A model generated the notes under the pieces. That model searched no databases and had not been told where the DNA came from. It saw nothing but the letters and a program-made list of their open reading frames with translations. A DNA stretch of 64,000 bases from Escherichia phage JLBYU40: sequence record NC_105514.1; one strand, given 5' to 3'. Both the position numbers and the translations under genes were made by a program. Of this stretch, positions 1-64,000 are shown one piece after another (positions within the stretch are counted from its first letter, which is position 1; every line of letters begins with the position of its first letter).

Positions 1-65
1 CACTTTCAATATGAATATTATACTAAATTAGAGGGCTTTAAGCAAGAAGATTTTTAATTTATTTA

Positions 66-542
66 TCACATCTCGGCCATTTCAGCTTCAGTAATAACTG
101 TGTTACACAATGCATCTACAGCTTCATTACCACTAATACCAGAATGTCCTTTAACCTTAATAAAGGTAGGATTAGTATTGTGAAAGTTGATATACTGCTG
201 TGTTAATTTAAATGCTTCCTGCCAAAGTTCTAGATTAAGAGGGACTTCACCATCTGCTTTCTTCCAGCCTTTCCTTTGCCAAGAAAACATCCAACTTTCC
301 ATACCATTTTTGCAATAAGCAGAATCAGTATAGATAACAATTGGTCTATTATCTTTTTTAACTGACCAACGTAGAGCCTCTACAATAGCCGTGAGTTCCA
401 TCTCATTATTTGTAGTTTTAGGACTATATCCAGATTTAGAACCTAAACGATCGTCGTTATCATCATAGACAATAAAACCCCAAGCACCTGGACCTGGATT
501 AGACTTACAAGCACCATCTGTATAAATGTGGAAAACCGACAT
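66..542 (-). CDS. rnh: Ribonuclease H (RNase HI-like)
   Basis: Motifs YTDGA, TNNxMEL, YTDS, HSGxxGNExAD. Start taken at ATG 542 (MSVFHIYTDGA), overlapping upstream stop as TAATG. Confidence 0.8.
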   Translation of the reverse strand: MSVFHIYTDGACKSNPGPGAWGFIVYDDNDDRLGSKSGYSPKTTNNEMELTAIVEALRWSVKKDNRPIVIYTDSAYCKNGMESWMFSWQRKGWKKADGEVPLNLELWQEAFKLTQQYINFHNTNPTFIKVKGHSGISGNEAVDALCNTVITEAEMAEM

Positions 543-823
543 TATACCTCCCAACTAATTTTAAGACCCATGTCTACAAAGGCGGCTTCTCGGTAGTATT
601 GTGAGAGATGATACCCCTTATCCGATAAGGTTTTTAGTACCGATTTAGCTGCTCCTGGCATTTCTCTAGGATTATATAGCCATCTAGCGTAAGGATTATC
701 TCGAATAATTACTTCTGTATTTCCAGACTTAGCAGCTTCTACAATCTTTTCTTCTATAAACTTTAGAAATGCGGGTACTTCTGTTAATCCTGCAAGTTCT
801 TGGGCTTCTTTGGCTGAAATCAT
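542..823 (-). CDS. Hypothetical protein (93 aa)
   Basis: ORF with GGAGG RBS, preceded on the minus strand by a consensus promoter; no recognisable motif. Confidence 0.4.
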   Translation of the reverse strand: MISAKEAQELAGLTEVPAFLKFIEEKIVEAAKSGNTEVIIRDNPYARWLYNPREMPGAAKSVLKTLSDKGYHLSQYYREAAFVDMGLKISWEV

Positions 824-848
824 TGTATACCTCCAATTTATAAAATAT

Positions 849-877
849 ATTATATTTAAATTTCACTAAATAAGCAA
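849..877 (-). promoter_or_regulatory. Sigma70-type promoter TTGCTT-N17-TATAAT (minus strand)
   Basis: -35 at 877-872 and -10 at 854-849 on the minus strand, followed by a TTTATAAATTGGAGG leader shared with plus-strand early promoters. Confidence 0.6.
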
Positions 878-916
878 ATGAAATTTAAATATAATAGCCC
901 CGAAGGGCTATTTAAG

Positions 917-1756
917 TTAAGAGGACATTTTAGCTTTAAGAGCCGGATGCGGATCATATCCTTCAAGCTGGAAGGACCAAGCTGCCGTATTATTTTCTAA
1001 TAAATCGTAAAGATCTACAAACTCTGGCATTACTAGAGTAGGTAAAGCACGAGGTTTACGTTTTACCTGCTCTTCTACCTGTTCCATGTGGTCATTATAG
1101 ATATGAGTATCACCGCCACTAAAGATAAGATAACGAGGTTTTAATCCTGTCAGTTTTGCTAATATGTGCGTTAATAAAGCATAACTAGCAATATTGAAAG
1201 GTAAACCGAGGAAACAATCTACAGAACGTTGGGTCCATTTAAGATCTAGGTATCCATCGTTACTTACATAGCACTGGAAGCCGTAGTGACATGGTGGTAA
1301 TGCCATTTTATCAAGTTCAGCTACGTTCCATGCAGAAACTAGATGTCTGCGGCCATGAGGATTATTCTTGAGTCCTTCAATAAGTTCTATAATCTGATCT
1401 CTCCCACCAAAGTTGCGCCACTGTTTACCATATACTGGTCCTAGATTACCCTTATCATACCCCATACTTATAGCTTGGTCTTCATAATTTGGAGTCCAGA
1501 TGGTCCACTGTCCTTCGTCACGACCAAATGTGAATACACGTAGATCATGGAGATTTGTGGAACCAGACAAGAACCATAAGAGTTCTCCTACTACTGATTT
1601 CCAGGCCAGGCGTTTAGTAGTTACAGCCGGGAATCCCTCACGTAGGTCGAACTTAGCATAGGAATCAAAAATCGAAACTGTGCCCGTTCCTGTACGATCG
1701 TTACGTGGTTCACCTAGTAAAATTACATCTGTCAAAATTTTTAAGTATTGTTGCAT
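917..1756 (-). CDS. thyA: Thymidylate synthase
   Basis: RTGTGT motif, catalytic LPPCH, 279 aa. Confidence 0.9.
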   Translation of the reverse strand: MQQYLKILTDVILLGEPRNDRTGTGTVSIFDSYAKFDLREGFPAVTTKRLAWKSVVGELLWFLSGSTNLHDLRVFTFGRDEGQWTIWTPNYEDQAISMGYDKGNLGPVYGKQWRNFGGRDQIIELIEGLKNNPHGRRHLVSAWNVAELDKMALPPCHYGFQCYVSNDGYLDLKWTQRSVDCFLGLPFNIASYALLTHILAKLTGLKPRYLIFSGGDTHIYNDHMEQVEEQVKRKPRALPTLVMPEFVDLYDLLENNTAAWSFQLEGYDPHPALKAKMSS

Positions 1757-2289
1757 TAATAAGTAACCAATTCCTGTACAAATCGCAGGCTGTTATCACT
1801 GTTTGCGCCAGTTGCGTAAACTAAACGAGTAGATTCATAGTTGTAATCTAGAATCGTATTATCCAGATGTACATCTGCCTCTAGTTTTTGATCACTAAAG
1901 ATTGTGGATACAAAAGCACTTTCAATATGTCCATGAATATACATTTCTAGAAGAAGGTTAGCCCCACCTAGAACTACTGTCTGCTGATCTTTCAGAAATG
2001 TAGGTAAAGCATCCCCAATCTTAGAAATTGGAGTGTAAATATCATGTGTAATATCGTCTGGCAGTGGACGATCAGCACGAATAAATAGGTCAGAAGCTCC
2101 AATCATACGTTCTCTAACGGCGTATGGAAGAGCTAAATAAGTACCCGCACCAATGATGATGTTATCTGGATTCAACACGTCCAGTTGAGAATAGAAAGCA
2201 TCTAGTTCTTCTTTGAAGGAACCCCATGGAAGTTTACCGCGGAGGCCGAACTCCCCATTCGGCCCAACTGCATACATTGCTGTAATCAT
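1756..2289 (-). CDS. frd: Dihydrofolate reductase
   Basis: N-terminal MITAMYAVGPNGEFG...LPW pattern, 177 aa, overlaps thyA start (ATGA). Confidence 0.8.
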   Translation of the reverse strand: MITAMYAVGPNGEFGLRGKLPWGSFKEELDAFYSQLDVLNPDNIIIGAGTYLALPYAVRERMIGASDLFIRADRPLPDDITHDIYTPISKIGDALPTFLKDQQTVVLGGANLLLEMYIHGHIESAFVSTIFSDQKLEADVHLDNTILDYNYESTRLVYATGANSDNSLRFVQELVTY

Positions 2290-3431
2290 AAGAAATCTCC
2301 AAATTCATTACCTAGATCTTTCAGAGTATCAGCAGAGGTCTCAGTTACCTGACCTACACGGTAAGCTGCACCAATCTGGATTTCTTGCGGAGCAGGCTGT
2401 AGAGAAGTAGTATCCAACCAGTTCATGATCCATGGAATAGGGTTTTTGGTGATTACTGGTAAGTGACTAGGCCATTCTACACCGATGTGCATAAATGCAT
2501 TACGTCCCACAAAGTACAGATATTCTTCTAGAAGTTCTGCATTCAAGCCAATCAGACTACGACCTTTGAAAATGAAATGACCCCATTCAATTTCAGTTTT
2601 CAGAGTTTTCAGGAGCTGTGCTGGTGCTTTAGCCACTGCTTCATCTACCAGATCTTTGTCAAACTGCTGAAACATAATCTGGATGATTGCTTTGGACATC
2701 TGAGTGTGCAGAGCTTCATCTTTAGCGATTAATTGCAGATTTTTAGCAATACCTTGCAGAATATCGTTCTCTGCTAATGCAAAGGTACATGCAAAGGATG
2801 CGTAAAACTGCATTGCTTCCAGACCATAGATAGCAAAGTAAGCGTCTAATAGTTTAGCCTGAGTTTCACGTTTAACTTCAGGGAACTCCGTTTCTGGATA
2901 TGTATTGTCGCCACGATGATCGCGTACTGCGATGAAATACTGACCTAACTGGTACAGTTCATCGAATAGTTCAACAGAATCAGCGATGCGTGCGAATGCT
3001 TCTTGGTTTTTGGTTACAGAATCAATAAATTCTGCTGGGTCAGTCAGCACATTACGAATAATATTGCTATAAGCACGACTATGCAGGTCTTCAAAATAGC
3101 TCCACTGTTTGAGCATACCTTCCAATTCTGGACGACTTACAAGTGGCATAATAGCTGCTTCAGGGGCACGACTGATAAAGGAATCAGTTTGAGTCTGCCA
3201 TGCTAGGTTCAGGAGTGTAATTTCCTGAATTTCCCGTGGGAGGTTAGGCCATTGTTTCTTATCTGCTTCCAGACTGATTTCAGTTTCAGTCCAAAATTGA
3301 GAGCGTTGCAGAAGTGCCAGACGTTCTAGTTCTGGATGTGCTACACGTACATAATCTGCGATACCGAGAGAATCTCCCAGGAAAAGGTCAGCATTAGTAT
3401 GATCCCAATTCAGGTTTAGTAAAGTAGTCAT
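2286..3431 (-). CDS. nrdB: Ribonucleotide reductase class Ia beta subunit
   Basis: 381 aa, directly downstream of the alpha subunit gene; own promoter at 3463-3491. Confidence 0.85.
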   Translation of the reverse strand: MTTLLNLNWDHTNADLFLGDSLGIADYVRVAHPELERLALLQRSQFWTETEISLEADKKQWPNLPREIQEITLLNLAWQTQTDSFISRAPEAAIMPLVSRPELEGMLKQWSYFEDLHSRAYSNIIRNVLTDPAEFIDSVTKNQEAFARIADSVELFDELYQLGQYFIAVRDHRGDNTYPETEFPEVKRETQAKLLDAYFAIYGLEAMQFYASFACTFALAENDILQGIAKNLQLIAKDEALHTQMSKAIIQIMFQQFDKDLVDEAVAKAPAQLLKTLKTEIEWGHFIFKGRSLIGLNAELLEEYLYFVGRNAFMHIGVEWPSHLPVITKNPIPWIMNWLDTTSLQPAPQEIQIGAAYRVGQVTETSADTLKDLGNEFGDFL

Positions 3432-3462
3432 TGATTTTCCTCTTTCTCACTATTTCAGGAAT

Positions 3463-3491
3463 ATTATAGCAAATCTGGTAGCGATTAGCAA
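3463..3491 (-). promoter_or_regulatory. Sigma70-type promoter TTGCTA-N17-TATAAT for nrdB (minus strand)
   Basis: Minus-strand reading TTGCTAatcgctaccagatttgcTATAAT. Confidence 0.6.
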
Positions 3492-3502
3492 GTAAAATTT
3501 CA

Positions 3503-3529
3503 AAGAAAAAGGAGACCCGAAGATCTCCT
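3503..3529 (-). terminator. Intrinsic terminator after nrdA
   Basis: Hairpin AGGAGA-cccgaaga-TCTCCT (3510-3529) followed on the minus strand by a U-run (plus A-run 3503-3509). Confidence 0.6.
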
Positions 3530-3537
3530 TATTTTTA

Positions 3538-5868
3538 TTAAATAGTACAACCGCCTGATGCACAACCGGCTGCTTCTTCTCCTGCACCACCACCATTAGC
3601 GGTGTTGAAGTTTGCGTAGTAGAAAGTCTTCCACCCATACTTAACAGCAGTCATGAAATCACGAACTACTACTGGACCAGGAATGATTTCATTCTCAAAC
3701 TTGGTGTAGTCATAGTACATATTCGTACTGATAGACTGACTGAAGAATTTCTGCATAGTTGCTACCCATTTGATCCACTCGATACGATCTACATCATAAG
3801 CCAGTTTATAGCTCATTAACGTTTCCCAATCGGTTGCACCCGGAGCAATTGCAATTACTTTATTCACTGCACTACCCTTGATAGATACAATCTTACGAGG
3901 CGGTTCAATAGAGTTAGTAACACCTAACAGAACAGAAGAACTTTCTCCCGGCATCTGAGCAGTCAGAACAGAGTTACGCATACCATATTTCAGAATATCT
4001 GCACGTAGAGACTCCCAATCCATTTCTAGACCTACGGATACCAGTTCATCAACAGTTTTCTTGTACGTGTCGATTACCAGAATTCCTTTAGATGGTTTAG
4101 TACGATCAAACCACTCACATGCACCCTGTTCTTTAGCTAGGCGTACAGAGGCTTTATGTAGGAAGTAGGACAGTTTTTCAGCCTCACGGTGAATCCAGTT
4201 ACGGGCTTCAATACCTTCGTAAGCCAGACCTTCTGCTGCCATTGCACCTGCTGCGTTCATTAGGCCAATACCAACATTACGACGTTTCTTAGCCGTATAT
4301 TCCATAGTTGGGAACGGATAATCCTGAATTTCGATAATTGTATCAACGAATTTCAGAAGGATGTAGCAAGTTTTTTCCCACTCAGCTAGAGATTCCATGC
4401 GTCCAAGTACAACACCACCTAAGTTACACAGAGATACTTCACCAATATCCTCCGGCTTCATTTGATCAAGCTGCTCTTTTGTCTTATACAGCTCTGTAAT
4501 GTGATGGAATGGGCGTGTAGGCTGAGTAATCTCAACACAAAGGTTTGTCATACGGATCGGATCAAGGAAATTACCGTGACGATTAGATTCCCCGATGTGA
4601 TGAGCATACATACGTCCTGTTTCCATTCGGATACGTAGCCAAGTATCTAGGATTTCTTTTGCAGAGACTTTAGGAGCTGCAGGAACTGTTTTTCCTTCGT
4701 GGTCGATCTTTGTAAGAGATGCCACACGTTTCTCCGCTGCCACGTAGATTTCTTCAAATTTAGCCTCGTCATCACTATAAAACGCTTCATGAACTTCTGG
4801 AGCATAGAAGTATGACATTAGCGTAATATCTTCATTTTTCAGATAACGTTTTAACAAAAGATTGTTGAAGCTCAGAGAATAATCCATCTTATCGATTTTA
4901 TTCTCATCTGTAGCACGTTGTTGCTTAACCTGCATTAATTGAATGATTTCAGGGTCGAAGTATGGATAAGACACTGTAGCAGAACCACCACGAGTTTGCT
5001 GAGTATTGGCCTTTACTGAGCGGTCAATGTGTCGATAATATGGCAGTTTTCCGGAATGCGGGAATGCCCCATTTCGCACCGGATCAGCAATTGATCGGCT
5101 TTCAAGATGATACCCGATTCCCGCTCTGGCTGCGACCATTTTGAAGACGATGTGCTCGGCGGTGTCGATTGAATCCAACGTGTCAGTGGAATCCACGAGG
5201 CAGCAACTAGCAAATCCACGGTCACTAGAGCGCAGACCAACCAGTGGCGGCGTAGGAACGTTGATTTTGTGGAGCGACATTGCGTTGTAGAGGTCGATTG
5301 CATCTAGAATTGTCCAGTTAGGTTGAGATAACATCGCCATTGCCATACCCATGTAGGCAAACTGCGGGGTTTCGTAAATTTCACCAGTGGCTATGTTACG
5401 ACGGGAATACTTATCAAAGAACTGCTTCAGCCCACCACTAGTAAAAAGACGGTCACGATCATGGTCGATAACCTGATTCAGAGCTTCAAATTGCTCATCG
5501 GTAATCCATGCACTCATGTCTTCCCATGCACCTACGCTAACCATGTGGTCATGGAAGAAGCGTAGAGAAGGTGGTTCGAAAGAGTCATAAAGGCGTTTAC
5601 GCATTTGCGCAAGACGTAATTCCTTTGCTGGCACATCGTATGCTGGGTTATCTTTGATAAGACTTTCAGCAGCTTTAATTAATGCGTCCATCAGAGTGTC
5701 GGAATCTACAACCCCTTTAGGTAGAGTTTTTTGAGCAGCCATAGTAATGGCTGACCAGCTTACATCAACTGTTTTGCAACCATACTCTGCCCAACCATTG
5801 AGTTTTTCAGGAGCAAAGTCTTCTACAGTACCGTCACGTTTAATTACTTTTTCAATGCGATGGCTCAT
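3538..5868 (-). CDS. nrdA: Ribonucleotide reductase class Ia alpha subunit
   Basis: ATP-cone start VIKRDG, active-site NLCVEI motif. Start placed at ATG 5868 (MSHRIEK) with AAGGAAA RBS rather than the ORF-track start 5973. Confidence 0.9.
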   Translation of the reverse strand: MSHRIEKVIKRDGTVEDFAPEKLNGWAEYGCKTVDVSWSAITMAAQKTLPKGVVDSDTLMDALIKAAESLIKDNPAYDVPAKELRLAQMRKRLYDSFEPPSLRFFHDHMVSVGAWEDMSAWITDEQFEALNQVIDHDRDRLFTSGGLKQFFDKYSRRNIATGEIYETPQFAYMGMAMAMLSQPNWTILDAIDLYNAMSLHKINVPTPPLVGLRSSDRGFASCCLVDSTDTLDSIDTAEHIVFKMVAARAGIGYHLESRSIADPVRNGAFPHSGKLPYYRHIDRSVKANTQQTRGGSATVSYPYFDPEIIQLMQVKQQRATDENKIDKMDYSLSFNNLLLKRYLKNEDITLMSYFYAPEVHEAFYSDDEAKFEEIYVAAEKRVASLTKIDHEGKTVPAAPKVSAKEILDTWLRIRMETGRMYAHHIGESNRHGNFLDPIRMTNLCVEITQPTRPFHHITELYKTKEQLDQMKPEDIGEVSLCNLGGVVLGRMESLAEWEKTCYILLKFVDTIIEIQDYPFPTMEYTAKKRRNVGIGLMNAAGAMAAEGLAYEGIEARNWIHREAEKLSYFLHKASVRLAKEQGACEWFDRTKPSKGILVIDTYKKTVDELVSVGLEMDWESLRADILKYGMRNSVLTAQMPGESSSVLLGVTNSIEPPRKIVSIKGSAVNKVIAIAPGATDWETLMSYKLAYDVDRIEWIKWVATMQKFFSQSISTNMYYDYTKFENEIIPGPVVVRDFMTAVKYGWKTFYYANFNTANGGGAGEEAAGCASGGCTI

Positions 5869-6010
5869 TTGGCTTTCCTTTTTATAGTTATCAGGATTTA
5901 AGGAATATTCTACTTTATTATCGGTCATTAGGCAAATAAAATTTTCTGATAGAAAAGGCCCGAGTATTTTCATACCCAGGCCCTGTATATTACCAGTCTA
6001 GCTTTTTAGC

Positions 6011-6232
6011 TTATTCAATTACTTTAGCTCTAGCTACTTCTTTTAATAGAATATCTATGGAGGTGCTCAGCTCGTTATAATTGAATGGTTTATTTGGATT
6101 TGAGGTTACAATTTTCCACGCTAGGGTTGTCTTAGGACTTTCTTCCCCTTCCTTACGTGTAATCATATTAGCAGCACTCAGTGAAGTACGATGTATTTTA
6201 GTTTTACGGCTCAGATGAACGACGTTTCCCAT
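6011..6232 (-). CDS. Hypothetical small protein
   Basis: ORF downstream of phoH; start guessed at internal Met; no motif. Confidence 0.3.
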   Translation of the reverse strand: MGNVVHLSRKTKIHRTSLSAANMITRKEGEESPKTTLAWKIVTSNPNKPFNYNELSTSIDILLKEVARAKVIE

Positions 6233-6233
6233 A

Positions 6234-6995
6234 TTACACCTTCCCCATGTCTTTAAAAATATCATAGAATGCTTTAGACTCAACAGAACGAACGTTATCA
6301 ATCAATTCGATCATTGAGAAGGGGGCATTTTCGTATTTCTCATAGACTTCCATAAGGAGTGCTAGACCTGAGTCGCCTTTAATGTCTTTCTGGGCTATAT
6401 CTCCGCAGATAATTAAACGGCAGTCTTGTCCTACACGAGTTAGGAGACAAATCATTGCCTCAACGGAAATATTCTGAGCTTCATCGACAATTACATAGGA
6501 GTTGTTGAAAGTTCTGCCACGAGCATGTTCGATAGCCAAAAATTTAATTTTCTGACGTTCGACATACCCTTTATATGCATGATCGCCAATGGCCCATTTC
6601 ATACCATCAGCTATTGGCTCCAACCAAGGCTCTAGCTTTTCCGCTAGATCACCAGGAAGCATACCAAGAGACTTACCTAGAGGTTCATTAGGACGTACGA
6701 GAATCACTTGCTCAATATCTGAGTGAATGTCTACTAGTTCCTGAGCTGCAAGAACGGACGGAATAAAGGTTTTACCAGTACCTGGCTCACCGATACCCAC
6801 AGTCACTGTGTTGTTCTTGATCATATTGATATATGATTTTTGCTCGCGGTTTTTACCTACTAGGGATTTAGCAACTGGGTTAGCGTAATCATTAGAAAAA
6901 TCAGCCTGAATTACGTTATTCTCATATTTGTTGCCACGCTTTCTTGAACCATTGCGGTTCTCTCTTTTTTGACGTGCTTTTCCCATAAATAACAC
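6234..6995 (-). CDS. phoH: PhoH-like ATPase
   Basis: Walker A GEPGTGKT and Walker B VIVDEAQN. Confidence 0.85.
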   Translation of the reverse strand: MLFMGKARQKRENRNGSRKRGNKYENNVIQADFSNDYANPVAKSLVGKNREQKSYINMIKNNTVTVGIGEPGTGKTFIPSVLAAQELVDIHSDIEQVILVRPNEPLGKSLGMLPGDLAEKLEPWLEPIADGMKWAIGDHAYKGYVERQKIKFLAIEHARGRTFNNSYVIVDEAQNISVEAMICLLTRVGQDCRLIICGDIAQKDIKGDSGLALLMEVYEKYENAPFSMIELIDNVRSVESKAFYDIFKDMGKV

Positions 6996-7059
6996 TCCTA
7001 TAGTGTACTTCGCTAACAGAGGATCAACAAAAAGATCTTGTTTATCAACTTACAAATAT

Positions 7060-7088
7060 ATTATACCAATATATACAGTAAAAAGCAA
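7060..7088 (-). promoter_or_regulatory. Sigma70-type promoter TTGCTT-N17-TATAAT for phoH (minus strand)
   Basis: Plus-strand ATTATA (7060-7065) and AAGCAA (7083-7088) separated by 17 nt. Confidence 0.55.
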
Positions 7089-7280
7089 CTACAATTTTAA
7101 ATAAGCCTATGATATTGCATTTAAATAAAAAATTTGCTTGCTTTTAACGTGAGATGTGTGATACTAGATAATCATTTTATATCGCGTGCACGAGTGCGTG
7201 ATTATACAATTTTTAATAGAGATTGGCAAATAAAATTTTTTGACTCAGATCATGTTATAGAACTTTATAGTAAAATATTG

Positions 7281-7309
7281 TTGACATCCGCCCTCGAATG
7301 AGTTATAAT
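7281..7309 (+). promoter_or_regulatory. Consensus sigma70 promoter TTGACA-N17-TATAAT for nrdD
   Basis: Perfect -35 (7281-7286) and -10 (7304-7309); GAAGGAGGG RBS before ATG 7339. Confidence 0.7.
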
Positions 7310-7338
7310 AGTAGTCTTAGTTAGAGAAGGAGGGTGTA

Positions 7339-9213
7339 ATGAATCGTAATGAAGAACTAAAATATAAAGAAATGCAGGCGTTAATTAGAAACTGCAAAGA
7401 GATTATCGAAGGGTCAGCAGATGAAGAGCTGCTGTTTAATAATGCTAATAAACCCTCAGAACGTTTCCCTACACAAAGGGATATGCTTGCAGGTGAATTG
7501 AGTAAGTATCTAATTCTAGAAGAAATGCCAATTCAGATTCGAAATGCTCATATGATTGGGGATATTCATTTCCATGATGCTGATTATGCTGCATTAGGCA
7601 TGACTAACTGTTGCCTGGTAGCTCTGGAAGATATGTTGAAGAATGGTATGAAGGTTGGTAATGCTGAAATTAGCACTCCAAACTCTATCACTACTGCGGC
7701 GGCTATTACTGCTCAGATTATCACTCAGGTTAGCTCCCATCAGTATGGTGGTACTTCTGTAGATCGCCTTGATGAAGTATTAGCCCCTTATGTTCGTAAA
7801 TCCTATGACAAAAATCATGCGTTTGCAAAACGCTGGACTAAGGATGAGGCCAAAGCATCCGTAATGGCTACGGAGATGACTGAAAAAGAAGTCTATGATG
7901 CTTGTCAGGGTCTAGAGTATGAGATCAATACGATGTTCAACTCTAATGGTCAGAGTCCATTTATTACCTTTGGTTTTGGTCTAGGAACTTCTTGGGAAGC
8001 TCGTCTAGTACAGAAAGCAATACTGAAAGTACGTATGGATGGTTTAGGTATCAATAAACGTACAGCTATCTTCCCGAAACTGGTATTTGTACTTCGTGAT
8101 GGAGTAAATATGAAACCAGGAGATGTTAATTATGACATCAAGAAGTTAGCTATGAAATGTACTGCTGAACGTATGTATCCAGATTATATCAGCTATGACA
8201 AAGTTGTAGAAGTTACTGGAGACTACAAAGTTTCTATGGGCTGCCGTTCATTCCTAGCTGCTACAGAAGATGGTGAAACTGCAGGTCGTAATAACTTAGG
8301 TGTTGTTTCTGTAAACTTGCCTAGAATTGCTATCGAAGCTGAAGGAAATATTGACCTATTCTTTGATTTGCTTGAGCTACGTGTAGATACAGCATTAAAA
8401 GCGTTGGAGTGGAGAGTTGATCGCTTAAAATACATTCAAGCTAAAGCTGCACCCATCCTCTATATGTCAGGAGCCTTTGGGTTACGCTTAGGGCCTGATG
8501 AATATGTATTTGATCATTTCTATAACCGTGCTTCTGTATCTCTAGGGTATATTGGTTGCCATGAAATGCTACAGTTCATGTTTGGCAAAGATGTAGACAC
8601 AATGTCCGAGACCTGCATTAAGTTTGTTCAGCGTGTATTGCAGTACATGCGAGATAGAGTCGATCAGAAGAAGGAAGAAACTAAGTTAGGTTATAGCCTG
8701 TATGCTACACCATCAGAATCCCTATGTGATCGTTTTTGTCGTCTAGACCGTGAATATTTCCCGGAGCATGAAGATATTCTGTCTAAAGGATACTACACTA
8801 ACTCGCACCACCTTGATGTAGAACGCAAAGTTGCTCCCAATGTGAAATTTGATTATGAATCTAATTTTACTCCGATTGCTTCTGGTGGGTGCATTTCCTA
8901 TGTAGAACTACCAGATATGAAACGATTCCCAGATGCACTGGAATGGGTTATTAATTATGCTGCTAGTAAAGTTCATTACTTCGGTATTAATACTCCAGTG
9001 GATTCTTGTGGTAAATGTGGATTCTTAGGTGAAACAATAGCATCCGAAGATGGATTTAAGTGCCCTATCTGTGGTAATCATGACCCCGAAACTCTTGAAG
9101 TAACTCGTCGAGTTTGTGGGTATCTTGGAAATCCAGGTGCTCGTCCATTTAACCCGGGCAAACAGCACGAGGTTATGGGCAGAGTGAAACATCAGGATAT
9201 TCGAGCTAAATAA
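7339..9213 (+). CDS. nrdD: Anaerobic ribonucleotide reductase (class III)
   Basis: C-terminal glycyl-radical motif RVCGYLG, Cys cluster CGKCGF...CPICG, 624 aa. Confidence 0.9.
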   Translation: MNRNEELKYKEMQALIRNCKEIIEGSADEELLFNNANKPSERFPTQRDMLAGELSKYLILEEMPIQIRNAHMIGDIHFHDADYAALGMTNCCLVALEDMLKNGMKVGNAEISTPNSITTAAAITAQIITQVSSHQYGGTSVDRLDEVLAPYVRKSYDKNHAFAKRWTKDEAKASVMATEMTEKEVYDACQGLEYEINTMFNSNGQSPFITFGFGLGTSWEARLVQKAILKVRMDGLGINKRTAIFPKLVFVLRDGVNMKPGDVNYDIKKLAMKCTAERMYPDYISYDKVVEVTGDYKVSMGCRSFLAATEDGETAGRNNLGVVSVNLPRIAIEAEGNIDLFFDLLELRVDTALKALEWRVDRLKYIQAKAAPILYMSGAFGLRLGPDEYVFDHFYNRASVSLGYIGCHEMLQFMFGKDVDTMSETCIKFVQRVLQYMRDRVDQKKEETKLGYSLYATPSESLCDRFCRLDREYFPEHEDILSKGYYTNSHHLDVERKVAPNVKFDYESNFTPIASGGCISYVELPDMKRFPDALEWVINYAASKVHYFGINTPVDSCGKCGFLGETIASEDGFKCPICGNHDPETLEVTRRVCGYLGNPGARPFNPGKQHEVMGRVKHQDIRAK

Positions 9214-9229
9214 GCTAATCAGCTGGGTT

Positions 9230-9252
9230 GCTAGTCGACCTGGCTTTTATTT
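9230..9252 (+). terminator. Weak intrinsic terminator after nrdD
   Basis: Short hairpin GCTAG-tcgac-CTGGC (with one G-U pair) followed by TTTTATTTT. Confidence 0.35.
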
Positions 9253-9255
9253 TAT

Positions 9256-9284
9256 TTGCTTTCAGCCAAAAATTTATATATAAT
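9256..9284 (+). promoter_or_regulatory. Early promoter TTGCTT-N17-TATAAT with conserved ATAAATTTGAGAGGAG leader
   Basis: -35 at 9256-9261 and -10 at 9279-9284; same cassette as at 16946 and 19190. Confidence 0.7.
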
Positions 9285-9312
9285 AGATTTATAAATTTGA
9301 GAGGAGAAAGCT

Positions 9313-9594
9313 ATGAGCGAGTTGCTTCCTAAAGTAGATGTCTCCCATCTTGGAGAGCCTAGTGAAGAACGTAAGGCTCTAGATTGGTTGGGTGGATTTG
9401 ATTATCGTCGTGTTGTTGCAACATGGAATGATAAGAAAGTTAAGAAGTTTCGGGTACATTATGTAGGTAAAGACAAGTGGCTCTGGATTGATTATGAAGA
9501 ATCAAAGGGGTCTACTAAGGCTGTGAAAATTTATTGTATGTATGGGTATTATTATGCTCACTGTGATAAGAATGAATTTACAGTACAGAACTAA
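9313..9594 (+). CDS. Hypothetical protein (93 aa)
   Basis: First ORF after the promoter; RBS GAGGAG. Confidence 0.4.
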   Translation: MSELLPKVDVSHLGEPSEERKALDWLGGFDYRRVVATWNDKKVKKFRVHYVGKDKWLWIDYEESKGSTKAVKIYCMYGYYYAHCDKNEFTVQN

Positions 9595-9603
9595 GGAACA
9601 AGA

Positions 9604-9807
9604 ATGAAAAACGTAAAACATCTTAAATATCGCTTAATTTACAACGGACGTATGGAAACAGAAGATCTGGCCCAATTAGCTATTAATTCTAATGAGGTTA
9701 CGGTGCGTGCTCTGGCAATTGAAAAGTTGCGTGCCTCTTATGAAAATCGTGTTATGGAACTGGAGGAGAAACTTTATGGACTTCTTGAATCAGAATCTAA
9801 AAAGTAA
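9604..9807 (+). CDS. Hypothetical protein (67 aa)
   Basis: ORF only. Confidence 0.35.
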   Translation: MKNVKHLKYRLIYNGRMETEDLAQLAINSNEVTVRALAIEKLRASYENRVMELEEKLYGLLESESKK

Positions 9808-9970
9808 TCCAGAAAACATGCTTATTGAGCAATGGAACTTTGGTTATAATGCTGGTGTAGCTACTTGTATTGCTAGATTGGATACGCTTATTAAGCAAGA
9901 AAAGGTACGCCCTGAGGAAGCAATTTTACTCCAAAATATTATCGAAGGATTTAAGCAAGGAATCGTATAG
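9776..9970 (+). CDS. Hypothetical protein (about 64 aa)
   Basis: Start placed at ATG 9776 after a GGAGGAG RBS, within ORF-track 9692-9970. Confidence 0.35.
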   Translation: MDFLNQNLKSNPENMLIEQWNFGYNAGVATCIARLDTLIKQEKVRPEEAILLQNIIEGFKQGIV

Positions 9971-10806
9971 TGCGTAGATTAGTTATTATTAGCGGTGCAG
10001 GTTTGAGTGTTGAAAGTGGTGTACGAGCTTTTCGTACTGATACTGCTAGTGGTAAAGCATTGTGGGATGATTATGATCTAGAAGAAGTATGTAATATTCA
10101 TGCCTTTCGTGGTAATTTTTATCATAAAACCCATATGTTTTACAACAAACGTCGTGAAGAGCTAAAAACTGTTGAACCCAATCTTGCACATTTGCGTATT
10201 GGTGAATGGTATAAACAATATCCAGGTCAAGTAGTAAACTTGACTACCAACGTTGATGACCTTATTGAGCGTGCTGGCGTTCCACATAGTGACATTCTGC
10301 ACATTCACGGATATTTAAAAGAGGTTGTTGTAGCTGATAGCTACAATAGTAGCAATAAACGGATTATTGATGTAGGGTATAATTCTATTGATCCAGATGA
10401 TTATAAATGGGTTAAACCTAATGTAATCTTCTTTGGAGAACATGCTCCTGCATACGCAGAAATGTATAATGTTTTTGATGGTATTACCAGTCAAGATATG
10501 ATCATTGTGGTTGGTTGCTCTAATCAAGTAATTAACTTCTACTGGGAATTATTTCCTGTTCTTAATTTGACTGCTGCCAAACTAATGGTAGTTAACTACT
10601 ATGATAGTGCCATAGCAGCAGAGCCAGGCTATCAAGGTATGACTCGTAGTGAGATGTACCAACTGGAAGATCGTGGTATTCCTTACTGGAGTAAAGGTGC
10701 AGTAGATGCTTTTAGTGACCCTGATTTTATTGCTCGTGTGGAAGCCCATTTAGAGGGTAGACCTTATGTGCCGGAGAGAAGGGGAAACAGATATGTCCAT
10801 AGTTAA
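9970..10806 (+). CDS. Sir2-like (sirtuin-fold) NAD-binding protein lacking a zinc ribbon
   Basis: GAGLSVESGVRAFR, TTNVDDLIERAG, catalytic HG in LHIHGY, PNVIFFGE; no CxxC...CxxC pair. GTG start. Confidence 0.6.
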   Translation: MRRLVIISGAGLSVESGVRAFRTDTASGKALWDDYDLEEVCNIHAFRGNFYHKTHMFYNKRREELKTVEPNLAHLRIGEWYKQYPGQVVNLTTNVDDLIERAGVPHSDILHIHGYLKEVVVADSYNSSNKRIIDVGYNSIDPDDYKWVKPNVIFFGEHAPAYAEMYNVFDGITSQDMIIVVGCSNQVINFYWELFPVLNLTAAKLMVVNYYDSAIAAEPGYQGMTRSEMYQLEDRGIPYWSKGAVDAFSDPDFIARVEAHLEGRPYVPERRGNRYVHS

Positions 10807-10975
10807 ATCTGTTTATACACATCCCGATGATATATTTGTATGGGCGGACGGTAGTTGGTGCTATCGCTGTGAGCTGTGGGAAATGGACTATAAATCCGAT
10901 GACTATGGTGTCATATATGTTGATACGGCTGAGTATGATACGTTCTTAGAAAGGAACAAAAATGGAAATAAGTAA
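10793..10975 (+). CDS. Hypothetical small protein
   Basis: Start at ATG 10793 (MSIVKSV), overlapping the Sir2-like gene end. Confidence 0.3.
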   Translation: MSIVKSVYTHPDDIFVWADGSWCYRCELWEMDYKSDDYGVIYVDTAEYDTFLERNKNGNK

Positions 10976-11468
10976 TACTCCAATTATTTTTCTAGATATT
11001 GATGGGGTGCTCAATTCGAGCATCTCCCACCATCATGCGCCTGATCATGAAAAGATTTTCTTTGGAAGTGACTGGGTTTTCAAACCGCTTCTCAAGGCTT
11101 TTCAGGACTTTATTCGTCCTTCTCCGATAATGATTGTTGGAGTATCCTCATGGTTCCCTGTCAGGAATGAGATGGAGAACGTTCAGATTATGACCGGATT
11201 AGGTCTTATCGATCGTTTTCTTGGTACAACGGATTTTACTGGTGGTGGGCTATCTAGGGGTAATTCTGTTCTTCGCTTCGTTGAAAAGCATAAGCTCAAA
11301 CATTGGTGTGTGCTGGATGATGCTGGTGCTATGATGTACCAGTATCCAACGGTTATAGTCAACGGTAGAACTGGAATAAATCTTCAAGATTTAAGAGCTG
11401 TTAGCTATATGCTAGAATTTAGCCCAGATCTTGAAATGTGTAAATCCTTACAACAATTTAAGGTGTAA
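10962..11468 (+). CDS. HAD-superfamily phosphatase-like protein
   Basis: Motif I FLDIDGVLN and motif IV LDDAG; 168 aa. Confidence 0.55.
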   Translation: MEISNTPIIFLDIDGVLNSSISHHHAPDHEKIFFGSDWVFKPLLKAFQDFIRPSPIMIVGVSSWFPVRNEMENVQIMTGLGLIDRFLGTTDFTGGGLSRGNSVLRFVEKHKLKHWCVLDDAGAMMYQYPTVIVNGRTGINLQDLRAVSYMLEFSPDLEMCKSLQQFKV

Positions 11469-11470
11469 AT

Positions 11471-11899
11471 ATGTTCAATAATGTATTCTCTAAAGAAGCT
11501 AACCCAATTTTGGTTAACTTTTGGCGTACTCTCCCGGCTAGCCTGTATAATGAGGCTATTAACTCCTTGAAAATATGGTGTGAAAATAATGAAATCTCCT
11601 TTGCTTTTAAAGATGATATTGATGAGGCCCCCTGTATTGGTTTAGTTGTGCAGGTAGAGGATGGTCTTGAAGAGATTGTGGGCTGGAAAGAGTTAGACGA
11701 AATGGGCTTAGTTTTTGCGTTAAATTATAAGCTGTTTATGCCTGCTAAGCATCGCCTCGTTGTTAACCATAAAACTAGTGAATCTCCTGGTTTTCAGGTT
11801 AATGAACGTTATGGTTGGTCTTACTCACCGGAAGAAGTAAATGAGGGGATTCAGAAACTTCGCCGTTTTGGTTATCAGATTCCGGGTTTAACTGCTTAA
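11471..11899 (+). CDS. Hypothetical protein, paralogue A
   Basis: Shares the PCIG...W.ELDxMGLxxALNxxLFxP core with the next ORF. Confidence 0.45.
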   Translation: MFNNVFSKEANPILVNFWRTLPASLYNEAINSLKIWCENNEISFAFKDDIDEAPCIGLVVQVEDGLEEIVGWKELDEMGLVFALNYKLFMPAKHRLVVNHKTSESPGFQVNERYGWSYSPEEVNEGIQKLRRFGYQIPGLTA

Positions 11900-11908
11900 G
11901 GAGGCAGA

Positions 11909-12301
11909 ATGGAACAAGTATATTGGCGTCAGATTGATCCTAGTTTGGTGAAGCGTGCGGAGAAGCTGCTACAACGTTGGTTGGGGGTAAGACAAGCCTC
12001 CTTCACTTTTCCGGAGCAGCAAATAGACGATCCCTGTATTGGTGTTTTCCTATCAGGCTACGCTAGGGAATGGGAATTGGATTGGAATGAATTGTCTGCT
12101 ATGGGCTTGATTGTTGCCCTAAACTTCTCTTTGTTCCATCCACGTGGTTTGGCCATATGTCGTGTGCCTGATGACGGTTGTTCGCCCCATCTTTTACAGG
12201 TGGAAGATGATATTTGGGAGTACACTCCAGATATTCTCACAGAAGCTAAAGAACAATTAAATCGTGTTGGGATTTATGTTCCGGGCTTAAATGATGAATG
12301 A
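11909..12301 (+). CDS. Hypothetical protein, paralogue B
   Basis: Tandem paralogue of 11471-11899. Confidence 0.45.
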   Translation: MEQVYWRQIDPSLVKRAEKLLQRWLGVRQASFTFPEQQIDDPCIGVFLSGYAREWELDWNELSAMGLIVALNFSLFHPRGLAICRVPDDGCSPHLLQVEDDIWEYTPDILTEAKEQLNRVGIYVPGLNDE

Positions 12302-12369
12302 TTTTTATTAGCTGAAATTTGTAATCCGGGCTATTAGTGCTCGGATTATTACATAATCTTTCCAGTCGA

Positions 12370-12423
12370 TTGACAGTCAAAATAAATTGTCGTTGACAAT
12401 TTGGATGGATTATGTAATAATAT
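12370..12423 (+). promoter_or_regulatory. Promoter with two palindromic TTGACA-containing operator-like sites upstream of the HNH gene
   Basis: Palindromes TTGACaGTCAA (12370-12380) and ATTGTCgttGACAAT (12386-12400), followed by an AT-rich -10 candidate and GGAGGTGAGG RBS. Confidence 0.45.
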
Positions 12424-12440
12424 ATGTATTGGAGGTGAGG

Positions 12441-12893
12441 ATGTCATTCACACAGCAAGAACTTTTAGATAACTTCCGATATGAAGATGGTAAGTTATTT
12501 AGAACTACAGGAAGAAATGCAGGGAAAGAATGTTGTGTTTCTACGGGTAACGGATATTATCGTATATCTCTAGGGAATAGGACTATGCTTCGGCATAGAG
12601 CAATATTTTTAATGCATCATGGATACTTACCTGATTTAGTAGATCATGTGAATACTATAAAAGGTGATGATCGTATTGAAAATCTTAGAGAGCAGACAGT
12701 GTCCGGTAATCTAAGAAATATCAAATATAAGAAAGGAATGCATGTTTACCCTTCTGGTAGTAAGAACTGGCAAGTAGTATTTACTATTAACCGTAAACGT
12801 ATAGTTAAAGGAACATATGACAACTATGAGGTTGCATGTTCTATGGCCAAGATGTTTAGAGGTCAATTATACGGTAGGGAATCAATCCAGTAA
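12441..12893 (+). CDS. HNH homing/nicking endonuclease with AP2-like DNA-binding domain
   Basis: HNH core HRAIFLMHHGYLP...VDHVNTIKGDDRIENLREQTVSGNLRN; start at ATG 12441 after the RBS. Confidence 0.75.
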   Translation: MSFTQQELLDNFRYEDGKLFRTTGRNAGKECCVSTGNGYYRISLGNRTMLRHRAIFLMHHGYLPDLVDHVNTIKGDDRIENLREQTVSGNLRNIKYKKGMHVYPSGSKNWQVVFTINRKRIVKGTYDNYEVACSMAKMFRGQLYGRESIQ

Positions 12894-13124
12894 AATTTCA
12901 TTTGCAAGGGAGTATTATTTTATAGTATAATATTCCCATAAATGAGAGACATTAGTAAAAATTGATTTTGCTAATTTTTCTTGTTTACAATCCGCGATAC
13001 GGAACAGTTAGGCTGCCCCATTAAGGGTTGTTTTAACTGTTACGTGTTAGTTTTTAAACAAATAGTTAATAGAATACTTAGCGATCTGCGTCCCATAGGA
13101 ACCCTGGTAAGGCCTCGAAGCAAC

Positions 13125-13220
13125 CTAGTATGAGGTGGTTGTGAAGTGAGATGGGAGGAGTGAAAAACTCCGAGACGTGATTCTGTAAGTTATATTGCAT
13201 CTAGTATGAGCTAGTATATG
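13125..13220. repeat. Direct repeats CTAGTATGAG (x2) plus CTAGTATATG in a GC-rich non-coding block
   Basis: Copies at 13125-13134, 13201-13210 and 13211-13220; GNRA-like hairpin GGAGT-gaaaa-ACTCC at 13157-13171. Confidence 0.5.
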
Positions 13221-13428
13221 AAGCATTAGGTGAGCAAATCTGGCTTAGCGGCCATCCTCAAGGATTTGTGCGGTATAACAAAGCAGCAGCGCAGCGTGAA
13301 AGTGGAAGTTGCCACCCCACTTCAGTATTTGCGATTAATTTGTTGAGAAATTGACAGTAACAGTTGTTCTATTCTTTCTGAATAGTCCTAAAGAAAACTT
13401 ATTTCATTTCCAACACAGGAGTATTGTT

Positions 13429-16215
13429 GTGTTTTCAATCCTACAAGGTCATGCAGGATTTCATCGCGATTTAGCCACAGGCAATTGGCGAGAAGTTAAA
13501 GCAGAAGACTATCTTTTTGCTAAAAGATTTTCCTCAAAGCATCCTGAAGGTAAACCAGCTTCAATGCCCTTCAAGTTTGATGTAATTGATGAAGTTGATC
13601 CTCAAACCCTAGTAGAAATGCTTCCTCTTATGAGACGTTTAACGTCTGACCCTCATATCGTTGCGGTACGAGGTCGATGTCTTGCACCTAAAAATAATGT
13701 GCGACGTAAGAAGGGCAACTTTAATGTATCTAACCCAAGTCATATAATTGCAATGGACGTGGATGGTATTGTAGATACAGGTGGTTGTAACAAGTTTGAT
13801 CTTGTTGGCATGGCCCGACATATTATTAGGATGTTAAATAGTATTAGTGAGGATATGTTTCCTCTTGATGCAGGGTTTATCGCTCATGCATCATCTTCGG
13901 CTGGGCTAAAACCAGGTATCCGAATGCACTTAATACTAGAATCTAATGTTAAAGTAACTCAGGGTCAAATCAAGTTCTTATTTACATCTATCAATGAAAG
14001 TAGTAGACAAAAGTATGGCTTTGATATTGCCGACTTAGCTTATTACTCTTCCGTACAGCTCCATTATTTTGCAGATCCGTTATTTACAGATGGTATAGTA
14101 GATCCGTTTAAAGCGGAGGGTGCTTCACGTCTGGTATTTGTTAAGGGTTCTAAAGTAAATTTACCCAATAATCTGGTTGACTATGAAACAACTAGAGGCG
14201 AGTTTAAAGAGGAGTTTTACTCTTTACTCGATCAAATTAAAGGTAAAAAAGCCGCCTCCGATAAAGTAGAGGAAACTATCAGCGAACTAGAAGAAGCTGA
14301 GGATGGAGTGTATCTACGTATTATTCCTAAACTCTATCACAGGGCTTTAGAGGATGGTGTTGATTTTGCATGGCTAGAAAAAGAAATCCGTCCAGCCTTA
14401 TCAGAGTATATTGCAACTAAAGATAATAGTCGTAATATTCAAGACTACTTTAACAACGGTCGTAAGCAGGCTCTGAAAGCGTTTGTTAATAATTCTAAAC
14501 GTGATATACCGGATGTTTTAAAAGGTATTCCACTTAAAAAGCTAGAAACTAACTCTCTAGAGACTGATAACTTCTTGAAATTAAATACTGTACCACCAGA
14601 AGGTTATATGACTTTTGTAAAAGCAAGTCTAGGTACAGGTAAAACTACGGCGGTTGTGCGTTGGCTGGATTCAGGAGTTATTAAGGGTAATTTCTTAGCA
14701 ATTACCAATACTAGGGCACTAGTGTCTTCAAATGCTAAGAAATTTAGTGCAGGACAATATGATAAGTCTGTAGATATGCTTAATTTTAAGCGCGGTGCTA
14801 TTGACCGTATGTCCACAACTATTCACTCTTTACATAAGTTCAAGAGTTTTATTGGTCAAATTGATGCAATCTTTATCGATGAATGTGATGCTGTAATGAA
14901 TGACCTATTATTCGCCCCGGTTGTTAAGCAACGTCGCGAGTGTATTCAGGTTCTTCGGGATATTCTTGCAACTGCAAAAATCATTATATTATCTGATGGT
15001 GATATTAGTGCTGAAACAATTGAAGCATATGGTTCTTTGATTGAGTTTGATAAACCGGTTGCATTTTATAATCATCACCGTAAGATGCTGTCAAAAGCTC
15101 ATGCTTATGAGTTCCCTGATGAATCTAGTATTTGGGTTGCACTTCAGACTTCTCTAGAGATGGGTGAGAAATCTATTCTGGTATCTGACTGTGGGCCGGA
15201 TGAGCTGAATGAGAAGGGCATGGCATTGCGTCATAATACGGGTGCATTAGTTAAGGAAATCCACTCAAACTCTACGTCTGATGTAGATATTAGACGTATC
15301 CTGGATTACACAACTAATGAGTTAATTGACCAACAAATTGATTGCTTATTATGTAGTCCATCCGTAACGAGTGGTGTTGACTTCAACTATTTTGATAACG
15401 TATTCGTTATTACTAGAACCAGTAATCAGGCGCCAAACATGCGTTTCCAAGCAATCAGGCGCGACCGTGGTGCTCAGAACATCTATTATTTTATTGATAA
15501 ATCCACTAGTGGATTCTCCGCAGGTTCCGAACAATATAATATTGATGAAGGTTGGCTGGAGTTAGCACAGCAATTATACGCACGTCGCAGAGAGCTAGAA
15601 TCTAGGAACTATACTAGTACTTTACGTTATTACTTGCTTGATCAGGGTGCAACTATTGATATTTTCAGCGAAAGCTGGGGAACTATTGAAGGTGCTGGTA
15701 AAGAGTACACAGAAGAGCGAATTAAAGCTATTCTACATTCAACTCCGGATTATTGTGCTCCACGTCATGCGGATGCGTATGAAGCTAAACTACTTCTTGT
15801 TCGCTATTATCATCTCGAGTCTATTAAAGATGTAACAGTTGAGCATGTTGAACAATATATCAAAGATAAACCAAATGATCGAGCTGCATTCTTCCATAAG
15901 ATGCATGAGATGTTCTGGGAAGATATTAAGAAGTGTTCAAATGTGACCATTAAACCATTCATAGAAGCTCTGAAAGGTAAGAAGAAGGATTTCTTCCTTA
16001 AAACAGGTCAGAGTGCTAACCCAAAATATGCTAGAATGTATCTTGGTATGATGGGTATTGGTAAGGATATGAACACTGAAAATATTGTAGACTGGTACAG
16101 AACCTATTGTAAAATCGAGTGTATGCCAATTCCTTTCAAATTCATGACAGAGGAAGAGAAGGCTATGGCAGAAGAAGTAATGTCCGAACTTGGAGCAACC
16201 AATGAAGATGCATAA
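13429..16215 (+). CDS. Primase-polymerase (AEP)-helicase fusion; putative replication initiator/origin-binding protein
   Basis: N-terminal AEP motifs IIAMDVDGIVD and IRMHLILES; Walker A SLGTGKTT and Walker B IFIDECDAV. Start placed at GTG 13429 after CAGGAG RBS (ORF-track start 13351 sits in a promoter-like TTGACA). Confidence 0.65.
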   Translation: MFSILQGHAGFHRDLATGNWREVKAEDYLFAKRFSSKHPEGKPASMPFKFDVIDEVDPQTLVEMLPLMRRLTSDPHIVAVRGRCLAPKNNVRRKKGNFNVSNPSHIIAMDVDGIVDTGGCNKFDLVGMARHIIRMLNSISEDMFPLDAGFIAHASSSAGLKPGIRMHLILESNVKVTQGQIKFLFTSINESSRQKYGFDIADLAYYSSVQLHYFADPLFTDGIVDPFKAEGASRLVFVKGSKVNLPNNLVDYETTRGEFKEEFYSLLDQIKGKKAASDKVEETISELEEAEDGVYLRIIPKLYHRALEDGVDFAWLEKEIRPALSEYIATKDNSRNIQDYFNNGRKQALKAFVNNSKRDIPDVLKGIPLKKLETNSLETDNFLKLNTVPPEGYMTFVKASLGTGKTTAVVRWLDSGVIKGNFLAITNTRALVSSNAKKFSAGQYDKSVDMLNFKRGAIDRMSTTIHSLHKFKSFIGQIDAIFIDECDAVMNDLLFAPVVKQRRECIQVLRDILATAKIIILSDGDISAETIEAYGSLIEFDKPVAFYNHHRKMLSKAHAYEFPDESSIWVALQTSLEMGEKSILVSDCGPDELNEKGMALRHNTGALVKEIHSNSTSDVDIRRILDYTTNELIDQQIDCLLCSPSVTSGVDFNYFDNVFVITRTSNQAPNMRFQAIRRDRGAQNIYYFIDKSTSGFSAGSEQYNIDEGWLELAQQLYARRRELESRNYTSTLRYYLLDQGATIDIFSESWGTIEGAGKEYTEERIKAILHSTPDYCAPRHADAYEAKLLLVRYYHLESIKDVTVEHVEQYIKDKPNDRAAFFHKMHEMFWEDIKKCSNVTIKPFIEALKGKKKDFFLKTGQSANPKYARMYLGMMGIGKDMNTENIVDWYRTYCKIECMPIPFKFMTEEEKAMAEEVMSELGATNEDA

Positions 16216-16720
16216 ACCAATGCCTCCTATGGCATTTATCCTAGAAAAGCTTAGGTATGACGAAAGTACTGGGGACTTAATTTGGTTATCTGGCCCAAGG
16301 AAGGGAAAGATAGCGGGCTCCAAAATGAAAACTGGGAGACAGTTAGAGTTTATGATAAATGGAGAGCATACAGCTTACTTAGCCCATAGAATAATCTGGT
16401 TTATAAAGACAGGCGAAGATCCTGGAGATAAAACTATCGACCACAAAGACGGTGATAGTTTAAACAACTTGTGGGATAATTTACGTAAGGCTACCTATTC
16501 CGAAAATGGAAAGAATAAGAAGTGTTCTACTAATTCTACCGGATTCACTGGAGTTGTAAAACGAGGTAATAGGTATATGGCCTACGCTTACTGCAATGGA
16601 AAACAGCATATTTTTGGTAGACGAGATACCCCGGAAGAAGCCCATCAGCTATACCTTAGGGGAGTTAAAGAACTGTTTGGTGAATTTAATCCCTCGGAGA
16701 GATATGACAGTGAAGAATAA
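16202..16720 (+). CDS. HNH homing/nicking endonuclease with AP2-like domain
   Basis: AHRIIW...IDHKDGDSLNNLWDNLRKAT plus GFTGV...RYMAY; start at ATG 16202 after GGAG. Confidence 0.75.
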   Translation: MKMHKPMPPMAFILEKLRYDESTGDLIWLSGPRKGKIAGSKMKTGRQLEFMINGEHTAYLAHRIIWFIKTGEDPGDKTIDHKDGDSLNNLWDNLRKATYSENGKNKKCSTNSTGFTGVVKRGNRYMAYAYCNGKQHIFGRRDTPEEAHQLYLRGVKELFGEFNPSERYDSEE

Positions 16721-16937
16721 AAAATGGGAAACAAGGAAGTTCCCCGTAAAAGAGCGTAAAGTTCCTGTTTACGATACTTCGGAAAAGCTATGTAGGGTGG
16801 TACCGCACAGATTAGCTGGCATCCCTAACATATCCGAATGGTTACTTAAACAACGGAAAACAAACGTGTCTCTTCGCATCGGCTTTGAGTTAGATAAAGT
16901 CTATGCTGAACTTGCTTCTTTGCTCAAGGAATCGTAA
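16704..16937 (+). CDS. Hypothetical basic protein (77 aa)
   Basis: ORF overlapping the HNH 3' end; weak RBS. Confidence 0.3.
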   Translation: MTVKNKKWETRKFPVKERKVPVYDTSEKLCRVVPHRLAGIPNISEWLLKQRKTNVSLRIGFELDKVYAELASLLKES

Positions 16938-16945
16938 AAATTTAT

Positions 16946-16974
16946 TTGCTTTCAGGAAAATTTTTCTGTATAAT
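16946..16974 (+). promoter_or_regulatory. Strong early promoter TTGCTT-N17-TATAAT (PN25-like)
   Basis: aaaatttatttgctttcaggaaaatttttctgtataatagattcataaatttgagagagaggag; from memory this matches the classic T5 PN25 promoter. Confidence 0.8.
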
Positions 16975-17008
16975 AGATTCATAAATTTGAGAGAGAGGAG
17001 TTTAAATA

Positions 17009-17712
17009 TGGCTGGTTCTCGCAGAAAGAAACATATCCATGAAATCCCGGATGAAGTCTTTAAAAAAGTTATAGAGCATCTGGAGAACGGTGGTACTAAG
17101 AAAGCAGCATGTGAAATGCTTGGCGTATCATCCAATCCAACTATGGAAAGGATGATTGAAGAATGGCAAGACCGCCAGATTCAAGTTGCCGAGATGAAGA
17201 AAAAGAAACGTGGTACACTCATTGAAGGTATTGAGTTGGCCAACGTTATTGAACAGTATCTATCTGGCGATTCTTTTGAAGAAATTGCCGACCGTAATTA
17301 CCGCTCTGTAGCAATGGTTAAATCTGTTCTGGAACGCTATGGTGCTTTGCTTCGTTTGAACGATATTGTAGACCCATTGAATCCTCCAATTATTCCTGAT
17401 GATGCTGTGGCAGAAGAATTTGAAGTTGGTGAGCTTGTTTGGGTTCCTGGATACCAGTGTATTGGTGAAATCAAAAAAGCAATGGATAATCCTGTTGGTT
17501 GTTACCGTGTTTGGCTTCTATCAGAAGGCAAACAACAGAACGTCCATTATATGAATTACGAGCTGGCTTCTGTTAAACATCTGGAAAAGTTAGGGGTAGA
17601 CGTAAAATCTCTAGGGTATAAATGGACTCGTGAAGAAATTATCACACTGATTAATGAAGCTGTTAAGGCTGCCTTGAAACTTGATAAAGAAAAAGGAAAA
17701 CGCCGTGAGTAG
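17009..17712 (+). CDS. Putative HTH DNA-binding protein
   Basis: Start at ATG 17009 after the GAGAGAGGAG leader; HTH-like GGTKKAACEMLGVSSN. Confidence 0.45.
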
Positions 17713-17956
17713 ACTAACTGATTTACTTAAAGATGGAGAAGTAAAAACTCTGTATCGTAGAAGCTGGGATAATGATAATAATGGCTTAGTGTTACTAACT
17801 TTAGATGCTGACTCAGATGTAGCTACTCAGCATACCTGGGTAGCCGGTAACTATCCATATAGCGAGGTTGTTTCATTAACAGTATGCGAAGCTATTGCTG
17901 ACGATTGGGAGGTTGCCAGCATTGATGATATGCTCGCTGTTGGCCTGGTGGAGTAA
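17705..17956 (+). CDS. Hypothetical protein
   Basis: GTG 17705 after AAAGGAAA RBS. Confidence 0.35.
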   Translation: MSRLTDLLKDGEVKTLYRRSWDNDNNGLVLLTLDADSDVATQHTWVAGNYPYSEVVSLTVCEAIADDWEVASIDDMLAVGLVE

Positions 17957-17973
17957 CTACTTAAAAATTTCAG

Positions 17974-18002
17974 TTGCTTAATCCTACAATTCTTGATATA
18001 AT
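17974..18002 (+). promoter_or_regulatory. Sigma70-type promoter TTGCTT-N17-TATAAT
   Basis: -35 at 17974-17979 and -10 at 17997-18002. Confidence 0.6.
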
Positions 18003-18059
18003 ATTCTCATAGTTTGAAAGAACTATTCTGTTTAATTCTTAATTAAGGAAATATAAAAT

Positions 18060-18470
18060 ATGACTACTCCAACTCAGTGGACTGATGAACTGTTCGAAAA
18101 AATGTCTTCCGAATACGTTGCTCGTATGGAGCAATTCCCAGAGGATGAACGTCCGGGTGTTAGCATGGAAATTGTTAGCGAAATTGCCCAGGAAAATGGT
18201 GTAACTCCGAACGGTTTTCGTATGAAGCTGACTAAAGCAGGTTTGTATATCAAGAAAGCTGCTGGCTCTGCTTCTAAATCTAGCGCATCTACTGGAGAAA
18301 AAGCTTCCGGTGGTTCTCGTACCTCCAAAGCCCAAGCTCACGCCGATCTTCGCTCAGCATTCTCTGATGCTGGCCTAGCACCAGATTTTCTGGATAATGC
18401 AATTATCGACAAACTGACCGGTAAAGCGGCTGCTCATCTGGCAGAAGCAATCCGAGCTATCACTAAGTAA
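18060..18470 (+). CDS. Hypothetical protein with strongly biased host-like codon usage
   Basis: 136 aa; GCT/CTG/CGT/GGT-rich codons suggest high expression. Confidence 0.45.
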   Translation: MTTPTQWTDELFEKMSSEYVARMEQFPEDERPGVSMEIVSEIAQENGVTPNGFRMKLTKAGLYIKKAAGSASKSSASTGEKASGGSRTSKAQAHADLRSAFSDAGLAPDFLDNAIIDKLTGKAAAHLAEAIRAITK

Positions 18471-18506
18471 TTTTTAGATAAATCCACCAACAAAAGGAAC
18501 ACAGTT

Positions 18507-18803
18507 ATGACCAAAGCTGAAATTATCGCACAATGTGAAAAATTTGGTGAGTTTTATCTTCATTATGAGAAACTTCGTCAGAAAGGAACCACGTACCTTC
18601 AGGGTACGATGGAATTTGATCCAGCCCAAGATAAATATCTAGCTGAGCGTATTAAACGTGAACGTATTCGTAAAGCGAAAGATGATGAGATCCTTGTCTT
18701 CTCTCGTACTAATGATAGCTTCCGTTTTATTCCTGTCGAGAAAGTCCGTCGTGTGACTAGCCTCCAATCAGAGTTAGATCGTGCTTCTCCAGTAGGCCGA
18801 TAA
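18507..18803 (+). CDS. Hypothetical protein (98 aa)
   Basis: ORF with RBS, followed by a terminator. Confidence 0.45.
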   Translation: MTKAEIIAQCEKFGEFYLHYEKLRQKGTTYLQGTMEFDPAQDKYLAERIKRERIRKAKDDEILVFSRTNDSFRFIPVEKVRRVTSLQSELDRASPVGR

Positions 18804-18813
18804 GAAACCAATT

Positions 18814-18836
18814 AGCCCCTATATGGGGCTTTTTGT
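18814..18836 (+). terminator. Intrinsic terminator
   Basis: AGCCCC-tatat-GGGGCT followed by TTTTTG. Confidence 0.7.
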
Positions 18837-18853
18837 GTATTTGGAATATGTAA

Positions 18854-19162
18854 ATGAGCGAACAGGTAAATCAAAACTATGAAGGACACGTTGATGACCA
18901 GTCCATCATACTTTGGGAGAAGGAGGGAGAACAAGTAAGATTAACAGTATCTGAATTTCGTGGGAATCTATACATGGGTATTCGTTACTGGCTTCTTGAT
19001 ATTAATGATGAATGGTTTCCAACGAAATCTGGCTTCTCTTTTCCTTACACCCTAGAAACAACATCACAGCTTTTCTATGCGTTTACACAGATTCTTAGCG
19101 AATCTGAGGTTTTACATGAAGTACAGAAACGAGCTGAAGAACTCAAAGCCAAGAATGCCTAG
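18854..19162 (+). CDS. Hypothetical protein (102 aa)
   Basis: ORF ending inside the loop of the next terminator. Confidence 0.45.
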   Translation: MSEQVNQNYEGHVDDQSIILWEKEGEQVRLTVSEFRGNLYMGIRYWLLDINDEWFPTKSGFSFPYTLETTSQLFYAFTQILSESEVLHEVQKRAEELKAKNA

Positions 19163-19176
19163 TTCTTGGCTTTTTC
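19148..19176 (+). terminator. Intrinsic terminator
   Basis: GCCAAGAA-tgcctag-TTCTTGGC followed by TTTTTC. Confidence 0.75.
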
Positions 19177-19189
19177 TTTATAAATGTAT

Positions 19190-19218
19190 TTGCTTTCAAC
19201 TCAGTTTTATTATATAAT
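19190..19218 (+). promoter_or_regulatory. Early promoter TTGCTT-N17-TATAAT
   Basis: tatttgctttcaactcagttttattatataat. Confidence 0.7.
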
Positions 19219-19248
19219 ATTTATATAAATTAATGAGAGGGTTGCAAA

Positions 19249-19521
19249 GTGAAAAAGATAAATATAAGCACACTTAAACCTTTCCCATACATCGGACAGC
19301 CTCTTATACTTATGTGGGAGGAGAAGATTAATGGAGAAAAGTATACTAAAATTAGAAGCGGGTATAAGCTGATTTCACTTCATTACGAAAAAGAAGTATT
19401 AACAGCTGAAATATACTCTCCGTTGTCAGATAGGCTAGTAAAAACTACGTATTTGCATCTCTGCAAAAATTTTACATGGCACGGATCCACTAGACAGCTC
19501 ACGTACTATGAGGCAGAATAA
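19249..19521 (+). CDS. Hypothetical protein (90 aa)
   Basis: GTG start after GAGAGGG RBS. Confidence 0.4.
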   Translation: MKKINISTLKPFPYIGQPLILMWEEKINGEKYTKIRSGYKLISLHYEKEVLTAEIYSPLSDRLVKTTYLHLCKNFTWHGSTRQLTYYEAE

Positions 19522-20493
19522 ATGACTAATGTAAAAGAATTTATCAAACGTTGCCAAGAAGCGTATTACCAGGGAATGTCTTTAATTTCTGACGAAGAAT
19601 ATGATCGTCTGATTAAAAGATTTCCGTTAGAAGAAGAGATCGGGCCTAAGGGTGATATTCCACATCTGTACCGTATGTATTCTTTACAGAAAGTTTATTA
19701 TAACCGTGGGGATAAACCACCATTTAATCCTTTAGGTCAGGTAGAAACTGATAAGTTAGATGGTTGTGCAATTTCTCTGCTATATATTAATGGCGAATTT
19801 GTTCAAGCATTAACCCGTGGTAATGGTATTCTGGGGAATGATGTCACAAGCAACGTAAGATTGCTGAACATCCCTAAAAAGATTTCCCAAAAAGTACCTA
19901 CCCAAATCACTGGTGAAGTTCTAATTACAAAGGAAGTAGAAAATAAGCGTAACTTTGCCTCTGGTGCTATTAACCTCAAAGATAGCGATGATTTCGTACA
20001 ACGTATCGGGGAAGGTGGTTTAATCTTCGTTGCATATGGTATCCAGTGTTCCCCTGATTCTGTAGGTATTACAGAATCGTATTTAAAAGATATGCTTTGG
20101 CTAGAGAATGAGAACTTCTTAACAGTTGTTAATGTGCGTTCCTTCTTTAAGTGGATTCCGACGGATGGTAAAGTTGTTCGTATTAATGACAACAACAAAT
20201 TCTTCCGAGAAGGCTGGACTAATAAATTCCCCCGTGGAGCATTTGCTATTAAAGAGGATGAAGAAGGCGAGATTACAACTCTTACTAAAGTTGAGTGGCA
20301 GGTAGGGGCTTCTGGTAAAGTAACTCCAGTTGGTTATTTCGAACCGGTAATTATTGATGATGCTACAATTGTTAAAGCGACTCTTAATAACGTTGATTAT
20401 ATTAACTCTCTCGATCTAGAGATCGGTTGCCAGATTCGAGTGATTCGTGCTGGTGGTGTAATCCCGTGTATAGTAGAGCGAGTATACGATTAA
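19522..20493 (+). CDS. ligA: NAD-dependent DNA ligase, N-terminal (adenylation/OB) fragment
   Basis: Adenylation motif KLDG in ETDKLDGCAISLLY; 323 aa, no Zn-finger/BRCT. Confidence 0.8.
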   Translation: MTNVKEFIKRCQEAYYQGMSLISDEEYDRLIKRFPLEEEIGPKGDIPHLYRMYSLQKVYYNRGDKPPFNPLGQVETDKLDGCAISLLYINGEFVQALTRGNGILGNDVTSNVRLLNIPKKISQKVPTQITGEVLITKEVENKRNFASGAINLKDSDDFVQRIGEGGLIFVAYGIQCSPDSVGITESYLKDMLWLENENFLTVVNVRSFFKWIPTDGKVVRINDNNKFFREGWTNKFPRGAFAIKEDEEGEITTLTKVEWQVGASGKVTPVGYFEPVIIDDATIVKATLNNVDYINSLDLEIGCQIRVIRAGGVIPCIVERVYD

Positions 20494-20543
20494 TACATAA
20501 CCCTTTGCTACCCATCTACCATATCGGAATTATAAAGTGGTTA

Positions 20544-20572
20544 TTGACATTTTCGCCGCTTAGGTATATACT
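20544..20572 (+). promoter_or_regulatory. Sigma70 promoter TTGACA-N17-TATACT inside the ligase spacer
   Basis: -35 at 20544-20549 and -10 at 20567-20572. Confidence 0.6.
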
Positions 20573-20636
20573 ATTATCATTCAGTTGAGGGATAGAAAGT
20601 TATGGCGAGGGTAAGCAAAGTTAGTTAAAATTGTAA

Positions 20637-20665
20637 TTGCTAAATGCTTAAATACTTGCTATAAT
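20637..20665 (+). promoter_or_regulatory. Sigma70 promoter TTGCTA-N17-TATAAT for the ligB fragment
   Basis: -35 at 20637-20642 and -10 at 20660-20665, followed by the ATAAATTGATAAGGAAG leader. Confidence 0.6.
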
Positions 20666-20695
20666 ATTTATATAAATTGATAAGGAAGAAATTTG

Positions 20696-21475
20696 ATGAA
20701 AATCGAAATTCCAACACAATGTCCCTCTTGTGGTTCTAAGCTAGATCTTGTCAACGGACAATTATTCTGTCGTAATAAGTCCAACTGTCCAGCGCAATCA
20801 AGTAAGTTAATTGAGAACTTCTGTACAAAAATGAAGTTAAAGGGCTTTGGCCCGAAAACTATTGAGAAGCTGGAGCTGACGAAGATTTCAGAACTATTTT
20901 ACCTAGCCGAAGAAGCTTTGGTTAGAGCCGTGGGTAGCAAGGTTGCCGCTAAGTTAATTAGCGAATTAAATACTAAAGTTCGCGGAGACATTGACTTTGG
21001 TTCAGTTCTCGGTTCTTTAGGAATCCCTCTAATTGGAGAGGTTGCAGCAAAGAAATTATCCCAAAATTGCACCAGTTTTCACGATGTGAAGGCTGATGGC
21101 AAAGCTGGAGAAAACTATAAAGCCTGGCTAAATTCCCCACAAGGCAAGGATGTTATCGAATTACCGTGGAAATTCACAACTGGTATTAAAGGTGCTAAAA
21201 CTGAGGTCATCATCACTGATGGTCTAGTAGCCCAACCAAATGGAATCACGGTGTGTATTACCGGATCTTTGCAAGATTTTGCAAATCGAACGGATGCAAC
21301 AAACTATTTAGAAGGTCTAGGATATACGGTTAAGAAATCCGTTACCAAAGATGTCAAATACCTAATCTGTGAGGATGAATCAAAACGTTCTTCCTCATCT
21401 TATAAGAAAGCCGAAACGAATGGGATAGAAATCCTGTCGATTAAAGAACTATTGGAGAAAAATAATAATGTCTAA
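20696..21475 (+). CDS. ligB: NAD-dependent DNA ligase, C-terminal (Zn-finger/HhH/BRCT) fragment
   Basis: Four-Cys Zn finger CPSCGSKLDLVNGQLFCRNKSNCP and C-terminal BRCT-like GITVCITGSL; ATG 20696. Confidence 0.8.
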   Translation: MKIEIPTQCPSCGSKLDLVNGQLFCRNKSNCPAQSSKLIENFCTKMKLKGFGPKTIEKLELTKISELFYLAEEALVRAVGSKVAAKLISELNTKVRGDIDFGSVLGSLGIPLIGEVAAKKLSQNCTSFHDVKADGKAGENYKAWLNSPQGKDVIELPWKFTTGIKGAKTEVIITDGLVAQPNGITVCITGSLQDFANRTDATNYLEGLGYTVKKSVTKDVKYLICEDESKRSSSSYKKAETNGIEILSIKELLEKNNNV

Positions 21476-22235
21476 ACTGAACTGGAACGTAGAAGGTGTA
21501 ACCGAGTCTCTGAAAGCAAAAGCCACTGCTCTGGGTGTTGCTGTAATCTCTCAAGAACAAGTAGCTGCTATTGCTGCTGAACTGGCTGCTGAAACTGGCA
21601 AAGATGTTACTGCTCGCTCTGTTGGCTCTAAACTGCGTAAAGAAGGTTTCGAAGTACAGAAAGCTAACGAAGTACAGAAATCTCCGTGGACTCCTGAGCA
21701 GGAAGCTGAACTGGTTGATTTCCTGAACGCTCATGCTGGTCAGTATACTTATGCTGAAATCGCTGCTGCTGTAGCTGGTGGTCAATTTGGTGCTAAGCAG
21801 GTACAGGGTAAGATTCTGAGTCTGGAAATGACCGCTTCTGTTAAACCAACCGAAAAAGCTGCTGCTGTTCGTTCCTTCACTCCGGATGAAGAAACTGATT
21901 TTGTTAATCAGGTTGTTGCTGGTGCTACTATTGAAGCTATCGCTGCTCACTTCGGTCGTAATATCAAGCAGATCCGCGGTAAAGCTCTGAGCCTGCTTCG
22001 TGAAGGTCGTATCGCCGCTATGCCGGTACAGGAAACCTCAAGTGCTAAAACTCGTGAAGATCTGTTAGAAGGTCTGGATCTGGTTAACATGACTGTTGCT
22101 GAGATCGCTGAGAAAACTGGTAAATCTGAGCGCGGTGTTAAATCTATGCTGTCTCGTCGTGGTCTGGTTGCTAAGGACTATGATGGTGCCGCTAAGCGTG
22201 CTAAACTGGATGCAAAAGCTGCGGCTGCTGAATAA
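21468..22235 (+). CDS. Putative abundant DNA-binding protein with four HTH-like repeats
   Basis: Repeats of about 35 aa (e.g. VAAIAAELAAETGKDVTARSVGSKLRKEG, VAEIAEKTGKSERGVKSMLSRRGL); strongly host-optimal codon usage. Confidence 0.5.
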   Translation: MSKLNWNVEGVTESLKAKATALGVAVISQEQVAAIAAELAAETGKDVTARSVGSKLRKEGFEVQKANEVQKSPWTPEQEAELVDFLNAHAGQYTYAEIAAAVAGGQFGAKQVQGKILSLEMTASVKPTEKAAAVRSFTPDEETDFVNQVVAGATIEAIAAHFGRNIKQIRGKALSLLREGRIAAMPVQETSSAKTREDLLEGLDLVNMTVAEIAEKTGKSERGVKSMLSRRGLVAKDYDGAAKRAKLDAKAAAAE

Positions 22236-22252
22236 TCTGGTAAATTAAACCT

Positions 22253-22286
22253 AAGGGGAGGGGGCTATGCTCCTTCCCCTTTTTGC
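22253..22286 (+). terminator. Intrinsic terminator
   Basis: AAGGGGA...TCCCCTT followed by TTTTTG. Confidence 0.6.
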
Positions 22287-22317
22287 ATTTAGAAGGCACG
22301 AAAGCGTGCAAAGGAGA

Positions 22318-23790
22318 ATGACCTTGTTTAACGTGCAAGCTGTAGTGTTGAAGATGCTTCTAGCTTCCGAACAGAAGCAAATAGCATTGGAAACATTCTC
22401 AAAACTGCATAAAGATCATTTTAATGACGCTTTCTCCTCAATTTACCAAGCCGTCCAGAATTATTATAAAAAATATAACACAATGCCGTCCATTGATGCA
22501 CTGATGCTTGAGGCTAATAGGAACGCCCGCCTTTCTCAAGCTCTAGTCGTTTTAGCTAACACTCAAATTCCAGAAGTTAGCATGGAACAGGCACTTGAAG
22601 TCCTAGAGGCCGAGTATACACAGGATTTATTCCTGAAGCTTCTAGAAACAGACGTGCTTCAAGATTTAACAATGCTGGATCAGGGAGAAATTCTTAACCG
22701 AGTTGCCTCCCTTCACTTAAAATTAGAAGAGAAAGTAACGAATACTGGAAAAGTATTCAACGCAGATAACATGCGTATTTTCCAGAGAGAAGAAGATACC
22801 AAACTGAACTTAATCGCTCTTGGTATTTGTAATGAGTTCGACGCTCAAATTGGTTTAGCTCGCACAGAAACGTTACTGCTTGGTGGTTGGCGTGGTACTG
22901 GTAAATCCATTATCTGTTCAAACATACAGGTTCAGCAATATTTGAATGGGGATATTGCTCCATACTTCTCAATTGAGATGAAAGAACATGAAGTATTTAG
23001 ACGTAATCTAGCCATGTTAGCCGGTGTATCAGCACTAGCAATGCGTAATAATACTCTAGAAGGTGCAGCTCTGTTGAGATTAGCCAGAACTAGAGCTAGG
23101 ATGTTTAATGGTGGTGAAGAGCTTTTCGATAACTTCGTTAAACAGTACACAATGGCTAAGATGAGTGATTTCTACGATATGGAAAGTAAGCTAATAGAAG
23201 GATATGAGCTACATACTCCTATGATTATTGTTTATGATCCTGAGCTGTCTATTACAACAGTTGACGTAGAATTAAATAAATTAGTTGCTAGATATGGGGA
23301 TAAAGTTACAGTAGCTTTACTGGACTATATTAACCAAACCCGACTTCCAGACTCTAAAACCATTGATATGTATGACTGGAAAGAACAGATGGTTGTTAGC
23401 TCGTCTTTCAAATCTATCTGCCAGAAACATAACGTGGCTGGTGTAGCCCCTTACCAGATTGATCAAGATGGTAGAACACGTATGTCAAAGGGGATTCTTG
23501 ATTCCGCAGACATGGCTGCTAATCTTAATGCTGCAAAAGCTGATAATGGTCAAGGTGCTATTATGTTTGACTTCGTTAAGACTCGTTCTTCTGATAGCGT
23601 GAAGTTTATGCCTAAAATGAACTGGGAAACCCTACGGATGGATAACACTACCAACCTAGCAATGGAAGATATATCTCAAATGGAAGCTGAGTTCGTTATC
23701 CCTATTGAGAAGGATAAGCCGGCTCAATCTAAACGTGCTAAGAAAGACAAAGCTGAAAATTCAACGGGTGAACAGGCCAGCGATATATGA
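22318..23790 (+). CDS. DnaB-like replicative helicase (RecA-fold ATPase)
   Basis: Walker A GGWRGTGKS, Walker B-like ALLDYI; start at ATG 22318 after AAAGGAGA RBS. Confidence 0.6.
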   Translation: MTLFNVQAVVLKMLLASEQKQIALETFSKLHKDHFNDAFSSIYQAVQNYYKKYNTMPSIDALMLEANRNARLSQALVVLANTQIPEVSMEQALEVLEAEYTQDLFLKLLETDVLQDLTMLDQGEILNRVASLHLKLEEKVTNTGKVFNADNMRIFQREEDTKLNLIALGICNEFDAQIGLARTETLLLGGWRGTGKSIICSNIQVQQYLNGDIAPYFSIEMKEHEVFRRNLAMLAGVSALAMRNNTLEGAALLRLARTRARMFNGGEELFDNFVKQYTMAKMSDFYDMESKLIEGYELHTPMIIVYDPELSITTVDVELNKLVARYGDKVTVALLDYINQTRLPDSKTIDMYDWKEQMVVSSSFKSICQKHNVAGVAPYQIDQDGRTRMSKGILDSADMAANLNAAKADNGQGAIMFDFVKTRSSDSVKFMPKMNWETLRMDNTTNLAMEDISQMEAEFVIPIEKDKPAQSKRAKKDKAENSTGEQASDI

Positions 23791-24677
23791 GTAGAATAAC
23801 AGAACTACTTGATCTGAAAGGCATTGAATATAAAGACACAGGTGGGGACATCCTCATCTGTTGTCTCAATCCAGATCATGACGATAAACACCCAAGTTTG
23901 CGTATTGACCCTGAAACAGGTATTATGCACTGCTTGAGTTGTGGCTTCGGTAAAGGTATACCGAGCATTTACCACTATTTTAATGAGACTCAGTACCGAC
24001 AGTCCCCAAGGCTATCGCAAGTACGTAAAAAGATTTCAGAGATTAGGAATGGATCAACGAATCTTGCAATTCCTGAATCTGCTTGCCTTTTCGAAGGTGA
24101 TTTCCGAGGTATAAGTTCTAAGACCTTGAAGAAATATTTTGCTTTCCAACACCAAGCAGACTGGGAAGGCAGAATTGTATTCCCAATCACAGATGCTGTT
24201 GGACGCAATATCCTATTTTTGGGTCGTTCTATAAACAGTTCTGCCCCTCCTAAATACTTAGTAAAACCAAAACAAGTTTCACCGCCAATTTTTCCTGTAC
24301 GATATAATACTCCAGTCCTTATTCTAGTTGAAGGCATCTTTGATATGCTGAACCTAGAGGATAATGGTATAGACTATGCTTCTTGCTGCTTTGGTACACA
24401 TCAGTTTACTTCGGATAACATTGCAGATAAGTTCAGTCCTTATATTATTGCCGGTGTAAAAGTTGTTGTTATCTTACTAGATAATGATGCTTCTGGTAAT
24501 AAAGCTGCACAAGCATTGGCCAAGCTAATTCGTACAAAAACGCGTTTAACACCTATAGTTGCTAACTTTCTTCTGCCTGAAGGTAAAGACCCTGGTGACT
24601 TAAATAAAGAAGAGATTGATATGTTAGCAAAACGTATTGAAATTTTAGTTGCTGAATCGCTTAAAGATTTGGTATAA
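23787..24677 (+). CDS. DnaG-like DNA primase
   Basis: Zn-binding CCLNPDHDDKHP...HCLSCG and TOPRIM residues in LVEGIFDM and LLDNDASGNKAA. Confidence 0.75.
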   Translation: MSRITELLDLKGIEYKDTGGDILICCLNPDHDDKHPSLRIDPETGIMHCLSCGFGKGIPSIYHYFNETQYRQSPRLSQVRKKISEIRNGSTNLAIPESACLFEGDFRGISSKTLKKYFAFQHQADWEGRIVFPITDAVGRNILFLGRSINSSAPPKYLVKPKQVSPPIFPVRYNTPVLILVEGIFDMLNLEDNGIDYASCCFGTHQFTSDNIADKFSPYIIAGVKVVVILLDNDASGNKAAQALAKLIRTKTRLTPIVANFLLPEGKDPGDLNKEEIDMLAKRIEILVAESLKDLV

Positions 24678-24739
24678 TATATTGGTAAGTTAGAGAAGAA
24701 ACACTGAAGTTATACTTGCTTACCAAGAGGAGATTAAAT

Positions 24740-27307
24740 TTGAAAATCGCAGTAGTTGATAAAGCTCTAAATAACACTCGTTATGATAAACATTTCCAGT
24801 TATACGGCGAGGAAGTTGATGTATTCCATATGTGTAACGAGAAGTTGTCCGGTCGTTTGCTCAAAAAGCATATTACTATCGGGACTCCGGAAAACCCATT
24901 TGACCCGAATGATTATGATTTTGTTATACTAGTAGGTGCTGAACCTTTCCTGTACTTCGCAGGTAAGAAAGGCATTGGTGACTATACTGGTAAACGTGTA
25001 GAGTATAATGGATATGCTAACTGGATTGCGAGTATCAGCCCAGCCCAGTTACACTTTAAGCCTGAAATGAAACCAGTTTTTGATGCAACAGTAGAGAATA
25101 TCCACGATATTATCAATGGTCGTGAGAAGATTGCAAAAGCTGGTGATTACCGTCCTATTACTGACCCTGACGAGGCGGAAGAATATATCAAGATGGTGTA
25201 TAGTATGGTTATCGGACCTGTCGCATTCGACTCCGAAACCTCAGCATTATACTGTCGAGATGGTTATCTGCTTGGTGTTTCTATATCTCACCAAGAGTAT
25301 CAGGGTGTGTATATTGATTCTGATTGTCTCACAGAGGTTGCAGTATATTATCTCCAGAAAATTCTGGATAGTGAAAACCACACTATTGTTTTTCACAACT
25401 TGAAGTTTGATATGCACTTTTATAAGTACCATCTGGGACTTACATTTGATAAAGCACATAAAGAACGCAGGCTCCATGATACCATGTTGCAGCATTATGT
25501 TCTAGATGAGCGTCGTGGTACTCATGGCTTGAAATCTCTAGCAATGAAGTACACCGATATGGGTGACTATGACTTTGAACTAGATAAGTTCAAGGATGAT
25601 TACTGCAAAGCACATAAAATCAAGAAAGAAGATTTCACCTATGATTTAATTCCGTTTGATATTATGTGGCCTTACGCTGCAAAAGATACCGATGCTACCA
25701 TACGTTTACACAACTTCTTCTTACCAAAAATTGAGAAGAATGAAAAACTTTGCAGTCTGTATTATGATGTCCTAATGCCTGGTTGTGTATTTCTCCAGCG
25801 TGTTGAGGATCGTGGTGTACCAATTTCTATTGATCGCTTGAAAGAAGCACAGTACCAGTTAACTCATAATCTGAATAAAGCTCGTGAGAAGCTGTATACT
25901 TATCCAGAAGTAGTTCAGCTAGAGAAAGATCAGAATGAAGCATTTAATCCTAACTCTGTTAAGCAGCTACGTGTTCTTCTATTTGATTATGTTGGCTTAA
26001 CTCCAACAGGTAAATTGACGGATACTGGAGCAGACTCTACAGATGCAGAAGCTCTGAATGAACTGGCTACGCAGCATCCAATTGCTAAAACTCTGCTAGA
26101 GATTCGTAAGCTGACTAAGCTGATCTCTACTTACGTTGAGAAAATTCTTCTGAGCATTGATGCTGATGGTTGCATTCGTACTGGCTTCCACGAACACATG
26201 ACTACTTCTGGTCGTCTGAGTTCTTCTGGTAAGCTGAACCTGCAACAGTTACCTCGTGATGAATCTATTATCAAGGGTTGTGTAGTAGCTCCTCCTGGGT
26301 ATCGTGTAATCGCATGGGACTTAACAACTGCGGAAGTTTATTATGCTGCTGTTCTATCTGGTGATAGAAATATGCAACAGGTATTTATCAACATGAGAAA
26401 TGAACCTGATAAATACCCTGACTTCCACTCTAACATCGCACACATGGTATTTAAGCTCCAATGCGAACCTCGTGATGTTAAAAAGTTATTCCCAGCTCTG
26501 CGTCAAGCAGCTAAAGCAATTACCTTTGGTATTTTGTATGGTTCTGGCCCAGCTAAAGTAGCTCATTCTGTTAACGAAGCTCTTCTGGAGCAGGCTACTA
26601 AGACAGGCGAACCGTTTGTAGAGTGTACTGTTGCAGATGCTAAAGAGTACATTGAAACTTACTTCGGTCAGTTCCCGCAGCTTAAGCGTTGGATTGATAA
26701 GTGCCACGATCAGATCAAGAATCATGGATTTATCTATAGTCACTTTGGTCGTAAACGTCGTCTGCATAATATCCACTCCGAAGACCGTGGTGTTCAGGGT
26801 GAAGAAATCCGTTCTGGATTTAACGCAATCATTCAGTCTGCTTCTTCTGATAGCCTCCTTTTAGGTGCGGTAGATGCAGATAATGAGATCATTTCTCTTG
26901 GCCTAGAACAAGAGATGAAGATTGTTATGCTAGTTCACGACTCCGTAGTTGCTATTGTTCGTGAAGACTTGATTGATCAATACAATGAAATCCTGATTCG
27001 TAATATTCAGAAAGACCGTGGTATCAGTATTCCTGGCTGTCCGATTGGTATTGATTCAGATTCTGAAGCTGGAGGTTCTCGTGACTATTCTTGTGGTAAG
27101 ATGAAGAAACAGCACCCATCAATCGCTTGTATTGATGATGATGAATATACTCGTTATGTCAAGGGTGTATTACTTGATGCAGAGTTCGAGTATAAGAAAC
27201 TAGCTGCAATGGATAAAGAGCATCCAGATCATAGCAAATACAAGGATGATAAGTTTATTGCTGTATGTAAAGATCTGGATAACGTGAAAAGGATTCTCGG
27301 TGCTTAA
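24740..27307 (+). CDS. DNA polymerase, family A (T5-type)
   Basis: 855 aa from TTG 24740 (MKIAVVDK) after AAGAGGAG RBS; 3'-5' exo FDSET and polymerase motifs. From memory it is near-identical to the T5 DNA polymerase. Confidence 0.9.
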   Translation: MKIAVVDKALNNTRYDKHFQLYGEEVDVFHMCNEKLSGRLLKKHITIGTPENPFDPNDYDFVILVGAEPFLYFAGKKGIGDYTGKRVEYNGYANWIASISPAQLHFKPEMKPVFDATVENIHDIINGREKIAKAGDYRPITDPDEAEEYIKMVYSMVIGPVAFDSETSALYCRDGYLLGVSISHQEYQGVYIDSDCLTEVAVYYLQKILDSENHTIVFHNLKFDMHFYKYHLGLTFDKAHKERRLHDTMLQHYVLDERRGTHGLKSLAMKYTDMGDYDFELDKFKDDYCKAHKIKKEDFTYDLIPFDIMWPYAAKDTDATIRLHNFFLPKIEKNEKLCSLYYDVLMPGCVFLQRVEDRGVPISIDRLKEAQYQLTHNLNKAREKLYTYPEVVQLEKDQNEAFNPNSVKQLRVLLFDYVGLTPTGKLTDTGADSTDAEALNELATQHPIAKTLLEIRKLTKLISTYVEKILLSIDADGCIRTGFHEHMTTSGRLSSSGKLNLQQLPRDESIIKGCVVAPPGYRVIAWDLTTAEVYYAAVLSGDRNMQQVFINMRNEPDKYPDFHSNIAHMVFKLQCEPRDVKKLFPALRQAAKAITFGILYGSGPAKVAHSVNEALLEQATKTGEPFVECTVADAKEYIETYFGQFPQLKRWIDKCHDQIKNHGFIYSHFGRKRRLHNIHSEDRGVQGEEIRSGFNAIIQSASSDSLLLGAVDADNEIISLGLEQEMKIVMLVHDSVVAIVREDLIDQYNEILIRNIQKDRGISIPGCPIGIDSDSEAGGSRDYSCGKMKKQHPSIACIDDDEYTRYVKGVLLDAEFEYKKLAAMDKEHPDHSKYKDDKFIAVCKDLDNVKRILGA

Positions 27308-27797
27308 TTTCAAATTGCCCGTCTATGCATTACGGGCGTTTGTATCAATTGAGCAAGAAGGTGATTATTCCGTAATTACAACAAGATATAATAAATATGT
27401 GCTAGATAACAGGAAGTTGTCTGGCACGTTTTCTCAACGTAGGCTTATTCTATTTGAGAAACGGAAAGAATTACCATACAAGCTCTATCCTATTAGGGGT
27501 AGAATATCAATGTTGTCTCAATTAGTTGGGTCAAAGCGTAACCAATTTATAGATTCTGATGGAAATCTTATTAATTGGAAGAAAACTACGTTCTATGATG
27601 TTGTCACCTCTAAAGTTTTGCATTCAGCTAGAATTTATAATGGAAAATACCAATGCTATGTGGCTAAAGTTCCTTATCCATTTGTATTATCCTATGTTCC
27701 AGCTTATATAAGCTATATTCTGGTAAATAATAGCCCTGTTATTTATCAAGTCCATCAAGAGGAGCCTGAAATTCCTAGACTTAGAATAAAATTATGA
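27300..27797 (+). CDS. Hypothetical protein; AT-rich with atypical codon usage
   Basis: ORF between polymerase and helicase; start uncertain (GTG 27300 or ATG 27510). Confidence 0.4.
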   Translation: MLNFKLPVYALRAFVSIEQEGDYSVITTRYNKYVLDNRKLSGTFSQRRLILFEKRKELPYKLYPIRGRISMLSQLVGSKRNQFIDSDGNLINWKKTTFYDVVTSKVLHSARIYNGKYQCYVAKVPYPFVLSYVPAYISYILVNNSPVIYQVHQEEPEIPRLRIKL

Positions 27798-29146
27798 AGG
27801 TTGTTATATCTAATAAAGCCTATTTCAAGCCCGATGATGAACTTTGGGATTATTGTAGTAAGCAAACCACTTATCACATAGAGACAATGACTAGTAAATA
27901 CCCTATTATGTATAAGAATAGTGGTGTTGTTGCCAAAGAGATTAAGTGGATTCCTATTACGCGTCTGGACTTACTGGATGCTAAAGGAGTAAAATACGAA
28001 TTAGTCGATAAACGCACATTAGCTCCGGTAGATATACCAAAACCTAAGTTCAAGCTGCGTGAAGAAGATCAACTTCCAATATACGAAGAATGCGATGATA
28101 CATGTATTATTAATGGTAAGCCTGGATTTGGTAAAACTATCCTAGCCCTTGCACTTGCGTATAAATTTGGCCAGAAAACGTTGGTAATCTGTACGAATAC
28201 ATCCATTCGTGAAATGTGGGCAGCGGAAGTTCGTAAATGGTTTGGGTTTGAACCAGGCATCATAGGTTCTGGGAAATACAATATTGATCCACCAATTGTA
28301 GTCAGTAATATTCAAACAGTGAATAAACATGCAAATACTCTTTCTAAGGTATTCGGTACTGTTATAGTTGATGAAGTTCACCATTGTGTGGCTACAACTT
28401 TCACTAATTTCCTAGAAATATCATGTGCTCGCTATAAAATTGGACTATCCGGTACACTAAAACGAAAAGATGGTTTACAAGTTATGTTCAAAGATTTCTT
28501 TGGATATAAGATATTTAGTCCACCGGTTAATAATACTGTTGCACCTACAATCCATAGGTACTCCGTGCCTGTTGAGCTATCAGGAAACCAAAACGTACCG
28601 TGGGCGTTACGTGCTAATGATGTATACAATCATCCTGAATATCGAGAGACTATTATAAATCTAGCACATTTATACGTGAATATGGGGCATAAAGTACTCA
28701 TTGTAAGCGATAGAACAGAGTTAATCCAAACAGTACTAGAAGCTCTTGCACAGCGTGGTGTTACAACATATGAAATTATAGGGGCAACCCCCTTAGATGA
28801 CCGATTAAAAATTCAGGAAGATATAGCAAAAGGTGGGCCTTGTGTACTTGCAGCAGCTCAAAGTATCTTCTCTGAGGGTATTTCCCTTAATGAGCTATCT
28901 TGTTTAATAATGGGAAGCCTCATTAATAATGAATCTCTCATTGAACAGCTTGCAGGGCGTGTTCAACGTATTGTCGATGGTAAACTCGACCCCATTGTTG
29001 TAGATCTAATTATGAAAGGTGGCACTGGACTAAGACAGGCTTCGGGACGTATGGCAGTATATCGTAACAACGGGTGGAAAACTATTACTATGACTCCGGA
29101 GAAAGCAGTTCAATTAGCTAAAATTGCATTTGGCAACAGCTTATAA
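27794..29146 (+). CDS. SF2 DNA helicase
   Basis: Walker A GKPGFGKT and DEVH box VIVDEVHH; 450 aa. Confidence 0.8.
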   Translation: MKVVISNKAYFKPDDELWDYCSKQTTYHIETMTSKYPIMYKNSGVVAKEIKWIPITRLDLLDAKGVKYELVDKRTLAPVDIPKPKFKLREEDQLPIYEECDDTCIINGKPGFGKTILALALAYKFGQKTLVICTNTSIREMWAAEVRKWFGFEPGIIGSGKYNIDPPIVVSNIQTVNKHANTLSKVFGTVIVDEVHHCVATTFTNFLEISCARYKIGLSGTLKRKDGLQVMFKDFFGYKIFSPPVNNTVAPTIHRYSVPVELSGNQNVPWALRANDVYNHPEYRETIINLAHLYVNMGHKVLIVSDRTELIQTVLEALAQRGVTTYEIIGATPLDDRLKIQEDIAKGGPCVLAAAQSIFSEGISLNELSCLIMGSLINNESLIEQLAGRVQRIVDGKLDPIVVDLIMKGGTGLRQASGRMAVYRNNGWKTITMTPEKAVQLAKIAFGNSL

Positions 29147-29158
29147 ATGATGTATAAT
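29130..29158 (+). promoter_or_regulatory. Sigma70 promoter TTGGCA-N17-TATAAT
   Basis: Overlaps the helicase stop codon. Confidence 0.55.
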
Positions 29159-29229
29159 ATATACATAAATTTGAGAGAGAAAGTTTCGGGTTGATAAGAA
29201 AGTCCGAAGCAGAAAAATAAAAATTTTAG

Positions 29230-29259
29230 TTGCTAAATTCTCTCGAAATCTAGTATAAT
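29230..29259 (+). promoter_or_regulatory. Sigma70 promoter TTGCTA-N18-TATAAT
   Basis: Followed by the ACATAAATTCGAGGAG leader. Confidence 0.55.
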
Positions 29260-29366
29260 ATATACATAAATTCGAGGAGAAAACAAAAATTAAATTCTTC
29301 GATTATGAAAAGCTATACTTACTAGCTAGAGGAAATTCCGACTTAATTATTAAGCTATTCAAAAGA

Positions 29367-29651
29367 ATGCTTACAGAGCCTGATGCTCACCAATTATTGG
29401 TCGGTTCCTCATTCATTTTGAATGAATCAACAATAGTTGATAATCCAAATAAATTGTCTAATAGACAACTGGCAGAATATCTAGGAATTTTAAGTCTACG
29501 AAATTATGCCGAATACAAGTTTACAAACGATCCTAGTTTGGACATACAATATGTTCCAGTATGGATACCACGGTTAGTAATCGACACTAACCCACTAATC
29601 GCAATTAACAAATCGAAATTAATCTTTAAAGAGGAAATAAAATATGGCTAA
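29367..29651 (+). CDS. Hypothetical protein (94 aa)
   Basis: ORF only; poor RBS. Confidence 0.3.
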   Translation: MLTEPDAHQLLVGSSFILNESTIVDNPNKLSNRQLAEYLGILSLRNYAEYKFTNDPSLDIQYVPVWIPRLVIDTNPLIAINKSKLIFKEEIKYG

Positions 29652-30417
29652 GTCTTGGGGCGAAACTACTGGCGGTTCTAACGATAAAATCGAATTCCTG
29701 AAGTTCAACAACGGTATCACTCGTGTTCGTATCGTTTCTGGTGTTCTTCCACGTTATGTCTATTGGCTGACTAATAAAGAGGGTAGCGTAGCTCCTTTCG
29801 AATGTCTCCGTTTTAACCGCGACAAAGAGAGCTTTGTTCGTGGTAAAGCTGATCCGGTTCATGAGATGGGCTTCTTTGAGAAAGAGCTGGATAAAGATGG
29901 TAATCGAGTTCCGCTGAAACCGAAGAAAAACTATATCGCTTTTGTTATCGACCGTTCTGATAACAAACTGAAAGTAATGGAAGTCAAAGCTACTATTCTG
30001 AAAGGCATCCAGTCTATCATGAAGCAGTTGAATCTGGCAACTCCGTTTGATATTGATATTTCTATTGAGAAAAAAGGCAAAGGTTTCGATACTGAGTATG
30101 ATGTACAGCAGATTGCTGCTATGCAGTTCCAGATTAAGCTGCAAGATCCTAACAGTGCGGAATCTAAGCAATATGCTGCGGATGTAGATCTGATTGGTGA
30201 AGCTATGTGTGATGAAGATGGCGACATCATTAAGTTCGAAAAAGTTCCTTCTCTGGAGCAAACATATCCGGTTCCTACCTATGAAGAGCAGAAAGAAGCA
30301 ATTCAAGCCTTCATGGAAGGTCGTGAGAATAAAGATGATGATGCCAAATCTGGTAACAGCAATGCTGGTTCCCAGAAAGGTATTGACCAAGAAGCTGCAA
30401 GCGATCTGGACGACTAA
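29644..30417 (+). CDS. Putative ssDNA-binding protein with acidic C-terminal tail
   Basis: C-terminus ...EAASDLDD typical of phage SSB tails; host-optimal codons; AAGAGGAAA RBS. Not confirmed by search. Confidence 0.4.
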   Translation: MAKSWGETTGGSNDKIEFLKFNNGITRVRIVSGVLPRYVYWLTNKEGSVAPFECLRFNRDKESFVRGKADPVHEMGFFEKELDKDGNRVPLKPKKNYIAFVIDRSDNKLKVMEVKATILKGIQSIMKQLNLATPFDIDISIEKKGKGFDTEYDVQQIAAMQFQIKLQDPNSAESKQYAADVDLIGEAMCDEDGDIIKFEKVPSLEQTYPVPTYEEQKEAIQAFMEGRENKDDDAKSGNSNAGSQKGIDQEAASDLDD

Positions 30418-30424
30418 TAAATAG

Positions 30425-30446
30425 AGGGGCTTCGGCCCCTTTTCTT
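30425..30446 (+). terminator. Intrinsic terminator with UUCG tetraloop
   Basis: AGGGGC-ttcg-GCCCCT followed by TTTCTT. Confidence 0.7.
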
Positions 30447-30454
30447 ATATCTTT

Positions 30455-30932
30455 ATGATTACACAAGATAGACTTAAAGAGCTATTGGACTATGATCCTC
30501 TAACTGGTGTATTTAGATGGAAAGTCTCAAGGGGAAGAGTATCAAAAGGCTCCATAGCAGGGACGGAAGTATGGGTATCTGATAACTATATCAGATTGGA
30601 AATCCGAATTGATGGTAAAAGGTATAAAGCACATCAGCTAGCTTTCCTATATGTGTATGGATACATTCCAGAAGAAATCGACCATAAGGATAGGAATCCA
30701 TTAAATAATGCCATAGATAATTTACTAGACTCTTCTAAGTCACGCAATCAGTTGAAATAGAAACAGGAATAGTAATAAAGAATTACCAAAAGGTGTTTTC
30801 TTAAAACATTCAACTGGTAGGTATTTTGTTCAAATTAAAGGTAAGCATTATGGATATACAGATTCCATACATGAAGCAGAGACTGTAGCAAATGCAGTAT
30901 ATGATAGTCTATTAAGTGAAAATACTATTTAG
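30455..30932 (+). pseudogene. HNH endonuclease interrupted by a +1 frameshift
   Basis: Frame A (30455-30760) has the HNH core HQLAFLYVYGYIPEEIDHKDRNPLNNAIDNL; the AP2-like domain GVFLKHSTGRYFVQIKGKHYGYTDSIHEAETVANAVYD continues in the +1 frame (30756-30932). Confidence 0.6.
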
Positions 30933-31893
30933 TGCTGATCATCATATTAAGCTGGGCCAAGATAAAATACCCAAAGAATGGCAGAAGCGTCGCTTCCTGA
31001 TGCTAGGAGAACGGTTAAATGATATATTCCATAATCATAACTGTGATCTTCATATTGCTGGTGGTGATATACTTGATGTTGCCGATCCGTCGTCAGAAGA
31101 AATAGAGCTGCTTGAACAGTTCATGTCAAGACTCGACCATCCAGGCAAAATCTTTACTGGAAATCATGAAATGTTAACTAAAACCATTTCATGTCTATAT
31201 CATTATGCAGGAGTTATTAATAAAGTAACGAGTGGTAAGTGGGAAGTAATTACCAAACCATATCGTTCCCCTGAATTTGATATTGTTCCATATGACGAAA
31301 TCCATAAATCTAAGTGGAAACCATCTGAATCAAAACTATGTTTCACACATGTTCGTGGTGAAATCCCTCCACATGTAAAACCAGAAATTGATCTAACTAA
31401 ATATAACTGTTATGATACTGTAATTGCTGGCGATTTACATTCTTATACTAATAGCCAGACTATCGGATCTACTAGACTTCTCTACCCAGGGTCTCCATTA
31501 ACTACATCGTTCCATAGAGAACGCACAAAAGGTACAAATGGTTGCTTTATCATTGATACCGACACATTAAAAGTAGAATGGATTGAACTCGGTGATTTAC
31601 CACAACTGATTCGTAAAACAATCGGAGCTGGTGAAGAGATGGAACCTAGTGATTACGATCGTGTAGTATATGAAGTTACTGGTGACGTTGTTCAGTTAAA
31701 GTCAATCAAAGACTCTGATTTATTAGATAAGAAAATTAACCATCGAGTTACTAAAGACGCTAAGTTAAATCTTGTTGATCTTGATATGCTAGGCGAACTT
31801 GAACTTTACTTCCGTGAAGTCGAGAAGCTATCTCAAGGCGACATTGATAGAATCTTGGCTAGAGCTGCGAAATATGTCAAAGATTACAATTAA
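30916..31893 (+). CDS. SbcD/Mre11-like nuclease
   Basis: Calcineurin-like phosphoesterase motifs ADHH, GGDILD, GNHE; GTG start. Confidence 0.85.
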   Translation: MKILFSADHHIKLGQDKIPKEWQKRRFLMLGERLNDIFHNHNCDLHIAGGDILDVADPSSEEIELLEQFMSRLDHPGKIFTGNHEMLTKTISCLYHYAGVINKVTSGKWEVITKPYRSPEFDIVPYDEIHKSKWKPSESKLCFTHVRGEIPPHVKPEIDLTKYNCYDTVIAGDLHSYTNSQTIGSTRLLYPGSPLTTSFHRERTKGTNGCFIIDTDTLKVEWIELGDLPQLIRKTIGAGEEMEPSDYDRVVYEVTGDVVQLKSIKDSDLLDKKINHRVTKDAKLNLVDLDMLGELELYFREVEKLSQGDIDRILARAAKYVKDYN

Positions 31894-33712
31894 GACACTA
31901 AAATTTAGTAACGTTATGTCTTACGGTAAGGACATCGTAATTCATTTCGATAAGAATCCAGTTACTCAAATAATTGGTGGCAATGGGCTAGGGAAATCCA
32001 CCATCGCTACGGTTATCGAGGAATTGTTTTATAACAAGAACTCACGTGGTATTAAGAAGGATGCTCTGTTCTCTTGGGCTTCTCCGAAAAAAGAGTATGA
32101 TATGCACGCTTACTTCTCGAAAGATGAAGATGAGTACGAATTGCATAAAGTAGTTAAGTCAACTGCTAAAGTAACTCTTATTAAGAATGGAGAAGATATT
32201 AGTGGACACACGGCAACTCAAACATACAAGATGATTGAAGAGATTATGGGTGGTGACTTCCAAACATTCACCAAACTGATTTATCAATCGGTGGGTTCCA
32301 ATCTAGATTTTCTAAAAGCAACGGATGCAACACGTAAGGCTTTTCTTGTCAATTTGTTCAATCAAGAACAGTATAAAGAAATGTCAGAAACTATTAAGGC
32401 TGACCGTAAAGAAATAGCAAATACCTTAAATAATTTGCAGGGCCAAATGGCTGTAGTTACGAAAATCCTTAATGGAAAAAATAATCTAGGAACTTTGCAG
32501 GAACCTGTAGAAGTACCGGAGTTTGATGAAGAGCCATTAGCACAAGAACTTACTGAATCGAAAATTAAGGCGGCATTAGCCAAGTCTCAAGAGGCTAATA
32601 TTACTAAGTTGCGTAATTTGGACAAAGCTGTACAAGTTGCCGAACAATCTTTCGAGCCTTTCAAAAATTTGCCTGCGCCCACTGACCAAAATGAAGAGAT
32701 CTCAAGTGTTACGCGTGACCTAACGATTGTGACCTCACGTGCGGGCGAAGTTAAGAAACGTTATCAGAAGTTCAAGCAAGAGGCTTCAAATACTGAATGT
32801 CCTACTTGTGGTACTCATCTGGATACAACTGCTGCTCAAAAAGCAATGGATATGGCTAGAACAGAATATGACCCTCTGTTCAAAGAGAAACAATCTCTTG
32901 AAGCTAAGTTAGAACAGTTGAAGAAAGAACAACTTGAGTACACTACATATATTAGAGCAAAGGATGCTTTGGATAAAGCAGTAGCAGCTAGAGACGAGTT
33001 CAAAAATTCAATGAGTGATGCTTCTTTTGAAGAACTCAATGTGCAAAACCTACAGGTGCAAATCCGACAATTAGAACAGGAAATCGCTAATGGCCGTTCT
33101 AAGGTTGCAATTGCCAAAGAGCATAATGCAAATGTCGAATTAGCCAATGCAAAATATAAAGCGAAACTAGAACAGATTGAGAAAGCTGAGGCAGAAATGT
33201 CTGAGATTACTTCCAAACTGGATGAGGTATCAGAAGCTGTTGCTGATCTCGATATTCTGATCGCTGCATTAAAGAATCTAGTAGGATATAAACTAGAGCA
33301 TAGTGTGAAAGTATTTGAAGAGCTTATCAATAAATATCTTTCCATTATGACTGGAGGTAAATTCGCACTTGGATTTGAACTTGATGAAACAAAATTACAA
33401 GTAGTAATCTTCAATGATGGAAACCGTACCAGTATGGAGAACTGCTCTACTGGTCAGCAAAGTCGAATTAATCTAGCAACCCTATTAGCTATTCGAATGC
33501 TATTAACATCTATTAGTAAAGTTAATATTAATCTTCTGTTCCTTGACGAAGTAATTAGCTTTATTGATACGAAAGGACTTGATACCCTAGTTGAACTATT
33601 AAATGAGGAAGAAAGTCTAAATTCTATCATTGTTTCTCATGGGCATACGCATCCATTAGCTCATAAGATTACTGTCAAAAAAGATGCAGAAGGATTTTCC
33701 TACTTAGAATAA
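31874..33712 (+). CDS. SbcC/Rad50-like ATPase
   Basis: Walker A GGNGLGKST, zinc hook CPTCG within a coiled coil, Walker B LLFLDEV; start ATG 31874. Confidence 0.85.
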   Translation: MSKITIKTLKFSNVMSYGKDIVIHFDKNPVTQIIGGNGLGKSTIATVIEELFYNKNSRGIKKDALFSWASPKKEYDMHAYFSKDEDEYELHKVVKSTAKVTLIKNGEDISGHTATQTYKMIEEIMGGDFQTFTKLIYQSVGSNLDFLKATDATRKAFLVNLFNQEQYKEMSETIKADRKEIANTLNNLQGQMAVVTKILNGKNNLGTLQEPVEVPEFDEEPLAQELTESKIKAALAKSQEANITKLRNLDKAVQVAEQSFEPFKNLPAPTDQNEEISSVTRDLTIVTSRAGEVKKRYQKFKQEASNTECPTCGTHLDTTAAQKAMDMARTEYDPLFKEKQSLEAKLEQLKKEQLEYTTYIRAKDALDKAVAARDEFKNSMSDASFEELNVQNLQVQIRQLEQEIANGRSKVAIAKEHNANVELANAKYKAKLEQIEKAEAEMSEITSKLDEVSEAVADLDILIAALKNLVGYKLEHSVKVFEELINKYLSIMTGGKFALGFELDETKLQVVIFNDGNRTSMENCSTGQQSRINLATLLAIRMLLTSISKVNINLLFLDEVISFIDTKGLDTLVELLNEEESLNSIIVSHGHTHPLAHKITVKKDAEGFSYLE

Positions 33713-33715
33713 AAC

Positions 33716-34198
33716 ATGGCTGTAGATAGTAGAGAGAAAGGTAAACGTGGTGAATATCAGGTAAGAGATATTCTACGTGAGCGTACAGGTCTTGAGTGGG
33801 AACGTGTTCCTGGCTCTGGTGCTTTTGGCCAGAGCCATGGACTAAAAGGTGACATCTACCTTCCACCACAAAGCGGACACATTAGTAAATACTGCTTCGA
33901 AGTTAAGTGGTATAAAGATGATAATATATCAAGTAATTTATTTAATGTTGGTGAATCCACTCTAGAGAAGTGGTGGCAGCAGTGCTCACGTGAAGGTGAG
34001 CAGATGAACTCCAAACCTGCATTAATATTCAAAAAAGACAGAGGACAGTGGTTAATAGCTTTGGATAGCTCAGACCCGATGGTTGACAACTTAATGAGTC
34101 GTACCCATATGGTGTTAAATAAGAAAGACATGGAAATCGTAATTGGCTTATTTGAGCCGTGGCTACATCATGCATCTGTTGAGGACTTAATTAAATAA
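33716..34198 (+). CDS. Putative PD-(D/E)xK nuclease / Holliday-junction resolvase-like protein
   Basis: Pattern RGEYQVRDIL...ERVPGSG...KGDIY...FEVKWYK consistent with an E...D...E.K nuclease core. Confidence 0.4.
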   Translation: MAVDSREKGKRGEYQVRDILRERTGLEWERVPGSGAFGQSHGLKGDIYLPPQSGHISKYCFEVKWYKDDNISSNLFNVGESTLEKWWQQCSREGEQMNSKPALIFKKDRGQWLIALDSSDPMVDNLMSRTHMVLNKKDMEIVIGLFEPWLHHASVEDLIK

Positions 34199-35073
34199 TG
34201 AGTAAATCCTGGGGAAAATTTATTGAAGAAGAGGAAGCTGAAATGGCTTCCCGTCGTAACCTAATGATTGTCGATGGAACTAACTTAGGCTTTCGCTTCA
34301 AACATAACAATAGTAAAAAACCATTTGCCTCAAGTTATGTTTCCACTATTCAGTCTCTTGCAAAATCTTATTCTGCTAGAACTACAATAGTTTTAGGAGA
34401 TAAGGGGAAGTCTGTATTCCGCTTAGAACATCTCCCCGAGTATAAAGGGAACCGAGATGAGAAATACTCGCAGCGTACGGAAGAGGAGAAAGTATTAGAT
34501 GAGCAGTTCTTCGAGTATTTGAAAGATGCTTTCGAATTATGTGAAACTACATTCCCAACTTTCACTATTCGTGGTGTAGAAGCAGACGACATGGCAGCTT
34601 ATATTGTTAAGCTCATTGGGCATCTATATGATCACGTTTGGTTGATTTCTACTGACGGTGACTGGGATACCTTATTAACTGATAAAGTTTCACGCTTCTC
34701 TTTCACAACACGTCGTGAATATCATCTTCGTGATATGTACGAGCATCATAATGTTGACGATGTAGAGCAGTTTATCTCTCTGAAAGCAATTATGGGTGAT
34801 TTAGGGGATAATATCCGTGGTGTTGAAGGTATTGGGGCAAAACGCGGATATAATATTATTCGTGAATTTGGTAACGTTCTGGATATTATTGATCAACTTC
34901 CACTGCCTGGAAAACAGAAATATATACAGAATTTAAATGCTTCGGAAGAATTGCTTTACCGAAATCTAATTCTGGTTGATTTACCTACCTACTGTGTGGA
35001 TGCTATTGCTGCTGTAGGTCAAGATGTATTAGATAAGTTCACAAAAGATATTTTGGAGATTGCAGAACAATGA
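34198..35073 (+). CDS. D15: Flap endonuclease / 5'-3' exonuclease
   Basis: N-terminal LMIVDGTNLGFR and H3TH region; 291 aa. Confidence 0.85.
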   Translation: MSKSWGKFIEEEEAEMASRRNLMIVDGTNLGFRFKHNNSKKPFASSYVSTIQSLAKSYSARTTIVLGDKGKSVFRLEHLPEYKGNRDEKYSQRTEEEKVLDEQFFEYLKDAFELCETTFPTFTIRGVEADDMAAYIVKLIGHLYDHVWLISTDGDWDTLLTDKVSRFSFTTRREYHLRDMYEHHNVDDVEQFISLKAIMGDLGDNIRGVEGIGAKRGYNIIREFGNVLDIIDQLPLPGKQKYIQNLNASEELLYRNLILVDLPTYCVDAIAAVGQDVLDKFTKDILEIAEQ

Positions 35074-35516
35074 TTAAAATTAAATTAACTCACCCAGATT
35101 GTATGCCTAAGATTGGTTCCGAAGATGCCGCAGGTATGGATCTGCGAGCATTCTTTGGTACAAACCCTGCCGCAGATTTACGTGCTATTGCGCCAGGCAA
35201 ATCCCTAATGATTGACACTGGTGTCGCGGTAGAAATTCCGCGAGGTTGGTTCGGTTTGGTGGTTCCTCGTAGCTCTTTAGGTAAGCGCCATTTGATGATT
35301 GCAAACACCGCAGGGGTGATCGACTCAGACTATCGTGGTACTATTAAGATGAACCTCTATAATTACGGTTCTGAAATGCAAACTCTGGAGAATTTCGAGA
35401 GACTTTGTCAGCTAGTGGTACTCCCACATTACTCAACTCATAATTTTGAAATCGTTGATGAGTTAGAAGAGACTGTACGTGGGGAAGGAGGATTTGGAAG
35501 TTCAGGAAGTAAGTAA
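35070..35516 (+). CDS. dut: dUTPase
   Basis: Motifs AGMDLRA, RSSLGKRH, GVIDSDYRG. Confidence 0.9.
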   Translation: MIKIKLTHPDCMPKIGSEDAAGMDLRAFFGTNPAADLRAIAPGKSLMIDTGVAVEIPRGWFGLVVPRSSLGKRHLMIANTAGVIDSDYRGTIKMNLYNYGSEMQTLENFERLCQLVVLPHYSTHNFEIVDELEETVRGEGGFGSSGSK

Positions 35517-35537
35517 TCTACATATAAAATAAATAAT

Positions 35538-35575
35538 AAACCCCAGTGGACAAAATCCACTGGGGTTTTCTTTTA
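35538..35575. terminator. Bidirectional intrinsic terminator between early (plus) and late (minus) units
   Basis: CCCCAGTGG-acaaaat-CCACTGGGG flanked by an A-run upstream and T-run downstream. Confidence 0.8.
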
Positions 35576-37342
35576 TTGTGATACTAATTGTACCTTTAAT
35601 TGCTCAAGCTCTTTCTCTAGATCTTCAATCCGTTTAATAAGATCTTGCACAACATGCATAGTGTCAAGAAGCATTGGAGTTGTATCTAGTTCCTTTTGCT
35701 CCTGCTCTATTCCGTCATCATTATAAAATTTTCTAGTTTTTACATAAAGTGGTTCTATAGTCTCTACTTGCTGAGCAATAACCCCACGTCGGACACGAGA
35801 TTTTTCATCGTTATTATATACAAAGGATTGGAATTCTAATCCTTTTAATACCTCGATGGACTTAGTTGCGTCTATAGCCTTAATATCATGCTTTAAGCGA
35901 GAATCAGATACAGCATTTAATTGCAAAGTATAGGTTGCTGAAGCACCTGGCCACCAAGAATAAAAATAAATACTATTATTATTCGGCTGAATTTTTAAAC
36001 GCACACCAAATTTATTATCATCATCTCCCGCTACCTGCCAACAAGAATCTGCAAATGAGCCTAAGTCATTATGAATTAATCCAAAATGTGCAGATGTCTT
36101 ATACCCTGCGGAAGAAGACTGGGAACCGCTCAATATACTATAAAAGTTAAATGTACTACCTATATTGACCTCGTTCTGAGAAAGAGTACCTTGTACCCGG
36201 CCAGTCTGAGACCACGCCATGCCAGTAACTAATCTAGCTTTAAAACGATCCGTTACAAAATCCCCATTATCTACAAGCTGGGCGGAATTCGATTTACCGG
36301 TAGATTTATTGTCTATTAGTAGTTCAGTAGAGTAGGTGCCACCAATAGTAGCTTTAGCTCGTAGTGTACTTACAGCCTCACTACTAGTACCTACTTTATA
36401 CTCAGATAGTACACTCCCTCCATAAACAGTAGTACCAGTATTAGGTTTGACAACACCACCACTAATAACACTCCACGAAGTCTTTGCAGCCACGAACCCA
36501 CCAGAAGCACGGATTACCCAGACACCTATAAAGCTGTTTGGAATAATAGTACCTTTTATTCCATAACGCCCATAAACAGGGTCCGCTAAGTTTGCATCAA
36601 AACTAAATCCGTATTGGTTATCAGGATTAACTACGGCAAATGATTTAGATGCACCTCCAGGAGCGGCACCTAAGCCGTTTTCACCACCAATCGCCCCAAT
36701 AAGACCAAATCTAGATGAATATCTATTAAGCGCTTCTTCATATGCACCAGCAATAGCGCCAGGAAAACTACCAGTAATATTGGGTGCTGCAGCTTCTGAT
36801 ATTGAACCAGCTTGACCAGCATCTCCCCCACCGTCACCACGAGCGAATAACCCTTTGATTGAATCTAGTTGCACACCATTACGATCTGGGACGCGGAAAG
36901 TAGTGGTACCATCTCCCGTAGAATATTTCCCACGTTGTTTGATATCAGACACCCAAATGTCATCACTAATTGCCCCCACCATTTGAGCGTAAGCCCAAAG
37001 CTCCGGCCAGTCAGCCCTGTTAAGAAGCTGCCCATCAGAAACTACCTCATAAGGTTGAATATACGCACGGCTATCTCGAAGATGAAAATCCCCCACCCCG
37101 TAGTTCATAACACCATTCATTGTGGGTCCTACTGTGCCAGTATTAAGTTTGTTCTCCACCCAACGCTTAGTTGCGGCATCATAGTCCCCAACAGGATCCC
37201 CCGCAAGAGGGGTGGACCCAATAGGACGCACATTTAACCATGCTGCTGCACGGTCTGCTAAGTCACTTAAATTATTATTCTTGTTAAGTGACTCATTTTT
37301 AAGTTTTGTAATATCCGTAGGAATTACTGTTTTAGTTACCAT
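35573..37342 (-). CDS. Lateral tail fibre protein B with C-terminal intramolecular chaperone (S74-like) domain
   Basis: C-terminal SDSRLKHDIKAI...EFQSFVYNNDEKSRVRRGVIAQQVE chaperone signature; Gly-rich fibre region. Confidence 0.75.
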   Translation of the reverse strand: MVTKTVIPTDITKLKNESLNKNNNLSDLADRAAAWLNVRPIGSTPLAGDPVGDYDAATKRWVENKLNTGTVGPTMNGVMNYGVGDFHLRDSRAYIQPYEVVSDGQLLNRADWPELWAYAQMVGAISDDIWVSDIKQRGKYSTGDGTTTFRVPDRNGVQLDSIKGLFARGDGGGDAGQAGSISEAAAPNITGSFPGAIAGAYEEALNRYSSRFGLIGAIGGENGLGAAPGGASKSFAVVNPDNQYGFSFDANLADPVYGRYGIKGTIIPNSFIGVWVIRASGGFVAAKTSWSVISGGVVKPNTGTTVYGGSVLSEYKVGTSSEAVSTLRAKATIGGTYSTELLIDNKSTGKSNSAQLVDNGDFVTDRFKARLVTGMAWSQTGRVQGTLSQNEVNIGSTFNFYSILSGSQSSSAGYKTSAHFGLIHNDLGSFADSCWQVAGDDDNKFGVRLKIQPNNNSIYFYSWWPGASATYTLQLNAVSDSRLKHDIKAIDATKSIEVLKGLEFQSFVYNNDEKSRVRRGVIAQQVETIEPLYVKTRKFYNDDGIEQEQKELDTTPMLLDTMHVVQDLIKRIEDLEKELEQLKVQLVSQ

Positions 37343-37351
37343 TATAAAACC

Positions 37352-37630
37352 TTACGCCCACTCTCTAAGAGGCTGTTCCAACTGAACTATAAAAGGCTCA
37401 AAGTATTCATAAGTAAAGGATTCACCAAGAATCCTTACATTAACATAGTATCCTTCATTACGGGTGTATCTAGGTTCCTCATCGCCTGGTGCGGAGATTT
37501 CAGTATAAGTATAGCCAATCTCGTCCAGGAGAAACATATCTCGTAACTCTTCATTTTCTTGCCAGTTTATTCCAACTAAGAAATTTTTATATTCGTTCTT
37601 GTCTTTAAATTTTAATATTATATCTTTCAT
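37352..37630 (-). CDS. Hypothetical protein between the two fibre genes (92 aa)
   Basis: Translationally coupled (ATGA overlap with the upstream fibre gene). Confidence 0.4.
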   Translation of the reverse strand: MKDIILKFKDKNEYKNFLVGINWQENEELRDMFLLDEIGYTYTEISAPGDEEPRYTRNEGYYVNVRILGESFTYEYFEPFIVQLEQPLREWA

Positions 37631-39999
37631 ACAGACTCCCTCATTTGACGATCCGTTAATTCTTTATGCCAGATTCTAAAATTTCTGACATGCCCGAAAA
37701 GATGTTTCCCACCATCTGCACTTATGCCGCCGATACGAAGATTTTTAGATAAACCAGCTTTCCATGTTGTTTTCACAGGCGCACCGAACACAGCGTTTGT
37801 TACGCATCTTAATTCTGAGCTTTTGTTGCAAACAAAACCCGTCACCATTTTCCCGCTTGTTTTTGTTGATACTGGCGTAAATGACTGACTGACCCCCAAC
37901 TGAGAATAAGGCAGCGGCTCTACTGTATCGCTTGATGGAACCCTGAAAGCAACTAATAACTGGTCTTCTGGTGCATTTGCTACATGTACTATCCTTGGTG
38001 CTGAGTTTGGGGCTATATCCCAATTTCTATTTACCTCAACAAGTAGACTTAACGGTATAGAGGATGGTTGATTGCAATCAGTTGGTATTAGGACCATGTC
38101 ACTAGCTCTTGTGGCGGGCGTACTGCTTGTAATTATGAACGATGAAGCGCATGACCCTTTTTCAATTTGCGGAGTAGTCACCTCAACAAAACTAGAATCA
38201 TCATAAGTGGCATCGGCTTTTTGCACAATCTGAATTCCACCGTTAATATATGCTGAGTTATCTGTAACTTTATAAACAACCTCTATAGCAACCCATTCAC
38301 CATCCTGAACAACATTTTTCACAGTGATGTTAGACGCATCCTGCCCGGACGTGAATGTAGCTAGCGTGTCGCTGTCAATAAAAAGAACAGCAACAGTAGC
38401 AGGTGTTTCTCCTTTGCTAAATCTAGCAACAAATCTTAGATTATGTCCTCTTGCCCTAAACGATAGTGTAACTGCGTCATCTTTAACTACAGATATATTG
38501 TTTTGCGAGTTACCTAATATAATCCCATATGTACCAGTAGAGCCAGAGTAAACACCAGGCCCGAACGTTGCATATTTAAAACCACGATCATCGGTTTTTG
38601 TTTCACTTTTGCTTAGCCCTGAATTCGAGTTCCATAATTCTGGCGCGTTTGAATTCGCAAAATAGTTAGTTCTCTGACCTTCAATAAGCAGACCTTCTTT
38701 TTCAAAACGTGGCTCATTAATTTCTGCAATGGTAAGAGCGCCGGACTTATTAATATATGTCGCAGTTGATGCACGGGTAAAGCTAACAATCTTGTCGCTA
38801 GGCAGTGTTATTTCCTCATCACCGACTGTTATTTTTTTATAGCCTGGTGCAAAGCCGGTGATCATATCTAGAGAATCATTAAACGGTATCCATACATCTG
38901 GAAGAGGTTGAATGTCGGGGGTAGAATTAGCAGCAGCTTCTGATCTATCAGCCTCAGTTTTTGAACGGTCGGCTTCAGTTTTAGCAGTATTAGCACTATT
39001 GGCAGCACTAGTAGCTTGTTTTCCTGCTTCAGTAGCAGAATTGGCAGCACTAGTTGCAGAAGTTGCAGCTTGGTTTTTTAGCGCGGTAGTTTCTGTTATC
39101 GCGCTATTTTTAATGCCTTGTGTATCTGTTTTTAACTGCGCAACATCTGCCTTTATAGCTGTTGTCTCTGTTACAGCACTGTTTTTAATGGCCTGAGTAT
39201 CTGATTTTAGTTGCTCAACATCTGATTTTAAGCCTTGAATAGTAGTTACTGACTGACTAGCTGAAGTTGCGGAACTAGCTGCGTTAGTCTCACTAGCTTT
39301 GGTTTTAGTCTCACTAGCTTTTGCATTAGTCTCACTAGCTTTTGCATTAGTTTCAGAGGTTTTTGCAGCAGAAGCTGATGTAGCAGCTTGTGTAGAGAAT
39401 GTTTCCGCCTCATTCCTAAAACCACTGGAATCCGCAGCGGAAGCGGCAGCATTAGTCTCACTGACCTTTGCATTATCCTCACTAAGTTTTGCCGCTGCAG
39501 CCGAAGCAGTAGCATTAGTTTCACTAGCCTTAGCATTAGTCTCGGAGGCCTTAGCTTTGGTTTCACTAGACTTTGCATTAGTTTCTGATGTTTTTGCATT
39601 AGTCTCGGAGGTTTTAGCCTTAGTTTCACTAGCTTTCGCATTAGTCTCGGATACTTTAGCTGCTGCGGCTGATTCTGCAGATTTATCCGCTGATGCAGCA
39701 GATTGAGTAGCAGATGTAGCAGACTGAGTAGCAGAAGCTTCTGAAGCTCCGGCAGAAATAGCAGCTTCCTGCTCCGAATTCTTAGCATTAAGCTCTGAGG
39801 TCTTAGCTGCTATCTCAGAATCTTTTGCAGCTGCAGCAGATTTAGCAGCGGCCTCTATAGAAGATACTAACTCACTAGCAGTAATAGAACTAATAGAATT
39901 TCCAAGAATTACTGTATATCTAGGAAATTTACTAGCAGTAGCTTTCGTATCATCTATATTCAGTATTTGTTGCACAATAATTTTAGTAGTTACCGCCAT
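37627..39999 (-). CDS. Lateral tail fibre protein A (repeat-rich shaft, jelly-roll-like C-terminus)
   Basis: N-terminal SETNAKA heptad repeats; C-terminal ...HLFGHVRNFRIWHKELTDRQM. Confidence 0.7.
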   Translation of the reverse strand: MAVTTKIIVQQILNIDDTKATASKFPRYTVILGNSISSITASELVSSIEAAAKSAAAAKDSEIAAKTSELNAKNSEQEAAISAGASEASATQSATSATQSAASADKSAESAAAAKVSETNAKASETKAKTSETNAKTSETNAKSSETKAKASETNAKASETNATASAAAAKLSEDNAKVSETNAAASAADSSGFRNEAETFSTQAATSASAAKTSETNAKASETNAKASETKTKASETNAASSATSASQSVTTIQGLKSDVEQLKSDTQAIKNSAVTETTAIKADVAQLKTDTQGIKNSAITETTALKNQAATSATSAANSATEAGKQATSAANSANTAKTEADRSKTEADRSEAAANSTPDIQPLPDVWIPFNDSLDMITGFAPGYKKITVGDEEITLPSDKIVSFTRASTATYINKSGALTIAEINEPRFEKEGLLIEGQRTNYFANSNAPELWNSNSGLSKSETKTDDRGFKYATFGPGVYSGSTGTYGIILGNSQNNISVVKDDAVTLSFRARGHNLRFVARFSKGETPATVAVLFIDSDTLATFTSGQDASNITVKNVVQDGEWVAIEVVYKVTDNSAYINGGIQIVQKADATYDDSSFVEVTTPQIEKGSCASSFIITSSTPATRASDMVLIPTDCNQPSSIPLSLLVEVNRNWDIAPNSAPRIVHVANAPEDQLLVAFRVPSSDTVEPLPYSQLGVSQSFTPVSTKTSGKMVTGFVCNKSSELRCVTNAVFGAPVKTTWKAGLSKNLRIGGISADGGKHLFGHVRNFRIWHKELTDRQMRESV
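39283..39662. repeat. Imperfect 21-bp tandem repeats encoding SETNAKA heptads
   Basis: Reiterated ttagtctcactagcttttgca units on the plus strand. Confidence 0.7.
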
Positions 40000-40421
40000 T
40001 ATTTAGTTACCCCATCACTGATAAATACTTTACCCTCCATTATACGAAAGGAGCTAATAGCTGATCCTATGACATCTCGTGTCATAATTATATCATAGTA
40101 TCCTGCAAAACGTTGGCGAGGATTATATTTATCTCTTTCTTTGGTGGCTTTGGCACCAATATTCTCTACCGCCTCTATGGGCAAACTTATGGCTATAGCA
40201 CCTTGAGCAGCATCAATAATTTTAGTAGTAAAAGATGCCAAAGTCTCCGCATTCTCATCAAGACTGGCCTTTATAGTACCTCTTAGAGAATACCCTGTTA
40301 AGTTAACAGGGGTATTTGTAGGTGGATAAGTACTATCGTCAACATCTAAGAACTGCATCATTAGACCATAAGGTACTTTTTCATCTATTACTAAGTCTAT
40401 AACTCTATTTTCAGTACTCAT
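39999..40421 (-). CDS. Putative tail collar protein (p132-like)
   Basis: 140 aa, position between fibre and baseplate genes. Confidence 0.45.
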
Positions 40422-40427
40422 TATTTA

Positions 40428-42500
40428 TTACCTTATATGGATATACCCACTATTTAGGTCTATCTTCATCTTGTAGTATGCCTCAGGGTTTCCCGATAAT
40501 GCAGCATTCCTATCATAAATGATGTTAACACCGATCTGAGATAAGAAAGCATTTCCTGCTACAATTTTATCTGCCGTCACCGTTCCGTTAACAATCATGT
40601 TTCCGTGGAGAACCATTGCAGGGTTAACCCAACCAGACCCATTCCATTGCCTTGTAAATGCTGATTGTGGGGCATTACTATTAAATTCAGTTAATACATC
40701 GTATTTAACTGGTGGAGAACCGAAGTTACTTTGAAAGAAGGAATTAGCTTGTCCATCATCCCAACCACCTAAACCTGCTATACCTACAGAATACATCCCA
40801 GGACCACGTTGTCCATCATGCCCTATAGTACCTTCAGTACCACTCCACTGAACTACATCCGACCAGCTAGTACCCTCTAATAACCTATTAGTAACTGGAT
40901 CAAGCGTACCTGTAGTGGCATAGATATTTTGTGTCATATCTGTACGGTTAGGTGGAGTTTTTGACCAACCAGGAGGAGGATAATCTTGTTCTAGTGGTTT
41001 AGCAGGTAGAGATGTTGCTAACTTATAAACAAATACTGTTTGCTTACCTTGCATACCAGTACCAAGATCTACATCGCCATTAGGAGTTCCAATAACTACC
41101 CCACTAGAAATACGTAGCACATCACCATCATAACGAATCCACTGTGTGGCATTACCAATGTCTAATTTAGCTTTGGCAGAGGTATTATCCATACCCATCC
41201 AAATACCAGAGTTATTATCCCCCCAAGATTTACCTTGAGTGTAAATTGCTGGATTATCCTTACCAGATAAGTTAGTCATGATAAAGTTCGCAGCATTAAT
41301 ATCTCTAGTAATTACTTTACCATCAACGTTAACAACACGGTTTATGGGGTCAAAAGAAATAGGTGCTTTTCCTTCTTCGTCTAGCAGACCAATGTTAATA
41401 GCACCAGTAGCTGCGTCGATTAAGAATGTCTGTCTCCAGATTTCTCCATCTTTCATGCTGCCCTTAATAAAGGCATAATTAACATCAATACCCGTCTCAT
41501 TGACAAAGCTGTTGTCTAGGGGAGTATCTTCATTAAGTATAAACGTTACAGGAGCTGATTCTGTTATATCTTGCTTATTTGGTCCCCAGGCAATTGATGA
41601 TACCTTAAAAGTATGCTCAACTTTCCACGGGAATGATATAATCGTTGCAGCTCTAGCAGCCCCAACGTTTATCTTTTGAGCTTTAGCCCAGCCAGTCTTA
41701 GCGTATTCTTCAGAGTTTATATAAGTAACCAGAAATTCACGGACATTAGCACCCGCACCACGTTCCCAGTCCCACTCTATTCTGACATCATATCGTTCCT
41801 TACCATCTGCAATTCGTGCAGCTTTAAAGGCAATGTTAGTAGGTGCAGTAGGTGGTACAAAATTATAAGCTACAGTGAAAATGCTCGGATATTCATAATA
41901 ACCAGATGAGTCAACTGTAATACCATCTGGCATCGTAACTTGACCAGATATTCTGATCTTATAGTCGCCAACAGGAACACCACCAAATTTGATAGTAGGT
42001 CCCAATGCGCCTATATAATATTTAACCCATTCACTATCTTCTGATGCAGTACTTTTTAATTCAATAGTGCAGTAACTAGCTTCACCAGCAGTCTCTACAA
42101 CAACTATTGGAGCACCAACACCAACGTCAACGGGTTCTGATTCAGATCTTGCTGTAGTAATTATTGGCTTTTCCTTTGTTCTAAAGTTAGTTTCATTAGA
42201 GAGGTTGATACCAATCTTAGCTTCCAGTAACTCTGAGTCAATAATTGAGTCATAGAAAGCCCCCTGAATCTCATAGGAGGTAGAGGGGGTTAGATTATTA
42301 ATCATTACGAAGAAAGTATCTATACCGGTGTAATCACGTCTATCTATACTTTCTCCTATTTTTAACCAAAAAGATCTACCAATAACATCATAATCAGTAT
42401 AAATGGAGTGCTGGACATAAGCCAAAGTATATCCAGTCATTATACTATTTAAGACCATTTTGGCTGGTGCATTATTTGAAATCATTAAATGGATGCCCAC
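40428..42500 (-). CDS. Baseplate/distal tail protein (pb4-like)
   Basis: 690 aa, synteny. Confidence 0.5.
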   Translation of the reverse strand: MGIHLMISNNAPAKMVLNSIMTGYTLAYVQHSIYTDYDVIGRSFWLKIGESIDRRDYTGIDTFFVMINNLTPSTSYEIQGAFYDSIIDSELLEAKIGINLSNETNFRTKEKPIITTARSESEPVDVGVGAPIVVVETAGEASYCTIELKSTASEDSEWVKYYIGALGPTIKFGGVPVGDYKIRISGQVTMPDGITVDSSGYYEYPSIFTVAYNFVPPTAPTNIAFKAARIADGKERYDVRIEWDWERGAGANVREFLVTYINSEEYAKTGWAKAQKINVGAARAATIISFPWKVEHTFKVSSIAWGPNKQDITESAPVTFILNEDTPLDNSFVNETGIDVNYAFIKGSMKDGEIWRQTFLIDAATGAINIGLLDEEGKAPISFDPINRVVNVDGKVITRDINAANFIMTNLSGKDNPAIYTQGKSWGDNNSGIWMGMDNTSAKAKLDIGNATQWIRYDGDVLRISSGVVIGTPNGDVDLGTGMQGKQTVFVYKLATSLPAKPLEQDYPPPGWSKTPPNRTDMTQNIYATTGTLDPVTNRLLEGTSWSDVVQWSGTEGTIGHDGQRGPGMYSVGIAGLGGWDDGQANSFFQSNFGSPPVKYDVLTEFNSNAPQSAFTRQWNGSGWVNPAMVLHGNMIVNGTVTADKIVAGNAFLSQIGVNIIYDRNAALSGNPEAYYKMKIDLNSGYIHIR

Positions 42501-45334
42501 TCCACAGACTGTTCTCCATCATCCCCTTCAGCTCTAATACGAAAATACAATTTTCTATTTATACCTAGAGCACCGCTGTTCTGGAGAGCAAAATCTGCCT
42601 TATTATACGTTAATAAATAGTCATAAGTATACTGATTTTCAATACGTACACTTCTTAACATCCTATTTTGTGAATCGTGTATTTCAAGGGTATAAAATAT
42701 ACTCTCTATTATATCTTCTTCAGGTATTCTATCCCAGGCTAGTTTCACATCTGGGCCAACAAACTCAGTTACATCTCCGGAAGCAGTATTAGTTACCCTA
42801 AAATTAGATACTACACTAAGGTTTTTAGCAGAGTTAAGTTCTATAGACAGAGTCACCGGGGAACTTCTTCTACCATTAATATCTACTGCTCTTATCTCAA
42901 ATATAGCCAGACCTGCTGGTTCTCCAATTATTTCTTGGATCATACGTTCGTTAGGGTTGGTCTCTAACTGTTGTACTATGTAAGGTTCGGCATGACCTGA
43001 GTGCACAATAGAGTAATAAACTACATTATTGGTTAGACTCGGAAGCCAGGATAACTCACCATTTTTACCTATAGAGCCTACTAAACCACCAGGAGTAGGG
43101 GTATACTTAAAGTCTCTAGGAGGAAGGACATTATTACTAATATCGGGAATATCATTACCGCTATTATCAACCTGCTCAGAGTTGATGAATACATCTTTTC
43201 CATACTCCTGTAGAGTAACATTTATCTTTCCTTCTCTAGAGTTTTCCACTTCGTCTACTAGGAAGTACTTCTTATCCCACCCATAACGGTCGTATGTAAA
43301 TGCAATAGCATCATTAGGCTCAATACCAATGAATTGATATGGCAATGAGAAAGAAAGTGTTCTTGAGTATCTAGATTTCTTAAGTTCCCTATCAGCAAAA
43401 CTTCTTGCAGTATAGTAATTAGTAATATTAGCAAAAGATAGTTGTAATTTTTTATCTAGGTTCTTGTCCTGTTCCTTATACTTGGAATTATAGAACGTAA
43501 TGGAATTAGTTTTCCAGCTAAGGGCGGGATCTACGATAGATGCTTGAACTGAGTTGAATTTATTTCTACCAGTAGTATCTGATAGCTCCAAATCACCGTA
43601 AGTATCTAGAAAATTAATCTCTAACGGAGTATTAGAGTATTTTTCTACAGTAACTCTATACTGGCCAGATAAATTGTTAATAGCCCCACCGTAGGACTCT
43701 AATAAACCTTGCACATTTTTAAATACTGATTCAGATGTATCCAGAATAGTATTCATTTGTACTATTTGTCTATTTTCTGCTAGTGGATCAGTCCACCCAA
43801 CGTATCTCCAATATGGCTGCCAAGATACCTGATAGGATTCATCTATAATATCTAAAATAGCTGCTTCCTGTATTAGTTGCTGAAGAGGGAACTGATCAAT
43901 GGTAATATCAGCACCATATCTATCAGAGGTTAAGTAATCAAGTGTTTGCCAAATACCATTTAAGCTAGTACTATTAGCAGTTACTCTACCATCAGAATGA
44001 TAGACTTTTACTTTTTTACCTTGAATTTCAGCACTAACTTCTGGAATCTCAGTCCTATTTTCATTAATAGTGAAGCGCACCACTGCGTATGCAGTATCTA
44101 GTAGCTTATACCTAGCATCCCAGTATTCAGGGCCATTGCCATTCATATTTTGAAGATAGAATCCGCGGTTTTTAGCGATGTCCACTAATACATCCGAGGC
44201 CGTTTGATCAGATTTTCCGTGATACGTCCAAATCCTTATATCACCATTACCATCATTATATTTATATTCCTGACCATGCACAGAAGGACTACTGGAAGAT
44301 ATTCCTGATGCTATTCTTTGCATGGTGTCTCCGGCTACTTTTTTAACACCGAAACAGGTTCTAGCAGAGCTATCATTAGAATCCATACAAATCATGGGGT
44401 TATCACCAAAGGAGAAATCAAGAAAACCATCAATCTCCCCTTCAGCAAAGGCGTATACGACATAAACTATGTTGGGATTGTGTAGTTCTGTATCAGCAAA
44501 AATTGGTATTCCTGGTATTTTCTGTACGCCATAAACTACTGTGATATATTTAGCAGCAAGGTTAAAATCTATATCTACTTCCTTAGTGACAGTTTCATAG
44601 TATTTTTTAAGGCTGTAGCTTCTAGATAAGCCAAATAGTTTTTTCTTTGATTTTAGCTTATACCTTTCTTCCTGTACTTGGTACTTTGCTAGTATAGATA
44701 TACTCTTATTAGAATGAAAGAACCCATAGTCTTCTTGGTACTCAGGTCTTTTAGCACCGTTAGATGGTACTAACTGTCCAGCTACAACTTCAAGTCCCCT
44801 ATGGGAGGCGTCATCAGTATATCTACCATTAACTCTATCAAAGTCATAGAATTGGTTAGAACAATTCCAGGTAATTGTAGAGGTTCCTACTCCAGAGGTA
44901 CTAATATTATCTTTAATGCCCCCTCCAGTAATCCTCCCCCTAAAGTATAGTAGAGGACCATTTGTATCTGGGTCTACTGGTAGAATAGAACCATCTTCGG
45001 TAATAATTGCTTGATGAATTGATACGGTTCTATCTAAGAAGGATACACCATTTTGCACTAGTTTTAGTACTTCATCCTGTGCTGTACCAGTAATAGTAAA
45101 AGATAGACTACCAATAGATAAATCTCTATTTTGTTTGTGTGTGCTAATAGACTTAACTTTACCCGCCTGGTATAGAATGCCATTATATAGTACATCCCTA
45201 AAATAATCAGTTAAATAAATAAAAGCAGTACTAGTACCAGTAGAGCCAGGTAACTCTAGAGAAATTAGACTAGCAGTTTTTATTTTGCTATTATTTTTTA
45301 AGTAGTTTCTAGCACTATCTAGTATTTTTTTCAT
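42485..45334 (-). CDS. Baseplate hub protein (pb3-like)
   Basis: 949 aa, synteny next to the Dit-like gene. Confidence 0.6.
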   Translation of the reverse strand: MKKILDSARNYLKNNSKIKTASLISLELPGSTGTSTAFIYLTDYFRDVLYNGILYQAGKVKSISTHKQNRDLSIGSLSFTITGTAQDEVLKLVQNGVSFLDRTVSIHQAIITEDGSILPVDPDTNGPLLYFRGRITGGGIKDNISTSGVGTSTITWNCSNQFYDFDRVNGRYTDDASHRGLEVVAGQLVPSNGAKRPEYQEDYGFFHSNKSISILAKYQVQEERYKLKSKKKLFGLSRSYSLKKYYETVTKEVDIDFNLAAKYITVVYGVQKIPGIPIFADTELHNPNIVYVVYAFAEGEIDGFLDFSFGDNPMICMDSNDSSARTCFGVKKVAGDTMQRIASGISSSSPSVHGQEYKYNDGNGDIRIWTYHGKSDQTASDVLVDIAKNRGFYLQNMNGNGPEYWDARYKLLDTAYAVVRFTINENRTEIPEVSAEIQGKKVKVYHSDGRVTANSTSLNGIWQTLDYLTSDRYGADITIDQFPLQQLIQEAAILDIIDESYQVSWQPYWRYVGWTDPLAENRQIVQMNTILDTSESVFKNVQGLLESYGGAINNLSGQYRVTVEKYSNTPLEINFLDTYGDLELSDTTGRNKFNSVQASIVDPALSWKTNSITFYNSKYKEQDKNLDKKLQLSFANITNYYTARSFADRELKKSRYSRTLSFSLPYQFIGIEPNDAIAFTYDRYGWDKKYFLVDEVENSREGKINVTLQEYGKDVFINSEQVDNSGNDIPDISNNVLPPRDFKYTPTPGGLVGSIGKNGELSWLPSLTNNVVYYSIVHSGHAEPYIVQQLETNPNERMIQEIIGEPAGLAIFEIRAVDINGRRSSPVTLSIELNSAKNLSVVSNFRVTNTASGDVTEFVGPDVKLAWDRIPEEDIIESIFYTLEIHDSQNRMLRSVRIENQYTYDYLLTYNKADFALQNSGALGINRKLYFRIRAEGDDGEQSVEWASI

Positions 45335-45945
45335 AAACTTTCCCGTAAATTTAATGAGATGCCGGAATATGTTCCGTTATTATTTAATGTAGATCCGAAA
45401 GCATCACCATTCATGAGTTTTGTCCTAAATAGTATCCCATTAAATACTGGTTTTTCAGCTCCAGTAGTAGTTACAAATAAATCAGGATATACGTTAATAG
45501 ACCATGAATTACCTGACTTGTTAAATGATGTTATTTTATATACTTTTGGGTGGTTAGACAGCTTAAATAGATCCCCCGGTTTTGGAGTACCTGTAAGAAG
45601 TCCTTTTGTATCCATAGTTATATTAGAACCCTTCTGTCCAGCAGGTATATTTACTAGACTAGTATTACCTCTAACTCTAAAAGCTTCGTATTGGGGTAAT
45701 ATAACATCTATATAACCACCAGTCCTTTTGTATTCTAGAATAAAAGCATCTAGAACACCATATTCATCTGGAAATAATTCTGGATAAGAAATATTTATAC
45801 CCCAGTATTGAGCAGATACTTTAACTTCGTTAACTTTACCATTTGGTAACTCATCACGAATTACTGGGTCATTATCAATCAGGTTAACACTTTCGAATCC
45901 TAAGCCTGAAAGTTCTGGATTCGTGTATGGGTCTGGTAATCTCAT
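45331..45945 (-). CDS. Distal tail protein (pb9-like)
   Basis: 204 aa immediately downstream of the tape-measure gene; very strong RBS ATTAAAGAGGAGAAATTAACT before the ATG. Confidence 0.6.
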   Translation of the reverse strand: MRLPDPYTNPELSGLGFESVNLIDNDPVIRDELPNGKVNEVKVSAQYWGINISYPELFPDEYGVLDAFILEYKRTGGYIDVILPQYEAFRVRGNTSLVNIPAGQKGSNITMDTKGLLTGTPKPGDLFKLSNHPKVYKITSFNKSGNSWSINVYPDLFVTTTGAEKPVFNGILFRTKLMNGDAFGSTLNNNGTYSGISLNLRESL

Positions 45946-46019
45946 AGTTAATTTCTCCTCTTTAATAACAATATTATAATAGTATTAGAAAATTTTATCA
46001 AGAAATTTTTATTTTTCCA

Positions 46020-46046
46020 TAAAGAAAAGGAGGACTCAAAGTCCTC
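46020..46046 (-). terminator. Intrinsic terminator after the tape-measure gene
   Basis: GGAGGACT-ttg-AGTCCTCC followed by TTTTCTTT on the minus strand. Confidence 0.6.
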
Positions 46047-46054
46047 CTCCAGTT

Positions 46055-49000
46055 TTAAGAATTTCCTAATGTTTTCAGACTAGCACCGTTCTCATTCAGA
46101 GCTAATTCTACTGCGTCTCTTAGAGCACCACTATTACTAGAAGCAAACTCTCTAAAACTTGCAGCATCCATAGCACTAATATTCAGGATGATAGGTCTTC
46201 CTGAAGTTGAGTTAGACGAGGTTTTTAGCTCATCATTAGGTGTAGCTTTCATAGGAACCATAGGGGTAACTACTTCTGTACCATGCTCACCCATTTGATA
46301 GCTAACCCCTGGATACATATTACCACCCTCAGCACGAGGAACGAAAGAGTTGGCACTACCTATACCTTGATCGCCACGAATATAAGATAGTTCACCTGCA
46401 TTAGCAGACATGGACACATCTATATTCTTCTGACGCTCTCCTAAGGTTAAGTAACTAGTTGTATCCGCCCCAGAATCAGCAATACTTGACATACCAGATG
46501 CAGAAGATGCTTGTGCTAATGCCAATGCACCCGCTAAACCTGCCGCAACCATTAAAGGAATAGAGAACGGGTATGGTACAGCTGTTGCCGCTTGCATTAC
46601 AGCTACTGCAGTTTGGATGATAATCTGCTTCTTAGCTGCGTCTTGTTGAATCTTCAGCTTTTCAGCTTCCAACTTCTTCAACTTAGCTTTAGATGCTTCT
46701 GATTTACCATCACGTTTCTGCTCCGCTGCGATAGCTGCATCAATAGCACTAACCTGTTGACTAGTACTATACTGAATCATAGAAGATACAGTTTGCATGC
46801 CAGAAGCAATCAAGGAGGTAGTATCTAGGGATCCCTGAGAGAACTGAATCATAGCGTTAGTTAAGTTACCCATACTTTGAGCCACAGCGGTTGCTTCAGA
46901 ATTTAATTCAGATAGTTTAGAGATTGCCTGATCATAAGAAGCCATTCTATTTTGCATATCAGCAAAATCTTTATCCTCCCCAGATAGTCCAGTTGTAGGA
47001 GTATATACAGCACCTACAGAAGATCCCACCTGTTGCTGCATCTGGATATCTCTCTGTTTTCTAAGCTGCTCTAAGGCCGCCGAAGTTTTATAAATCTCAT
47101 TACGATATTTAATTTCTTCCTCAGTATTGCCCTTAGACAGCTCCAGCTGTTGCTGCAGAATGGATAATCTTTCAGTAAGAATTTGAGATTGACCAGTAAC
47201 ATTCCTCTGCGTTTGGCTGACCTCTAGCGCATCCATGAGAGCTGATACATGTGAGGCAGTTGCCTGTTTCTCCGCTTCCCATATTTCTCTGCTTATTTGT
47301 GCTTGAGCACGTCTAGACTGTTCTGCCTCTTTCTGTTTGTCCGCTTGTTTTGTATACCATTCGTACTTCTCTTTCTCTATAGTTAGTTCTAGTTTTAGCT
47401 GAGCTAATCTATATTGAGTAGTAGTCATAGTGCGGTCATTCAGAAGAGCTATCTCACGATCTACACCCAGGATTTTATCTGTATAATCCTTAACCTTCTT
47501 CTGGGCCTCCATACCCTGATTGGTAAGTTTAAGTTTCTCCAGCTGAATTTTTTCAATTTCTTTCTCAACAGCTTTATTTCCCTGGTTTGTTTGAAGAACA
47601 CGGCGTAAAGCAGCTTCTTGCTCTTCTAACTGTTGCAACTCTAAACGTCTACCAGCTTCCTGAGCCTTTTCCTTATCCTTAGTTTGATTATACACATCGG
47701 CTATTTTCTGTTGAACTGCTAACTGATTTTTAGTTTCATTACCAGTTAGTTTAACATACTCGGACAAGGCCTGAGAAGCAGTTTTCATCTCAGATAACGT
47801 ATTATAGCCTAAATTAAGATTTTTAACATACTCATCTGCACTTTTACCCGTACCTAGAGATAGAGATTCTATGTTTTTTATAGCATCTGCTAACGTAGCA
47901 CTAGTTTTAGCAGCAGTATCTGTATTCTGAGCAACGTTCTGTATATCATTAGCTAAGTCACTAGCAGTTTTCTTAGTCTGATTGTACGCTTTCTGCTGCT
48001 CAGTTAGTCCTTTTAATACAGTAGAGTTAAAATCGTATACAGCATCAGGATCAGTAGTATCTCTCTGTAGATTAATTTGCTTCTGAAACTCGGGGTTAGC
48101 TTTTGCAGCAGCAGCTCCAGCAGCTTGATACGCTGATTTCCAAGCATTGAGGTTTTCAGTAGAATCCTCTACTTCTTTACCAAGTCTAGTTACTTGTAAA
48201 CCCATAGCTGCAGTTTCTGCTACAAATTGCTTATTGGCCTCCGAAGCACCTGCTGCTGCAAGACCAACAGGAATACCTTCACCAACTTGACGTATAGCTA
48301 GTTTTGTATAGAAATCTGCTTGTTCCATTCGTTTATCGAACTCAGATTTTAGCTTATTACGCTTATCAAGAGATTCCTTATACATATCTAGAGCTTTATT
48401 ATAGCCTTCTTCAGAAGCAGCTAAACTTAAAGCAACAGCACCAACGTTGGTAGGGTCTATCTGTCTATTAGTTTTTTCTTGAGCTCTAGCTGCCTCAGCA
48501 GATATAGAAGCCTGAGATGTATAAAATACTGTGTTGATAGCATCAATTACTGGCCCTAAATACTTAGCAGCAGCTTGTTGTATTTTTCTTAGCGCAGCAT
48601 CTGCATTAGCAGCAAATTGCTCCCATGGAGTTGCACGTAGTACTTCATCTAGGTAGCCAAACCGCTTAGTAGATTCAGCAATTACCGCGTTAGCGTATGC
48701 TTGTTGTTTCTGGAAAGTGGTAAGACTATTAACATTATATGTTATACCTGTGTTTGCAGCATTTAACTGTTTAACATAATCAGCGTATGCGTCATTAAGA
48801 CGTATGGTGACACCAAGTTCATCCAGAAGTTCGATTTCTTGTTTAGATACACCCTTAATTACACGGTTAAGTGCGTCAGTCATATCAACGCCAAGAACAG
48901 CAGCAGCACGACGAGCTACTAAACCAAATTTATTAAGTTGTTCGGCATCAAATCCATAAGCAGACGCTGAAGATGCCTGTCTCATTGCTTCTTCAAAAGA

Positions 49001-49735
49001 AATAGCATATCCAGCAGCTTCTTGTAGTGATCTAGCAAGGGACTGAACAGGAGTACCTGTCTGAGTACCTACTATAACACCAAATTTTTCTAGACGATTT
49101 AGCTGATCACCTAGTTTAAGCTGTTCGAATGCAGATTGCAAAACGAAGATGTTGGAAGCAAGAGCTGCATACATAATAGGTAAACTACCACCGATTTTAG
49201 CCATTGCCGCAAAATCACGAGTTGCACCACGTGCTGAACCAGAAGTATTACCAATAGCTCTAGAAGCTCTACCAGCGGCACCAGCAGTATCATTAAAACC
49301 CCTAGCTGTGCCACCTAATGCTCTATTAGTATCATATAATCTATCCTGGACTTTTTCTGTTGCAGCTGCAACATCATTACCCATTGTTTTAACAGATCTA
49401 GAAACTCCATCGAATCCAATTTCTAGTTTATCTGTTACTTCAATAAGCTGGATAGCCAGGTAGTCTAGCTTATCACCAATACCATCAATGGATTTAGTGA
49501 TACCAGCCATACCCCTACTAGCTTGCATTTTAGTAAGACTTTTCGCTGCTCTGTCTGCTGCCCTCTCAATGGAATAAAGAGTTCTGGGCATTTTACCTAA
49601 CTGCTCATTTGTCAGTTCGGAAGCAGCAGCAGCATTTTCCAACGCATCAGATACGTTTTCAATAGACTTTGCAGTACGAGTTGCCCCCTTCTGTTTAACG
49701 TCTATTAGTAATTCTCGTATTAGCTTATCAGTCAT
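46055..49735 (-). CDS. Tail tape-measure protein (pb2-like)
   Basis: 1226 aa, long coiled-coil/alpha-helical content, C-terminal hydrophobic segment. Confidence 0.85.
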   Translation of the reverse strand: MTDKLIRELLIDVKQKGATRTAKSIENVSDALENAAAASELTNEQLGKMPRTLYSIERAADRAAKSLTKMQASRGMAGITKSIDGIGDKLDYLAIQLIEVTDKLEIGFDGVSRSVKTMGNDVAAATEKVQDRLYDTNRALGGTARGFNDTAGAAGRASRAIGNTSGSARGATRDFAAMAKIGGSLPIMYAALASNIFVLQSAFEQLKLGDQLNRLEKFGVIVGTQTGTPVQSLARSLQEAAGYAISFEEAMRQASSASAYGFDAEQLNKFGLVARRAAAVLGVDMTDALNRVIKGVSKQEIELLDELGVTIRLNDAYADYVKQLNAANTGITYNVNSLTTFQKQQAYANAVIAESTKRFGYLDEVLRATPWEQFAANADAALRKIQQAAAKYLGPVIDAINTVFYTSQASISAEAARAQEKTNRQIDPTNVGAVALSLAASEEGYNKALDMYKESLDKRNKLKSEFDKRMEQADFYTKLAIRQVGEGIPVGLAAAGASEANKQFVAETAAMGLQVTRLGKEVEDSTENLNAWKSAYQAAGAAAAKANPEFQKQINLQRDTTDPDAVYDFNSTVLKGLTEQQKAYNQTKKTASDLANDIQNVAQNTDTAAKTSATLADAIKNIESLSLGTGKSADEYVKNLNLGYNTLSEMKTASQALSEYVKLTGNETKNQLAVQQKIADVYNQTKDKEKAQEAGRRLELQQLEEQEAALRRVLQTNQGNKAVEKEIEKIQLEKLKLTNQGMEAQKKVKDYTDKILGVDREIALLNDRTMTTTQYRLAQLKLELTIEKEKYEWYTKQADKQKEAEQSRRAQAQISREIWEAEKQATASHVSALMDALEVSQTQRNVTGQSQILTERLSILQQQLELSKGNTEEEIKYRNEIYKTSAALEQLRKQRDIQMQQQVGSSVGAVYTPTTGLSGEDKDFADMQNRMASYDQAISKLSELNSEATAVAQSMGNLTNAMIQFSQGSLDTTSLIASGMQTVSSMIQYSTSQQVSAIDAAIAAEQKRDGKSEASKAKLKKLEAEKLKIQQDAAKKQIIIQTAVAVMQAATAVPYPFSIPLMVAAGLAGALALAQASSASGMSSIADSGADTTSYLTLGERQKNIDVSMSANAGELSYIRGDQGIGSANSFVPRAEGGNMYPGVSYQMGEHGTEVVTPMVPMKATPNDELKTSSNSTSGRPIILNISAMDAASFREFASSNSGALRDAVELALNENGASLKTLGNS

Positions 49736-49751
49736 GTTTTATTTTTCCCAA

Positions 49752-49783
49752 TAAAAAAGGCTCTGGGCAAATCACCCAGAGCC
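49752..49783 (-). terminator. Intrinsic terminator immediately upstream of the tape-measure start codon
   Basis: GGCTCTGGG-tgatttg-CCCAGAGCC then TTTTTT on the minus strand, then ATTGGGAAAAATAAAAC-ATG. Confidence 0.65.
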
Positions 49784-49818
49784 AAGCCTCATCGTGGAAC
49801 GCCCATTGGAGGAAACTT

Positions 49819-50187
49819 TTACCGTGCACGAGATCTAGCATGTGGCTTAACGTTAGGAATCCTTCCGTTTTGCGGTTTATGCTTCTCAGCACGTTTACGT
49901 GCAGCATCTACAGCTTTAGCATCAAATATATTGATAATGTGTAGAACAAATTCTTTCTCTATAGGATCAGTAATCCCATAAATATCAAATAAAACACCTA
50001 GAGCAGCCTTATCTTTACCTATAAAGATAGGAAAGTCACCTGGTATGAAGCAGTCAATTAGACTGTTATAAATATTCATACTAATAGATACAATAGGTGG
50101 AAAATCTTCGAGTTCAACAGGCATAGCCTTAGGATCAGGTTCTATACCCATTGACTCACAAAGTATTAAATATTGTTGTTTGGTCAT
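49819..50187 (-). CDS. Putative tail assembly chaperone
   Basis: 122 aa with basic tail; position between tube and tape-measure genes. Confidence 0.35.
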   Translation of the reverse strand: MTKQQYLILCESMGIEPDPKAMPVELEDFPPIVSISMNIYNSLIDCFIPGDFPIFIGKDKAALGVLFDIYGITDPIEKEFVLHIINIFDAKAVDAARKRAEKHKPQNGRIPNVKPHARSRAR

Positions 50188-50248
50188 TTTAGATGCTGAG
50201 CTTTTAATACATTTATCTGCAAAATCAGCAACAGCATCTAGGAGTTCT

Positions 50249-50668
50249 TTACGCTTTTGGGCTACGAAAAGTGTCTAAGTGGAACACTGTCTGGTTGATC
50301 CAAGAATCAAACGCAGCAGAGTTCTGCATGAGCATTACAGCATTATCGCGGCTAAAAGGAACTTCAGTAGCAGGATCAGCATCTGTTTCAATCAGCATCA
50401 GTTTTTCAACGTCACCTACAGTCAAACCGGTCCAACCTTTAATAGCTGCGTCAACGAAGGCTTCAATGAACTTATCATCATCCTGTACCTGAATCAAAGT
50501 ACCATTAACCCATTCATCGCGTTTAGCAGAAGAAATAACACGTTTAGAGGTAGCACGAGACATATAGTTAAGTTCTAATTTAAAGTTCGGCATACCTGGG
50601 TAGGAAAGAGTAATAGTACGAGTATCAAGAGTAATATCTTTTAAATTAATCATTTTTAATTTCTCCAA
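50249..50668 (-). CDS. Putative tail assembly chaperone (acidic)
   Basis: 139 aa; position. Confidence 0.35.
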   Translation of the reverse strand: MEKLKMINLKDITLDTRTITLSYPGMPNFKLELNYMSRATSKRVISSAKRDEWVNGTLIQVQDDDKFIEAFVDAAIKGWTGLTVGDVEKLMLIETDADPATEVPFSRDNAVMLMQNSAAFDSWINQTVFHLDTFRSPKA

Positions 50669-51548
50669 AGAAATCTATTCTCACTGGGTCTGAAGAAGCA
50701 GTAGGTATAATATCCCACTCAACTCTATACACATCTGAGAAATCTAGGCGTTTTGTAATACGTGCTGAAGGAAAATCTATAGAAATATTATTATTTCTTA
50801 TATTTAAAGGTACATCTGTCTCCGGTTCGATATTGTAAACCATATCTCCTGCAAAACGTTTTAAGTAATATAGAGAAATGGTTGCCGAAGCATTCATTTC
50901 ATTTACATAGGCTCTTTTATTATTATAAATTTTATTTATATCAAAAACACTCTTATCTTCTCTCCAGGAGCACTGCTGTTGGAAAGATAAAGAGGCAGAA
51001 AGAAGACCGGGTAAGATGCTACCATTAGTAGAAGCTATTACTGGGCTGTAAGACATTACTTCACCCTGTATAATAGAAGCTGCTTCCCTATACGTAGATA
51101 CTTCGGAAAATTTTCCCGATTCAATACCGACATTAAGAATTGGTATATTTTTATCTAAAGAAAAATCTACTGTAGATACATAGCAGTTCTCAAAATATAC
51201 ACAGTTATTATCCTTATTTACTATATAGATATTAAACATAATAGGTTCAATATTGCTACTATATAGTGGAAGTAGGAAAGTATTACCTTTTCTATCAAAA
51301 CCTAACCATTCAAAGAAGTTAGCTTCAGTAAGCGTATTACTAAAATTTACTGCTAGAGAGATAGAAGAAGGAGTTTGAGCATTTATAATAGAGTCTGCAT
51401 AGTTAGTTCTACGATGAACAGTTCTACGAAGAGTTTTAAACTCTTCGTAGGAGGTTTGTACATCATAGTTTGATAGGGCATCAAAATGAAATGCCCTACC
51501 ATCATACTCAACTATAACTTTTGACTCTCGCATTAGAGAGTAGTACAT
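50646..51548 (-). CDS. Tail protein (p140-like)
   Basis: 300 aa; synteny. Confidence 0.4.
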   Translation of the reverse strand: MYYSLMRESKVIVEYDGRAFHFDALSNYDVQTSYEEFKTLRRTVHRRTNYADSIINAQTPSSISLAVNFSNTLTEANFFEWLGFDRKGNTFLLPLYSSNIEPIMFNIYIVNKDNNCVYFENCYVSTVDFSLDKNIPILNVGIESGKFSEVSTYREAASIIQGEVMSYSPVIASTNGSILPGLLSASLSFQQQCSWREDKSVFDINKIYNNKRAYVNEMNASATISLYYLKRFAGDMVYNIEPETDVPLNIRNNNISIDFPSARITKRLDFSDVYRVEWDIIPTASSDPVRIDFFGEIKND

Positions 51549-51552
51549 TTAT

Positions 51553-52959
51553 TTAACCACCAGCACTAACTGTGATAGTTTTAGTACCTTCTACACCAGA
51601 ACCGTCTTTAGCTACAGCCTTCACAGTAACTGCACCAGTTTTAGAAGCATCAGCTGTTAATAACCCAGATTCTGCATCAATCGTAGCTGCGTTACCACTA
51701 GAAATAGACCAAGTTACAGCCTTATTAGTAGCTTCTGGAGGTGTTACCTCAACAGACATCTGTAAAGTATTACTATTTGTTACAGAAACAGCCTCACCTG
51801 CAGATTTAACTGTGATTGATTCAACTAGTTTTGGTGGAGTTTTAGCACCATCTCCTGTAGCAATCAGATTAGCCACAGTGGTTTTAGTATACTTGTTAGA
51901 AAAACCAAGATAACCTTCATCACCAGTATCCAGATCTGTAGGGATAGCTTTAAACTCTACTGAAGTACCAAGTACATCATCAGTCTCAATAGTAGGAATA
52001 TTAACATGCGCCTGTTTAGCAACTAACACAGCTGCCGGACGTTCATCATCGTATTCACCACCAAGGATAAGTGCAATCTCAAACTTGTTAACTACCTTAA
52101 GGGTTTTAATTAGATCTTTATATAGCTCCATAGATCCTAGAGCTTTATCGTTAAGGTAAGCTGTCAGAGAACCAGTTAGTTCAAATGCGCCAGTAAATGA
52201 ACCAATTGGAATATTTACACGGGACATAATATTTGGGGTTAGGTATGTGATGTTATTATTAATGGTGAAAGTACCACCAGTAATAGGGATATCATATGCC
52301 TTATCAGAATCCATATCCTTAATTTTCAGGATAGTCAGTTTGTTCTTAATATAAGAACTCTGAATAGTCATATAAGTTTCATCATCAATACCTACCACAT
52401 CTGGATCAAAGGGCTGAGCATCCAAAGGAATAAGCTGATTACCATTACCAGACCAAGTTACACGACCAATATCCTCAATATCAACGTTAACTTCTGCCTG
52501 GTTGATCTGGCAAGAGTCAATATAGCTCCATGCTTTGTCAGTAAGAATGTAGATGTGCAGCATAGCCAACTCATGATAAGAGTTATCTTTAAAGTTAACC
52601 ATGAAGTTAGCTTCATTATTATGCGCACCTGTGTCTCCCTCAAGGTTTAGTGCTTTACCACTAGAAAGAGCATGCCATAACATGTAGTCGGGAACAATCT
52701 GTTTATTAGAGGTTTTATCCTTGTATGGCAGGATATAAGTAGAAAAACTCCACTCAGCCGCATTTAAGGAATCGTTAAAACGTTTAGAACCACGAGTAGG
52801 ACGCGGACCAGCTTCGTTAACAGTAATATCTGTTGAGTTACTGTCCTGACCCCAAGAAATATCATCCTGAACTAGAATCTCTTGCGTGTTGGTCTTATCG
52901 TGACCAGTCTTAACCGTAGACACGAAGATTCGAGTATTACGTAATAGTTGTAAAGACAT
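51553..52959 (-). CDS. Major tail tube protein (pb6-like) with C-terminal Ig-like domain
   Basis: 468 aa; C-terminal BIG2-like ITVKSAGEAVSVTN...TVKAVAKDGSG; AGGAGAAAATAATTAA RBS. Confidence 0.7.
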   Translation of the reverse strand: MSLQLLRNTRIFVSTVKTGHDKTNTQEILVQDDISWGQDSNSTDITVNEAGPRPTRGSKRFNDSLNAAEWSFSTYILPYKDKTSNKQIVPDYMLWHALSSGKALNLEGDTGAHNNEANFMVNFKDNSYHELAMLHIYILTDKAWSYIDSCQINQAEVNVDIEDIGRVTWSGNGNQLIPLDAQPFDPDVVGIDDETYMTIQSSYIKNKLTILKIKDMDSDKAYDIPITGGTFTINNNITYLTPNIMSRVNIPIGSFTGAFELTGSLTAYLNDKALGSMELYKDLIKTLKVVNKFEIALILGGEYDDERPAAVLVAKQAHVNIPTIETDDVLGTSVEFKAIPTDLDTGDEGYLGFSNKYTKTTVANLIATGDGAKTPPKLVESITVKSAGEAVSVTNSNTLQMSVEVTPPEATNKAVTWSISSGNAATIDAESGLLTADASKTGAVTVKAVAKDGSGVEGTKTITVSAGG

Positions 52960-52985
52960 TTAATTATTTTCTCCTAATCTGTAAC

Positions 52986-53471
52986 TTATCTGCGAAGTGA
53001 CCTACGTGGAGGCTGATACCTCACTGTTACATTTATTTCTGCTAAACCATATGGGGCCAGTAGACCCTCATCTGTACTAACTGATGTAATGCTCATATCA
53101 GTCGCCTCACATGGGAAGGTCGATCCATTAGGTTTACTAACAGTATATTCTAAATTTCCACCTGTGTCAATAACGGTTTTTATATCCGCTACGAGTTTTT
53201 CAAGTTGCTCTTGAATGTCTGTTTTCTCTTTATCATACACCAGGATAGGAAGTTCTAAAAACATCCACTGTTGACCTGAGGGAAGATACTGCCCAGTTTC
53301 AGTTCCGATATGAACTGCAACATAAGGAAACTCTCGTATCTCCTCAAACTTATAAGTTTGACGTGAGACGTTTCCATACAAGTTATTAAAATATTCATCT
53401 GGTTGGGAGCCATCCATTTGTTTGGCTATTCGATCAACCAGAGCTTGTGCTATACTTGTTCTGTGATCCAT
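52986..53471 (-). CDS. Putative tail terminator/completion protein
   Basis: 161 aa; synteny. Confidence 0.4.
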   Translation of the reverse strand: MDHRTSIAQALVDRIAKQMDGSQPDEYFNNLYGNVSRQTYKFEEIREFPYVAVHIGTETGQYLPSGQQWMFLELPILVYDKEKTDIQEQLEKLVADIKTVIDTGGNLEYTVSKPNGSTFPCEATDMSITSVSTDEGLLAPYGLAEINVTVRYQPPRRSLRR

Positions 53472-53474
53472 TTA

Positions 53475-54242
53475 TTAGGTTCCTTGATTAACCTTAATTT
53501 TGTATCTGGAGTGAATTAAGTCTCTTGCAGCTTTAGCTATCGCCTCTCCAATTAATCTTTGAGGGTTTCTAGCACCTGGGTAGGGTCGTAATGACAATCT
53601 TCGATATGTGGATACTGCAGGATTAAATACTGAATATGGACGTACCATATAATTATATGTAACATTTAATTCAGGAGCACCTTTGCTAGTTCCAACATCT
53701 CTAAGCATAACATCTTTAACTTTTAGAGAATTTGCAAAACGACCTGTTCTAAATTTAAGTGGAGCTCCTGCTTTTTTCATATCCTTTATTAAGTATTCTT
53801 TAGCAACCAACTCCAGAATAACCTTCATATTGCTATTAGATACAAAACGTCCTGAAGCACCTGTTACTGCACCAGAATATCCATCTTCTACGTCTCTAGG
53901 ATCCCCAAAGTTTACTTGAACTCTACCGGTAGAACGTTTTTTACCTACAGAGGATTTTTTACCAGCAGTTGCTTGAATAAGACTTTCTAAAGCACCTAAG
54001 TCTCCTGTTAGATCTAAGCTAGAAGAAACTGCTTTTAGAATAGAAGCGGTCCTAACATTAAGGAGATCTTGGGATACAGGTTTTGAGAACTTAAAAGATA
54101 CCTGAGCAACAGTACCATCCCTAGTAGGATCTTTTAGTCCTGTTTCAACAGAATATACAACAGTATTCTTATTGTTCTCGGAACGTCCAACATTATCTAG
54201 CTGCTCCTTAATAATTTGTGTAGCTAAATCAGAAAGAGACAT
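53475..54242 (-). CDS. Putative neck/head-tail joining protein
   Basis: 255 aa; synteny. Confidence 0.35.
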   Translation of the reverse strand: MSLSDLATQIIKEQLDNVGRSENNKNTVVYSVETGLKDPTRDGTVAQVSFKFSKPVSQDLLNVRTASILKAVSSSLDLTGDLGALESLIQATAGKKSSVGKKRSTGRVQVNFGDPRDVEDGYSGAVTGASGRFVSNSNMKVILELVAKEYLIKDMKKAGAPLKFRTGRFANSLKVKDVMLRDVGTSKGAPELNVTYNYMVRPYSVFNPAVSTYRRLSLRPYPGARNPQRLIGEAIAKAARDLIHSRYKIKVNQGT

Positions 54243-54754
54243 TATACTCTCCTGTAAACTTCAATAATAGTACGAATATGCTCTGGAATACCAGACTTAG
54301 TATTATTAAAAGTAACTGTTTCTCCACCAATTGTTTTAGCTTGGCGATAATCCTGTTTGTGCCAATGATCTACTAGCATACATGCTGCAAGTTTGAGATC
54401 CTCAGGTATTGGATTAAATCCACCTTGTGTATATGCTACATCCATATAACCTTCTGGAGGATTAAATTTAAGAAGTATAACCCCATCAGAGTACAGCCTA
54501 TATTGCTCGGGGTCTATCTCCTTGTCGTTAATAGTCATTTTGGTTACTGAAGTAGCCGAGGGAGAACTTAAAAAGTATTTTTTACGAGTAGGTTTTGTAT
54601 TGATTAACTGGTCTACCGCATCAGCATCATCCATACCTAAAAGGCTAGTAATCAGCGCATTGGCAGCAGTAATCATCATCTCTACTCCAGATTCTAATTC
54701 AGGTCGTTTTAAACTACCATATAATCTATAATCTTCAGCTGTGATGATTTGCAT
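54242..54754 (-). CDS. Putative head completion protein
   Basis: 170 aa; first gene after the capsid terminator. Confidence 0.4.
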   Translation of the reverse strand: MQIITAEDYRLYGSLKRPELESGVEMMITAANALITSLLGMDDADAVDQLINTKPTRKKYFLSSPSATSVTKMTINDKEIDPEQYRLYSDGVILLKFNPPEGYMDVAYTQGGFNPIPEDLKLAACMLVDHWHKQDYRQAKTIGGETVTFNNTKSGIPEHIRTIIEVYRRV

Positions 54755-54768
54755 TTATTTTTCCCAAT

Positions 54769-54792
54769 AAAAAAGGAGAGCCGAAGCTCTCC
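54769..54792 (-). terminator. Intrinsic terminator after the major capsid gene
   Basis: GGAGAGC-ttcg-GCTCTCC then TTTTTT on the minus strand, then ATTGGGAAAAATAA-ATG. Confidence 0.75.
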
Positions 54793-54813
54793 TTATCGGC
54801 TGAAAAGCCTGTA

Positions 54814-56190
54814 TTAAGCGGTAGCGTAAGCACCGGATACAACACCATTACTAAAGTAACGTTGCAGGTTAACACGCTGAGTAACGTAGTACGCATCACG
54901 CTGTTTACCAGCTTGGCGCTCGCGTTCAACGGTGACAGCACGCTGACGTGGCATTACGAAGTTATCTTTATAAACGATAACTGCGAACTCTTTCTCAGCC
55001 GCTTTAGCTGGGAAGTACTCAGAAACTACAACCGGCAGACCATAAATACGACCAACCTGACCTTGCAGTTTAACAGCATCGTTACCAACCTGTGCAACAT
55101 CCTGCCATTCTTCATCTTCCAGCAGATCGTAGTAAGCATCCATAGATACGATCAGTACCAGTTTGCTCAGTTTCAGACCATGACGGCCCAGTTTACGACG
55201 CAGTTTAGAGATAGTTTTAGCAGTTACCAGAACAGTACCATCAGCTTTAGCTTCAGTAGTAACTTTAGCACCATCATCTTCAGCCAGTTTCAACAGACCT
55301 TTCGGCTTACCAGTACCATCACCAGTCATAAAAGCTTCTTCGATAGAAACAGCGTGTGCTTCAATCAGACGCTTACGCAGCAGCGGCAGCAGGGAGAAGA
55401 TTGCATCTTCTTCAGTTTCATCAGTAATGAAGGACTTAGCAGCCAGTTTGTAGGTTTTAAAACTAATTTCAGTTAAGGTACCTTTAACTTCGTTACCAAC
55501 AGTAGCATCAGTACCGTAGGAACCAGCATCTACCCAAGTAGCTTTTCCAGCTTCAGGTTCAACCAGCATAGTAAGAATTTTGCTGGACATTGGCAGTTCA
55601 TCGAACAGTGCACCAACTACTAACTCTTTCTGTAGGTCACGAAGGATACGGGTAGAGAAAATAGTTTCGTAGTTTTCACTGGAAACCTGTACAGAGGAAG
55701 AAGTATTAACAGCTTTAACGTGGGCCTTACCATGTTCAGTTTCAAATACATCCTTCTCCATCATATAAGACAGGAGAACTAGTTTCTCAACTTCATCTTC
55801 AAAAGCTTCCTGAGTACCATACAGTGCTTTAGCTACGCTATCACCTACGAAGGAACGACCTTCACGAGCTGCTAGCAGAGATTTAATTTCATCCTGAAGA
55901 CCAACAATGGTTTCCTGCTGCTTTTCTACAGTCTGTGCGAACAGTTCTGCACTCTTTTTAGATTTTTCATCCAGGGACTTAACCAGTTCCAGAGCTTGTT
56001 CCAGTTTCTGACGATCTTCGCCAACTGCTTTAGAAACCAGGTCATTCATACGAGCCAGTTCTTTTTCTTCCTGCTCTTTACGCATACGTTCAGCTTCCTG
56101 AGCTTTCTGAGCAGCAGTCAGACCTTCCAGAGATTTAGCCAGATCACCCAGACCAAGTTCTTCTTTCAGCTTATTAATATCAATAGTCAT
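54814..56190 (-). CDS. Major capsid protein precursor with N-terminal scaffold-like coiled-coil domain
   Basis: 458 aa; N-terminal 150 aa charged coiled coil; downstream of the protease gene. Confidence 0.8.
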   Translation of the reverse strand: MTIDINKLKEELGLGDLAKSLEGLTAAQKAQEAERMRKEQEEKELARMNDLVSKAVGEDRQKLEQALELVKSLDEKSKKSAELFAQTVEKQQETIVGLQDEIKSLLAAREGRSFVGDSVAKALYGTQEAFEDEVEKLVLLSYMMEKDVFETEHGKAHVKAVNTSSSVQVSSENYETIFSTRILRDLQKELVVGALFDELPMSSKILTMLVEPEAGKATWVDAGSYGTDATVGNEVKGTLTEISFKTYKLAAKSFITDETEEDAIFSLLPLLRKRLIEAHAVSIEEAFMTGDGTGKPKGLLKLAEDDGAKVTTEAKADGTVLVTAKTISKLRRKLGRHGLKLSKLVLIVSMDAYYDLLEDEEWQDVAQVGNDAVKLQGQVGRIYGLPVVVSEYFPAKAAEKEFAVIVYKDNFVMPRQRAVTVERERQAGKQRDAYYVTQRVNLQRYFSNGVVSGAYATA

Positions 56191-56207
56191 TTTTAAATAA
56201 TTCTCCG

Positions 56208-56840
56208 TTATTCTTTAACGTAGCCTAAAGCTATCGCAAGTTTTTCTAGTTCAGAAAGATTACGTTCTTGAGCTGGGACAGCTTTAGAACTTATTGCAGT
56301 AAAAGATTTACGCCATTCAGTATAATCATGACCATTCATGCTCTTAGCGAGATTGAATGTTGAGTCCTGATTACAAGGTACAGAAACTACCGAAACTTCG
56401 TATAGTTCTAAATCTTTAATAATAAATATATCAGTAGCTTCATCCCACTCTGCATCTAGGCAGCGGAATCCGATACTAAAAGTTTTCAGTACACCGTTTT
56501 TAATTAGTGAAAAGATAGCCGGATCGGAACTTTCATAGATCTCACATTCGATTTCAAGACCCATTTCAGTAGGGTTAAGATCAATACACTTACCGATTGG
56601 ACGACGATGATCGTGTCCGAAAAGAATAATCGGGTTTTTCATATAGTTAGTAAGTGCATTAGACGTTTTCCACGCAGAAGCAGGAATTACGTCACCAGCG
56701 CGATCTTTACTAATTGTATTAGCGAATCCACGGATTTTTACAACGCCCTCTTTGGATTCGCTATCAATAGATTTAATATAAGCATCTAAATGAACGGGTG
56801 CTGATTTTAACTTGTTATAGTCAATAGCAGCTTGTGTCAT
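56208..56840 (-). CDS. Prohead protease
   Basis: 210 aa between decoration/portal and capsid genes. Confidence 0.6.
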   Translation of the reverse strand: MTQAAIDYNKLKSAPVHLDAYIKSIDSESKEGVVKIRGFANTISKDRAGDVIPASAWKTSNALTNYMKNPIILFGHDHRRPIGKCIDLNPTEMGLEIECEIYESSDPAIFSLIKNGVLKTFSIGFRCLDAEWDEATDIFIIKDLELYEVSVVSVPCNQDSTFNLAKSMNGHDYTEWRKSFTAISSKAVPAQERNLSELEKLAIALGYVKE

Positions 56841-56843
56841 TTA

Positions 56844-57338
56844 TTAGCCTCCAGGAACAGTAGGATTAACTGTCACAGCACATGTAGTAGAGTCCTTGCT
56901 TACTTGCTTACTATCTGTCACAGTTACTTTATAGGCTCCAGAATCCTCCGTAGCTGCTGCAGGCTTAGTATAGGTAGCTCCTGAAGCACCAGGAATAGGA
57001 GAACCATCTTTAGTCCATGCATAAGTATATGGACCAGTACCCCCAGTTGCAGTAACAGAAAGTGTTAATGCTGCTCCCTCTTCAACTGACATGCTAGCAG
57101 TTAAATCTTTAGAAAGAGTTAATGGTGGAGCCGGTGGAGCAGGAGGAACTGCTTTACCATAAGCCTCTACAAATTTCTTCCATACTTTACGGTTAGTATG
57201 CGCAGATGAAAGCCCTAGTTCTCTACGCAGAAAAGCATAGCTAGGAACATATTTATGCGCAGCAACCGTAGCAAAGAAGATATGAGATTCTGGCAGTTTT
57301 TCACCAAAAATGGTCTTTAGACCATTATAATCAATCAT
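56844..57338 (-). CDS. Capsid decoration protein with C-terminal Ig-like domain
   Basis: 164 aa; Pro-rich linker PPAPPAPP then I-set-like YTYAWTKDGSPIPGASGATY...EDSGAYKVTVTD. Confidence 0.55.
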   Translation of the reverse strand: MIDYNGLKTIFGEKLPESHIFFATVAAHKYVPSYAFLRRELGLSSAHTNRKVWKKFVEAYGKAVPPAPPAPPLTLSKDLTASMSVEEGAALTLSVTATGGTGPYTYAWTKDGSPIPGASGATYTKPAAATEDSGAYKVTVTDSKQVSKDSTTCAVTVNPTVPGG

Positions 57339-58552
57339 TCTTTATCTCCCTCGGTGGAACCTTGAGGTCTACCACCTTCTTGACCAGATACACCTGTTGC
57401 AGAACCAGCAACGTTAGCAGGAATACGAATCCTATCCATCTGCTCATCATCTAAAGGTTCAAGGTTCAGCTCTAAACGAGCTTCGTTACCAGTCATAATA
57501 CCATTATTAACCAATGAGGTTAAATGTTTAGCCTCAGCTTCTTTATCTGGTGTTAATGCAGCTACCTCCTTAGTATTAGGGGTAATCTTATAACCAAAAA
57601 AGAAAGTAAGAGAACTAGTCAGTTTGTTCAGCATAGGAATGATAGTCATATAATAGAACAATTCGATGTTTGGTCGAATGTTCGCATTATTACCACCATC
57701 AAGCAGTACTTGCGGAACTCCAAAGGCTAGACAAATAGATTTATTAAATCCTTCGATGTCTTCCTTAAAGTCTAGATCTTTAAAAGAGGATATTTGGGAG
57801 TACGGTTTAGCTTTCATACCACCATCTAGAATCAGGACAGAAGACTGACCCGTACTAGGATTATAATCGAGTTGTAATTCTTCTTGTTTACGCTCTCGCA
57901 ATTTCTTGTTCAGGATTTCATCCGTCTCAAGAATAAGACCAATCACGGTTCCGTTATCTAGGAATTTCTCTTTAAAGTTAAGCATTTTAGAACGCTTTTC
58001 AAGAGAGTCAATAACAGTAGCAACACGAGATTGTCCAGAAATTTGAGAATTTGTGCCACACACGTAACTGTTATCCTTTATAAAGATAATCTCATCTACG
58101 CGATAGTCTATCTGATTATTAAATATAAATTTTTTGATAAACTTATTGGCATCTGCCTCGACCTGCATAAGAGCGGCCGGGACATGGTAAAGCGATGTGC
58201 CATCCCAATAGATGTATGCACAACCTTCAAAAAGTAGGTCAGTGACTACAAGTCTACGGAATGTGCTTATATCCATGAATGGATTAGGTCGTACATTTAA
58301 GAGAGTGTCTAGAGTCTTTGTTTTGACGCCATTAGCGTACGTAACAATATTATATTTATCTCCGACAGTATAAGAACACTCCGCCGCACTATCTATAACC
58401 ATATTGGCAGTTCGATTGAGAATCTCAATCTTGCTATAGGCTTGTCCAGTGGTAAAAGGCTTACGGTTAGTGCGATGACTAACTGGTTCCATGTCTCTTA
58501 TAATACGTTGACCCGGATTTAACTTTTCAGTAATCCAGCTTTTAAAACCCAT
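57335..58552 (-). CDS. Portal protein
   Basis: 405 aa; position between terminase and protease. Confidence 0.75.
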   Translation of the reverse strand: MGFKSWITEKLNPGQRIIRDMEPVSHRTNRKPFTTGQAYSKIEILNRTANMVIDSAAECSYTVGDKYNIVTYANGVKTKTLDTLLNVRPNPFMDISTFRRLVVTDLLFEGCAYIYWDGTSLYHVPAALMQVEADANKFIKKFIFNNQIDYRVDEIIFIKDNSYVCGTNSQISGQSRVATVIDSLEKRSKMLNFKEKFLDNGTVIGLILETDEILNKKLRERKQEELQLDYNPSTGQSSVLILDGGMKAKPYSQISSFKDLDFKEDIEGFNKSICLAFGVPQVLLDGGNNANIRPNIELFYYMTIIPMLNKLTSSLTFFFGYKITPNTKEVAALTPDKEAEAKHLTSLVNNGIMTGNEARLELNLEPLDDEQMDRIRIPANVAGSATGVSGQEGGRPQGSTEGDKE

Positions 58553-58989
58553 TATAAGAACCTTGCGAATCCTGATTTTGTTTCAGTCTTGACTTGTGTC
58601 TTTTCTTGAGGATTCTGTAATTTGTCTTTCTGCTTTTGAACCCACACTTTTTGCTTATTAGCAGAAAATAAAGGAGGTTCTTTTGTGTAAACCTTATGTA
58701 ATAATTGGTGATGGGGTACACAAAGGGTAACAGTGTCTTCTACTAGCTCATGCCTATATCGATCATAGAATGCCGTCCTATTTGAAAGGACTGTTTCTTC
58801 GTCAGTGAAATCCAATTGGAGTTCTTTAGCAAATTTTTTAACTAGTAGAGACACCGTATGGTAATGATGAAGCTCTAATTCTTCAGCACAACCGCAGATA
58901 GCACATTGAGAGTCTTTTTTATATTGACTTTTTATTCCGTCTCTCATAAGGGATATAGCATCGCGTTTATATTTTATATTGCTTGCCAT
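58552..58989 (-). CDS. HNH endonuclease (zinc-finger type) in the packaging module
   Basis: CAICGC...LELHHYH...LCVPHHQLLH; start at ATG 58989 after GAGGAG. Confidence 0.7.
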   Translation of the reverse strand: MASNIKYKRDAISLMRDGIKSQYKKDSQCAICGCAEELELHHYHTVSLLVKKFAKELQLDFTDEETVLSNRTAFYDRYRHELVEDTVTLCVPHHQLLHKVYTKEPPLFSANKQKVWVQKQKDKLQNPQEKTQVKTETKSGFARFL

Positions 58990-59103
58990 AGTGTTCTCCT
59001 CAACTGTATGAATATAGTATACATAATCGTATCGAATTTGTAAAGGGGATTTTAAAATACAGGAATGGGATACCAACTGAGTAGTATCCCATCCTATACT
59101 TAT

Positions 59104-60420
59104 TTATTTACCACGGGAAATAGAGTAAATTCCATAGCGGAGCGCATCACAAAGGTGAGAGTTAGCATCATGACGTGGTTTTTCACGTGATAATTTCTCT
59201 TCACCTTCTTGGAAGTCCCACTTATAGTTCTGCAATGCATGGATTAATGAGGAACATGAAGCATCTACAATAATCTTGCCCTGCTGGAATAGCGCTTGCA
59301 AGCATGCTAGACCATCTAGGACAGATTTTTTAGCTGGAGCCGATGCAATTTCATGCTCATAAGCTAAGTCCTGGCGGAACTGAGCTGCTGCAGAGTCAAC
59401 AAAAATACGATCAACTTTATAACGATCTATACAGTGCTGAATATAAGCAGCATGCTGAGCTGTAGTTTTCTCCGCCTGCTGGTACTCTTCTAATACGTAG
59501 TAAGTATCCGTATCGTAATGATACTTAATAGTAAGAACTGCTGTAGGATCACGATAACCAACGTCAATACCAAGCAACGTTTCGAATGCTTCATCATCTT
59601 TAAAGAAGTGACGCATACCTTTGAGATCTTTAACATGATCGATAGCATTAAAGGTATCAAATATCTGTCCTTCAAATACAGAGAAGTCAGCCTCGTATTC
59701 TTGGCGGAAATAGTTTTTACTAACTGTACGACGTGCTTCCTCAATATCATTCAAGTCGGCACGTGGGTTATCACGATATGTACCATGAATAGATACCCAG
59801 TTAGGCAACGTATCATCAAATCCGTAGGCGTAAAACTCTTTAAACCAGTTACCTCCACGAGGGGTAGAAATAAATAGAGCCTTAGAATTAGGTTTATCTA
59901 GAGTAGGACGCAGCTGAACCCTGAAGGCATCACCACCCACATCAGAAATTGCCGCCTCGTCAAAAATGATAAAGTCATATGAACGTCCAACCGCGGAGTC
60001 AGCCTGAGCCGCGGAAGCTAGTTTAAATAGAGAACCATTAGCTAACTCAATCTCTTTATCTTTAGCGTTTTCACGTTCGGTTTGTAGGCCGTACTTCTTA
60101 ATAAGGCCACGAATCTGAGACCATCCGATATTGGCCAGTGAGTAGTTAGGGGCAACTACTAGTACCTTCACATTAGGTTCCAGCAATTTTAGGAACCCAA
60201 GTGTATACGCTATAAAAGATTTACCTACACGACGTGATACACACGCCGTTACAAAACGGTGTCTAGGGTCTTCTAGGGCATTAATAATTGCTATTTGAGG
60301 GCCATTAGGCGTGATACCCTCTTGTGCTAGTATTCCGGAAACAGGTAGACGAAAGAAACGTTTGTCTATTCCGAAATCAATAACATCTACTGTGTTAACA
60401 TAGGGTCTTGACACTTCCAT
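59104..60420 (-). CDS. Terminase large subunit
   Basis: Walker A VSRRVGKS, Walker B FIIFDEAA, nuclease motif GIDVG. Confidence 0.9.
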   Translation of the reverse strand: MEVSRPYVNTVDVIDFGIDKRFFRLPVSGILAQEGITPNGPQIAIINALEDPRHRFVTACVSRRVGKSFIAYTLGFLKLLEPNVKVLVVAPNYSLANIGWSQIRGLIKKYGLQTERENAKDKEIELANGSLFKLASAAQADSAVGRSYDFIIFDEAAISDVGGDAFRVQLRPTLDKPNSKALFISTPRGGNWFKEFYAYGFDDTLPNWVSIHGTYRDNPRADLNDIEEARRTVSKNYFRQEYEADFSVFEGQIFDTFNAIDHVKDLKGMRHFFKDDEAFETLLGIDVGYRDPTAVLTIKYHYDTDTYYVLEEYQQAEKTTAQHAAYIQHCIDRYKVDRIFVDSAAAQFRQDLAYEHEIASAPAKKSVLDGLACLQALFQQGKIIVDASCSSLIHALQNYKWDFQEGEEKLSREKPRHDANSHLCDALRYGIYSISRGK

Positions 60421-60902
60421 TACTTCTTACCTCCAGTAGCTAGGGAAGTAATTAAGTCCATGTAGTTTTGATCCCCAGCTCCAGCAATAATGTTATTCTG
60501 GATATTAGTCTGATTAGCGGGAGCACGGACAGCAGCTTTAGCTTTCTCTAACTCTACCATCATCTTCATTTCTTCCATCTTCATTTTGTGTGCCTTCCAG
60601 AGAATATCCATAATATCTTGGTCAGAACCCATGCCAGTTTCTTCTAGCTCTTCTAGCTTACGCTTAATAACTTCATCTAGAACACCAAATAAACGATCTC
60701 TATTACGGAATCCACTCTCCATAAAAATATCATTTAAGTAGTTTTTAACTTCGCTACGATTCATAATATCTCGGAAAGCAATTTCAGACATTCCAAGACT
60801 ACGTGCTGCGGCAGGGACATCACTACCGCATTGCAGATACGCTTCAATCACATCCATCCCTTCAGGGGACATAAGATCTGGTACTAATACATCATTTGCC
60901 AT
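60420..60902 (-). CDS. Terminase small subunit (putative)
   Basis: 160 aa with HTH-like [16 protein letters not shown] and coiled-coil C-terminus; immediately upstream of the large subunit. Confidence 0.55.
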
Positions 60903-60912
60903 ATTTCCTCCT

Positions 60913-62670
60913 TTAGGTAAGGCGTTGAACTGTTACTCTTAATCTAGGCAGGAAAACTGCGCTACCCAAACTCACGTGCATAACTACTCCTAACTCTACG
61001 TTTCCGTTTCCTAGATTTTTAACAGTATATATAAAACTGTTTCTACTTAGAGCATTATTAGGCGTGTATCTAAAAGCAGATGTAGTATGAAAAGGTACTA
61101 GATAGCCCACAGGTAGCGTTAAAATTTGGTGGAATATTGCATCCCCTCCGCTATAGTTATATGCTCTTCTTCCTTGCACTTGAAACACCCCATTATTCCA
61201 TGTATTAGCTGGAACACCCGCACAATTAAGATTACCTGATATAACTTCAGTAGTAAGAATTACTGTAGCATTTCCGCCTGGTATACCTAGCCCAATAGTT
61301 GATAAACCAACGTATCTATCACCCGTTCCTGGGTAGCTAGGAGTAATATCATCTCCCATATAAGAACTACCTACATTTCCACCAAAAAGTCGCAGTGGAA
61401 CTGCTGATGGTCCCCAAACAACCCCATGCTCATTACCAATAGTATTATCGTTAGAGTTTACATACCACTGTTTACCTACTCCGAACTTATAAATGCTAAT
61501 CTGTGATTTAGCTCCACCATAGTCTACAGGAGACCATAATCCTCCATTACTAGACCCTACAAGTTCACACCTTGCAGTAGTATCCCCAAAAACTCCAGTG
61601 TACGCTGCGTTATTTCCGATGAATTCCATATCAGGACGATAACCTAAGTTACCAAAAGCATTCTGATTAATAAATTTATACCCGGTATTAGGGAGACTTA
61701 CCCCTTTAATTATGAAATTAGAAGGAGATATAAGAATATCAGAACCAGTAAAGGGATTACCTGAAATACTCATTACACCATTCGAATACCTTAAATTAAG
61801 AACATACCAAATAACCTTAGTAGGAGTTATATTATACCAATCCTGTAGTATTGTAGAGTCACCCGACTGGTTAGCTAGATTAGTAGTAGATCCCCTACAA
61901 ACAAATCTGTTCCCGCCGTCGTGGTACATAGTATTTACATTACCTGGGAGCCCTTGTCTAACTCCACCATATCCACGTATATTAGAATTGCAGACATAAA
62001 ACCAATCATGCCCTCTATGTGCTGCTCCTAGGGGCGACATCCATCCAGGATCCCAATAGTACGGGTTATTGCCATCTACAGGTACTGTGCTACTATTAGT
62101 AGGAAAACCTAATTGTGCAAAGGCTTCTGCAACAGTAACACCTACAGGAGCTCCCGCACCGGGCCTAACTATACCGTGGTAGGTACTATGTAACGTAGTA
62201 CCACCTGTGCCACTCCTAGAGATAGATTCTTCGTGCCCTATCGAGGGGTTATAATTATAAGTTCCAGATGCGAGGCTGTTACCAAATGCAAATCCACTGG
62301 TTTGAGAAACACTAGCAAAAGATCTAAAGGGATCAGCTTGAGTGGCAACTATAGTTTGACCAACTTTACTCTGAGTACCATTAAGAAAAGCTCTGTGAGT
62401 ACCATTAATTTCAATAGCAGTTAGTATAACTCTACCTGGGTCGTTGGATTTAATATTTATTATGTCAGAGGGCATCTGACATACAAAAAACCCATTCCCG
62501 GCATCACCTAATCCTGCCTCATAAGTACCATCAACTAGGACAAATGGCATATCACTATGAAAAATACTGTTGGCATTTGGACTATAGTGACGATTAATGT
62601 CACCCCCAGATTCAGTATTTAAAGATAGTACGGTCTTACCATCGCTATACTTTCCAGCGAAAAAACCCAT
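60913..62670 (-). CDS. Receptor-binding tail protein (pb5-like)
   Basis: 585 aa; divergent from the Llp-like lipoprotein gene, as in T5-like phages. Confidence 0.6.
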
Positions 62671-62695
62671 ATAATCTCCTATTATAAAAATGTAT

Positions 62696-62724
62696 TTGCT
62701 TTCATCCCTCTATTTTGCTATAAT
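62696..62724 (+). promoter_or_regulatory. Early-type promoter TTGCTT-N17-TATAAT for llp
   Basis: tatttgctttcatccctctattttgctataat. Confidence 0.7.
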
Positions 62725-62755
62725 ATATTCATAAAATAGAAATGGAGAGATAAAT

Positions 62756-63022
62756 ATGAAAAAGTTTGTAATTGCACTAGTTGCCACAGTTATGTTATCT
62801 GGTTGTGCACCTGCTCCCAAACCATTTTGTACGGGATTTGTAAAATCTTTTGGTGGTGCGGGAGAAGAACATTACGGTCTCAAGGTTCAAAAAGTTCGTA
62901 TTAAGGGAGATCGCTTTCCAGTAGTACAGCTCCGTACTAAGTTTGGGTGGTGGGATCTCAGTCAGTTTGACCTTAAATATGGTGATTGTAAATTTAAACT
63001 AGAGCAATCTAATTACTTGTAA
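62756..63022 (+). CDS. llp: Llp-like lipoprotein (receptor-blocking superinfection exclusion)
   Basis: Signal peptide plus lipobox LSGC (MKKFVIALVATVMLSGC), small Cys-containing mature domain, divergent from the receptor-binding gene. Confidence 0.65.
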   Translation: MKKFVIALVATVMLSGCAPAPKPFCTGFVKSFGGAGEEHYGLKVQKVRIKGDRFPVVQLRTKFGWWDLSQFDLKYGDCKFKLEQSNYL

Positions 63023-63198
63023 TTAGTATAAAGCAAAAAGACATCCAAGTAAACTAAATTTTTTATTTCTTGGACGGTATACTGGCAGAAAACACTATAT
63101 AAGAAAAGTAGAAGTCCTTCTAGGAGTTCACGGGCATGTTTGGTTATGCCCAAATTATAAAATATTTCAAAAATCACATTTATAGGAGCATGAAAGAT

Positions 63199-63327
63199 AT
63201 GTCAAACAAAAGAAAGAGCAGACGCGGAGAGGTGTATGATAGCTGGATTAATAGTTTTGGGTTCGGAACTATCCTATTCTTTATTTTCGTAGGTTTTTGG
63301 TTAGCAGCTATGGCGGGGTGGATTTAA
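63199..63327 (+). CDS. Small single-pass membrane protein (42 aa)
   Basis: Basic N-terminus then TM helix FGFGTILFFIFVGFWLAAMAGWI; ATG 63199 after AGGAG. Confidence 0.35.
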   Translation: MSNKRKSRRGEVYDSWINSFGFGTILFFIFVGFWLAAMAGWI

Positions 63328-63434
63328 TGGAATGGGTAATTATTGCATTACTAGGGATTGTGATTATCGGGCAATGTATTTTAGATAATCACTTAGCTAG
63401 AATTGAAACTTTATTACTGGAGAAGCGTAAATGA
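63327..63434 (+). CDS. Small single-pass membrane protein (35 aa; not in the ORF track)
   Basis: MEWVIIALLGIVIIGQCILDNHLARIETLLLEKRK; TAATG coupling to the previous ORF. Confidence 0.3.
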   Translation: MEWVIIALLGIVIIGQCILDNHLARIETLLLEKRK

Positions 63435-63625
63435 TGGAAGTAGTAGCTACATTAATAATAATACTAGTCTGGGCAACTTTCATTGTTTCTTATAACGCGT
63501 ATGTTCGCCTAAAAACTCTAGAAGCCCGGGTAAAACAACAACAATTTGCCATAGAAAAACTAGTAGAATTGCAACGTTGTGATAGTACCCGTATTCTGCA
63601 AATTGAGAGGGAATTAGATGTTTAG
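63431..63625 (+). CDS. Small membrane protein with coiled-coil tail (64 aa)
   Basis: TM helix VVATLIIILVWATFIV then heptad-like region; start overlaps the previous stop (TGATG). Confidence 0.4.
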   Translation: MMEVVATLIIILVWATFIVSYNAYVRLKTLEARVKQQQFAIEKLVELQRCDSTRILQIERELDV

Positions 63626-63863
63626 TATTATAGTTGCTTTTATTATCGGGGTAACCGCGGGAGTTTTCGGGACAACTGCGGCAATTAACAAGCATCGGGA
63701 ATATATCGCGGGGGTGACGCGGGAGATTGCGGAAAGGGAGCGGAAGTTTGACGAGAAACGTGCGGAGTTTGAGCGGGAGTGGTCGGATGGATCTCGGGCG
63801 TCGCGGAAGAGATTCCGTGAGTTCAGGCCAGAACACAGGTTTGATGACCCTTCTATGCGCTAA
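63618..63863 (+). CDS. Small membrane protein with Arg/Glu-rich tail (81 aa); 3' two-thirds GC-rich
   Basis: TM helix FSIIVAFIIGVTAGVFGTTAAI; codon usage switches to CGG/GCG/ACG-rich after about 63650. Confidence 0.35.
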   Translation: MFSIIVAFIIGVTAGVFGTTAAINKHREYIAGVTREIAERERKFDEKRAEFEREWSDGSRASRKRFREFRPEHRFDDPSMR

Positions 63864-64000
63864 TTTGACTTTTGCCAATTTCTTTGGATTACGTACGCGT
63901 GGGTGTGTCCAGTGGCCTCTCAGATGAGAATGAGTCTCATTACCGCCCGGTACTTAGCAGGCTAATAGTCACGGCATGTTATCATTACACACCGTGACTA

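Follow-up and report, generated by a model that had tools for sequence, protein, structure and literature searches.

Results

An early operon of T5-like phages

The region analysed here, positions 9256-12301 of a window of 64,000 nucleotides from Escherichia phage JLBYU40, comes from a T5-like phage (Tequintavirus) and corresponds to the early operon T5.100-T5.107. Its DNA is 96.6% identical to that of phage VEc33 and matches 444 phage records, and its Sir2-like and HAD proteins are 95% and 98% identical, respectively, to their T5 counterparts. The operon is already known and is annotated in T5 with its promoter, eight genes and terminators. The operon and its boundaries comprise the following features.

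9221-9245, + strand: intrinsic terminator at the end of nrdD (7339-9213), 5' boundary of the operon; 10-bp stem followed by TTTATTTTAT
9256-9284, + strand: T5-type early sigma-70 promoter, read from the sequence; TTGCTT (9256-9261), 17-nt spacer, TATAAT (9279-9284)
9313-9594, + strand: ORF1, 93 aa; phrog_7953 (9.6e-66), a family of unknown function
9604-9807, + strand: ORF2, 67 aa; phrog_5236 (1.3e-46)
9776-9970, + strand: ORF3, 64 aa, overlapping ORF2 by 32 nt; phrog_5827 (4.4e-31), same call in VEc33
9970-10806, + strand: Sir2-like protein (Sir2), 278 aa, GTG start overlapping the ORF3 stop codon; Pfam SIR2, phrog_2162 (2.7e-121)
10793-10975, + strand: ORF5, 60 aa; phrog_5116 (2.3e-30), same call in VEc33
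10962-11468, + strand: HAD_SAK_2 phosphatase (HAD), 168 aa; Pfam PF18143 (1.5e-19)
11471-11899, + strand: DUF7415 paralogue A, 142 aa (T5.106); Pfam DUF7415 (3.9e-34), phrog_2502
11909-12301, + strand: DUF7415 paralogue B, 130 aa (T5.107); Pfam DUF7415 match
12321-12349, + strand: terminator-like hairpin at the operon end; 11-bp stem, about -16 kcal/mol, z -3.2

The initial annotation had described a single early-type promoter followed by eight coupled phage ORFs, and all of these features were recovered where it had placed them. Neighbouring ORFs are separated by -32 to +9 nt, and the gene calls of VEc33 agree with all eight. The ATG of ORF1 is preceded by GAGGAGAAAGCT; neither ORF1 nor ORF2 has a Pfam match. 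ORF5, which overlaps the Sir2 and HAD genes by 14 nt each, holds a single CxxC (WCYRC). The two genes downstream of HAD are tandem paralogues, as had been proposed: their products share 32% identity (BLASTP E 6e-20), and each scores above the profile cut-off for DUF7415 (PF24187). Predicted to be transcribed along with Sir2 and HAD are the four small ORFs and this DUF7415 pair, none of which has an assigned function.

The operon is predicted to be transcribed from a T5-class early promoter. Aligned with the T5.100 promoter and P-N25, the region displays an A/T-rich upstream block, TTGCTT, a 17-nt spacer, TATAAT and the downstream ATAAATTTGAGAG. It is nearly identical to the annotated promoter upstream of T5.100, and the block that it has in common with the annotated T5 promoter P-N25 is TTTATTTGCTTTCAG...TATAATAGATT.ATAAATTTGAGAG. 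The -35 hexamer agrees with TTGACA at three of six positions; therefore, the description of this promoter as "consensus" is correct for the -10 hexamer only, and for the same reason a generic scan did not report the promoter. The hairpin at 9221-9245 with its T-run has a folding energy of -12.5 kcal/mol (z -3.1), and T5 has an annotated terminator at the homologous place. The hairpin at 12321-12349 escaped the generic scan because its tail is U-poor; its T5 counterpart is an annotated rho-independent terminator 25 nt past T5.107.

A CobB-like sirtuin that has lost the zinc cysteines

Sir2 scores 88.2 bits (cut-off 24; E 8.3e-25) with Pfam SIR2 (PF02146), aligning to profile positions 1-178 of 180, and contains the motifs GAGLSVESG, TTNVDDL and HIHG. 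Across 30 clade members, G9, A10, G11, S13, F21, R22, Y58, R61, N94, D96, H113, G114, and F154, F155 and E157 of the FFxE loop are invariant, in line with the earlier proposal that the NAD-pocket and catalytic motifs are intact. Because all NAD-binding and catalytic residues are kept, Sir2 should catalyse the transfer of ADP-ribosyl groups from NAD+, releasing nicotinamide.

The absence of a CxxC...CxxC zinc ribbon was likewise confirmed. Sir2 has no CxxC and only two cysteines (C41 and C183), and hence lacks the Cys4 zinc-binding small domain of sirtuins; zinc-ribbon cysteines are absent from all 30 clade members, in which C41 is the only invariant Cys. In the alignment, Val or a gap stands opposite the zinc cysteines of CobB; one pair is substituted and the other falls inside a seven-residue deletion. 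In the AlphaFold2 model (pLDDT 87), the region of the zinc-binding small domain keeps three beta-strands (114-122, 131-134 and 147-152) while the cysteines are gone.

The initial annotation had taken this zinc-less architecture to be that of defence NADases rather than deacetylases. This interpretation is not supported: deacylase models and structures match Sir2, its class III Y-x-x-R motif is invariant, and the defence models searched do not match. The profile-HMM search and structure prediction that had been suggested as a check place CobB-type deacylases nearest, again with the zinc cysteines absent. The NCBIfam CobB-type deacylase models match with E 1e-28 to 1e-25, but the CobB equivalog cut-offs are not reached (NF001753, 99.9 bits vs 243; NF040867, 90 vs 320). 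The best PDB sequence matches are CobB, Sir2-Af and SIRT5. In Foldseek searches against the PDB, each of the top 50 matches to the model is a sirtuin of the deacylase type, E. coli CobB ranking first, and CobB and Sir2-Af1 are the best structural neighbours. Sir2 is 17-27% identical to deacylases and 12-13% identical to SirTM proteins. By contrast, a search of PADLOC-DB with Sir2 returned no defence Sir2 model at E<=1, and defence Sir2 domains are not among the closest structural neighbours, their similarity to Sir2 being lower than that of deacylases. Sir2 is a stand-alone protein of 278 aa with small ORFs, HAD and DUF7415 proteins as operon neighbours, and no sensor or partner (SLOG, HerA, STAND, pAgo or a large C-terminal domain) is fused or adjacent to it.

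Classical sirtuins have V-x-P-A on the substrate strand, where it touches the peptide backbone, whereas this strand reads Q-V-I-N-F in Sir2; moreover, Sir2 has TTNVD where TQNID is expected, with Thr in place of Gln. Y58 and R61, both invariant, correspond in the alignment to CobB Y92 and R95, which recognise anionic acyl groups (the class III Y-x-x-R desuccinylase motif; PMC6636992), and thus fit an anionic substrate. Sir2 is part of a clade, specific to phages, of CobB-like sirtuins that are classical except for the loss of the four zinc cysteines. The occurrence of zinc-less Sir2 proteins in phages was already pointed out in 2016, and a zinc-less homologue from a Vibrio phage has been argued to be a zinc-independent protein lysine deacylase (PMC5107563). 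Literature searches returned no experimental study of the Sir2 described here.

The HAD_SAK_2 phosphatase

The DxDGV HAD phosphatase that had been recognised downstream of Sir2 is a member of HAD_SAK_2 (PF18143; 71.2 bits vs a cut-off of 27.5) and contains the motif FLDIDGVLN. All four HAD motifs are present, i.e. D12/D14 (I), S62 (II), R99 (III) and D119/D120 (IV); D12, D14, S62 and R99 do not vary among 32 homologues, in which D119/D120 reach 90% conservation or more. RefSeq labels this protein 'Sir2', an error that arises via PHROG 18062. The HAD_SAK_2 family was defined from RNA-repair 'Swiss army knife' proteins, and relatives of HAD include fusions of Metallophos with HAD and of HAD with a Pol-beta nucleotidyltransferase. 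In Kashira, ChuuTotoro and ABPH49, a homologue with 38% identity to HAD runs into the start of a Prs/Adps-like and NamPT/Namat-like gene pair. This linkage is limited to three closely related genomes of Serratia-type phages, and it may indicate that the substrate is a small molecule, an ADP-ribose phosphate, and not RNA ends.

Gene neighbourhoods and natural deletions

Sir2 is related to sirtuins that are encoded in RNA ligase/cREC/kinase or Nudix/cREC clusters. In Raoultella phage Ro1, the orthologue lies in an RNA_lig_T4_1 - cREC - AAA_33 kinase - SIR2 operon with a Metallophos gene nearby, and a second phage lineage has the Ro1-type genes in a different arrangement; the sirtuins of the ligase-cREC-(kinase)-Sir2 operons of Ro1 and L006 are 58-62% identical to Sir2. 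In jumbo phage G17, the gene of a sirtuin that is 39% identical to Sir2 is followed by a Nudt16-like Nudix gene and then by cREC. In the clade members ECO340P2, 7-11 and ValKK3, the neighbours of the Sir2 gene are uninformative. The gene context favours a predicted role in RNA-end or phosphate processing over NAD depletion.

A Pfam scan found no Macro-domain gene in the operon, and neither the 64-kb window nor the remaining 50 kb of VEc33 contains homologues of T4-type RNA ligase, cREC or polynucleotide kinase, or of Prs/Adps or NamPT/Namat. VEc33, a close relative, has about 18 annotated tRNA features, several of which are flagged as pseudogenes. In SelmaRatti, a natural deletion fuses Sir2(1-103) to HAD(about 123-168), and the pattern of hits in DT57C suggests the same fusion. 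Thus, both genes are probably dispensable on E. coli K-12. The fusion fits an accessory role, without telling which.

Discussion

Based on the data reported here, we tentatively infer, for the substrate and the mechanism alike, that Sir2 and HAD may act jointly in phosphate removal during the healing of broken RNA; we favour this model while holding it with somewhat less than even confidence. In this model, the target would be broken RNA, e.g. tRNA cut by host nucleases. Sir2 would move ADP-ribose onto an RNA 2'-phosphate, as Tpt1/KptA does, and HAD would strip a remaining terminal RNA phosphate or, alternatively, the phosphate of the ADP-ribose-phosphate by-product. Sealing would be left to a host ligase. 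With no homologue of RNA ligase, cREC or polynucleotide kinase in the window or the rest of VEc33, any repair pathway would be incomplete without host enzymes. The intact catalytic residues of both enzymes, the occurrence of orthologues in RNA ligase/cREC/kinase and Nudix/cREC clusters, the family membership of HAD, the lack of a Macro gene, the fit of Y58 and R61 to an anionic substrate and the tRNA features of VEc33 favour this model. Against it, some clade members have uninformative neighbours, the Prs/NamPT-like linkage of HAD hints at a small-molecule substrate, every close relative of Sir2 in sequence and structure is a protein deacylase, and Y-x-x-R is equally what a desuccinylase needs. 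To our knowledge, action on an RNA phosphate has been demonstrated for no sirtuin.

These last points bring us to the possibility that Sir2 is a zinc-independent lysine deacylase (a deacetylase or desuccinylase similar to CobB) that, at an early stage of infection, resets the acylation state of proteins of the host or the phage, with HAD and the other genes as unrelated neighbours. The best profile and PDB matches agree with this idea, and so does the invariance of the FGE-type loop, of the catalytic Asn and His and of the class III Y-x-x-R motif (PMC6636992); the same argument has been made for the Vibrio phage homologue (PMC5107563). However, the scores lie far under every NCBIfam equivalog cut-off, the substrate strand and the TTNVD motif deviate from the classical motifs, and one natural deletion removes Sir2 and HAD together. 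Also, this idea leaves unexplained why, in unrelated phage lineages, such sirtuin genes repeatedly lie with those of cREC, RNA ligase, kinase, Nudix and HAD proteins. We regard a deacylase function as rather unlikely.

Alternatively, the operon could encode a module acting on NAD or ADP-ribose metabolites for host takeover or counter-defence, in which Sir2 hydrolyses NAD+ or an ADP-ribose-derived signal and HAD dephosphorylates a phosphorylated ADP-ribose, e.g. ADPR-1''-phosphate from RES-type defences, analogous to the Macro-domain protein Adpp of NARP1-AP. The operon may have a counter-defence role, and predicted early expression, the Nudix gene next after Sir2 in G17 and the HAD homologues overlapping the Prs/NamPT-like pair speak for such a module; in addition, phage phosphatases that feed ADPR-1P into NARP1 have been documented, although these are Macro domains (10.64898/2026.01.28.702374). 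Nevertheless, no defence Sir2 model of PADLOC-DB matches at E<=1, deacylases are structurally more similar, the HAD-Prs linkage is confined to three closely related genomes, and no gene related to Adps/Namat or NamPT is present in the window or the rest of VEc33. Moreover, T5 encodes an NAD-dependent DNA ligase about 7 kb downstream that is used in T5 replication and, therefore, destruction of NAD would be an odd strategy that harms the phage. Altogether, we consider this scenario improbable. Finally, it is very unlikely that Sir2 is a SirTM-like protein mono-ADP-ribosyltransferase that redirects a host protein early in infection: sirtuins are chemically capable of ADP-ribosyl transfer, the gene belongs to an early operon and the changed peptide-binding strand could reflect a different acceptor, but SirTM proteins are more distant from Sir2 than deacylases are, the operon has no Macro-domain partner, and the context is one of nucleic-acid and phosphate enzymes and not of a protein-target system.

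The RNA-repair model that we favour has been anticipated. Iyer, Burroughs, Anantharaman and Aravind described in 2022 a neighbourhood of a sirtuin and a 'Swiss-army-knife' HAD and predicted Tpt1/KptA-like RNA repair (PMC9503650, section 3.7.3); the type example of their neighbourhood type 3 is the T5-like Escherichia phage SP15. The operon studied here has exactly the same gene pair in a T5-like phage, i.e. Sir2 and HAD_SAK_2 in one operon with no adjacent Macro gene, and there is no sequence difference; the function given for the clade is a prediction only. Phage SP15 also carries DUF7415 genes, and the orthologous sirtuins of neighbourhood types 1 and 2 were found again independently. To that study, we add a comparison of structures, the finding that Y-x-x-R is invariant, the fusion of Sir2 and HAD by a natural deletion, and the association of HAD with Prs/NamPT-like genes.

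In T5 (NC_005859, 55708-58976) and its Tequintavirus orthologues, the operon likewise lies between nrdD and the replication-origin-binding gene, with the same promoter sequence and flanking terminators, and its eight genes also end in the same DUF7415 pair (142 and 130 aa). The differences concern the small ORFs before Sir2 (93, 67 and 64 aa here; 126 and 77 aa in T5), those between Sir2 and HAD (one of 60 aa here; two of 61 and 60 aa in T5), the length of Sir2 (278 vs 272 aa) and an HNH endonuclease gene that, unlike in T5, is inserted just 3' of the operon.

Among sirtuins, Sir2 has the Rossmann domain, GAGxS, the cofactor-loop Phe/Arg, the catalytic Asn, Asp and His, the FGE-type loop and Y-x-x-R in common with the class III/U deacylases CobB, SIRT5 and Sir2-Af1. 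It differs from these in lacking the zinc cysteines and in having TTNVD for TQNID and V-I-N-F for V-x-P-A; its identity to CobB, SIRT5 and Sir2-Af1 is only 20-27%, and all CobB equivalog cut-offs are missed. With the defence Sir2 NADases (ThsA, DSR1/2, Sir2-HerA/Nezha, Avs5 SIR2 and SPARSA), it shares the superfamily fold and the use of NAD+; unlike these, it has no PADLOC match and no partner, and it is encoded in an early operon of a lytic phage. Adpp, the accessory Macro-domain phosphatase of NARP1-AP (Osterman et al. 2026 preprint, 10.64898/2026.01.28.702374), resembles the HAD homologues upstream of the Prs/NamPT-like pair in three phages in being a phage phosphatase tied to an NAD-related operon. 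However, the phosphatase here is a HAD protein and not a Macro domain, and with neither a Prs-like Adps gene nor a NamPT-like Namat gene in the window or the rest of VEc33, the T5-like phage does not belong to the NARP1 or NARP1-AP pathway. Lastly, Tpt1/KptA has the fold of the ART superfamily, which is unrelated to the sirtuin fold of Sir2. The chemistry proposed for Sir2 is nevertheless that of Tpt1/KptA, in which a phosphate oxygen accepts ADP-ribose from NAD+ and nicotinamide is set free, again in the setting of RNA-repair genes.

The operon and its counterpart in T5

The initial annotation described eight coupled ORFs behind a single early promoter at 9256-12301, and this feature is real and correctly described. 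The 3.2 kb around it share 96.6% identity with Escherichia phage VEc33, and there are 444 matching phage records, nearly all from T5-like phages of Salmonella or Escherichia (Demerecviridae, Tequintavirus). The corresponding part of the T5 reference genome comprises a terminator, then a promoter (55708-55782), the eight genes T5.100-T5.107 and a closing terminator, and T5.102 is named Sir2 in the T5 annotation. Both the annotation and the analysis of this operon in T5 predate the present work, and its identification here is a re-discovery rather than a new finding. Its main elements and flanks are:

7339-9213, nrdD (anaerobic ribonucleotide reductase), upstream of the operon
9221-9245, terminator hairpin with T-run, closing nrdD
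9256-9284, promoter
9970-10806, zinc-less sirtuin (Sir2)
10793-10975, 60-aa ORF
10962-11468, HAD phosphatase
11471-11899 and 11909-12301, two DUF7415 paralogues
12321-12349, strong hairpin at the position of T5's annotated operon terminator
12387-12893, HNH_3 homing-endonuclease gene

The promoter reads TTGCTT, a 17-nt spacer and TATAAT. It had been called a consensus promoter; the site is present, but its -35 hexamer agrees with the sigma-70 consensus in just three of six positions, and the site is consequently absent from the list of a generic promoter scan. The promoter region is almost base-for-base identical to the annotated promoter 5' of T5.100, and its core and a downstream block are shared with the annotated T5 promoter P-N25. 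Between neighbouring ORFs, there is at most a 32-nt overlap or a 9-nt gap, and all eight agree with the VEc33 gene calls. The 60-aa ORF overlaps the sirtuin and HAD genes by 14 nt each, contains a single CxxC (WCYRC) and has phrog_5116 as its sole family assignment; T5 has two small ORFs in its place.

On the 3' side, the operon is flanked by the HNH endonuclease gene and a replication-origin-binding gene. The HNH_3 gene (Pfam, 2.4e-11; ORF from ATG 12432) has its own near-consensus promoter-like site at 12393-12421 (TTGACA-17-AATAAT, extended TG). Because DNA similarity to VEc33 ends at 12316, this region appears to be an insertion of ~0.5 kb relative to that phage.

The zinc-less sirtuin

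Sir2 starts with GTG, a start confirmed by the MRRL that begins all homologues. As first described, it has the NAD-pocket and catalytic motifs (GAGLSVESG, TTNVDDL, HIHG) and lacks a zinc ribbon, with two cysteines in the whole protein. One of the cysteine pairs of CobB is substituted and the other lies within a 7-residue deletion. No clade member has the zinc-site cysteines and, therefore, their loss is old and clade-wide. Zinc-ligand-free Sir2/CobB proteins were described in Vibrio phages in 2016, with T5 listed among the phages that have the gene (PMC5107563).

Classical SIR2 is the only Pfam family matched (8.3e-25), and the NCBIfam matches are all to models of CobB-type deacylases (best E-value 1e-28), with scores in every case far under the equivalog cut-offs. 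In a PDB sequence search, E. coli CobB is the best match, followed by Sir2-Af and SIRT5. In an AlphaFold2 model (pLDDT 87) that used 30 clade members as input, three strands (114-122, 131-134 and 147-152) remain in the region matching the zinc-binding small domain, and the best 50 Foldseek matches in the PDB are all deacylase sirtuins (CobB, TM 0.84). The phage protein differs from classical deacylases in having TTNVD instead of TQNID. Similarly, the strand that is V-x-P-A in classical sirtuins is V-I-N-F in the phage protein. The class III motif residues Y58 and R61 are invariant in the clade and align with CobB Y92 and R95, which are reported to be important for desuccinylation (PMC6636992). 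A plain zinc-free protein deacylase, sharing these likenesses to CobB and set against these departures from the classical motifs, is the main rival to the RNA-end processing that we favor below, and we regard it as unlikely. If the protein were only that, zinc ligands would be dispensable for the sirtuin fold.

The initial annotation had, instead, assigned the protein to the architecture of defence-type NADases, and this is contradicted by the profile and structure comparisons. In a PADLOC search that included the defence Sir2 models, there was no match at E<=1, and in structure comparisons with the model, classical sirtuins gave values of 15.9-20.8, the ADP-ribosylating SirTM 14.3-14.4, SIRT6 13.8, SIRT7 12.8 and the defence Sir2 proteins (PsSIR2, HerA-Sir2, ThsA, KomC and Avs5) 9.5-13.8.

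The HAD phosphatase

The HAD phosphatase is present as predicted, with FLDIDGVLN and a match to HAD_SAK_2 (1.5e-19). All four HAD motifs (D12/D14, S62, R99 and D119/D120) are conserved among 32 homologues; a sequence search against the PDB returned His-tag artefacts alone. The family comprises 136 representative clusters, mainly of stand-alone proteins of 150-190 aa, with a few fusions (Metallophos-HAD, HAD-Pol-beta nucleotidyltransferase and HAD-NIF). A 262-aa gene coupled to HAD in Proteus phage Pm5461 was considered as a hidden Sir2 and rejected (hhalign probability 0.6%).

In RefSeq records, this phosphatase is wrongly named 'Sir2 (NAD-dependent deacetylase)', including T5.105 of T5; the mislabelled genes lie at 10962-11468 in the window and at 4772-5278 and 5089-5595 in the phage loci L001 and L003, respectively. 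The label stems from PHROG 18062, a 92-aa profile that really spans the HAD C-terminus (E 4.8e-58) and weakly matches Sir2. It is a systematic annotation error propagating in RefSeq and PHROG annotations.

Gene neighbourhoods and a model for sirtuin function

Relatives of Sir2 were found in 999 of 50,697 phage records searched, spanning T5-like, Vequintavirinae-like, phage 7-11, schizo-T4 Vibrio and jumbo phages. Three arrangements are informative:

Raoultella phage Ro1 (Sir2 62% identity; L004 4273-6777), Metallophos ... RNA_lig_T4_1 - cREC - AAA_33 kinase - SIR2 - DNA ligase
A second lineage, loci L006 and L007 (58% identity; L006 4710-6762), ligase - cREC - Sir2; kinase and Metallophos are encoded on the other strand
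Escherichia jumbo phage G17 (39% identity; L019 3965-5595), Sir2 - Nudt16-like Nudix - cREC

Thus, cREC, a predicted cyclic-phosphate-processing domain, adjoins this sirtuin in two unrelated lineages, in the orders Sir2 - Nudt16-like Nudix - cREC and RNA ligase - cREC - (kinase) - Sir2. In T5-like phages, HAD stands in for the phosphate-processing partner of the sirtuin. The neighbours in ECO340P2, 7-11 and ValKK3 are uninformative. Three matching records bear the names of unrelated hosts (OR847503 'Listeria phage LM 4-11-1', H30; MG065692 'Campylobacter phage C13', H42; MH533020 'Acinetobacter phage ABPH49', H67); they carry sequences like those of T5-like or Serratia phages (93-98% identical at the protein level), and probably either the named host is incorrect or the sequence is a contaminant.

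A distinct phage sirtuin clade with three neighbourhood types has been delineated by Iyer, Burroughs, Anantharaman and Aravind in 2022, who proposed that the sirtuin acts on RNA 2'-phosphates like KptA/Tpt1 (PMC9503650, section 3.7.3). Searches of the literature for T5 Sir2, phage sirtuins, DUF7415 and HAD_SAK_2 found no experimental study. From motifs and gene neighbourhoods, we tentatively favor a mechanism in which the sirtuin and HAD carry out NAD-dependent phosphate or RNA-end processing, and consider it the best supported reading while giving it somewhat less than an even chance. In a more specific and more doubtful version of this model, the sirtuin would remove 2'- or terminal phosphates from RNA in an NAD+-dependent, Tpt1-like reaction, the phosphorylated ADP-ribose by-product would be cleared by HAD in T5-like phages or by cREC and Nudix in other phages, and the RNA would be sealed by a host ligase. 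Homologues of RNA ligase, cREC, polynucleotide kinase, Prs and NamPT are absent from the window and from VEc33 1-50000, where the search, which also covered Metallophos, gave two weak matches only (Ro1 Metallophos to a VEc33 phosphoesterase, E 0.01; Ro1 kinase to the dNMP kinase); with no phage RNA ligase found, sealing would need a host enzyme.

On this more doubtful version, the protein would be the first sirtuin to act on nucleic acid and, with HAD, or with cREC and Nudix elsewhere, it would form a compact counter-measure to host defences that cleave RNA or tRNA. If RNA phosphates are indeed removed, this would represent a new class of sirtuin substrate and a new way for phages to counter immunity based on RNA cleavage.

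In T5-like phages, a Metallophos-type 'phosphoesterase' is encoded beside a NinI-like Ser/Thr phosphatase (locus L016 17262-18646; VEc33 gp036-gp037). The match of the VEc33 protein to the Ro1-cluster Metallophos is weak and full-length (25% identity), and this protein may be a remote component of the same RNA-repair pathway, encoded elsewhere in the genome.

Natural deletions of the Sir2-HAD pair

In phage SelmaRatti (Bas34; L015 3001-3450), Sir2 codons 1-103 are fused in frame to HAD codons ~123-168 at a microhomology joint (ERAG|A / DDAG|A). H113 and D12/D14, and with them both catalytic centres, are gone, and both DUF7415 genes are kept. DT57C (KM979354) has the same hit pattern, in which a gene annotated sir2 covers the HAD C-terminus. 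Sir2 and HAD are, therefore, probably not needed on E. coli K-12, and they can disappear together, the behaviour expected of an accessory role that depends on the host. SelmaRatti and, apparently, DT57C could serve as ready-made natural double knockouts.

DUF7415 paralogues and small ORFs

The last two proteins are paralogous (32% identity, E 6e-20), as proposed, and both are DUF7415 proteins with a conserved core of ~50 aa (DWN..S.LGL...N...HP.GLA..RD..TG.SP.LL.A.DG.WEY). The same DUF7415 genes are present in the T5-like phage SP15. In T4-like contigs, the core also forms small proteins by itself (71-88 aa), whose genes have no consistent linkage to HAD or Sir2. Neither HAD nor either DUF7415 protein had a relevant match in PADLOC, and the names 'exonuclease' and 'tail tube protein' in public records are unsupported by profiles and the structure model. 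We assign no role to the pair or to the four small ORFs and regard them as co-transcribed genes. One stand-alone gene (T4-like contig, L010 5001-5252) has nrdD on one side and a radical-SAM (NrdG-like) gene on the other, and the pair at 11471-12301 likewise lies in an operon directly 3' of nrdD; this link may be a coincidence.

HAD and putative NAD-reconstitution genes

In three related genomes only, those of ABPH49 and of the Serratia phages Kashira (L013 6001-9221) and ChuuTotoro, a HAD_SAK_2 gene (38% identity) extends into the beginning of a Prs/Adps-like and NamPT/Namat-like pair. A 187-aa gene upstream of Prs in Ro1 is not the HAD gene (BLASTP E 0.94) and encodes a winged-helix protein instead. 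The Kashira pair has the same architecture as the NAD-reconstitution genes of NARP1. Bas63, the NARP1 prototype, is a Felixounavirus and not, as considered, a Vequintavirinae phage, and the pair is, therefore, a NARP1-like candidate only. According to a recent preprint, a Macro-domain phosphatase feeds ADPR-1''-phosphate into NARP1 (10.64898/2026.01.28.702374). Together with that finding, the gene context suggests that HAD possibly has a phosphorylated ADP-ribose as its substrate instead of RNA ends. By analogy, HAD of the Kashira group may be a HAD-type accessory phosphatase comparable to the Macro-domain Adpp of NARP1-AP.

What the first reader, a model, noticed from the sequence alone, without database searches (positions are those of the whole stretch)
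11471..12301. Tandem paralogous genes with a conserved PCIG...W.ELD.MGL..ALN..LF.P core
Two adjacent ORFs of 142 and 130 aa share a clearly alignable core but divergent termini, indicating a local duplication followed by divergence. This pattern is common for rapidly evolving host-interaction or anti-defence factors.
Basis: seen in the sequence. Interest (0 to 1): 0.4.

Follow-up and report, generated by a model that had tools for sequence, protein, structure and literature searches.

The report
Ancient tandem DUF7415 gene pair, T5-like phage
The two neighbouring genes are true, old duplicates. They are the counterparts of phage T5 early genes T5.106 and T5.107, belong to a catalogued phage protein family of unknown function (DUF7415), and evolve slowly, so the duplication is real but the "rapidly evolving anti-defence factor" reading is not supported.

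Summary
ORF-A (11471-11899, 142 aa) and ORF-B (11909-12301, 130 aa) are paralogues: 32% identity over 124 aa, E 6e-20, z = 27 against shuffles. The similarity covers almost the whole length, not only a core.

The window is a T5-like phage, and the genes are orthologues of T5.106 and T5.107 (92% and 95% aa identity). Both fall in Pfam DUF7415 and PHROG 2502, function unknown.

The duplication is old. The pair is present in about 520 Demerecviridae genomes, including Klebsiella phage Sugarland, and both copies are under purifying selection (dN/dS 0.06-0.25). Three more distant T5-like contigs carry one copy at the same place.

The C-terminal half is a roughly 55-aa module found in many phages, either alone or fused to a MazG-like pyrophosphatase, thymidylate kinase, ASCH/DUF3850 or DUF5405. 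ORF-B keeps the canonical motif of this module; ORF-A has lost it. A published CRISPRi-ART screen scored T5.107 "Fit" and T5.106 "Not Fit".

Both AlphaFold models are confident (pLDDT 87 and 92), and no solved structure resembles the one searched (ORF-A).

My best guess, unproven, is that the two co-expressed small acidic proteins form a non-catalytic binding module serving early DNA-precursor supply or replication, with ORF-B carrying the functional site. Interest is modest.

The parts
11471..11899 (+). ORF-A, 142 aa, 16.3 kDa, pI 4.8. Orthologue of T5.106 and the degenerate paralogue.
   Evidence: ORF list. 92% aa identity to T5.106 in the same position. Pfam DUF7415 at 117 bits and phrog_2502 at E 6e-62. 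AF2 model pLDDT 87.3, pTM 0.81. pI.
11672..11848 (+). C-terminal DUF7415 unit of ORF-A (about residues 68-126), degenerate: the canonical H-P-x-G-L-A..R reads M-P-A-K-H-R..N.
   Evidence: A profile built from single-unit homologues scores only 29-30 bits here. The motif comparison uses the alignments.
11900..11904 (+). GGAGG ribosome-binding site of ORF-B, immediately after ORF-A's TAA stop. The 9-nt intergenic gap suggests coupled expression.
   Evidence: Read directly from the sequence. In Sugarland and metagenomic locus L098 the two genes overlap by 4 nt.
11909..12301 (+). ORF-B, 130 aa, 15.0 kDa, pI 4.5. Orthologue of T5.107 and the canonical paralogue.
   Evidence: ORF list. 95% aa identity to T5.107. 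Pfam DUF7415 at 109 bits and phrog_2502 at E 3e-61. AF2 model pLDDT 92.2, pTM 0.86, with the same order of secondary-structure elements as A. T5.107 is 'Fit' in the CRISPRi-ART screen.
12074..12253 (+). Canonical DUF7415 unit of ORF-B (about residues 56-115): DWNELSAMGLIVALNFSLFHPRGLAICRVPDDGCSPHLLQVEDDIWEY.
   Evidence: The single-unit profile scores 63-64 bits, E 5e-19. hhalign of the C-halves against the single-unit alignment gives probability 99.7%, E 2e-26. All four residues invariant in the single-unit family (N, P, G, S) and the near-invariant H are kept.
12321..12349 (+). Terminator-like hairpin closing the operon (11-bp stem, -15.9 kcal/mol). The T-tract is weak in this phage.
   Evidence: Fold z = -3.4, with 0 of 200 shuffles folding as well. 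The hairpin is conserved in position, with changed stem bases, in T5 and DaisyDussoix, and is annotated as a terminator in T5. The consensus terminator scan did not call it.
10962..11468 (+). Upstream gene of the same operon: HAD_SAK_2 phosphatase-like protein (T5.105 orthologue). Its stop codon lies 2 nt before ORF-A's ATG.
   Evidence: Pfam PF18143, E 1.5e-19. T5 synteny.
9970..10806 (+). Sir2-like gene (T5.102 orthologue). It lies upstream of the DUF7415 gene or genes in every T5-like lineage examined where the upstream sequence is available.
   Evidence: Pfam SIR2, E 8e-25. Synteny in T5, DaisyDussoix, phiR2-01, Sugarland, L098, L100 and L101.

Best explanation
**What it is (shown).** ORF-A and ORF-B are the T5.106 and T5.107 orthologues of a Tequintavirus. 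They are an ancient tandem duplicate of a small two-part gene that closes the early nrdD-Sir2-HAD operon, just upstream of the origin-binding helicase gene (D2).

The C-terminal half of each protein is the DUF7415 unit: a helix followed by a beta-hairpin, with consensus DWNE.S..GL...IN.EILHPLGLA..R...TG.S...LV..DG.WEY. This is a mobile phage module that also occurs alone or as the C-terminal appendage of several enzymes.

ORF-B, the second gene, keeps the canonical unit. ORF-A, the first gene, has a degenerate one. The same asymmetry is seen in every lineage examined that carries a pair. Lineages with a single copy keep the canonical unit.

**How it most likely works (inferred).** The two acidic, roughly 15-kDa alpha+beta proteins are co-transcribed and translationally coupled, and I think they assemble into a hetero-oligomer. 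In this model ORF-B contributes the conserved binding site and ORF-A is a structural or regulatory partner.

The complex would be non-catalytic: a binding or adaptor module that contacts a conserved partner, either a protein or possibly a nucleotide-type ligand, during early infection in the DNA-precursor and replication programme.

**Confidence, split.** Identity and evolutionary history about 0.95. ORF-B functional and ORF-A degenerate about 0.6. Heteromeric, non-catalytic binding module acting in precursor supply or replication about 0.3-0.35. The single confidence figure given (0.35) refers to the mechanism.
For: **Paralogy and orthology**
- A against B: E 6e-20, z = 27.
- Synteny with T5, and 92% / 95% aa identity to T5.106 / T5.107.

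**Age and selection**
- 522 phage records carry 1033 matching places.
- The A clade including Sugarland gp141 has 97% bootstrap.
- dN/dS is 0.06-0.25.

**Canonical versus degenerate copy**
- Scores against the single-unit profile are 63 versus 29 bits in the window, 49 versus 6.5 in Sugarland, and 57 versus 14 in L098.
- The single-copy lineages L100, L101 and L102 score 54-77 bits.

**Coupled expression**
- ORF-B's GGAGG follows ORF-A's stop directly, and the genes overlap by 4 nt in Sugarland and L098.
- A hairpin and then a strong promoter follow ORF-B.

**Link to nucleotide metabolism and replication**
- Fusions of the unit to thymidylate kinase and to PF04447 dATP/dGTP pyrophosphohydrolase.
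- Fusions to DUF3850/ASCH and DUF5405, plus a 185-aa type whose N-terminal part looks MazG-like by eye but which Pfam did not recognise. All of these are in P2-like prophages, next to the replication initiator gene A.
- The single-unit gene sits between nrdD and nrdG, overlapping both, in Jiaodavirus.
- In T5-like phages the gene always lies in the nrdD operon and directly upstream of the Herpes_ori_bp-type gene.

**Against nucleic-acid binding.** pI is 4.5-4.8, and the single-unit cores have a median pI of 4.7.

**Against an enzyme.** The proteins are small, have no hit to any catalytic family, and the polar positions are not kept in ORF-A.

**Fitness.** T5.107 is one of 17 'Fit' genes of T5 (score -2.90, p 0.0215). 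T5.106 is 'Not Fit' (p 0.167). Source: PMC11879866 supplement.
Against: - No direct evidence exists for an A-B complex.
- Single-copy lineages show that a partner paralogue is not obligatory.
- Neighbourhoods of single-unit homologues are heterogeneous: Thg1/NADAR/HD, Cpn60/RNase H, NUDIX, DNA ligase, and many hypothetical genes. The nucleotide/replication link is a tendency inside early-gene regions, not a tested enrichment.
- The T5.107 fitness effect is marginal and comes from an insensitive screen, in which the origin-binding gene T5.108 was also 'Not Fit'.
- The invariant polar residues N, H and S would also fit a ligand pocket or an active site.
- Free-standing 72-100-aa single-unit proteins dominate the family. 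That argues the unit has an activity of its own rather than being a mere tether.
Confidence: 0.35

Rival explanations
1. Host-takeover or anti-defence inhibitors, a weakened form of the first reader's idea. Each small acidic protein would bind and neutralise a conserved host protein, such as a defence effector or a DNA-binding protein. The duplication would let the phage cover two targets.
For: - The proteins are small and acidic (pI 4.5-4.8), as many phage inhibitors are.
- The fold has no solved relative.
- Free-standing single-unit homologues are common in accessory early regions and in P2-like prophages, in the early operon that in P2 itself ends beside the old/tin exclusion genes.
- The genes lie next to a phage Sir2-like gene.
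- Copy number is one or two among distant T5-like phages.
Against: - Purifying selection is strong and matches that of the housekeeping neighbours.
- Position and copy number are fixed across about 520 genomes.
- The motif is extremely conserved across phages of Enterobacteria, Vibrio, Aeromonas, Pseudomonas and Burkholderia. Arms-race proteins are usually not like this.
- T5.107 knock-down already costs fitness under the published screen's standard conditions.
- Fusion to dNTP-handling enzymes is hard to explain for a pure inhibitor.
Confidence: 0.22
2. A small-molecule (nucleotide or NAD-related) sensor, or a minimal enzyme. The DUF7415 unit would dimerise into an ACT-like two-layer alpha/beta sandwich whose invariant N, H, S and R residues form a ligand pocket. 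It would regulate fused or associated nucleotide enzymes, and ORF-A/ORF-B would be a pseudo-tetrameric version with one intact site.
For: - Polar residues are invariant or nearly so in a domain of only ~50 aa (N19, S39 invariant; H24, S10, Y52 nearly so).
- The unit recurs as a C-terminal fusion to PF04447 (MazG-type) pyrophosphatase, thymidylate kinase and ASCH-like domains.
- Neighbours include NrdD/NrdG, NUDIX, NADAR and Sir2.
Against: - The domain is net acidic, which does not favour binding anionic nucleotides.
- No P-loop, Rossmann or other nucleotide-binding signature was found, and there are no Pfam or NCBIfam hits beyond the DUF.
- ORF-A has lost the putative pocket residues yet is under the strongest constraint (dN/dS 0.06-0.09).
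Confidence: 0.18
3. The two paralogues act independently. After duplication ORF-A acquired a different role, or is merely tolerated, and only ORF-B performs the ancestral DUF7415 function. There would be no complex.
For: - Single-copy lineages function with the canonical type only.
- ORF-A's unit is degenerate.
- T5.106 is 'Not Fit' while T5.107 is 'Fit'.
Against: - ORF-A is the more conserved of the two (dN/dS 0.06-0.09, against 0.12-0.25 for B) and is retained in about 520 genomes, so it is not decaying.
- Adjacency and translational coupling are preserved from T5 to Sugarland.
Confidence: 0.2
4. Chance similarity, or non-coding ORFs.
For: None.
Against: - z = 27 against shuffles.
- E 6e-20 between the two proteins.
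- Family HMM scores above 100 bits.
- dN/dS well below 1.
- Confident AF2 models for both proteins.
Confidence: 0.01

Closest known systems
Escherichia phage T5 early genes T5.106 and T5.107 (AAS77152, AAS77153; 'conserved hypothetical proteins')
   Same: They have the same position (after the HAD-like T5.105, before a terminator and the origin-binding gene T5.108), the same lengths (142 and 130 aa), and 92% and 95% aa identity. These are orthologues.
   Different: This phage has an HNH endonuclease gene inserted between ORF-B and the D2 gene, which T5 lacks. It also has one rather than two phrog_5116 small genes upstream. Neither T5 gene has a known function.
Pfam DUF7415 (PF24187) / PHROG 2502 and 3954: single-unit phage proteins such as Klebsiella phage KP179 gp172 (between NrdD and NrdG) and Aeromonas phage phiO18P orf15
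   Same: The C-terminal halves of ORF-B, and more weakly of ORF-A, are this unit: hhalign probability 99.7% and 63 / 29 bits. The predicted fold is shared: in BFVD only DUF7415 proteins match, with TM up to 0.84/0.91.
   Different: Most family members are 72-100 aa with one unit. The T5-type proteins carry an additional N-terminal half. Pfam's model also matches that half, but my profile comparisons do not relate it to the unit. The T5-type gene is also duplicated in tandem.
P2-like prophage early-operon proteins of the Orf83 (DUF5405) and Orf91 (DUF3850/ASCH-like) type, and PF04447 dATP/dGTP pyrophosphohydrolase proteins carrying a C-terminal DUF7415 unit
   Same: They carry the same C-terminal module and also sit in an early operon beside the replication initiator gene.
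   Different: In those proteins the unit is appended to a different N-terminal domain. P2's own Orf83 and Orf91 are annotated only as DUF5405 and DUF3850, which suggests they lack the unit; I did not scan them. There is no tandem pair.
ACT-type / ferredoxin-like small regulatory domains (a functional analogy only)
   Same: Both are small alpha+beta two-layer sandwiches that are often C-terminal to metabolic enzymes and would be expected to act through oligomerisation.

Membership tests
Pfam DUF7415 (PF24187) | Whole-protein score above the curated gathering threshold (27 bits) | tested here: met
   ORF-A scores 117.1 bits and ORF-B 109.2 bits. The halves scanned separately score 68.8, 52.2, 59.1 and 54.0 bits.
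Pfam DUF7415 (PF24187) | Canonical unit motif (W-N-E-x-S..G-L...I/L-N....L-H-P-x-G-L-A..R....G-x-S.....W-x-Y) | tested here: met
   Met fully by ORF-B residues 56-105. ORF-A meets it only partly, with H to M, G to K and the R lost. Scores against the single-unit profile are 63 and 29 bits.
Pfam DUF7415 (PF24187) | Two tandem DUF7415 repeats per protein, that is, the N-half homologous to the C-half | tested here: inconclusive
   Pfam's model matches both halves, and both halves are predicted as helix plus hairpin. However, hhalign of N against C, or of N against single-unit proteins, gives probability of 1.3% or less, and a profile Smith-Waterman test gives z = 1.9. The Pfam result may reflect a mixed seed alignment.
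PHROG 2502 | Full-length match to the family HMM | tested here: met
   E 6.4e-62 and 3.2e-61, covering 132-134 of 134 profile positions. The PHROG category is 'unknown function'.
T5.106 / T5.107 orthologue pair | Reciprocal similarity plus conserved synteny (Sir2 - small gene - HAD - A - B - terminator - origin-binding gene) | tested here: met
   and the tree (100% bootstrap for the window + T5 pairs).
Rapidly evolving anti-defence / host-interaction paralogue arrays | Elevated dN/dS or diversifying selection relative to neighbours | tested here: not met
   dN/dS is 0.06-0.09 for A and 0.12-0.25 for B, against 0.05-0.24 for the neighbours.
Rapidly evolving anti-defence / host-interaction paralogue arrays | Copy-number or presence/absence variation among close relatives | tested here: not met
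   There are two places in nearly all of 522 records. One-copy states occur only in distant T5-like metagenomic lineages.
Rapidly evolving anti-defence / host-interaction paralogue arrays | Similarity to a characterised anti-defence protein, or a defence-dependent phenotype | tested here: not met
   No significant PDB fold or sequence match. In BFVD only DUF7415 proteins match. A defence-dependent phenotype cannot be tested with these tools.
Glycyl-radical 'spare part' proteins (GrcA/YfiD-like), considered because of the nrdD linkage | Conserved R-V-x-G-[YF] glycyl-radical motif | tested here: not met
   By eye, the G-x-S-x-G-like turn has no conserved radical glycine. ORF-B reads C-S-P-H-L and ORF-A reads E-S-P-G-F.
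T5 early 15-17 kDa RNA-polymerase-associated protein | Co-purifies with host RNAP from infected cells | not testable with these tools
   In the literature the ~17-kDa band was identified by mass spectrometry as gpT5.026, not T5.106 or T5.107 (PMC7472727). I dropped the idea.

The most novel reading that the evidence does not exclude
DUF7415 is a previously unrecognised fold that acts as a portable targeting or sensor module of phage DNA-precursor and replication machinery. It would, for example, tether MazG-type, Tmk-type and other enzymes, or dock by itself, onto a conserved hub such as anaerobic ribonucleotide reductase or the replisome. The T5 pair would then be a hetero-oligomer evolved from a homo-oligomer, keeping one active unit. 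This would explain why T5.107 is one of the few T5 genes of unknown function with a knock-down fitness cost.
Probability: 0.2. Interest if true: 0.6.

Novelty: already known. Interest (0 to 1): 0.3.

Why it matters
In itself it matters little. The pair is already catalogued as T5.106 / T5.107, Pfam DUF7415 and PHROG 2502, and tandem paralogues are ordinary in large phages.

The family is still a reasonable target for experiment, for four reasons:
- It has no solved or recognisable fold.
- Its ~55-aa unit is exceptionally conserved across P2-like, T4-like, T5-like and jumbo phages of Proteobacteria.
- The unit recurs fused to nucleotide-handling enzymes.
- One of the two T5 genes is among only 17 genes scored as important for T5 fitness.

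The asymmetry between a canonical and a degenerate copy gives a concrete hypothesis that can be tested: ORF-B is the functional subunit and ORF-A is its partner.

Tried and rejected
1. **Internal repeat.** Pfam matched both halves of each protein. I could not confirm homology between the N-half and the C-half (hhalign; offset scan and profile Smith-Waterman), so I keep it as tentative only.
3. **Sequence search of the PDB.** Both proteins and both family profiles found nothing.
4. **NCBIfam and PADLOC.** No hits.
5. **RNAP-binding 15-kDa T5 early protein.** Rejected, because that band is gpT5.026.
6. **Glycyl-radical spare part for NrdD.** The motif is absent.
7. **Very large hits in the profile search.** Proteins of 700-2700 aa with 5-13 matching stretches are Ig / cadherin / RTX repeat proteins that match only a beta-hairpin segment. 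I treat them as spurious.
8. **GenBank names.** Labels such as 'exonuclease', 'tail tube protein' and 'tail protein' on orthologues have no support from any search here.
9. **A-stop-B read-through fusion.** I tried to model this as a proxy for the complex. The tool refuses sequences containing a stop codon.
10. **Literature.** Searches for DUF7415, PF24187, phrog_2502 and T5.106 / T5.107 in main texts found nothing. Only the CRISPRi-ART supplement mentions the genes.
11. **Neighbourhoods of metagenomic single-unit homologues.** They showed no consistent partner gene.
Full report
**1. The observation**

The window carries two adjacent, same-frame ORFs on the + strand: ORF-A at 11471-11899 (142 aa) and ORF-B at 11909-12301 (130 aa). 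BLASTP of one against the other gives 66.6 bits, E 6e-20, with 40 of 124 residues identical and a single gap. A Smith-Waterman score of 160 compares with 27.9 +/- 4.9 (maximum 56) for 2000 shuffles, z = 27. The paralogy is real.

First, the similarity is not limited to a core. In an alignment of 11 A-type and 12 B-type orthologues, the invariant positions span the whole length: W18, R19, L33, W36, W72, E74, N85, F89, P91, W116, Y118, L130, G134, G139 and L140 in ORF-A numbering. Only A's first ~12 residues, which are disordered in the model, and one loop differ. Second, 'PCIG' varies among orthologues.

**2. Identity and context**

The region is 93-97% identical to many Tequintavirus genomes; the best match is vB_EcoS_MM-1 at 96.8%. 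In phage T5 the same genes are T5.106 and T5.107, annotated as 'conserved hypothetical proteins'. They lie after Sir2-like T5.102, the small genes T5.103/104 and HAD-like T5.105. A predicted terminator, a promoter and the origin-binding gene T5.108 follow them.

The window has the same arrangement:
- Sir2 at 9970-10806.
- A phrog_5116 small gene at 10766-10975.
- A HAD_SAK_2 gene at 10962-11468.
- ORF-A and ORF-B.
- A stable hairpin at 12321-12349 (-15.9 kcal/mol, z = -3.4), conserved in position with changed stem bases in T5 and DaisyDussoix.
- A near-consensus promoter at 12393-12421.
- An HNH endonuclease gene at 12441-12893, absent from T5.
- The D2-type gene.

ORF-A starts 2 nt after the HAD stop codon. 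ORF-B's GGAGG follows ORF-A's TAA directly. In Sugarland and in metagenomic locus L098 the two genes overlap by 4 nt. The pair therefore closes an early operon and is built for coupled expression.

**3. Family**

Both proteins match Pfam DUF7415 (117 and 109 bits against a cut-off of 27) and PHROG 2502, whose function is unknown. NCBIfam, PADLOC and PDB sequence searches return nothing.

An exhaustive profile search of 1.84 billion representative proteins found only 155 hits at E <= 1e-3. Most are 60-170-aa proteins that match only profile positions ~56-110, the C-terminal half.

Forty such proteins align into a strikingly conserved unit with consensus IDWNE.S.LGLI.RIN.EILHPLGLA..R.PETG.S.G.LV..DG.WEY. 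Residues N, P, G and S are invariant. A search of the 5.8-billion-protein collection with that alignment gave 416 proteins. The 120 best listed are almost all 72-100 aa, and the few with a source name are called 'hypothetical' or 'DUF7415', mostly from Vibrio and Aeromonas genomes and metagenomes.

hhalign relates the C-halves of ORF-A and ORF-B to this unit with probability 99.7%, E 2e-26.

**4. Is each protein a double repeat?**

Pfam's 53-position model matches the N-half and the C-half of each protein separately, at 52-69 bits. Both halves are predicted as a helix followed by a beta-hairpin.

My own tests do not detect N-C similarity:
- hhalign of the N-half against the C-half, or against the single-unit alignment, gives probability of 1.3% or less.
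- The expected residue offset is not the best-scoring one, and a profile Smith-Waterman test gives z = 1.9.

A mixed Pfam seed alignment would produce the Pfam result without any true homology. I therefore treat the nested-duplication idea as possible but unproven.

**5. One canonical copy and one degenerate copy**

The table gives scores against the single-unit profile.

| Lineage | First gene (A-type) | Second gene (B-type) | Only gene |
|---|---|---|---|
| Window | 29 bits | 63 bits | |
| Klebsiella phage Sugarland | 6.5 | 49 | |
| Metagenomic locus L098 | 14 | 57 | |
| L100, L101, L102 (single copy) | | | 54-77 |

ORF-A has lost the conserved H (now M), the G (now K) and the R.

L100, L101 and L102 are more distant T5-like lineages. 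L101 comes from a 113.5-kb contig that also carries RNR, PhoH, Sir2 and a Herpes_ori_bp-type gene. Each has only one two-part gene in the same slot, and a six-frame HMM scan found no second copy.

An NJ tree places Sugarland gp141 with the T5-type A proteins (97% bootstrap). It places the single-copy proteins P0054 and P0064, with P0059 and P0066, beside the T5-type B proteins (100%).

The simplest history is an ancestral single canonical gene, a tandem duplication before Markadamsvirinae and Sugarlandvirus split, and degeneration of the conserved site in the upstream copy.

**6. Tempo of evolution**

tblastn with ORF-A finds 522 phage records with 1033 places, so two copies per genome are the rule across the family.

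Nei-Gojobori dN/dS values:

| Gene | dN/dS |
|---|---|
| ORF-A | 0.06-0.09 |
| ORF-B | 0.12-0.25 |
| Sir2 | 0.10-0.24 |
| HAD | 0.05-0.08 |

Synonymous sites between A and B are saturated (dS about 1.8). Nothing here suggests an arms-race protein.

**7. Structure**

AF2 models are confident: ORF-A has pLDDT 87.3 and pTM 0.81, and ORF-B has pLDDT 92.2 and pTM 0.86. Both show the same element order, E-H-E-E-E-H-H-E-E-H.

The fold searches, all run with the ORF-A model, gave no informative relative:
- Foldseek against the PDB: best E 0.24.
- BFVD: only DUF7415 proteins, including a B-type orthologue at TM 0.84/0.91.

The fold therefore has no solved relative. Both proteins are acidic, with pI 4.8 and 4.5 and net charge -7 and -10. 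The single-unit cores are acidic too, with median pI 4.7. This argues against direct nucleic-acid binding.

**8. Clues to function**

*Domain fusions.* The unit occurs as a C-terminal appendage to:
- Thymidylate kinase (P0090).
- PF04447 dATP/dGTP pyrophosphohydrolase (P0155, P0159).
- DUF3850/ASCH.
- DUF5405, in 157-aa proteins seen in 14 of 80 IMG/VR loci.
- A 185-aa type, seen in 9 loci, whose N-terminal part looks MazG-like by eye although Pfam did not recognise it.

DUF5405 and DUF3850 are the annotated domains of P2 Orf83 and Orf91, the genes flanking the replication initiator gene A. A gpA-like protein of ~774 aa (assigned by size and position, not scanned) lies within three genes of the module in 45 of the 80 loci, and directly next to it in 35 of them.

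*Neighbourhoods.*
- In Jiaodavirus the single-unit gene sits between nrdD and nrdG and overlaps both.
- In Slopekvirus and Pseudotevenvirus it lies two genes after a NUDIX hydrolase.
- In phiO18P it follows the rep gene.
- In T5-like phages it is in the nrdD operon, immediately upstream of the origin-binding gene.
- Other contexts are uninformative early-region hypothetical genes.

*Experiment.* The CRISPRi-ART transcriptome-wide screen of T5 lists T5.107 among 17 'Fit' genes (score -2.90, p 0.0215), describing it as 'of entirely unknown function'. T5.106 is 'Not Fit' (p 0.167). The screen is insensitive, because T5.108 is also 'Not Fit' (PMC11879866 supplement). This matches the canonical/degenerate asymmetry.

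**9. Interpretation**

I regard as shown that the pair is an ancient, conserved tandem duplicate in a catalogued family of unknown function, with a canonical second copy and a degenerate first copy.

The most likely mechanism, at about 0.3-0.35, is an inference. The two co-expressed acidic proteins would form a hetero-oligomer that acts as a non-catalytic binding or adaptor module in the early DNA-precursor and replication programme, with ORF-B carrying the functional site.

The rivals are:
- Host-takeover or anti-defence inhibitors (about 0.2).
- A small-molecule sensor or minimal enzyme (about 0.18).
- Independent functions with no complex (about 0.2).

The RNAP-associated 15-17 kDa early protein is gpT5.026, not these genes. 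A glycyl-radical spare-part role is excluded by the motif.

**10. Verdict**

The 'rapidly evolving anti-defence' reading is not supported. The genes are already known as T5.106/T5.107, DUF7415 and PHROG 2502. Interest is modest (0.3): this is an orphan-fold, highly conserved, fusion-prone phage module with one published fitness signal, which makes it a reasonable experimental target, but it is not a surprising finding.

Noticed in passing
window 12387-12893 (HNH ORF; probable start at 12441), with a promoter-like site at 12393-12421: An HNH_3 homing-endonuclease gene with its own near-consensus promoter (TTGACA-17-AATAAT, with an extended TG) sits between ORF-B and the origin-binding gene. T5 and DaisyDussoix have only non-coding sequence there. 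This is a presence/absence polymorphism typical of homing endonucleases.
   Followed up: partly
window 10766-10975; L002 (T5) 3147-3505: The small phrog_5116 gene upstream of the HAD gene is single in this window and in MM-1. It is duplicated in tandem in T5, where T5.103 and T5.104 both belong to phrog_5116 and share a G[ST]WCYR motif. DaisyDussoix and phiR2-01 also carry two small ORFs in this slot, but the second DaisyDussoix ORF does not resemble the first. This neighbouring gene, unlike the DUF7415 pair, varies in copy number among close relatives.
   Followed up: partly
L001 (vB_EcoS_MM-1) 7010-7401: The closest relative has a 1-nt deletion (CCGGAG to CC-GAG) in its ORF-B orthologue. The gene is therefore annotated as two 66-aa CDS. 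This is either a sequencing error or a real frameshift; I could not tell which.
   Followed up: partly
window 10962-11468: The HAD_SAK_2 protein (a HAD phosphatase domain of 'Swiss Army Knife' RNA-repair proteins) is labelled 'Sir2 (NAD-dependent deacetylase)' through phrog_18062, and carries that label in the MM-1 record. This looks like a propagated misannotation from the true Sir2 gene two genes upstream.
   Followed up: partly
GenBank records of orthologues: Orthologues of ORF-A and ORF-B are variously named 'exonuclease', 'Phage exonuclease (ACLAME 70)', 'tail tube protein' or 'tail protein'. No search here supports any of these names.
   Followed up: yes
L006 (Klebsiella phage KP179) 3501-3719: In Jiaodavirus a 72-aa single-unit DUF7415 gene is wedged between the anaerobic ribonucleotide reductase genes nrdD and nrdG and overlaps both. 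This echoes the nrdD-headed operon of T5-like phages and may point to a link with anaerobic RNR.
   Followed up: partly
window 13351-16215: The mechanical ORF for the D2 origin-binding protein starts at a TTG and gives 954 aa, against 929 aa in T5 (T5.108). The true start is probably about 25 codons downstream.
   Followed up: no
profile search (P0053, P0095, P0126, P0160, P0172, P0180): Giant bacterial Ig-like / cadherin / RTX repeat proteins match profile positions ~90-125 repeatedly, with 5-13 stretches each. This is probably beta-hairpin mimicry rather than homology.
   Followed up: partly

Follow-up and report, generated by a model that had tools for sequence, protein, structure and literature searches.

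The intergenic region ahead of the D2 gene of Escherichia phage JLBYU40 (NC_105514.1; "the window" refers to the whole stretch of 64,000 nucleotides analysed here) can be resolved, with good confidence, into two unrelated parts lying side by side: a mobile HNH endonuclease gene and a resident structured RNA. This degree of confidence applies to the anatomy of the locus, the mechanism being excluded from it. The RNA, the predicted leader of D2, appears as a conserved, highly folded and previously undescribed RNA family, without match in Rfam.

Layout of the locus

The final gene ahead of the locus is a homologue of T5.107, and the same name is found in the annotations of AKFV33 and T5 (Table 1). 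The hairpin that follows it aligns with the terminator hairpin located after T5.107 in genome L009 and in T5, but the T-run is missing here and the terminator scan makes no call at this position. This hairpin is evidently a copy, now diverged, of the rho-independent terminator trailing T5.107 in phages devoid of the HNH gene. The HNH cassette comes next, followed by a promoter, the non-coding leader, and D2.

The gene downstream of the leader had been labelled a primase-helicase in an earlier note made on this DNA. It corresponds instead to D2 of phage T5, a UL9-like SF2 helicase by similarity (PDB UL9 chains, E = 1.9e-5; PHROG 3712) annotated as "replication origin binding protein", and a primase-helicase is not demonstrated. 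The biochemistry of T5 D2 has been reported by authors who propose a role in initiation (PMC3632103). Its N-terminal domain matches no Pfam family and no PDB family; a word-indexed homologue search returns two fragments only, and a single-sequence AlphaFold model reaches a pLDDT of 35. The end of D2 is overlapped by a second HNH_3 gene, the product of which shares 27% identity with the first HNH protein. It is a distant relative that lies outside the present finding.

Table 1. Predicted features of the locus, in window coordinates
Feature	Position	Strand	Basis or remark
T5.107 homologue, DUF7415	11909..12301	+	ORF list; Pfam DUF7415 E = 1.1e-31
Hairpin AATCCGGGC..GCTCGGATT	12323..12347	+	Inverted repeat I13
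HNH cassette core: palindromic region, own promoter-like site, RBS, gene	12349..12893	+	Absent from T5_ev212 and L009
Sigma-70-like predicted promoter of the HNH gene: TTGACA, 17 nt, AATAAT	12393..12421	+	Consensus scan, 11/12 matches
HNH_3 homing-endonuclease gene, free-standing, 150 aa	12441..12893	+	Pfam HNH_3 E = 2.3e-11
T5 early-type predicted promoter: TTGCAA, 18 nt, TATAAT	12902..12931	+	Consensus scan
Leader RNA of D2, structured, non-coding, ~492 nt	12937..13428	+	Fold z-score, covariation
5'-terminal hairpin, then U-rich tail	12944..12982	+	Starts ~8 nt past the inferred start site
Nearly invariant element GAUACGGAACAGUUAGGCUGCCCCAU, 26 nt	12996..13021	+	Alignments A2, A3, A5
Closing long-range helix, 5' strand	13034..13067	+	32 bp in the window's minimum-energy fold
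Inner helix	13086-13091/13289-13294	+	3' strand GCGCAG; A7 8-13/227-232: all cells paired, 4/6 compensatory
5' strand of inner helix, then branched arm	13086..13155	+	13092-96/13151-55, 13115-17/13147-49, 13120-25/13137-42; A7 consensus, pair counts
Hairpin GGAGU-GAAAA-ACUCC	13157..13171	+	Stem GGGG/CCCU in DU_PP_V and L079
Arm closed by 13189-96/13272-79, with hairpin 13198-203/13227-32 and motif hairpin	13189..13279	+	A7
Motif hairpin, outer stem 13234-41/13262-69	13234..13269	+	7/8 pairs compensatory
Hairpin 2, stem AAGUGG/CCACUU, loop AAGUUGCCACC	13300..13322	+	AAGGGG/CCCCUU double change within type A
Closing long-range helix, 3' strand	13333..13366	+	Holds ATTGACAGT copy 2 (13350-13358) and the third AACAGTT
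Small hairpin CUAUUC-UUUCU-GAAUAG, spacer ahead of the ribosome-binding site	13369..13385	+	
D2 Shine-Dalgarno AGGAG	13417..13421	+	Sequence
D2 gene, GTG start, 928 aa	13429..16215	+	Pfam Herpes_ori_bp at aa 394-533
Second HNH_3 endonuclease gene, overlaps D2 end	16190..16720	+	Pfam HNH_3 E = 1.3e-12

The HNH cassette and the 9-mer pair

The product of the HNH gene matches HNH_3 above the curated cut-off and PHROG 99 ("HNH endonuclease") with E = 1.5e-41. It had been described as an HNH-AP2 endonuclease: the HNH part of this assignment stands, supported by Pfam HNH_3, and the AP2 part does not, no AP2 match being found in Pfam at E <= 10. A match to Arm-DNA-bind_3 is sub-threshold (E = 0.039). 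The gene is carried by 53 of the 444 T5-like records and by 4 of the 28 IMG/VR T5-like loci, with 99-100% amino-acid identity across the two leader types (A and B, see below). In phages Shivani, AKFV33, and SHSML-45, the HNH DNA is 100% identical, and their leaders, of type B, are ~62% identical to that of the window. The empty site can be aligned in T5_ev212 and L009, and the cassette stands in place of ~40 nt of it. The flanks, at 12317-12348 and 12894-12942, correspond to the native terminator and promoter in diverged form; to judge from sequence comparison, they are co-converted, the cassette having brought diverged copies of both. The cassettes of Shivani and SHSML-45 possess, in addition, an extra duplicate of the leader's first 39 nt and a second promoter.

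The proposal that the HNH gene is a mobile cassette is therefore borne out by its sporadic presence, by the empty site, and by a conservation exceeding that of its flanks. The cassette would have been inserted between the T5.107 terminator and the early promoter preceding D2. It resembles the free-standing HNH homing endonucleases of virulent phages, such as F-Tfl of T5 and the mob genes of T4, in its HNH_3 domain and in its small size, intergenic location, and possession of expression signals, as well as in being sporadic among near-identical genomes, more conserved than its flanks, and surrounded by co-converted flanks. In contrast to this class, an AP2-type DNA-binding domain is not detected here.

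The 9-mer ATTGACAGT occurs at 12369-12377 and 13350-13358. As noted earlier, both copies are exact and the first lies within a palindrome, TTGACAGTCAA (12370-12380); no third copy is present within the 64-kb window. The pair had been seen as bracketing a mobile unit, i.e. a single element (12378-13349) formed of the endonuclease and an RNA or origin cargo and flanked by a 9-bp target-site duplication. This model accounts for the exact 9-bp repeat at either end and for the HNH gene inside, but it retains practically no probability, as the segment is never absent as a unit: no genome misses it as a block, and 444 records have the non-coding block versus 53 with the HNH gene. Furthermore, the two copies assort independently. 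Copy 1 is part of the HNH cassette and is found only in HNH-positive genomes, and copy 2 is part of one allele of the non-coding block and is found only in type-A cores. Type-A phages without the HNH gene thus have copy 2 only, HNH-positive type-B phages copy 1 only, and HNH-less type-B phages have no copy at all. The real junctions are elsewhere, at ~12317-12348 and 12894-12942. Finally, the repeat is at chance level, as two or more copies are observed in 23 of 100 shuffles, in line with the earlier caution that chance recurrence is not negligible; another exact 9-mer pair, unrelated (family D10), is present within the same 1.1 kb. The 9-bp bracket is evidently a coincidence, and its reading as a transposon with target-site duplication is refuted by the comparative data, namely copy assortment and junctions.

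The predicted leader RNA and its fold

AKFV33 and the T5 reference both carry a "promoter" annotation at the site homologous to the predicted leader promoter. In the latter, a terminator is annotated just upstream of it, and the following 471 nt bear no annotation. In all lineages examined, the non-coding stretch comes after a terminator and a promoter, the promoter being at an equivalent distance in every one. Transcription would start at ~12937, and the resulting leader has its T5 counterpart at 59074-59544. The scan for intrinsic terminators between the promoter and D2 returns none, and no promoter-like site is found on the minus strand inside the leader, the nearest one (12894-12866) being upstream of the leader's promoter. 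In relatives of the Proteus phage RP7 type, a strong extra promoter is located 37 nt before D2, which may therefore not depend on the long leader in these phages.

The block of ~535 bp (12894-13428) was correctly reported to be without ORF: it harbors short non-conserved ORFs only, with at least six stops per plus-strand frame in each lineage examined, and no ORF that might encode a small protein is kept in position, frame or start codon across lineages. Its description as GC-richer holds for 13000-13300 only (0.43-0.47 vs ~0.39), the part at 12894-13000 being AT-rich (0.31-0.33); the segment 11800-12200 is as GC-rich as 13000-13300. Among the direct repeats, CTAGTATGAG is indeed present twice, at 13125 and 13201. 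AACAGTT, counted three times, has two direct copies (13003 and 13359), the third being the inverted AACTGTT at 13035. Inverted repeats GTAACAGTT/AACTGTTAC lie 313 nt apart. The short repeats flagged earlier are strands or arms of RNA helices. The block is located directly 5' of the presumed initiator gene D2, as in the iteron-type origin envisaged earlier; however, there is no array of iterons, the repeat families having two copies only, of 9-25 nt.

No Rfam family is matched in 12200-13600: the best hits of the Rfam 15 scan (4227 models) have E = 0.66-9 and 13-20 bits, versus thresholds of 30-230. ARAGORN detects no tRNA or tmRNA at the locus, no similarity of the RNA to E. coli genomes is found, and a full-text literature search returned nothing on the leader region.

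The plus strand folds with -138.5 kcal/mol (z = -3.9), and the minus strand with -107.2 kcal/mol (z = -1.8). Folded independently, the A and B cores converge on the same architecture (z = -3.6 and -3.2). Block length (495-499 nt) is conserved, and so are the landmarks, GGCUGC occupying +74 to +79 and CUUAGCGG +304 to +312. In the alignment of five lineages (A5), 91.4% of the cells pair, compared to 39-50% in slid controls, and compensatory changes are observed at 34 of the 62 pairs, compared to 7-16; these values are reached in none of 500 shuffles. In the alignment of the central domain (A7), the proportion is 90.7% vs 38-45%, with compensatory changes at 34 of 55 pairs, all these counts being made on consensus structures derived from the same alignments, in which about five lineages are independent and type A accounts for three near-identical rows out of eight. 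With a structure based solely on the fold of the window itself, the figures are still 74% vs 38-45%, and 57 compensatory pairs vs 24-33. Paired cells include 90 G·U vs 4 A·C. The suggestion that the non-coding block is a structured RNA is thus supported by the conserved fold, the compensatory changes, and the bias towards the sense strand.

The fold is common to five lineages of divergent sequence, i.e. the two T5 alleles A and B, two Pectobacterium-phage types, and one Klebsiella-phage type. It comprises a 5' hairpin, a 26-nt element, a 333-nt multi-branched domain with a long-range closing helix, and a hairpin with GGCUUAGCGGCC at its apex. Hairpins of other sequence occupy the position of the 5' hairpin in DU_PP_V, L030, and L032. 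The Shivani record labels the 5' hairpin a "terminator", and the hairpin with its U-tail is terminator-like in some lineages only. The 26-nt element does not differ between the A and B alleles, and the Pectobacterium and Klebsiella types have it with hardly any change. Used as a pattern in the metagenome scan, it gave true matches in D2 leaders only. The closing helix, of 19-32 bp, surrounds the 333-nt core domain and displays 12 pairs with compensatory changes in A5 (104-113/446-455 and 129-137/422-431). Inside the core, the arm at 13189..13279 shows compensatory changes at 6/8 and 5/9 pairs in A7. It carries the motif hairpin, the apex of which (13242-13253, UAGC loop; GGCU-UAGC-GGCC) shows the highest conservation of all features in the family, while its stem has five wholly different sequences in the five lineages of A5. 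Two sequences outside the alignment, those of the Providencia-type (L032) and of Proteus phage RP7 (L036), contain matching motif hairpins as judged by eye. The loop of hairpin 2 is kept in the A, DU_PP_V, L079, and L030 types; the type-B hairpin has a different loop. The small hairpin ahead of the ribosome-binding site shows no variation between A and B, and hence provides no covariation evidence. A pseudoknot joining a loop to the 5' region (GCCACC with GGUGG) was considered and rejected, as by inspection it is not kept in L079 or in type B.

Three hairpins had been pointed out previously. The one at 13157-13171 is real and conserved. That placed at about 13290-13312 does exist as a conserved hairpin, its true position being 13300-13322. 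The hairpin at 13003-13041 is possible in T5-type phages but absent in the Pectobacterium- and Klebsiella-phage relatives, and it competes with the conserved long-range helix.

The presence of the block in all 444 T5-like records, compared to the 53 having the HNH gene, indicates that the RNA is not cargo of the endonuclease. In scans of IMG/VR and metagenomes with two motif patterns, every true match lies directly upstream of a D2 homologue; neither a new lineage nor an instance remote from D2 was obtained, the other matches being due to chance. A covariance model of the 97-nt motif region (R1) retrieves both T5 types, A and B, with E = 1e-16 to 1e-20. For Providencia types, E is 0.24-1.3, and for Aeromonas 1.8, with a decoy at 0.028; statistically, the model does not establish (E = 0.24-1.8) a homologue in phages of Providencia, Proteus, Vibrio, or Aeromonas.

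In comparisons of A with B phages, identity is 93-100% for the upstream genes, 100% for the leader's first 100 nt, and 34-63% for the core. The N-terminal half of D2 is 77-91% identical, and the remainder mostly 89-98%, with short divergent patches. Residues 1-390 of D2 cluster by leader type, and residues 391-928 do not. The core and the D2 N-terminus may co-segregate in this way simply because they are physically linked.

Possible roles of the leader and their meaning

Functionally, the RNA presumably acts in cis together with D2, which is thought to initiate T5 replication. The mechanism that we prefer, tentatively and at somewhat less than an even chance, is that of a regulatory element of D2 similar to the operators of T4 genes 32 and 43. 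The leader would be transcribed from its early-type promoter and run without terminator into D2; the folded core would be bound by a protein, D2 acting by way of its N-terminal domain being the most plausible candidate, and this binding would set the stability or the translation of the D2 mRNA. The T4 gene 32 pseudoknot leader and the T4/RB69 gene 43 operator are likewise structured 5' leaders of virulent-phage replication genes, and a further likeness is a variable RNA core co-segregating with a domain of the encoded protein. In contrast, the leader described here is about ten times larger (~490 nt and ~20 helices vs 20-40 nt) and shows no conserved occlusion of the ribosome-binding site. RNAalifold pairs UUCUUG (12978-83) with CAGGAG (13416-21), but the Shine-Dalgarno partners given by the partition function vary between lineages. 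No conserved expression platform, either an anti-Shine-Dalgarno helix or another, is found, which weakens a simple translational-switch model. The leader also resembles riboswitches as a conserved folded domain of a 5' UTR with invariant unpaired nucleotides; it differs from them by having no match to a known aptamer and no conserved terminator or anti-Shine-Dalgarno platform, and by a domain exceeding typical aptamers in size. The helicase gene context suggests no ligand.

Ranking a close second, and possible though doubtful, is an origin RNA: promoter and transcript would constitute the primary T5 origin, with a persistent R-loop or a processed primer at which D2 would be loaded by means of its N-terminal domain, which is allele-specific. 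The element adjoins, in the same orientation, the only candidate initiator, the UL9-like D2 (its role in initiation being that proposed in PMC3632103), and it lies at 48.5-49% of the T5 genome. The co-segregation of the core allele with the D2 N-terminal domain recalls origin-initiator specificity pairs, and the RNA-like strand is G-rich (GC skew of +0.25 to +0.27 at 13000-13300). A strong promoter, a transcript of ~500 nt, a structure conserved over sequence, and a location at or near a replication gene cluster are shared with ColE1 RNA II, T4 oriF/oriG, and the T7 primary origin; the parallel with RNA II extends to the conserved fold of a ~490-nt promoter-driven RNA. Contrary to RNA II, however, no antisense partner of the RNA I kind is found, no promoter for an antisense regulator is present within the leader, and the transcript continues into a protein-coding gene, so that it must double as the D2 mRNA. 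Iterons and a distinct unwinding element are also missing. Cumulative GC skew has no inflection at the locus, its turns at ~6 kb and ~36 kb following gene orientation, as expected in phages, where skew follows transcription. Finally, the title of Bourguignon et al. 1976 refers to multiple origins in replicating T5 DNA. The more specific form of this hypothesis, rather unlikely in our estimate, is that the RNA represents the cis element long sought for T5 replication initiation, as a promoter-driven, ColE1-RNA-II-like origin transcript whose variable 333-nt core would be recognised by the allele-matched N-terminal domain of D2, the two forming an exchangeable specificity module.

It is less probable still that the RNA is a processed stand-alone ncRNA. 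RNase III-type processing stems are found in rRNA precursors and T7 early RNAs; the closing helix would be such a stem, freeing a ~300-nt core as a stable RNA that would act in trans, for example in host takeover, in anti-defence or as a scaffold, and the adjacency to D2 would be incidental. This would explain why a long near-perfect closing duplex is maintained in every lineage despite sequence turnover; the insulated core and its conserved apical loops suit binding partners, and RP7-type phages have a separate D2 promoter downstream of the RNA. In size and complexity, the RNA is comparable to the orphan phage ncRNAs ROOL and GOLLD. It shares with these and with HEARO/omega RNA (beside the HNH-containing IscB) a large, multi-branched, covarying, phage-borne structure beside an HNH gene; here, the adjacency is accidental, since the HNH gene is absent from ~90% of the genomes carrying the RNA. 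Unlike them, it has no Rfam match, a narrow range (T5-like Demerecviridae), and a location always 5' of D2. An independent ncRNA is at odds with the invariable synteny and shared orientation of all true matches with D2 and with the co-divergence with the D2 N-terminus, as well as with the missing terminator or other 3'-end signal and the lack of similarity to host sequences or Rfam.

An element acting at the DNA level only is very improbable. In this case, the inverted repeats would be binding sites, cruciforms or ssDNA hairpins of an origin, packaging or regulatory site, changing in step with a DNA-binding protein, and the RNA covariation a by-product. Inverted repeats such as GTAACAGTT/AACTGTTAC and the vicinity of a protein annotated as origin-binding fit this explanation, and concerted change of repeated protein sites could mimic compensation. 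The predominance of G·U over A·C cells and an advantage of 31 kcal/mol for the plus strand do not. Moreover, the ~20 distinct helices are mostly short and local, unlike repeated protein sites, no repeat family exceeds two copies, and the conserved promoter with a hairpin at the transcript 5' end makes sense only for an RNA.

T5 is a classical model phage for which, to our knowledge, the replication origin and the recruitment and regulation of D2 have never been defined. The ~490-nt RNA ahead of D2, co-varying with the uncharacterised N-terminal domain of this protein, provides a discrete and testable element, the fold of which is strongly supported by comparison. The neighbouring HNH gene is a passenger that may or may not be there, and it should be kept apart from this element. 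In hundreds of genomes of T5-like therapeutic phages, these ~470 nt are at present blank or occupied by spurious "hypothetical proteins". Were the RNA to regulate D2, it would rank among phage leaders as exceptionally large and complex. As an origin RNA, it would account for the initiation of T5 replication, and T5-like phages would begin to replicate at an origin specified by RNA.

Gene order and the HNH cassette

The DNA is that of a T5-like phage (Tequintavirus, Demerecviridae). Its region 11900-14000 has matches in 444 phage records, with Escherichia phages VAH1 and BB1 ranking first (98.3%). The gene starting at 13429, annotated as "replication origin binding protein", encodes the D2 homologue. 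Its residues 388-533 resemble the helicase core of herpesvirus UL9 (Pfam Herpes_ori_bp; PDB 9hgj, E = 1.9e-5), and T5 D2 is an unusual bipolar helicase for which its authors suggested a role in initiation (PMC3632103). The name "primase-helicase", used in an earlier note on this locus, is therefore not an established label. The D2 N-terminal domain matches no Pfam or PDB family; a homologue search with it retrieved two fragments, and its AlphaFold model, from single-sequence input, has a pLDDT of 35.

Features of the locus and anatomy of the RNA
Feature	Position	Strand	Remarks
ORF, 278 aa	9970-10806	+	
T5.106 homologue	11471-11899	+	
T5.107 homologue, DUF7415 protein	11909-12301	+	ORF, Pfam
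Inverted repeat, 20 nt, 90% complementary	12345-12364 / 12402-12421		surrounds 9-mer copy 1
HNH_3 gene, 150 aa	12441-12893	+	ORF, Pfam
Stretch without real ORF, 535 bp	between HNH_3 gene and 13429		ORF list
Early-type promoter	12902-12931		TTGCAA, 18 nt, TATAAT
5' hairpin	12944-12982		starts ~8 nt past start site, then U-rich tail
Nearly invariant element GAUACGGAACAGUUAGGCUGCCCCAU	12996-13021		
Closing helix, long-range	13034-13067 with 13333-13366		32 bp in window
Inner helix	13086-91/13289-94		
Branched arm	13092-13155		
Hairpin	13157-13171		
Arm	13189-96/13272-79		contains hairpin 13198-203/13227-32 and motif hairpin
Motif hairpin	13234-41/13262-69		
Hairpin with loop AAGUUGCCACC	13300-13322		
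D2 homologue (T5.108), 928 aa, GTG start	from 13429	+	ORF
Second HNH_3 gene, 176 aa	16190-16720	+	shares last 26 nt of D2

The earlier note proposed either a mobile endonuclease cassette carrying a structured RNA or origin between two copies of the 9-mer ATTGACAGT, or an iteron-type origin. Both 9-mer copies and the HNH ORF are where it placed them; the AP2 domain ascribed to the protein was not detected. Searched separately against T5-like records, the non-coding block from 12926 on is present in 444 of 444 and the HNH gene in 53, 41 of them full length. The endonuclease is thus mobile as proposed, and the block is resident. Relatives lacking the segment were expected to keep a single 9-mer; HNH-less loci keep copy 2 only in type A (n=10) and neither copy in type B (n=13), A and B being the two leader alleles of T5-like phages, of which the window carries A and T5 carries B. 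Type-B HNH-positive loci have copy 1 only (two loci) or neither (one locus), and both copies occur only in the type-A HNH-positive locus. This independent assortment, together with the two counts, refutes the bracketed cassette with cargo. Moreover, the pair is at chance level, with at least two copies in 23 of 100 shuffles of the window, and another, unrelated exact 9-mer pair lies within the same 1.1 kb.

Aligned with the HNH-less phages T5_ev212 and L009, the window reveals an empty site consisting of the T5.107 stop, a terminator hairpin, ~40 nt, an early promoter and TGAGAGACATTAG. The T5 reference annotation has exactly this layout (terminator 58952-58976, promoter 58999-59073, nothing more until D2 at 59545). 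The insert core spans ~12349-12893, and its flanks at 12317-12348 (hairpin) and 12894-12942 (promoter) are diverged forms of the native elements, as would fit co-conversion during homing. Shivani, AKFV33 and SHSML-45 share the HNH DNA at 100% identity, and their block allele differs from that of the window (~62% identity). In IMG/VR, the gene occurs in 4 of 28 T5-like loci, spanning both alleles, with 99-100% protein identity. The cassette is an ordinary free-standing homing endonuclease.

Several further observations concern this neighbourhood. The inverted repeat at 12345-12421 overlaps the -10 region of the HNH promoter-like site and may be an operator or hairpin governing endonuclease expression. 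In Shivani (locus L002, 1490-1670) and SHSML-45 (L028), the cassette and its promoter are followed by a duplicate of the first 39 leader nucleotides, the native promoter and the full leader; these tandem promoters and partial leader duplication look like a scar of cassette acquisition. The second HNH_3 protein is 27% identical to the first and its gene overlaps the end of D2, which therefore has different homing-endonuclease genes on both sides here; most relatives label that position merely "hypothetical protein". With 32% identity (E = 6e-20), the T5.106 and T5.107 homologues are paralogues; the latter, the sole one scanned, is a confirmed Pfam DUF7415 member; the "exonuclease" label given to them in some records is unsupported. 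The ORF at 9970-10806 is the positional counterpart of a "Sir2 (NAD-dependent deacetylase)" gene in Pectobacterium phage DU_PP_V.

A transcribed and structured leader

The block is preceded by a T5 early-type promoter; AKFV33 and T5 carry a promoter annotation at the homologous site, and transcription probably starts near 12937. A scan found no terminator-like site between promoter and D2; the 5' hairpin is labelled terminator in the Shivani record. Every lineage examined has the same layout of terminator, strong promoter, long non-coding stretch and D2. In most lineages the stretch measures 470-490 nt; a Providencia-phage type has ~610 nt, and Proteus phage RP7 types have ~760 nt. In distant Demerecviridae (Vibrio and Aeromonas phages), 700-1600 nt, unannotated or with tiny ORFs, precede the D2 homologue. 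As the earlier note held, the 535 bp lack a real ORF; none is conserved in position, frame or start codon, and each + frame has 6-21 stops.

Between A and B, the first ~100 nt of the block are identical, the last ~75 nt nearly identical and the middle ~310 nt 34-63% identical; the total length is 495-499 nt in both despite the divergent middle. Further diverged versions are found in DU_PP_V, a second Pectobacterium-type lineage and a Klebsiella-phage type. In these the landmarks keep their distance to the start site, with GGCUGC at +74 to +79 and CUUAGCGG at +304 to +312.

The window leader folds at -138.5 kcal/mol on the + strand (z -3.9) and at -107.2 kcal/mol on the - strand (z -1.8). The variable core alone reaches -99.5 kcal/mol (z -3.6) in A and -87.9 kcal/mol (z -3.2) in B, and independent folding of the two cores yields the same architecture. 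Pair counts, made on about five independent lineages only, were controlled by sliding the structure 1-3 columns along the alignment. In alignment A5 (eight sequences, five lineages), the 62-pair RNAalifold consensus has 91.4% of cells paired (slid 39-50%) and 34 compensatory pairs (slid 7-16), and in A7 (central domain, type B left out, 55 pairs) the values are 90.7% (38-45%) and 34 (8-15); each of these two structures comes from the very alignment used for its count. The window's own minimum-energy fold (159 pairs), not optimised on A5, has 74% of its cells paired (38-45%) and 57 compensatory pairs (24-33). The A5 covariation score is 0.51 versus 0.10-0.17, and none of 500 column shuffles reached the observed A5 values. 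Among the non-Watson-Crick cells of the A5 structure, 90 are G·U and only 4 A·C, which places the structure on the + strand, the one transcribed from the promoter. These counts and energies bear out the "structured RNA" of the earlier note.

In T5, DU_PP_V and the Providencia type, the closing helix is built from unrelated sequences and has 19-21 bp, plus extensions. The signature of the RNA is the motif-hairpin apex GGCU-UAGC-GGCC, carried by stems of five different sequences across the five aligned lineages; further, unaligned versions are seen by inspection in Providencia-type and RP7 loci. Within type A, the 13300-13322 stem displays a clean compensatory change (AAGUGG/CCACUU to AAGGGG/CCCCUU). 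This anatomy explains the repeats reported earlier: copy 2 of ATTGACAGT and two of the three AACAGTT copies (two direct, the third inverted rather than direct) are closing-helix strands, and the second of the two CTAGTATGAG copies, both confirmed, overlaps hairpin 13198-13232. The reported hairpin 13157-13171 was recovered, and the raised G+C is restricted to 13000-13300.

A 98-nt insertion lies directly after the 5' hairpin (L012:1460-1557, L034 and L025; after window 12982) in type A (L012, L034) and type B (L025). The direct repeat TTTTTCTT, 8 bp long, flanks the insertion, which has a hairpin of its own (AUUUACGG/CCUGUAAAU) and is the probable reason why matches in Gostya9, DT57C and Tennessee are ~100 nt longer. 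It could represent an optional RNA module or a miniature mobile element.

Distribution and association with D2

IMG/VR was scanned with the pattern GCTTAGCGGC-N50-70-CCACCCC and a metagenome collection with ACRGAACAGTNNGGCTGCNNCAT. True matches fall in T5-like, Pectobacterium-type and Klebsiella-type phages only, with a D2 homologue directly 3' wherever the contig is long enough; the remaining ones arose by chance and lie in unrelated DNA that is mostly GC-rich or coding. A 97-nt covariance model (R1) gives E = 1e-16 to 1e-20 for the A and B types, 0.24-1.3 for Providencia types and 1.8 for Aeromonas; homology of the latter two, suggested on inspection by a stem round a CUUAGCGG-like loop and shared GUGCGAAG and CUAGCAAU strings, is not established. 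R1 also matches window 2187-2268 (+) weakly (19.8 bits, E = 0.022), without the GGCUUAGCGGCC apex, most likely by chance. Aeromonas phage TS3 (L041:1-1609) has ~1.6 kb without annotated genes 5' of its D2 homologue, with two UAGC-apex hairpins (CCCGAAAAGCU-UAGC-GGUUUUUCGGG at about 484-515, another at about 741), and may hold a duplicated or expanded form of the RNA.

A locus-long comparison of one A-type with one B-type phage gives 93-100% identity in upstream genes, 100% in the first 100 leader nucleotides, 34-63% in the core, 77-91% in the first ~1.3 kb of D2 and mostly 89-98%, with short divergent patches, in its remainder. At the protein level, D2 residues 1-390 group by leader type (identity in type A is mostly 99-100%, with 85-97% for the L014 variant; across the two types it is 81-92%), and the helicase part, 391-928, does not (92-98% throughout). 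No recombinant splitting the core from the D2 N-terminus was found among the 12 phages compared. Such co-segregation is what a specificity module would show; plain linkage across ~1 kb would give the same.

Possible roles of the RNA

The RNA is promoter-driven, structured, read on the + strand and always 5' of D2, and its variable core follows the D2 N-terminal domain; it probably acts in cis with D2. The reading ranked first, tentatively, is that of a regulatory leader: binding of the RNA by a protein, with D2 itself the most plausible one, would control mRNA stability or translation. Its weak point is that the leader yielded no conserved expression platform; RNAalifold pairs UUCUUG (12978-83) with the Shine-Dalgarno region, and base-pair probabilities give lineage-specific partners. 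Somewhat less likely, the transcript might serve an origin as R-loop or primer, by analogy with ColE1 RNA II or the T4/T7 promoter-origins; the adjoining candidate initiator gene, the mid-genome location (about 49% of T5) and the specificity-module pattern speak for such a role, against which stand a GC skew without inflection and the absence of iterons, which also counts against the iteron-type origin proposed earlier. Cleavage of the long closing helix could instead free the core as a processed non-coding RNA, an improbable course with which the second, D2-proximal promoter of RP7 types would agree. That promoter (L036:1435-1464; L108 and L109:1935-1964) is near-consensus (TTGACA, 18 nt, TATAAT) and lies 37 nt before D2, 3' of the ~700-nt non-coding region, with a second CUUAGCCG hairpin-like site just 5' of it. 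The excess of G·U over A·C and the large number of short, local helices make a purely DNA-level element very improbable.

The RNA belongs to no described family: it matches none in Rfam, its region holds no tRNA or tmRNA, it has no similarity to E. coli genomes, and the papers searched do not mention it. Its action is likened to that of origin transcripts or of structured phage leaders. Its size, however, far exceeds that of the T4 operators, it has no antisense partner such as ColE1 RNA II has, and it is unrelated to ROOL, GOLLD and HEARO. It provides a concrete, testable element for studying the initiation of T5 replication and the control of D2.
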